A stretch of DNA of 6,093 nt from a virus (Duplodnaviria; Heunggongvirae; Uroviricota; Caudoviricetes). This document shows, in pieces, positions 1 through 6,093 of the stretch. Numbering within the stretch: position 1 is the first letter of the stretch; each line of letters starts with the position of its first letter. The position numbers and the translations under genes were made by a program. Where the stretch lies: the IMG/VR virus record IMGVR_UViG_2695420380_000008; one strand, written 5' to 3'. The notes below the pieces were generated by a model, which worked only from the letters and a program-made list of their open reading frames with translations, made no database searches and was not told the DNA's origin.

Positions 1-244
1 CAGTGGCAAGGTCTTTATTCAGGAGGGCTTTGCATTCTGCTTCGGTATACGTTTTACCGAGCATGATGTCTTTTCCGGTGTGTCCGTGACATACAGTCCA
101 TACACCAATGATATCTTTGTATGGTATGTAGCTGACACCTTCCAGACCATCGTTACCACCTGGGCCAGTGATTAACACAGATGCTATAGCAACAGCCCCG
201 CCACCAATAGCAACTGCAACAGCCTTGCGTAATGATGGCGACAT
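1..244 (-). CDS. SAR (signal-anchor-release) endolysin, phage lysozyme; 5' part only, gene continues beyond window start
   Basis: Minus-strand ATG at 244..242, overlapping the holin stop as TAATG. Translation [81 protein letters not shown]... runs open to position 1. Gly/Ala-rich N-terminal membrane segment typical of a SAR domain, followed by a lysozyme-like region; resembles phage 21 R / DLP12 RrrD from memory. Sits immediately 3' of a holin gene. Confidence 0.85.
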
Positions 245-459
245 TATTCACCTCTCGCAGCCTTACGCTTGTCTTCTCTTATTTTGAAATACAGATTTGT
301 CAGATAAGTCAGAAGCCCCAGAAGCAGACTTCCCAGCACACCAATCGCAGCCCACTGTGATGGACTGACCTGATCCAACCACTGCAAAAACCAGTAGCCG
401 GCACTGCCGGCGGAGGTGCCGTAGGCAATGCCTGTTGATATTTTTTCCATCTGATACAT
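244..459 (-). CDS. class II holin (pinholin, S21-like), 71/68-aa dual-start forms
   Basis: ORF of 71 codons plus TAA: [71 protein letters not shown]. Two predicted TMDs (the first Gly/Ala/Ser-rich), charged C-terminal tail, two in-frame ATGs at 459 and 450. G-rich SD-like tract (GGGGGGCGGG) just upstream. Strong resemblance to S21 / DLP12 EssD from memory. Confidence 0.85.
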
Positions 460-490
460 ATCCCGCCCCCCGACAGACCTGTGCTATCGG

Positions 491-525
491 AAAGAAAAAA
501 GGCCATCAGCAAAACTCTGATGGCC
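491..525 (-). terminator. intrinsic (rho-independent) terminator on the late-gene strand, 32 nt upstream of the holin start
   Basis: Perfect 9-bp GC-rich stem ggccatcag (501-509) / ctgatggcc (517-525) with a 7-nt loop. On the minus strand it is followed by TTTTTTCTTT (complement of 491-500). Confidence 0.6.
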
Positions 526-635
526 TGAATCACCTTTACCAATATTGTATGAAAAAACACGCACGACTAATTGACAATAATTTTCATTTCCATTAAAAAA
601 GATCGCGTAGCATTCTTAATTCATGAGGAACTTTA

Positions 636-700
636 CCCGCCAGCAATCTGAGTAGCGAAAGCTGTTCATCCCCAATGTTTTTGCTGGCGGGTCCTTTTTT
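636..700 (+). terminator. terminator-like structure on the plus strand: 11-bp inverted repeat plus T6
   Basis: cccgccagcaa (636-646) is the exact reverse complement of ttgctggcggg (681-691), followed on the plus strand by tcctttttt (T-run 695-700). The 34-nt loop is atypically long. A second GC hairpin cctccccggagggggg (711-726) followed by U-rich sequence lies just downstream. Confidence 0.3.
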
Positions 701-857
701 CTACGGTCCTCCTCCCCGGAGGGGGGCATTTCATTATTTTTCTAATCGTTACTGGTGAGAAGGCGGAAGAAAAAGCCAGTTCTTCGCCCCTAAATAACAG
801 CATGATTCCAGTCCATGCAAAATCTGATTTCCAGCTCACACATACCGAGCGCTGTAC

Positions 858-879
858 AAAAAACCGCCAGCCAAGGCAG
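858..879 (-). terminator. weak terminator-like hairpin plus U6 on the minus strand, about 260 nt 3' of tRNA-Gly; the identical sequence recurs at 1816-1837
   Basis: Minus-strand RNA cugcc-uuggcu-ggcgg-uuuuuu: 5-bp stem including one G-U pair, followed by six U (complement of A858-A863). Confidence 0.25.
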
Positions 880-1139
880 TTAAGAGTGTGTTCCCGGGGT
901 TTGCTTAGAATATTTTGTAAGTTGTCCGAAGAGATATTTACAACACCAGAATGATGAATCATCAGTCCCCTGCCAGAGGTTCACTACGTAACCTGACCGA
1001 CAATGCACCATTCTGGTGCTGAAAAAAGAGCACTGGAACTGCAACAAAACAACATCACAGAACAGGAGATGGTAAGGAGTCAGACATTCCCACACAATAT
1101 TGTGTCAGTGCAAATAACAACCTTCGTCTCAAATCTCGC

Positions 1140-1214
<75 letters not shown>

Positions 1215-1217
1215 ATA

Positions 1218-1293
<76 letters not shown>

Positions 1294-1295
1294 GC

Positions 1296-1372
1296 TGGCC
1301 CACCACCGAGGACTCGAACCTCGCACCGTCAACTTAGAAGGTTGATGCTCTATCCGGATGAGCTAGTGGTGG
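1296..1372 (-). tRNA. tRNA-Arg (anticodon UCU; reads AGA/AGG), CCA encoded
   Basis: Reverse complement reads CCACCACTAGCTCATCCGGATAGAGCATCAACCTTCTAAGTTGACGGTGCGAGGTTCGAGTCCTCGGTGGTGGGCCA. Perfect 7-bp acceptor stem CCACCAC/GTGGTGG, anticodon stem TCAAC/GTTGA, loop CTTCTAA, T-stem CGAGG/CCTCG. Confidence 0.8.
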
Positions 1373-1373
1373 T

Positions 1374-1450
1374 TGGTGGCCCTTGCTGGACTTGAACCAG
1401 CGACCTGGCGATTATGAGTCGCTCGCTCTGACCAACTGAGCTAAAGGGCC
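1374..1450 (-). tRNA. tRNA with CAU anticodon, ileX/ileZ-like (tRNA-Ile2, lysidine-dependent AUA reader) or elongator Met; CCA encoded
   Basis: Reverse complement reads GGCCCTTTAGCTCAGTTGGTCAGAGCGAGCGACTCATAATCGCCAGGTCGCTGGTTCAAGTCCAGCAAGGGCCACCA. Acceptor stem GGCCCTT/AAGGGCC, anticodon loop CTCATAA, T-arm GCTGG-TTCAAGT-CCAGC. Closer to E. coli ileX than to metT from memory; Ile2 versus Met cannot be decided from sequence alone. Confidence 0.8.
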
Positions 1451-1549
1451 GGAGGCAGAATAATAACCATATGTCATCACATCTGCAAACTCATCTGACC
1501 ACCAGCACGTTTAACGTCCTGTGCCGTTTTTCAGGTATAAAAAAACCCG

Positions 1550-1580
1550 NNNNNNNNNNNNNNNNNNNNNNNNNNNNNNN
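1550..1580. other. run of 31 N (unresolved sequence / gap)
   Basis: Directly visible in the sequence; copy 1 of the repeat ends at its left edge. Confidence 1.
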
Positions 1581-1617
1581 CTTAAACGTCTTTCAGTCAC
1601 TCCGGGATTTCCCATCA

Positions 1618-1648
1618 NNNNNNNNNNNNNNNNNNNNNNNNNNNNNNN
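1618..1648. other. run of 31 N (unresolved sequence / gap)
   Basis: Directly visible in the sequence; copy 2 of the repeat starts at its right edge. Confidence 1.
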
Positions 1649-2097
1649 GTCCTTTTTTCTACGGTCCTCCTCCCCGGAGGGGGGCATTTCATTATTTTTC
1701 TAATCGTTACTGGTGAGAAGGCGGAAGAAAAAGCCAGTTCTTCGCCCCTAAATAACAGCATGATTCCAGTCCATGCAAAATCTGATTTCCAGCTCACACA
1801 TACCGAGCGCTGTACAAAAAACCGCCAGCCAAGGCAGTTAAGAGTGTGTTCCCGGGGTTTGCTTAGAATATTTTGTAAGTTGTCCGAAGAGATATTTACA
1901 ACACCAGAATGATGAATCATCAGTCCCCTGCCAGAGGTTCACTACGTAACCTGACCGACAATGCACCATTCTGGTGCTGAAAAAAGAGCACTGGAACTGC
2001 AACAAAACAACATCACAGAACAGGAGATGGTAAGGAGTCAGACATTCCCACACAATATTGTGTCAGTGCAAATAACAACCTTCGTCTCAAATCTCGC

Positions 2098-2172
<75 letters not shown>

Positions 2173-2175
2173 ATA

Positions 2176-2251
<76 letters not shown>

Positions 2252-2253
2252 GC

Positions 2254-2330
2254 TGGCCCACCACCGAGGACTCGAACCTCGCACCGTCAACTTAGAAGGT
2301 TGATGCTCTATCCGGATGAGCTAGTGGTGG
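2254..2330 (-). tRNA. tRNA-Arg (UCU), second copy inside the duplicated block
   Basis: Same sequence as 1296-1372, offset by 958 bp. Confidence 0.75.
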
Positions 2331-2331
2331 T

Positions 2332-2408
2332 TGGTGGCCCTTGCTGGACTTGAACCAGCGACCTGGCGATTATGAGTCGCTCGCTCTGACCAACTGAGCT
2401 AAAGGGCC
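2332..2408 (-). tRNA. CAU-anticodon tRNA (Ile2/Met-type), second copy inside the duplicated block
   Basis: Same sequence as 1374-1450, offset by 958 bp. Confidence 0.75.
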
Positions 2409-2417
2409 GGAGGCAGA

Positions 2418-2446
2418 ATAATAACCATATGTCATCACATCTGCAA
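2418..2446 (-). promoter_or_regulatory. candidate sigma70 promoter for the tRNA cluster (minus strand); the same sequence occurs at 1460-1488
   Basis: Minus-strand TTGCAG (-35, complement of 2441-2446), 17-nt spacer, TATTAT (-10, complement of 2418-2423). The -10 ends 9 nt before the mature 5' end of the first tRNA. Hexamer match only. Confidence 0.3.
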
Positions 2447-2496
2447 ACTCATCTGACCACCAGCACGTTTAACGTCCTGTGCCGTTTTTCAGGTAT

Positions 2497-2520
2497 AAAA
2501 AAACCCGCATAAAGCGGGCT
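2497..2520 (-). terminator. intrinsic terminator on the minus strand directly 3' of the putative Q gene (tR'-like position)
   Basis: Minus-strand RNA gcccgc-uuuau-gcgggu followed by UUUUUUUAU: cccgc (2504-2508) / gcggg (2514-2518) stem, then the complement of the A-run 2497-2503. The first bases of the same motif precede the N run at 1539-1549. Confidence 0.55.
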
Positions 2521-2597
2521 CTTTCAAATGTCCATGTCTGCTATTCGCCTCGCGGTACAGCTTTGCGAAGCGTACAAGAATTGAAGCAGTTTTTACG

Positions 2598-3152
2598 TCA
2601 AAAAGCAATAACTTTTTTCTCTATACCAAAAGCCATAACCATTGGTTTGTACAAAATAAATTCTGCCACCTTTAGCCAATGCTCAATGCGTCTTTCACAG
2701 GTTCTTAAACTCCATTTCGGGTGTGCATCATTCAGCAGTTCAGCCATTTTGCGTTTGGTCATCCCCCGCCCCTCATACCGTTGCCGAAGGACGCTAATCA
2801 ATCCTGGATGCTCTGCCAGCACCTCACTTATGACCCGATCAATACATAACGCCTCTGCATCAGTACAATGCGCCAGCCAGCTCTTTTGCTTACCGTTAAT
2901 CATATCCCGCAAAAAAGCCTCAAGTTCAGACTTGTTCAGACCTGCTTTTTTCATCCTCCGGAGCGCCTCGTTAATTGCCGTTTTTGTCAGCTTTTTAGAG
3001 GTCAACATCAGGTTAAACATATTCCCCGTCTTACCGCCACCAATATACGACCAGCGCCCCCACATACGTAGTTTTCCCTGAATCCAGACACTTTCCAGCG
3101 TGGTGAGACGAAGGTGTTCTCCGCTTTTTCCTGTATTCGTTGGGTAAATCAT
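2598..3152 (-). CDS. putative late-gene antiterminator (Q-like), 184 aa
   Basis: Start ATG at 3152..3150 chosen over the track's upstream ATG at 3272 because it has a strong SD (AGGAGGG about 7 nt upstream) and an ATGA overlap with the preceding stop. Translation starts MIYPTNTGKSGEHLRLTTLESVWIQGKL and ends ...KRKMAELLNDAHPKWSLRTCERRIEHWLKVAEFILYKPMVMAFGIEKKVIAF. Position between the nin-like genes and the terminator/tRNA/lysis block is the canonical Q slot; family assignment is from context plus weak recollection, not a verified match. Confidence 0.5.
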   Translation of the reverse strand: MIYPTNTGKSGEHLRLTTLESVWIQGKLRMWGRWSYIGGGKTGNMFNLMLTSKKLTKTAINEALRRMKKAGLNKSELEAFLRDMINGKQKSWLAHCTDAEALCIDRVISEVLAEHPGLISVLRQRYEGRGMTKRKMAELLNDAHPKWSLRTCERRIEHWLKVAEFILYKPMVMAFGIEKKVIAF

Positions 3153-3439
3153 AAATATCCCTCCTTTCTCCAGATTTCTTGTGTGCGAAAAACACCTTCT
3201 GCATGCATCAGGCGTAATTCTTCTTTGGTGTAATCGCTGGTTTTTACCCGCCCGTCGATTAAATCGTGGCACGAGCTACAGGCAATCGCTGCCTGCATAT
3301 CGTGTGGCTTTATCGCTGTTCCGCACGTTCCCGCCAGTCGGTAATGCGCCAGCACAGACGTTTCCGGATCGTGATTGCAGTAGCCAGGAATTCTGACGGT
3401 GCACATCTGCCCCCGCGCCGCTTTACGTAAATCCACCAT
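3149..3439 (-). CDS. DUF1364 family protein (YbcO-like putative zinc-binding nuclease of lambdoid nin regions), 96 aa
   Basis: MVDLRKAARGQMCTVRIPGYCNHDPETSVLAHYRLAGTCGTAIKPHDMQAAIACSSCHDLIDGRVKTSDYTKEELRLMHAEGVFRTQEIWRKEGYL. Conserved Cys/His pattern and DLRKAARG start resemble DLP12 YbcO from memory. Start overlaps the upstream stop as TAATG; stop overlaps the Q start as ATGA. Confidence 0.6.
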   Translation of the reverse strand: MVDLRKAARGQMCTVRIPGYCNHDPETSVLAHYRLAGTCGTAIKPHDMQAAIACSSCHDLIDGRVKTSDYTKEELRLMHAEGVFRTQEIWRKEGYL

Positions 3440-4038
3440 TACGCAAACTCCAGCAGCTGCGCGGCCACATTTTCGACTTGTTCCGGAGAGGAAAATTTAC
3501 GGAACAGAATCCAGTTCCACAGCACATTCAGAACAGATTTATAAACCTGCTGAAACTCGGTTTCGTCCATATTCGCAAACGCGATAGATTTCGCCCGACA
3601 CCCACGGCTACCGTCCGGATAAAAATGCTCGGTGTAAAATCCGGCCTGAATGGCTACCCACTCGCGGAAAGCCTCAAACGACTTTAGCAATGCCGTATCA
3701 CTGGTTCTGCGTGTCGCAACTGTATTCAGATATTGCTCTGCGGCTTCGCTCAGAGCTGGCGTATGTTCCCGGCCTACTGATTCACACAGGTAATCAACGA
3801 AACCGGACACCAGTTTTCGTTCGCGAGGCGTGATCGCCCCACCGACCGGAGTCCAGTAATCGAATCCCAGTTGCAGGAGTTTGAAAAAACGCTTGTGGAA
3901 TGCGTAGTTACGCACACGCTTAAAGTCTGCGTGTATCCACTCACCTGTTTTGATTTGATGCAGAAAATCGCAACTCTCCGGCGTCGCCGGGAGAAGTAAT
4001 CCGGAAGAGGTTTGTTTGACCAGTTGTATATGTGCCAT
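3439..4038 (-). CDS. DUF1367-like lambdoid prophage nin-region protein, 199 aa
   Basis: Start at ATG 4038..4036 (GGAGA SD about 6 nt upstream: ccggagaaagccgATG) preferred over the track's ATG at 4080. MAHIQLVKQTSSGLLLPATPESCDFLHQIKTGEWIHADFKRVRNYAFHKRFFKLLQLGFDYWTPVGG...; about 200 aa and adjacent to DUF1364, as is usual for this family from memory. Confidence 0.5.
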   Translation of the reverse strand: MAHIQLVKQTSSGLLLPATPESCDFLHQIKTGEWIHADFKRVRNYAFHKRFFKLLQLGFDYWTPVGGAITPRERKLVSGFVDYLCESVGREHTPALSEAAEQYLNTVATRRTSDTALLKSFEAFREWVAIQAGFYTEHFYPDGSRGCRAKSIAFANMDETEFQQVYKSVLNVLWNWILFRKFSSPEQVENVAAQLLEFA

Positions 4039-4076
4039 CGGCTTTCTCCGGTGGCACGGTGTTACACAGCAGGAGT

Positions 4077-4364
4077 TCAATCCTGCTCAAGATTGTAGAT
4101 GAGTTTATTCTTCAGCAAAAGCAGAAAACCAGCCTTAAAACCAATCTCTTTCAAAACCCGTAATGATGTGACAAATTCGTCCTCACGCAAAATAAAACCG
4201 TCCGTCAGAAGTCCATTACAAAAATAAAATAACACAGCACCGCTCTTCCTTTGTTGAGATTGCAAACATCTAATGCGGCAATGGCTGACAATCGCTCCAT
4301 TCTCAACGCGCACAGCATAGAGGCCATTTTCACTAAAAATTTCACGCAATTCTTCGATTTTCAT
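4077..4364 (-). CDS. hypothetical small prophage protein, 95 aa
   Basis: ORF with GGAAGGA SD-like sequence about 9 nt upstream of ATG 4364: MKIEELREIFSENGLYAVRVENGAIVSHCRIRCLQ... Occupies the slot between the hok terminator and the DUF1367 gene. No family recognised. Confidence 0.45.
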   Translation of the reverse strand: MKIEELREIFSENGLYAVRVENGAIVSHCRIRCLQSQQRKSGAVLFYFCNGLLTDGFILREDEFVTSLRVLKEIGFKAGFLLLLKNKLIYNLEQD

Positions 4365-4445
4365 CTTCAGAATCCTTCCAGATAAATAGCTCTCCCCTGT
4401 TCGGGGTCCATCCCTCTTCTCCCTGCGCGCTACTTAAGTGAGTCG

Positions 4446-4473
4446 ATTCTATCTGCGAAGGTGCGCGAATCAA
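4446..4473 (-). promoter_or_regulatory. candidate sigma70 promoter for the small ORF / DUF1367 / DUF1364 / Q operon
   Basis: Minus-strand TTGATT (-35, complement of 4468-4473), 16-nt spacer, TAGAAT (-10, complement of 4446-4451), about 80 nt upstream of ATG 4364 and just 3' of the hok terminator. Hexamer match only. Confidence 0.3.
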
Positions 4474-4493
4474 ATTCACCGGAAATAAACAAC

Positions 4494-4536
4494 AAAAAAC
4501 CCGCCGAAACGCTGAGAGATCACAGCGATGGGCGGG
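4494..4536 (-). terminator. intrinsic terminator at the 3' end of the hok transcript
   Basis: Minus-strand RNA CCCGCC-cau-CGCUG-ugaucucu-CAGCG-uuuc-GGCGGG followed by UUUUUU: outer stem 4500-4505/4531-4536, inner stem 4510-4514/4523-4527, U-run from the complement of A4494-A4499. Confidence 0.6.
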
Positions 4537-4541
4537 TTAAG

Positions 4542-4557
4542 TGCGGGTGCGTTGAGG
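4542..4557 (-). promoter_or_regulatory. candidate fbi-like 3' element of hok mRNA, complementary to the 5' end of the transcript
   Basis: Plus-strand tgcgggtgcgttgagg (4542-4557) is the inverted repeat of cctcaagcacccgca (4928-4942), 15 of 16 positions with a one-nucleotide bulge. Both lie inside the predicted hok transcript. Confidence 0.5.
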
Positions 4558-4613
4558 ATGCCTGACACATCAGAGGTGGGCGGGGATGGGATCAGCTCCC
4601 CGCCCGGTCACTC

Positions 4614-4769
4614 TTACTTCCTGGATTCGTAGTCTACGAAGACAGCGACCTCCGTCTGGCCGGTTCGGATTCGTACCTCACAGAGGTCTTTCCTCGTTAC
4701 CAGTGCCGTCACTATGACGGTTAAACAGATGACGATCAGGGCGATTAACATCGCCTTTTGCTGCTTCAT
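4614..4769 (-). CDS. hok: Hok/Gef family type I toxin (small membrane toxin), 51 aa
   Basis: ATG 4769..4767 with AAGGAG SD 9 nt upstream; MKQQKAMLIALIVICLTVIVTALVTRKDLCEVRIRTGQTEVAVFVDYESRK. Hydrophobic TMD followed by the conserved LVTRKDLCEV.IRTGQTEVAVF core of HokC/HokD-type toxins. Confidence 0.85.
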   Translation of the reverse strand: MKQQKAMLIALIVICLTVIVTALVTRKDLCEVRIRTGQTEVAVFVDYESRK

Positions 4770-4826
4770 AGCCTGCTTCTCCTTGCCTTTCGGCATGTAA
4801 GAGGCTAACCTACATGTGCAAAGCAT
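4614..4826 (-). CDS. mok: mok-like reading frame: in-frame N-terminal extension of hok, 70 aa
   Basis: Upstream in-frame ATG at 4826 gives MLCTCRLASYMPKGKEKQA-MKQQK..., the same pattern as chromosomal mokC/hokC (ML.TCR...K.KEK.AMKQ.K) as I recall it. Confidence 0.5.
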   Translation of the reverse strand: MLCTCRLASYMPKGKEKQAMKQQKAMLIALIVICLTVIVTALVTRKDLCEVRIRTGQTEVAVFVDYESRK

Positions 4827-4888
4827 GAAATTGGCCTCAGATTAATGTTAAGCGTCTTGCCGGACGCGTAATGTTAACTGGGGCTTTT
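4818..4888 (+). ncRNA. sok: candidate Sok-like antisense RNA covering the mok start codon and leader
   Basis: Plus-strand TTGCCT (4783-4788), 17-nt spacer, TAACCT (4806-4811), inside the mok 5' coding region in antisense. Downstream, gcctcag (4834-4840) pairs with ctggggc (4878-4884) enclosing an inner hairpin gcgtc/gacgc (4852-4856/4863-4867), followed by TTTT (4885-4888). Boundaries are approximate. Confidence 0.3.
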
Positions 4889-4927
4889 CTCTATCTGCCT
4901 TTTGGTGTTCATGCCTGAAGCAGATAG

Positions 4928-4942
4928 CCTCAAGCACCCGCA
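4928..4942 (-). promoter_or_regulatory. candidate tac-like 5' element of hok mRNA, pairing partner of 4542-4557
   Basis: See 4542-4557. Lies immediately downstream of the predicted hok transcription start. Confidence 0.5.
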
Positions 4943-4945
4943 GTC

Positions 4946-4975
4946 ATTCTACTTACCTCGCCAATATGAAATCAA
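4946..4975 (-). promoter_or_regulatory. candidate sigma70 promoter of the hok/mok transcript
   Basis: Minus-strand TTGATT (-35, complement of 4970-4975), 18-nt spacer, TAGAAT (-10, complement of 4946-4951). Predicted +1 near 4939, at the start of the tac-like element and about 110 nt upstream of the mok ATG. Confidence 0.4.
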
Positions 4976-4996
4976 TCAGAAAGGTGCCCCATAAAA

Positions 4997-5683
4997 TCAC
5001 TCCTTCTCTTCTTTACCGTAGTGGAGTTGACCAATTTTGATAAGAGGGCGTCCCTGAGATTTGCGGTGTAGATTGGTATCGCGCAGAGAATACACACAGC
5101 CACAATATTCCTGCTGATAGAATTTTTCGCGCTTGCTGATTTCAATCATACGGGACGAGCCGCCCTGCTTGCGCCAGTTATAATCCCAGTACACCATGCC
5201 CGGATAATGCGCGACGGCTCGCCGCCCACAGTCGTTAACCTGCTGCATATTTTTCCAGCGTGAAATGCCCAGTGAACTGCTGATCACACTGAAACCATTT
5301 TCAGCGGCGTACAGCGCTGTCCGCTCAAAACGCATGTCAAAACACATGGTGCAACGGATCCCTCGTTCGGGCTCCCATTCCATTCCTTTGGCTCGTTCAA
5401 ACCAGTTGTCTGTGTCGTAATCAGCATCAATAAACGGCACGCCGTGTTGTTCAGCAAAGCGAATATTCTCATCCTTACGAATTAAATACTCTTTCTGAGG
5501 ATGAATGTTCGGGTTGTAGAAAAAGATGGTGTAGTCGATTCCCGAGGCCTGAAGCGCCTCCATCACCTCACCGGAACATGGAGCACAGCAAGAGTGCAGT
5601 AGTAGTTTGTTTGCCCCGTTTGGGAGCTCCAATTTGGGCCGTTTGAAATCAGCAACTGTCATAAATATGTTTATTGGGGTCAT
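4997..5683 (-). CDS. queH: QueH-like epoxyqueuosine reductase (DUF208 family), 228 aa; start uncertain (ATG 5683 or 5662)
   Basis: [72 protein letters not shown]...[36 protein letters not shown]...[29 protein letters not shown] and YCGCVYS are the hallmark motifs of DUF208/QueH as I recall them. Neither candidate start has a clear SD. Confidence 0.7.
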
Positions 5684-5830
5684 AAAAATATCAAAGAGTG
5701 TAGCATTAGAACGGGGCTATCGGAAACAGATGTGTGACTGCTCCCCGCCCTTTCGGGTGGTCTCCTGATGATTTGAGGGTGCAGAAATCCCTCCGGTTAA
5801 GGATTAAATTTTTAACAGTGCTAAATTTAA

Positions 5831-6093
5831 TTATTCAGTTCTGGATTTTGTCGCCCTGCGTATCCGCGCTTTCGCGTTACGCTCAATCTGTATCAGCTTT
5901 TCTATATTTCTCCGCCTTTCCTGTTCCTCCTGGCGCAATAGCCTTACATCATCTGCCAGTCTGGTTTCTCTTTTTGCCACAGAGAGCATCCAGTCAAACG
6001 GCTCCACAACCGCACCGCAGATTTTACAGCGGACCTGACGCTCTTTTTCGTCAACCCGGACAGAGGCGTGATGGCAATATGGTCTTTCCGATG
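5831..6093 (-). CDS. 3' end of a gene of unknown function (C-terminal 86 codons plus TAA); N-terminus lies beyond the window end
   Basis: Minus-strand frame open from the window edge to TAA at 5833..5831: ...SERPYCHHASVRVDEKERQVRCKICGAVVEPFDWMLSVAKRETRLADDVRLLRQEEQERRRNIEKLIQIERNAKARIRRATKSRTE. Contains a CxxC and a basic, coiled-coil-like tail; no family recognised. Confidence 0.4.
   Translation of the reverse strand, partial: SERPYCHHASVRVDEKERQVRCKICGAVVEPFDWMLSVAKRETRLADDVRLLRQEEQERRRNIEKLIQIERNAKARIRRATKSRTE

Follow-up and report, generated by a model that had tools for sequence, protein, structure and literature searches.

Minus-strand positions 4494-4975 of the window (the whole 6,093-nt stretch of viral DNA analysed here) carry what is, judged by its sequence, a complete and apparently intact hok/mok/sok type I toxin-antitoxin module in a lambdoid prophage. 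We consider it very probable that this module is an intact member of the hokW/hokD clade, situated in the nin-like region of the prophage and subject to canonical hok/sok control. Completeness at the sequence level extends to the toxin and mok open reading frames (ORFs) with their Shine-Dalgarno (SD) sites, the hok promoter, the tac/fbi, ucb and dcb elements and metastable hairpin of the mRNA, the sok promoter and sok terminator hairpin, and the 3' hairpin and terminator (Table 1). The original prediction of a hok/mok/sok-type module in a prophage is borne out by Pfam, Rfam, RNA folding, promoters and regulatory boxes alike. Its claim that every element can be located holds, at or within a few bases, for all those it listed; sok, however, had appeared in its title only, and coordinates for the antisense gene were first placed in the present analysis. 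The module itself is of an already known, very common and ordinary kind.

Table 1. Features of the hok/mok/sok module, in window coordinates
Feature	Position	Strand	Basis or remark
hok/mok promoter: -35 TTGATT, 18-nt spacer, -10 TAGAAT; predicted start G4939	4946..4975	-	promoter scan
Predicted full-length hok mRNA, 446 nt	4494..4939	-	fold and Rfam
tac, mRNA nt 1-12, GGGUGCUUGAGG	4928..4939	-	minimum-energy fold
tac partner in metastable co-transcriptional hairpin, mRNA nt 20-29	4911..4920	-	truncated-RNA folds
ucb (anti-SD box), mRNA nt 54-62	4878..4886	-	folds
mok SD GAGG, mRNA nt 102-105	4835..4838	-	sequence; 8 nt upstream of mok AUG
mok ORF, 70 aa, in frame with hok, common stop codon	4614..4826	-	ORF list
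dcb box GCCUC, mRNA nt 135-139	4801..4805	-	complementary to mok SD
hok SD AAGGAG	4779-4784	-	sequence
hok toxin ORF, 51 aa, MKQQKAMLIALIVICLTVIVTALVTRKDLCEVRIRTGQTEVAVFVDYESRK	4614..4769	-	Pfam PF01848
G+C-rich post-stop hairpin	4578..4605	-	fold; just past hok stop
fbi, mRNA nt 383-395, CCUCAACGCACCC	4545..4557	-	pairs with tac in minimum-energy fold
Terminator-like branched hairpin (8-bp G+C stem, nested hairpin in loop) and U tract	4494..4538	-	fold, -24.7 kcal/mol
sok promoter: -35 TTGCCT (4783-4788), 17-nt spacer, -10 TAACCT (4806-4811)	4783..4811	+	sokW comparison
Predicted Sok RNA, about 73-76 nt	4817..4891	+	fold; ends predicted; start near 4817-4819

The toxin and mok reading frames

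A search of the 51-aa product against the Hok/Gef family, which had been proposed as a check, returns Pfam HOK_GEF (PF01848) with an E-value of 4.3e-23 and 81 bits versus a cut-off of 22, where the full model (1-42) is covered. The NCBIfam Hok models also match (E 5e-15), at a score that is sub-threshold (55 bits versus a curated cut-off of 73). Residue identities are 50/51 to the HokW-type toxin of Stx2 phage I (933W-type), 46/51 to HokD and 24/51 to R1 Hok. The family assignment is unambiguous.

The predicted in-frame mok-like extension is present as a 70-aa ORF (4826..4614) in which the toxin occupies the final 51 codons, starting with the ATG at 4769. This layout matches ORFs annotated 'MokW protein' in phages as well as the in-frame ORF found 5' of R1-type hok.

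Promoter, transcript and 3' end

The promoter proposed at 4946-4975 is recovered by a promoter scan as TTGATT-18-TAGAAT, where the scan lists two promoter-like sites in 750 bp versus 0.5 expected. The start predicted from it, 4939, places the mok AUG 113 nt downstream, close to the leader of about 110 nt that had been anticipated, and the hok AUG 170 nt downstream. Homology to other hok loci starts just upstream of the -10 hexamer. The -10 and the sequence downstream of it are conserved in hokW/hokD-type loci, and the -35 belongs to sequence found only at the QueH junction of the window.

On the minus strand, Rfam model RF01794 ('sok') covers 4939..4764, the 5' 176 nt of the predicted mRNA, with 117 bits versus a gathering score of 59 (E 5e-27; full model, 1-157). 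The first base of this match is the very one that the -10 hexamer predicts as the start. Since the hok AUG is where the model stops, we read RF01794 as a model of the hok leader, the complement of which includes sok; the match was rejected on the same ground as a sign of a minus-strand antitoxin. Folding of the minus-strand transcript, also proposed as a check, gives -189.6 kcal/mol for the 446-nt RNA (z -8.4), with the ends paired through tac and fbi and with 0 of 100 shuffled sequences as stable.

Inspection of the 3' region reveals both of the hairpins that had been predicted. The first, placed originally at 4577-4604, is found within a few bases at 4605-4578 and probably protects the 3' end of the mRNA once it is processed; homologues retain four of its pairs, of which three have changed on both sides (alignment columns 346-349 with 361-364). 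The second, the terminator predicted at 4494-4536, appears in the RNA fold as a hairpin at 4538-4498 with a U tract behind it that runs to 4494. A simple terminator scan of 4350-5100 found nothing, since the loop of this terminator holds a nested hairpin (a 23-nt insertion) and the structure is visible only by folding. The branched loop makes the terminator of the window atypical: the nested insertion is present in only 7 of 132 loci, and the equivalent position in hokD-type loci holds a simple AACCCGC-TTCG-GCGGGTT hairpin.

Alternative pairings of the hok mRNA

All four alternative complementarities are present in the transcript, namely the metastable tac hairpin, ucb with the mok SD, tac with ucb, and the mok SD with dcb. 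These elements and alternative pairings are those given for the R1 hok mRNA (PMC9841398). In the full-length fold the mok SD (nt 102-105) is sequestered by pairing with ucb (nt 56-62). Folds of 40-50-nt nascent RNAs, like those of RNA cut before fbi, join tac to nt 20-29 in a local hairpin, and folds of 60-100-nt RNAs pair tac with ucb (nt 54-60). Removal of fbi leads the 5' end to refold locally. For the 3'-truncated mRNA cut before fbi, tac/ucb is not the minimum-energy form and the metastable hairpin is found instead. A switch of tac to ucb is thus supported by complementarity and conservation, not by minimum-energy prediction.

Conservation and covariation across homologues

To set these pairings against related sequences, 132 related loci were collected from species-representative genomes and viral contigs, and 72 distinct transcripts spanning tac to fbi were aligned with MAFFT. 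For tac/fbi together with ucb/SD, 96% of cells are paired versus 28-51% with the partner slid, where the cells scored as not paired are inflated at columns 396-401 by misalignment of the fbi of Photorhabdus-type sequences. A direct duplex search pairs the Photorhabdus-type fbi with tac, with compensatory changes. Across the 72 homologues these two pairings contain 38 cells with changes on both sides versus 7.6 in shuffles, and the ucb/SD pairing itself includes such both-side changes.

The tac element is invariant in 49 E. coli-type homologues and shows compensatory changes in more distant ones. Those in tac/fbi comprise U-A to C-G and G-C to A-U exchanges, and the direct duplex search adds further compensated variants (GAGA with UCUC, GAAG with CUUC). 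In the metastable hairpin, 98% of cells are paired and three pairs are changed on both sides. At tac position 4, a change of U to C occurs jointly with changes at both alternative partners (fbi column 405, hairpin column 28), which is the kind of coupled change expected if tac does use both.

The remaining pairings behave differently. For tac/ucb and SD/dcb, 99.9% of cells are paired yet invariant; the mok SD does not vary among the 72 homologues, and its complementarity to dcb is kept, also invariant, in 72/72. Since these pairings never vary, covariation speaks neither for nor against them.

The regulatory boxes of the window are identical to those of its relatives, and no disabling change was found in the elements or ORFs examined. 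The most variable part of the otherwise near-invariant leader is the segment shared by the Sok tail and the mok start, which is hypervariable and of which the window carries its own allele.

The predicted antisense sok gene

On the plus strand, the sequence points to an antisense Sok gene that crosses the mok start with a promoter and terminator of its own. In the predicted Sok RNA, the 5' tail is single-stranded and faces the mok start codon; a long hairpin (4833-4885) and then CUUUUCUC as U tract come after it (fold -32.7 kcal/mol, z -5.0). From two published oligonucleotides, the hokW probe and the primer for the promoter-less mutant (PMC8621323), the -35 and -10 hexamers of sokW can be deduced, and those of the window agree with them. 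This primer converts TAACCT to GAGCCG, and the sokW probe from the same study covers the corresponding segment of the locus (PMC8621323). In the generic promoter scan the sok promoter falls below threshold (a weak 7/12 consensus match) and is unlisted. In RefSeq, sok is unannotated.

Genomic context and distribution

The flanks agree with those predicted, QueH-like upstream and nin-like genes and Q downstream: profile matches identify QueH (E 2e-65) on the upstream side and, beyond the module and a 95-aa ORF next to it, DUF1367, YbcO and a DUF1133/Q-type antiterminator. Two RefSeq E. coli chromosomes, FDAARGOS_943 and FDAARGOS_944, contain the 601 bp around the module at 100% identity, and there the copy is annotated as 'type I toxin-antitoxin system toxin HokD' (WP_014532198.1). 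The identical toxin is also encoded in a Shigella flexneri genome.

The original prediction had described such modules as known, outside plasmids, from a few chromosomal or prophage loci, and this proved too narrow. Of 5426 complete E. coli genomes, 4713 contain relatives at roughly 90-93% identity, with a median of 2 places per genome and a maximum of 9-10. Plasmids carry such relatives too, as do 79 deposited phage genomes, under the annotations HokD, gef, MokW or host-killing protein.

Proposed mechanism and role

We infer the transcription, processing, toxicity and biological role of the window module, and hence its function, from hokW-sokW and R1 hok/sok; what is observed directly is the set of sequence elements, how these complement one another and how they are conserved. 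Under such control, the hok promoter would give rise to the 446-nt mRNA. During transcription, the 5' tac would be held in the local metastable hairpin, such that the nascent RNA stays silent. In the finished RNA, tac would be locked by fbi and the mok site masked by ucb, allowing neither translation nor Sok binding. Slow 3' trimming as far as the post-stop hairpin would then remove fbi, whereupon tac would switch to ucb and expose the mok site. As long as the short, unstable plus-strand Sok is present, it would pair across the mok start and the duplex would be destroyed. Once Sok is depleted, mok would be translated and, coupled to it, Hok, leading to damage of the inner membrane.

The likeliest trigger in a prophage would be induction, where, by analogy with hokW-sokW, Sok would fall and Hok would rise, helping lysis and phage release. 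We favour this help in lysis as the role of the module because it is what the only direct evidence for the hokW/hokD clade describes. In that work, HokW is toxic and is counteracted by sokW RNA, partly via RNase III and Hfq; treatment with mitomycin C reduces sokW and increases HokW, an effect that depends on RecA; and deletion of hokW-sokW halves phage release (PMC8621323).

Prophage stabilisation and abortive infection are possible as alternative roles. Here, Sok would be depleted when an infecting phage shuts off host transcription or when the element is lost, leaving Hok to kill the cell. Two sources cite plasmid hok/sok as acting in plasmid maintenance and in phage defence (PMC8621323; bioRxiv 10.1101/2025.08.07.668861), and the survey reported in the second finds hok genes enriched about four-fold in prophages. 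The same survey finds no enrichment of hok near defence systems, however, and the clade's only direct experiment found that the module plays a part in lysis and phage release after mitomycin C (PMC8621323). As the main role of the module we therefore regard defence or stabilisation as rather unlikely, while noting that such a role can coexist with help in lysis.

A different question is whether hok is expressed mainly by read-through from the early-right operon of the phage, with the match at 4975-4946 incidental. The arrangement of the locus lends itself to this: the neighbouring genes all lie on the minus strand, only 21 nt without a terminator separate the QueH stop (4997) from the -35, and the -35 falls in sequence not common to other hok loci. 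Yet relatives keep the TAGAAT hexamer and its spacing to the conserved 5' end GGGUGCUUGAGG, and the Rfam model begins exactly at 4939. Judging by the R1 system, moreover, tac should function best when it lies at a free 5' end. Taken together, these points make read-through improbable as the main source of the mRNA and argue for a promoter of the module's own.

Least probable of all is that the locus, structurally intact, is a physiologically silent relic carried passively in a decaying prophage, a reading to which the non-consensus sok promoter and terminator, the IS elements in the near-identical FDAARGOS_943 prophage (including an IS2 in its terminase gene) and the reported lack of post-segregational killing or of a rifampicin response for chromosomal hokA, hokB and hokC (bioRxiv 10.1101/2025.08.07.668861) would be congenial, and against which stand the undamaged ORFs and boxes described above, the HokW-type toxin, whose counterpart in the inducible prophage Sp5 is toxic and regulated (PMC8621323), and the different look of the decayed K-12 copy, which has lost its leader. 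A decayed locus was accordingly rejected on the grounds of intact elements, toxin identity and the contrast with the leaderless K-12 copy. The original suggestion that the module may be functional rather than decayed thus appears reasonable, given a toxin of the HokW type and sok hexamers equal to those deduced for sokW. For the FDAARGOS_943 prophage, in which the module is 100% identical, the IS insertions in and around it mean that an induction-linked role may be moot there.

The lysis-helper reading admits an extension, which we put forward as a long shot. Alleles of the Sok-tail/mok-start segment might act as specificity determinants that prevent cross-talk among copies of the clade, and full toxicity might require, in addition, A-to-I editing of an invariant UACG at the Tyr47 codon. 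If both were true, the prophage copy would be a lysis helper gated by induction and by growth state, as opposed to a simple addiction module. Each idea builds on published observations, and neither amounts to a new kind of system. Beyond annotation, the module is of little significance; it is one further intact prophage copy, usable for comparing Sok specificity or the lysis-helper role proposed for hokW-sokW.

Comparison with known systems

The mechanistic prototype among the three systems compared is hok/sok (parB) of plasmid R1, for which toxicity, neutralisation by Sok, 3' processing and RNase III cleavage have been reported (PMC9841398). The window shares with it tac, the metastable hairpin, ucb, the mok SD, dcb, an in-frame mok, an antisense Sok across the mok start, fbi and the 3' hairpin. 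In contrast, only 24/51 toxin residues are identical, and the context is a prophage versus a plasmid. The tac/fbi pairing also differs, with a one-base bulge in the hokW/hokD clade, whereas the best 3' partner of tac found for the R1 type is split by a long loop.

The original prediction had named hokD (relF) of the Qin prophage of K-12 as its example, and this comparison is a poor one. The toxins are indeed of one clade (46/51), the two loci have in common a conserved 3' UTR that includes fbi, both lie in lambdoid prophages upstream of a Q-type antiterminator gene, and RefSeq names the window gene hokD. However, the K-12 copy sits directly after relBE and aligns only from mRNA position about 157 onward: the whole mok/sok leader, with promoter, tac, ucb, mok start and sok, is absent from it and kept in the window. 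The window module is thus no leaderless, K-12-style hokD; its architecture is that of hokW-sokW, which is the proper comparator.

With hokW-sokW (Sp5/933W-type; Takada et al. 2021, PMC8621323) the agreement is close. The toxin is 50/51 identical to the Stx2 phage I copy, a sequence with which the primers of the Sp5 paper agree at both ORF ends (PMC8621323). In both systems mok is in frame and 70 aa long, with three residues differing, and over roughly 425 bp the two loci share about 92% identity. They have identical sok -35 and -10 hexamers, and each module resides in a lambdoid prophage. The differences are all minor. One toxin residue near the C-terminus is exchanged (…ESRK in the window versus …ESEK in HokW), the Sok-tail/mok-start allele is distinct, and the spacer of the sok promoter has a single base difference. 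In the window, the loop of the post-stop hairpin is larger, the terminator is different, and the upstream neighbour is QueH, with the -35 drawn from unique sequence. The correct label for the module is hok/mok/sok of the hokW type, including sok, rather than simply hokD.

Allelic variation in the hok leader

Alignment of the 49 E. coli-type homologues of the hok mRNA reveals that variability within the leader is highest in the segment lying opposite the 5' tail of Sok, around the mok start, where mean column entropy reaches 0.73 bits as opposed to 0-0.02 bits for the regulatory boxes tac, ucb and SD-mok. The segment exists as discrete alleles, with that of the window carried by 6 of the 49 homologues. 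Judged from these alignments, such variability is suggestive of diversified Sok/target specificity between co-resident copies.

Inspection of the match to Rfam model RF01794, labeled "sok antitoxin", indicates that it falls on the strand of the hok mRNA and ends at the hok AUG. Automated annotation using this model would therefore misplace Sok, putting it on the wrong strand and at roughly twice its true length.

Table. Features of the window within and around the hok module
Feature	Coordinates	Strand	Details
Tandem duplication	691-1549 and 1649-2507		period 958 bp, ~859 bp per copy
N runs	1550-1580 and 1618-1648		31 N each, masked
Promoter-like site	4473..4446	minus	TTGATT-16-TAGAAT; promoter scan
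Insertion in terminator loop	4508-4530	minus	~23 nt; forms nested hairpin
hok Tyr47 codon	4631..4628	minus	UAC plus next G, UACG
RF01794 match	4764-4939	minus	Rfam
Sok-tail/mok-start segment	~4810-4832		mRNA nt 108-130; alignment columns 108-130
QueH (epoxyqueuosine reductase)	4997-5683	minus	full-length; Pfam E 2e-65

Genomic surroundings of the module

Just downstream of the hok terminator lies a second promoter-like site whose hexamers are identical to those of the hok promoter. This predicted promoter is placed to drive a 95-aa ORF (4364..4077) together with the DUF1367, YbcO and Q genes. On the other side, hok is adjoined by the QueH gene, which resides in the nin-like region of the prophage approximately 2.6 kb from a tRNA cluster. 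Just one of the 50,697 phage genomes deposited, that of the Escherichia phage HannyBb, encodes a close QueH homologue (96.5%), which is annotated only as hypothetical and is likewise located just upstream of a mokW-like gene.

The tRNA cluster is tandemly duplicated, with each unit holding four tRNA genes: Gly-TCC, Thr-TGT, Arg-TCT and one with a CAT anticodon, which ARAGORN assigns to Met whereas RefSeq assigns it to Ile. The 99-bp junction between the copies consists of a 37-nt island flanked by the two N runs, and this island has no match in the related loci compared. In contrast to the two copies of the window, the near-identical prophage of the E. coli chromosome FDAARGOS_943 carries a single unit. 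The duplication could be genuine, or else an artefact of assembly or masking. FDAARGOS_943 differs further by an IS1 element (~767 bp), absent from the window, inserted exactly at the point matching 2546-2555, with the tRNA cluster on one side and the DUF1133/Q gene on the other. The two BLAST blocks that align these sequences overlap by ~9-10 bp at this point, consistent with a target-site duplication by IS1.

Comparison with known hok loci

In contrast to hokD-type loci, which end in a simple AACCCGC-TTCG-GCGGGTT terminator, the window terminator carries the loop insertion, a motif present in only 7 of the 132 related hok loci collected. The UACG at Tyr47 is invariant across all 72 aligned homologues. 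A-to-I editing of this codon could add a further cysteine to Hok, because the mature peptide of the window has only Cys15 and Cys30. R1-type hok likewise carries TACG at the corresponding Tyr codon.

Follow-up and report, generated by a model that had tools for sequence, protein, structure and literature searches.

Does the inverted repeat that brackets the hok gene in this phage DNA join the two ends of the hok mRNA, as the 5' tac and 3' fbi elements do in characterized hok mRNAs? The initial annotation of the window (the whole 6,093-nucleotide stretch analyzed) had described a 15/16-nt repeat at 4542-4557 and 4928-4942, and on re-reading the repeat was present as described. The plus strand at 4542-4557 is TGCGGGTGCGTTGAGG, the reverse complement of 4928-4942 is TGCGGGTGCTTGAGG, and the two share 15 complementary positions with one unmatched G at 4551 of the plus strand, equivalent to a bulged C in the minus-strand RNA. 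The arms flank the hok/sok module and lie 386 bp apart. A gap-free repeat search recovered the two halves separately, one (I10) at 4542-4550 and 4934-4942 (9 nt, 100%) and the other (I4) at 4552-4564 and 4921-4933.

Complementarity of this kind could be a chance match in a G+C-rich region, an origin that the annotation had considered hard to credit. Among 300 dinucleotide-preserving shuffles of 4400-5050, the best inverted repeat typically had 9-11 matches, and a single shuffle contained one with at least 15 matches and at most one 1-nt bulge. That shuffle, whose repeat was even longer than the one observed, is the point in favor of chance, but it was just one of the 300. In a targeted search, the 122-nt 3' UTR was shuffled 20,000 times, and only 6 shuffles contained a full complement, with one bulge allowed, to transcript bases 1-12. 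A fortuitous match is already refuted by the compensatory conservation in 35 loci from 7 genera that we describe below, and we regard its probability as negligible.

Across the module, nucleotide identity with mokW/hokW/sokW of phages 933W and VT2-Sakai is 91%. At 99.9% identity, the window corresponds to prophages of two E. coli genomes, in which RefSeq labels the gene hokD. RefSeq marks the hokD coding sequence only; mok, sok, tac and fbi are unannotated. The neighbors (QueH, DUF1367, YbcO, a Q-like antiterminator, a tRNA array and a P21-type holin) are those usually seen in late regions of lambdoid prophages. On the minus strand of such a prophage, the locus forms an intact type I toxin-antitoxin system, hok/mok/sok, and is essentially an allele of the hokW/hokD-type prophage loci. 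The coding sequences and the features that define the predicted mRNA ends are as follows.

4946..4975, minus strand: predicted hok/mok promoter, TTGATT (4975-4970), 18-nt spacer, TAGAAT (4951-4946), from a consensus scan
4492..4939, minus strand: predicted full-length hok mRNA of about 448 nt, from +1 = G4939 to the terminator U-run
4928..4939, minus strand: predicted tac (translational activator element), GGGUGCUUGAGG, nt 1-12, 5' arm of the fold-back helix
4614..4826, minus strand: mok reading frame, 70 aa, same frame as hok, which it includes, from the list of open reading frames
4614..4769, minus strand: hok toxin gene, 51 aa, MKQQKAMLIALIVICLTVIVTALVTRKDLCEVRIRTGQTEVAVFVDYESRK, Pfam PF01848
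4545..4557, minus strand: predicted fbi (fold-back inhibitory element), CCUCAA-C-GCACCC, nt 383-395, bulged C at 4551
4492..4538, minus strand: predicted intrinsic terminator, stem AACCCGCC/GGCGGGUU, inner CGCUG/CAGCG stem and U-run, from repeat I13 and the fold

The Hok protein matched PF01848 (HOK_GEF) with E = 4.3e-23 and 81 bits against a cut-off of 22. Starting from 4826 and preceded by its own Shine-Dalgarno (SD) sequence, the 70-aa in-frame reading frame is the predicted mok, as in the annotated mokW; mokW and hokW are annotated with a common stop in VT2-Sakai. The mRNA leader (4939..4764, minus strand) scored 117 bits with the full Rfam model RF01794, whose gathering score is 59. This family carries the name sok, yet it matches the leader strand of the hok mRNA. 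The terminator hairpin spans 4538-4498 and the U-run ends at about 4492. A simple terminator scan, restricted to loops of at most 8 nt, overlooked this terminator because its loop is longer than 8 nt; the hairpin was seen in both the repeat search and the fold.

We placed the predicted +1 at G4939 from promoter spacing and homology: the -10 hexamer lies exactly 6 nt upstream of GGG[U/C]GCUU in all intact homologs and in R1-type hok, and the RF01794 match begins at that base too. The constant spacing supports G4939 as +1 and indicates that the three outer pairs of the DNA repeat (4940-4942 with 4542-4544) are probably untranscribed. Positions -1, -2 and -3 were pairable in 14, 14 and 28 of 35 homologs, and positions +1 to +3 in 35 of 35. 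A 15-bp helix that includes 4940-4942 was accordingly dropped as an RNA feature, its outer pairs being unconserved and upstream of the predicted +1. Because the predicted +1 is G4939, the RNA helix comprises 12 bp with a bulged C (4939-4928 with 4557-4545). The proposal that the mRNA ends pair over 15 bp with a bulge thus stood as to the pairing and the bulge but not as to the length. Similarly, the arms had been placed at the predicted transcript ends. The 5' arm does begin at the predicted +1, but fbi precedes the terminator hairpin, adjoining its 5' side as in plasmid R1, and is not at the extreme 3' end.

We next give the elements of the leader and 3' UTR with which these arms would interact.

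4911..4937, minus strand: predicted 5' metastable hairpin, nt 3-13 with 19-29, the minimum free-energy (MFE) fold of the first 30-50 nt
4880..4886, minus strand: predicted ucb (upstream complementary box, anti-SD), AAGCCCC, nt 54-60, from folding
4835..4838, minus strand: mok Shine-Dalgarno GAGG, nt 102-105, 8 nt before the mok AUG, from sequence
4801..4805, minus strand: predicted dcb (downstream complementary box), GCCUC, nt 135-139, from a constrained fold of the truncated RNA
4558..4570, minus strand: 3' arm (nt 370-382) of a predicted second long-range helix, partner nt 114-126 (4826-4814) at the mok start
4578..4605, minus strand: G+C-rich hairpin after the hok stop, perfect 9-bp stem (I9), from an inverted-repeat search
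4783..4888, plus strand: predicted sok antisense gene, candidate promoter TTGCCT (4783-4788), 17 nt, TAACCT (4806-4811), RNA about 4818-4888

The candidate sok promoter was placed by analogy with R1. The annotated sokW misc_RNA of VT2-Sakai has its aligned counterpart at plus-strand 4822-4888, a segment that folds as a terminator-like hairpin with a U-run, and the predicted sok RNA is complementary to mRNA nt 52-122, which contain ucb, the mok SD and the mok AUG. The G+C-rich hairpin after the hok stop is kept in all homologs and probably forms the 3' end of the processed mRNA; PMC9841398 describes what this hairpin does in R1.

Folding the full transcript in silico had been suggested as a check on the fold-back, and the helix passed it. 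The 448-nt transcript (4939..4492) folded at -191.2 kcal/mol (z = -7.96 relative to shuffles). Both the MFE and the centroid structure paired nt 1-6 with 390-395 and nt 7-12 with 383-388, leaving C389 (window position 4551) bulged, and the tac-fbi pair probabilities were 0.97-1.0. Holding fbi single-stranded cost 15.3 kcal/mol. In the MFE structure the tac-fbi helix stacks on the second long-range helix, which covers the mok AUG. In the same full-length fold the mok SD is paired with nt 56-62 in the ucb region (G102, G104 and G105 paired; A103 unpaired).

The predicted open form pairs tac with ucb (nt 1-3 with 58-60 and nt 5-8 with 54-57, U4 bulged), so that ucb has the mok SD as its partner in the closed form and tac nt 1-3 and 5-8 in the open form. 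Tac-ucb pairing lay 13.2 kcal/mol above the MFE in the full-length RNA and just 1.6-1.9 kcal/mol above it once the RNA was cut 5' of fbi, the SD then pairing with dcb. The RNAfold MFE of the truncated RNA nevertheless stayed closed, with the metastable hairpin and ucb-SD pairing. As the open form is still 1.6-1.9 kcal/mol higher after truncation, the switch is less cleanly reproduced than for R1; at the prophage locus the energetic switch is partly reproduced in silico. In nascent RNA, the metastable hairpin was the MFE structure at 30-50 nt and the tac-ucb form at 70 nt.

As a positive control we folded an R1-type hok (L052) with the same software. It formed tac-fbi at full length and then tac-ucb and SD-dcb after truncation, matching the published R1 switch, and its numbering agrees with G4/C5/T6-A70 of PMC9841398. 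Two other candidates were unfit as R1 controls: in an R1-type plasmid match (L048) the leader is cut by IS150, and a Klebsiella match (L049) has an unrelated upstream region.

A genome scan with a single Hok protein query returned 47 loci, from which 35 distinct transcripts were aligned, from Escherichia, Shigella, Kluyvera, Citrobacter, Photorhabdus, Pantoea, Erwinia and Kalamiella (counted as 7 genera). We placed tac and fbi by leader alignment and the GC[A/G]CCC motif; RNAduplex on long flanks was rejected since it gave over-extended duplexes. The tac-fbi helix was present in the MFE structure of all 35 transcripts, each folded on its own. Across the 15 tac/fbi haplotypes that these contain, 411 of 420 cells paired (98%) in a register-aware count, which takes the best bulge size (0-2 nt) for each sequence and so leans toward pairing. 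An equivalent of the second long-range helix was found in the MFE of 31 of the 35 homologs; the MAFFT alignment is poor over this helix, with 59% paired.

Compensatory changes occurred at tac positions 4, 9, 10, 11 and 12. Over the 35 sequences, position 4 and its fbi partner were U-A in 21, C-G in 11, U·G in 2 and C·A in 1; position 11 was G-C in 25, G·U in 9 and A-U in 1; and position 12 was G-C in 22, A-U in 11 and G·U in 2. Positions 9 and 10 changed from G-C/A-U to U-A/G-C in two Erwinia loci. The arms are thus conserved in homologous loci with compensatory changes, the comparison that had been proposed as a further check on the fold-back. Because the C-G/A-U states belong largely to one Photorhabdus clade, the independent compensatory events in these 35 phylogenetically related sequences are few, roughly 4-6.

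Counted directly on the MAFFT alignment, 88.8% of cells paired, a figure that understates pairing because MAFFT shifts the bulge-less fbi by one column in the upper half-helix; the covariation score was reached by 0 of 500 shuffles. When the whole MFE structure of the window's transcript was projected on the 35-sequence alignment, 83.5% of cells paired, compared with about 41% in slid registers, and 36 pairs had changed on both sides.

These counts also speak to whether the repeat acts as DNA, either by marking the ends of a small mobile hok cassette as terminal inverted repeats or by offering a pair of sites for protein binding. The bracketing of the module by arms 386 bp apart is what such a role would have, and hok modules do occur in varied contexts (prophages, plasmids and chromosomes). 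However, wobble pairs in the homologs comprised 17 G·U and 1 A·C, an asymmetry that makes sense solely for the sense-strand RNA and therefore places the constraint on that RNA rather than on the DNA. In addition, conserved pairing ends exactly at the predicted +1, and the same 5' bases have two more conserved RNA partners. Nor do the borders of BLAST homology fit a cassette: homology continues past fbi through the terminator and ends about 40-65 nt beyond the 5' arm, not coincident with it. Both a DNA-level role, whose probability we would put close to nil, and chance are excluded by the imbalance of wobble pairs, the stop of conserved pairing at +1 and the shuffle results taken together.

Pairing within the RNA, the preferred reading, also accounts for the behavior of the other tac partners. 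The tac-ucb pairs (tac positions 1-3 and 5-8) were 99.6% paired and invariant in the 35 sequences. The metastable hairpin was paired in 96.4% of cells, with covariation at 3 pairs; tac position 4 and its partner in this hairpin were U-A in 21 sequences, C-G in 12 and U·G in 2. Position 4 therefore covaries with both its fbi and its metastable-hairpin partner. As these pairing counts show, tac bases that have three partners are frozen, and position 4, which is bulged in tac-ucb, is free, with both of its partners changing along with it. The pattern reads as the coupled-covariation signature known for the hok family. This signature was reportedly described by Gultyaev, Franch and Gerdes (1997, 2000), and the hok mechanism and family-level covariation, published in PMC9841398 and PMC3851714, are said to go back to Thisted 1995, Franch 1997 and Gultyaev 1997/2000.

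The presence of the helix in the MFE, the compensatory changes, the position at +1 and the alternative tac partners all agree with the original suggestion that the arms are the 5' tac and 3' fbi of the hok mRNA. We put at roughly 90% the probability that they are tac (nt 1-12) and fbi (nt 383-395) of an intact prophage hok/mok/sok locus in which fold-back silences the full-length mRNA. In the modeled full-length mRNA, tac-fbi (12 bp and the bulged C) would stack on the helix over the mok start codon while ucb would sequester the mok SD. By inference from R1, an mRNA folded in this way would be stable, untranslatable and refractory to Sok. During transcription, the metastable hairpin (nt 3-13 with 19-29) would hold tac until fbi is made. 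By analogy with R1, slow 3' exonucleolytic trimming would then remove the terminator hairpin and fbi, the freed tac would pair with ucb, and the mok SD would be released or paired to dcb, as R1-type hok is likewise predicted to do. Either mok and hok would be translated, or Sok would bind and RNase III decay would follow. The fold-back, 3' processing and capture of tac by ucb are described for R1 in PMC9841398 and PMC3851714, and Sok-dependent RNase III cleavage of the truncated mRNA has been shown for R1 (PMC9841398); for hokW, RNase III seemingly has a minor role (PMC8621323).

A different function for the same helix would be mainly that of a clamp of the 5' and 3' ends against RNases (RNase E entry at the 5' end and 3' exonucleases), with sequestration of the SD by ucb independent of it. 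The mok SD is indeed still paired with ucb in the predicted truncated RNA that lacks fbi, and PMC9841398 ascribes several loss-of-function mutations in the 3' UTR to RNase susceptibility. Yet removal of fbi cuts the tac-ucb penalty from 13.2 to 1.6-1.9 kcal/mol, and a switching role is favored by the pattern of change in tac, where bases shared with ucb are invariant and the single base left bulged in tac-ucb covaries. Moreover, both roles coexist in R1 (PMC9841398). We consider it quite unlikely that the helix is mainly a clamp.

At this locus the promoter, tac, ucb, the mok SD and reading frame, dcb, the sok promoter and RNA, the hok reading frame, the G+C-rich hairpin, fbi and the terminator are all intact. 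Every defining feature of the hok/sok family that sequence can test is present: toxin, leader and Sok, mok, tac-fbi and the alternative pairings. This completeness bears on whether the locus is an evolutionary relic, like several hok loci of E. coli K-12, whose arms are conserved by recency and whose fold-back regulates nothing. Decay of this kind is found among the homologs: one locus (L005) has a broken tac and an intact fbi, K-12-type hokD (L006, L034 and L040) keeps fbi without any tac, and the 3' UTR of K-12 hokC (L014) is interrupted by an insertion. Furthermore, chromosomal hok loci assayed by others gave no post-segregational killing (bioRxiv 10.1101/2025.08.07.668861), so an intact structure is no proof of biological activity. 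Set against this are the intact elements of the prophage locus, the cross-genus compensatory changes, which show selection on pairing, and the closest relative, hokW-sokW, which is a functional toxin-antitoxin pair (PMC8621323). A relic is, in our judgment, very improbable; neither it nor the clamp accounts for the coupled covariation and the complete set of elements as well as fold-back silencing does. The prophage hok copy is a complete, probably regulated toxin-antitoxin module and not a decayed remnant.

The two decayed K-12 types differ from the prophage locus, which is complete. K-12-type hokD (L006) sits behind relBE, stripped of promoter, tac, mok and sok and left with fbi alone; K-12 hokC (L014) carries its insertion after the G+C-rich hairpin. 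At the protein level the prophage Hok is about 90% identical to E. coli HokD (relF) and 78% identical to HokC (gef). Escherichia hokC loci have the same tac and an fbi with one C-to-U change that gives a G·U pair.

The nearest characterized system is hokW-mokW-sokW of the Stx2 phages 933W and VT2-Sakai (the Sp5 prophage of E. coli O157:H7). About 91% nucleotide identity extends over the whole module, mok is in frame with hok, the sok RNA is at the equivalent place, the host element is again a lambdoid prophage, and tac (GGGUGCUUGAGG) and fbi (CCUCAACGCACCC) are identical. The two loci differ in the C-terminus of the toxin (...VDYESEK in HokW, ...VDYESRK here), in the neighboring genes (a YgiW/YdeI-like gene there, QueH and DUF1367 here) and past fbi, where the hokW sequence has no counterpart of the long terminator hairpin. 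Experiments have established hokW-sokW as a type I toxin-antitoxin system that aids phage release; the northern blots of that study, which makes no mention of tac or fbi, show smaller, uncharacterized hokW RNA species, which are indirect support for 3' processing at the prophage locus (PMC8621323).

Plasmid R1 hok/sok (parB) shares with the prophage locus the order of elements (tac at +1, metastable hairpin, ucb, mok SD, dcb, hok, G+C-rich hairpin, fbi and terminator), tac-fbi in the full-length MFE, tac-ucb with one bulged base, and a second long-range helix over the mok start region (PMC9841398 and our folds). Differences are confined to details. Unlike the prophage locus, R1 has a tac (GGCGCUU...) that is one G shorter, with C-G where the prophage locus has U-A; its predicted helix is 7 bp, a mismatch and 2 bp rather than 12 bp with a 1-nt bulge; and its mok is out of the hok frame. 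R1 is a plasmid system rather than a prophage one, and its Hok is only 41% identical. RNAfold also flips R1 cleanly to tac-ucb after truncation, whereas the prophage forms are near-isoenergetic.

The tac/fbi fold-back and its coupled covariation have been known for the hok family since the 1990s, and the conservation of the element in chromosomal and prophage hok loci is already established, so that the finding here is real but ordinary. Our data extend the known covariation to more genera and add no new principle. They are useful for annotation and for work on hokW-like loci in prophage induction.

The form of the helix varies among homologs. Prophage loci of the Escherichia/Kluyvera/Citrobacter type have a 12-bp helix whose halves are separated by one conserved bulged base, a pyrimidine or A; the helix of Photorhabdus and Pantoea is bulge-less, and that of R1 is short and mismatched. 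We think it unlikely that this difference is a tuning device rather than a product of neutral drift. If it were, it could set a different rate of, or trigger for, 3' processing and unfolding, suited to prophage induction and not to plasmid loss; Hok release on prophage induction has been reported for hokW (PMC8621323).

Several of the homologous loci recovered in the genome scan with the Hok protein were decayed relatives of the window's hok/mok/sok locus. The three K-12-type hokD copies, which are linked to relBE and sited behind relE (L006, L034 and L040), had kept the fbi arm, the 3' arm of the hok mRNA fold-back helix, together with the terminator, and had lost the promoter, the 5' arm tac, mok and sok. 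At another locus (L005), fbi was intact and tac was partly deleted, while in a K-12-type hokC (L014) foreign sequence was inserted directly 3' of the GC hairpin. Near-identical fragments of E. coli-type hok were also present in non-enterobacterial assemblies, namely those of Acinetobacter idrijaensis (L013), Xanthomonas pisi (L018) and a MAG (L047). The contigs that carry them are very short (275-2995 bp), and these fragments look like contamination rather than genuine occurrences.

Because mok (4614-4826, minus strand) shares the frame of hok within the window, its 70-aa product, Mok, would consist of Hok with an N-terminal extension. The annotation of mokW, from the Stx2 phages 933W and VT2-Sakai, agrees with this in-frame arrangement; by contrast, in plasmid R1 the mok frame differs from that of hok. 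The Tyr47 codon of hok, UAC, is followed by GAA (4629-4634, minus strand), and this UACGAA context was unchanged in all 35 aligned hok loci. TadA A-to-I editing, which recodes Tyr to Cys, has been described at such UACGAA-type sites in hokB-E (2026 preprint, 10.1101/2025.08.07.668861). Another UACGAA lies at 4675-4670 in a different frame.

The surroundings of the locus include the following features.

4446-4473, minus strand: second promoter-like site (TTGATT, 16 nt, TAGAAT), immediately downstream of the hok terminator
659-1580: first copy of a tandem duplication; tRNA-Gly(tcc), Thr(tgt), Arg(tct) and Met(cat), minus strand
1617-2538: second copy; the same four tRNAs, minus strand
4997-5683, minus strand: epoxyqueuosine reductase QueH homologue (PF02677, E = 2e-65)

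The hexamers of the second promoter-like site are identical to those of the hok promoter, and the site lies upstream of a 95-aa ORF (4364..4077) without a Pfam match. The tRNA duplication has a period of 958 bp. Its junction holds two N runs of 31 nt each (1550-1580 and 1618-1648), and this leaves room for either a genuine duplication or an artefact of assembly or masking. The prophage-encoded QueH homologue, directly upstream of hok/sok and adjoining the phage tRNA array, may represent a phage-borne tRNA-modification function.

Follow-up and report, generated by a model that had tools for sequence, protein, structure and literature searches.

Why would a lambdoid prophage carry a gene for the last step of queuosine synthesis into a host that already performs this step? 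E. coli makes epoxyqueuosine (oQ)-tRNA by means of tgt and queA, in a pathway described in PMC9508795. The step that then follows is catalyzed by QueG and is B12-dependent in E. coli (PMC4646009, citing Frey 1988), and QueH is a cobamide-independent alternative to QueG (PMC6461909). The stretch of DNA analyzed here, 6,093 nucleotides long and called the window below, encodes a protein of the QueH type, for which the original prediction had offered three functions: completion of queuosine in the lysogen without B12, service to the phage's own translation, and phage 7-deazaguanine metabolism. Of these, the first would fit best with what the sequences hold. We consider it quite probable (about 0.8) that the gene is a genuine B12-independent queH, captured from Enterobacterales and kept as prophage cargo, and that its product acts as an oQ reductase on host tRNA. 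This reading is carried by the family of the protein, its intact metal ligands, its fold match, purifying selection, its place as prophage cargo and its redundancy with queG; from these we infer catalytic activity and any fitness benefit.

An uninterrupted ORF of 228 codons runs through positions 4997-5683 of the minus strand, and the plus-strand translation of the same interval is riddled with stops. The ORF product matches the QueH profile of Pfam (PF02677) with 220.6 bits (E=1.9e-65), residues 27-201 pairing with positions 1-174 of the 175 in the profile. Because the curated cut-off of this profile is 23.5 bits, the match lies far beyond chance. PF02677 was the only Pfam family matched, and the ferredoxin and cobalamin-binding domains of the QueG type were absent in the same search. 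An NCBIfam search of the protein returned no model at E<=0.01; PGAP nonetheless annotates an identical CDS of 666 nt as 'epoxyqueuosine reductase QueH' (WP_012421537.1), and the exact 221-aa protein is found in RefSeq on at least 1,000 contigs as 'MULTISPECIES: epoxyqueuosine reductase QueH [Enterobacteriaceae]'. The window protein shares its full-length domain with the QueH family (DUF208, PF02677, COG1636), and the membership claimed in the original prediction was borne out by the profile search, the Cys ligands and the fold. The gene is already known, since RefSeq names the exact protein QueH and the family has solved structures; enzyme family, structure and exact sequence are all catalogued. 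The reaction and the tRNA substrates of QueG would also be those of the window protein, whereas the fold and cofactor of QueG are unrelated to those of QueH, and QueG is encoded on the chromosome, universally in E. coli. The coding sequence and the codons of its metal-ligand motifs are as follows.

4997-5662, minus strand: queH CDS of 221 aa, with Met8 as its probable start and its stop codon at 4997-4999; ORF, Pfam, PGAP and dN/dS.
5576-5590, minus strand: codons of C32-C33-A-P-C36 (CCAPC), first metal-ligand motif; alignment to 7LC5 and family columns.
5342-5353, minus strand: codons of C111-x-x-C114 (within RCTMC), second ligand motif; family columns.
5096-5104, minus strand: codons of C194-G-C196 (within YCGCVYS), third ligand motif; family columns.

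Reading of the translation and its codons confirmed the three Cys motifs quoted earlier, namely HSCCAPCS (residues 30-37), RCTMC (residues 110-114) and YCGCVYS (residues 193-199). All seven conserved ligand positions are Cys in the window protein (C32, C33, C36, C111, C114, C194 and C196), so that the loss of Cys ligands, which would have counted against QueH, was not seen in the alignment. Conservation was counted in the family at large, for which 1.84 billion representatives were searched exhaustively and 4,755 members found at E<=0.001; in the representatives that were aligned, conservation reaches 96% or more in every ligand column. In the first motif C32 is kept in 118/119 and C33 in 119/119, and at position 36 Cys accounts for 116/120 and Asp for 4/120; in the second motif the counts are 139/143 for C111 and 135/140 for C114; in the third they are 86/88 for C194, 87/87 for G195 and 87/87 for C196. 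The Asp at position 36 is that of the solved enzyme: in the alignment to Thermotoga maritima QueH (7LC5), C32 falls on C9 and C36 on D13. We considered whether CCAPC, as against the CCAPD of T. maritima, marks a variant active site, and ruled this out. Because Cys36 is the family majority and the other six columns are 96-100% conserved, the active site of the window protein is canonical.

Structural comparison points the same way. A sequence search of the PDB found T. maritima QueH (7LC5) with E=5e-22 over residues 27-203 at about 30% identity. The AF2 model of the window protein has moderate confidence (pLDDT 68.7, pTM 0.70), and pLDDT drops below 50 over residues 167-192, the stretch with the C-terminal CGC motif. 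Its five best fold matches in the PDB are all five T. maritima QueH entries, with target-normalized TM-scores of 0.73-0.76 and a probability of 1.00, among them the complex with queuosine and two mutants, C9S and D13N. The predicted fold of the window protein therefore matches that of solved QueH. The protein shares this predicted fold and the metal-ligand positions with the solved structures (7LC5, 7LC7 and 9DEU), and differs from them in having Cys where the T. maritima enzyme has Asp13 and, as read from the sequence, in an apparent C-terminal extension, short and with many charged residues. The two mutants mark two of the ligand positions, and the conserved residues of QueH reportedly hold a [4Fe-4S] cluster and an adjacent iron, a finding attributed to Li et al. 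2021. The titles of the mutant entries are consistent with that role, and in the window protein the seven cysteines would be the ligands of such a cluster and iron.

The ORF has been described as 228 aa long. It is intact and lies on the minus strand, but its start should probably be moved to Met8 (ATG at 5660-5662), which gives a protein of 221 aa.

5663-5683, minus strand: upstream in-frame ATG (Met1, 5681-5683) and six further codons, probably leader; allele variation, and orthologs without a counterpart.

Three observations make Met8 the likely start. The chromosomal orthologs all begin about 22 residues ahead of HSCCAPC, that is, at Met8; PGAP calls the same start; and in a comparison of four prophage alleles codons 2-7 carry several amino-acid changes and evolve as non-coding DNA would, with dN/dS of about 0.8-1.1, a value from six codons and only two pairs with defined dS, whereas codons 9-40 have 0-0.20. 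Inspection of the upstream sequence found no Shine-Dalgarno sequence ahead of either Met8 or Met1. A third candidate, Met41, is hinted at by GGTGAGGTG just upstream of it and by PHROG 3217, a family of 'unknown function' (188 positions) that matches only residues 41-228 of QueH (window 4997-5563). This start was ruled out, since codons 9-40 are under purifying selection; it is also contradicted by the CCAPC motif, which is present in all orthologs. Judged from these alignments, the Met41 form results from truncation in gene calling, which drops a metal-binding motif, and PHROG 3217 lacks CCAPC because it was built on gene calls truncated at this codon.

The setting of the gene in a lambdoid prophage was confirmed by a near-identical complete element. 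The window is 99.7-99.9% identical to the complete prophage of FDAARGOS_944, which is inserted between ybhA and pgl. Its left part comprises int, xis, recE/gam, cI/cro, YdaT, replication genes, a DUF977 gene, a hypothetical gene and queH; after queH come hokD, a hypothetical gene, DUF1367 (NinB-like), DUF1364, DUF1133 (Q-like) and four tRNAs; and the prophage ends with holin, lysozyme, Rz, terminase, head and tail genes and ipaHb. Thus int/xis, cI/cro and the replication, Q-like, lysis and head genes surround queH. In the window the nin-region genes lie on the minus strand at 2598-3272 (DUF1133), 3149-3439 (YbcO/DUF1364, a putative nuclease) and 3439-4080 (DUF1367). The DUF1133 protein has weak similarity to Q antiterminators (28.4 bits versus a cut-off of 26 bits), and the GTG start given to its gene by the ORF lister makes it 40 codons longer than the PGAP call; the DUF1367 protein bears the PHROGs label NinB/Orf recombination mediator. 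At the far end of the matching prophage, ipaHb, a gene for a type III secretion effector, lies beside a DNA-invertase remnant (L012 16761-18587; NZ_CP065613 4326760-4328586), which suggests a Shigella-like host in FDAARGOS_944, a strain labelled E. coli, and a phage with two or more cargo genes.

Comparison of prophages shows how queH is placed within this order of genes.

4991-5733, minus strand: queH cargo cassette of about 740 bp in a variable lambdoid slot; breakpoints among prophages.
5663-5733, minus strand: 71-nt leader that always accompanies queH, with 5733 as the 5' edge of the cassette; homology start and leader alignment.
4614-4939, minus strand: hok/sok type I toxin-antitoxin locus directly downstream of queH; Pfam HOK_GEF and Rfam sok.

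The cassette consists of the ORF and its 71-nt leader and is carried by lambdoid prophages of E. coli and Shigella, and the slot lies between the replication genes and the hok/sok-nin-Q region. Upstream homology starts at window position 5733 in L002, L008, L010 and nearly all queH carriers, and prophages with hokD only align from about 4994-4955 downstream. In L009 both flanks are kept (window 6093-5745 and 4958-4560) and the slot holds a DUF7167 gene and two hypothetical genes (L009 2857-3720). The breakpoints of the slot are therefore at 5733-5745 and at about 4958-4994. The hok/sok locus is complete (Hok/Mok ORF, HOK_GEF match with E=9.8e-23; sok RNA at 4764-4939 with 117 bits); it is not part of the queH enzyme, and no terminator separates it from queH. 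The flank that holds it is common to 79 of the 80 IMG/VR loci, and the upstream flank differs in 63 of them. The cassette also occurs without a directly adjacent hok/sok: queH is followed by a hypothetical gene and a KwaB-like (Kiwa) gene in L008 (4446-6085), and by a Dcm methyltransferase and an NgoMIV-type restriction enzyme in L010 (4422-6432). The slot is a cargo hot-spot of lambdoid prophages, and the presence or absence of queH at a fixed site between conserved flanks makes it accessory cargo, as had been proposed. It shares presence/absence polymorphism, sharp breakpoints and alternative cargos with the morons and other accessory genes that lambdoid phages carry between replication genes and nin/Q. 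Classic morons, however, bring their own promoter and terminator, whereas the queH cassette has only a candidate extended -10 element and no terminator.

The company of a KwaB-like gene or a type II restriction-modification pair in other prophages raises the idea that queH serves 7-deazaguanine DNA modification or counter-defence, or that it has taken on a new role, in defence or exclusion, at a site where prophages gather defence genes. Some precedent exists in QueC-family proteins, which have been co-opted in defence systems (PMC13639016). Phage 7-deazaguanine sets (DpdA, FolE, QueC/D/E) resemble queH in borrowing genes of the queuosine pathway, but they act on DNA with preQ0-type bases, whereas the prophage queH stands alone and belongs to a late, tRNA-specific step. 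Epoxy-deazaguanine is not known to occur in DNA. In the survey of the neighborhood, no DpdA/TGT, FolE, QueC/D/E or other queuosine gene was annotated in the FDAARGOS_944 prophage from int to ipaHb. The absence of partner genes contradicts a role in DNA modification, and with no other queuosine or 7-deazaguanine gene annotated across the prophage the suggested phage 7-deazaguanine metabolism finds no support. PADLOC defence profiles likewise gave no match to the window protein at E<=0.01. Neofunctionalization is unlikely given 79-86% identity to chromosomally annotated QueH and the conservation of every ligand, and we regard the whole idea of a DNA-modifying or defensive queH as barely plausible. 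These phage sets were reported to lack QueA, QueG and QueH in a 2019 survey, which found no homologs of the three in the viruses analyzed (Hutinet et al. 2019).

Where did the gene come from? The closest homologs outside the cluster of E. coli, Shigella, Enterobacter and Klebsiella are annotated QueH proteins with the 79-86% identity just mentioned, from Erwinia, Providencia, Proteus, Photorhabdus, Pantoea, Ewingella, Gibbsiella, Dickeya and others. The two queH neighborhoods inspected, those of Providencia and Ewingella, consist of housekeeping genes, and phage genes are absent from them. At the DNA level these orthologs are 76-77% similar to the window, in the coding region only. Similarity confined to the coding region together with housekeeping neighborhoods is the signature of a captured housekeeping gene rather than of a divergent phage paralog, and an Enterobacterales chromosome is the most likely source of the prophage queH.

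In present-day E. coli hosts the gene is always redundant. At a threshold of at least 80% coverage of the CDS, queH is present in 985 of 5,426 complete E. coli genomes (18%), and host queG, a separate chromosomal gene, in all 5,426. Since queG is universal, prophage queH is always a second reductase, accessory to the host QueG as had been supposed. One nonsense allele of queG has been reported from a gut isolate (PMC8477403). K-12 is not among the queH matches listed. Carriers include O104:H4, some O157:H7 strains, APEC and Shigella-type strains.

Such redundancy invites the explanation that queH is a captured fragment without function, kept by linkage to hok/sok and the nin region. Its presence in only 18% of genomes and its travelling with the addictive hok/sok in 79/80 loci would agree with a neutral passenger, as would full redundancy with queG. 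Against this stands the record of selection. Over codons 41-228 the four prophage alleles have dN/dS of 0.013-0.055, and the ORF is intact in 80/80 IMG/VR prophage contigs, although these alleles and loci are closely related and do not count as independent samples. Divergence among the alleles is overwhelmingly synonymous (dN/dS 0.01-0.06), every ligand residue is kept, and in L008 and L010 the cassette persists beside other neighbors. A functionless passenger is therefore very improbable. The prophage alleles are under strong purifying selection, from which it can be argued that the QueH protein is used in its present hosts.

Used for what? The window protein would reduce the epoxide of oQ34 to give Q34 on host tRNA-Asp, -Asn, -His and -Tyr. 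E. coli cannot synthesize B12 de novo. Since QueG needs B12 and the cell does not make it, a carrier would gain the ability to complete queuosine when B12 is scarce. No phenotypic difference in E. coli between oQ- and Q-tRNA is known, so that any selective benefit is hypothetical. Present knowledge of oQ accumulation derives from K-12, which relies on QueG alone. If the prophage enzyme is active, about 18% of sequenced E. coli would finish queuosine without depending on B12, and queH would clearly exemplify the transfer by a phage of a queuosine gene for a late, tRNA-specific step, a kind of gene that the 2019 survey of viral genomes reported as absent. Such an advance would lie in ecology and physiology, and no new mechanism would be involved.

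The expression of queH bears on whether the lysogen or the phage would profit. The gene is co-oriented with genes of the early-right operon on both sides. A scan for sigma-70 consensus promoters, which needs a -35 hexamer, found none directly upstream of queH, and a scan for intrinsic terminators found none flanking it. The leader holds one candidate element.

5697-5705, minus strand: TGCTACACT, candidate extended -10 promoter element; leader conservation, by inference.

TGCTACACT occurs in 80/80 IMG/VR leaders, although adjacent leader positions vary; its offset is as expected in 79 and differs by one base in 1. In an alignment of four alleles it is present in three, and L008 has TGCCACACT. 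This conservation is suggestive only of an extended -10 promoter. Transcription may come from the early-right phage operon, from the gene's own possible promoter, or from both, and expression in a repressed lysogen is putative because no consensus promoter or terminator flanks the gene.

Two further proposals depend on which of these sources matters. In the first, queH is a lysogenic-conversion gene that uses its own extended -10 promoter and frees queuosine completion from B12 in about one-sixth of E. coli and Shigella; we hold this to be possible but doubtful. Were it true, carriers in niches poor in B12 would depart from non-carriers in the oQ/Q state of their tRNA and in the decoding of NAU and NAC codons, and the traits linked to this state would be biofilm formation, virulence, and responses to metal and oxidative stress. 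In the second, the active enzyme serves the phage: expressed together with delayed-early genes once the prophage is induced or a cell infected, it would convert host tRNA from oQ to Q and so favor translation of phage or infection-relevant mRNA. The co-orientation of queH with the early-right genes speaks for this, as neither a terminator nor a consensus promoter separates them. So does a 2026 preprint in which infection of Shewanella by a phage induces queG and shifts oQ to Q, a step proposed there to be regulatory. By analogy, the phage might on induction use queH to force such an infection-responsive switch. The response in Shewanella, however, is a host response tied to resistance and not a benefit to the phage. 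Moreover, the NAU fraction is 0.50 in late and 0.53 in early prophage genes versus 0.53 in the host, the host value coming from a small sample of 8 genes. NAU enrichment as a rationale for a role in phage translation was accordingly set aside, and codon usage lends no support to the earlier suggestion of a service to phage translation. Nor are the tRNAs encoded by the phage substrates for queuosine: the earlier statement to that effect holds, for their anticodons are CAT, TCT, TGT and TCC, none of them GUN. Finally, only limited turnover of tRNA is to be expected in the course of one lytic cycle. Service to the phage is therefore unlikely, and completion of queuosine on host tRNA in the carrier cell remains the preferred reading.

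Carriage of queH by phages seems to have gone unremarked so far. No discussion of its prophage carriage was found in the searchable literature, and a mention in Zallot 2017 is possible. IMG/VR holds 191 viral contigs with a relative. Among 50,697 phage records, the isolated temperate phage HannyBb (PP925841) is the only named phage with a complete genome that carries this queH allele, annotated there as a hypothetical protein. The labels of HannyBb and PHROG 3217 constitute an annotation gap that is easily fixed. Several other records with QueH hits are filed as phage, namely CAKLQH020000001 and CAKLQF020000001 (328-378 kb), OR844989, OR848462, OR846867 and OR850117, assigned to Acinetobacter phage MD-2021a, Staphylococcus and Listeria; their sizes or identities suggest bacterial chromosomal DNA filed as phage, and they are not countable as phage-borne QueH. 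In addition, queH is found on 20 plasmids, mainly of Klebsiella, of which 15 are predicted to be conjugative, so the gene also moves on non-phage elements. The one plasmid examined, the conjugative IncFIB/IncFII plasmid NZ_CP071821 of Klebsiella pneumoniae, carries an 85.6%-identical queH (L011 5992-6660) that adjoins an IS3 transposase and TonB-family fragments.

The tRNA genes of the window deserve a separate comment. The array of four lies between the Q-like antiterminator gene and the holin gene. In Stx phages, this same position is taken by tRNAs and the stx genes. The array is present twice in the window, at 1140-1450 and 2098-2408, 958 bp apart, because a duplicated block (within 666-2507) is joined through runs of N at 1550-1580 and 1618-1648, each of 31 N, which flank an island of 37 nt. 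Window positions 1-1549 correspond to L001 8061-9608 and positions 1649-6093 to L001 8751-13194, which are overlapping pieces of one locus, and the near-identical genome of FDAARGOS_944 has a single array. The duplicated block probably stems from an artefact of scaffolding, masking or joining, or else from a duplication specific to the source. In both copies the tRNA with the CAT anticodon (1374-1450 and 2332-2408, minus strand) is called tRNA-Met by ARAGORN and tRNA-Ile, of the lysidine-type Ile2 kind, by PGAP.
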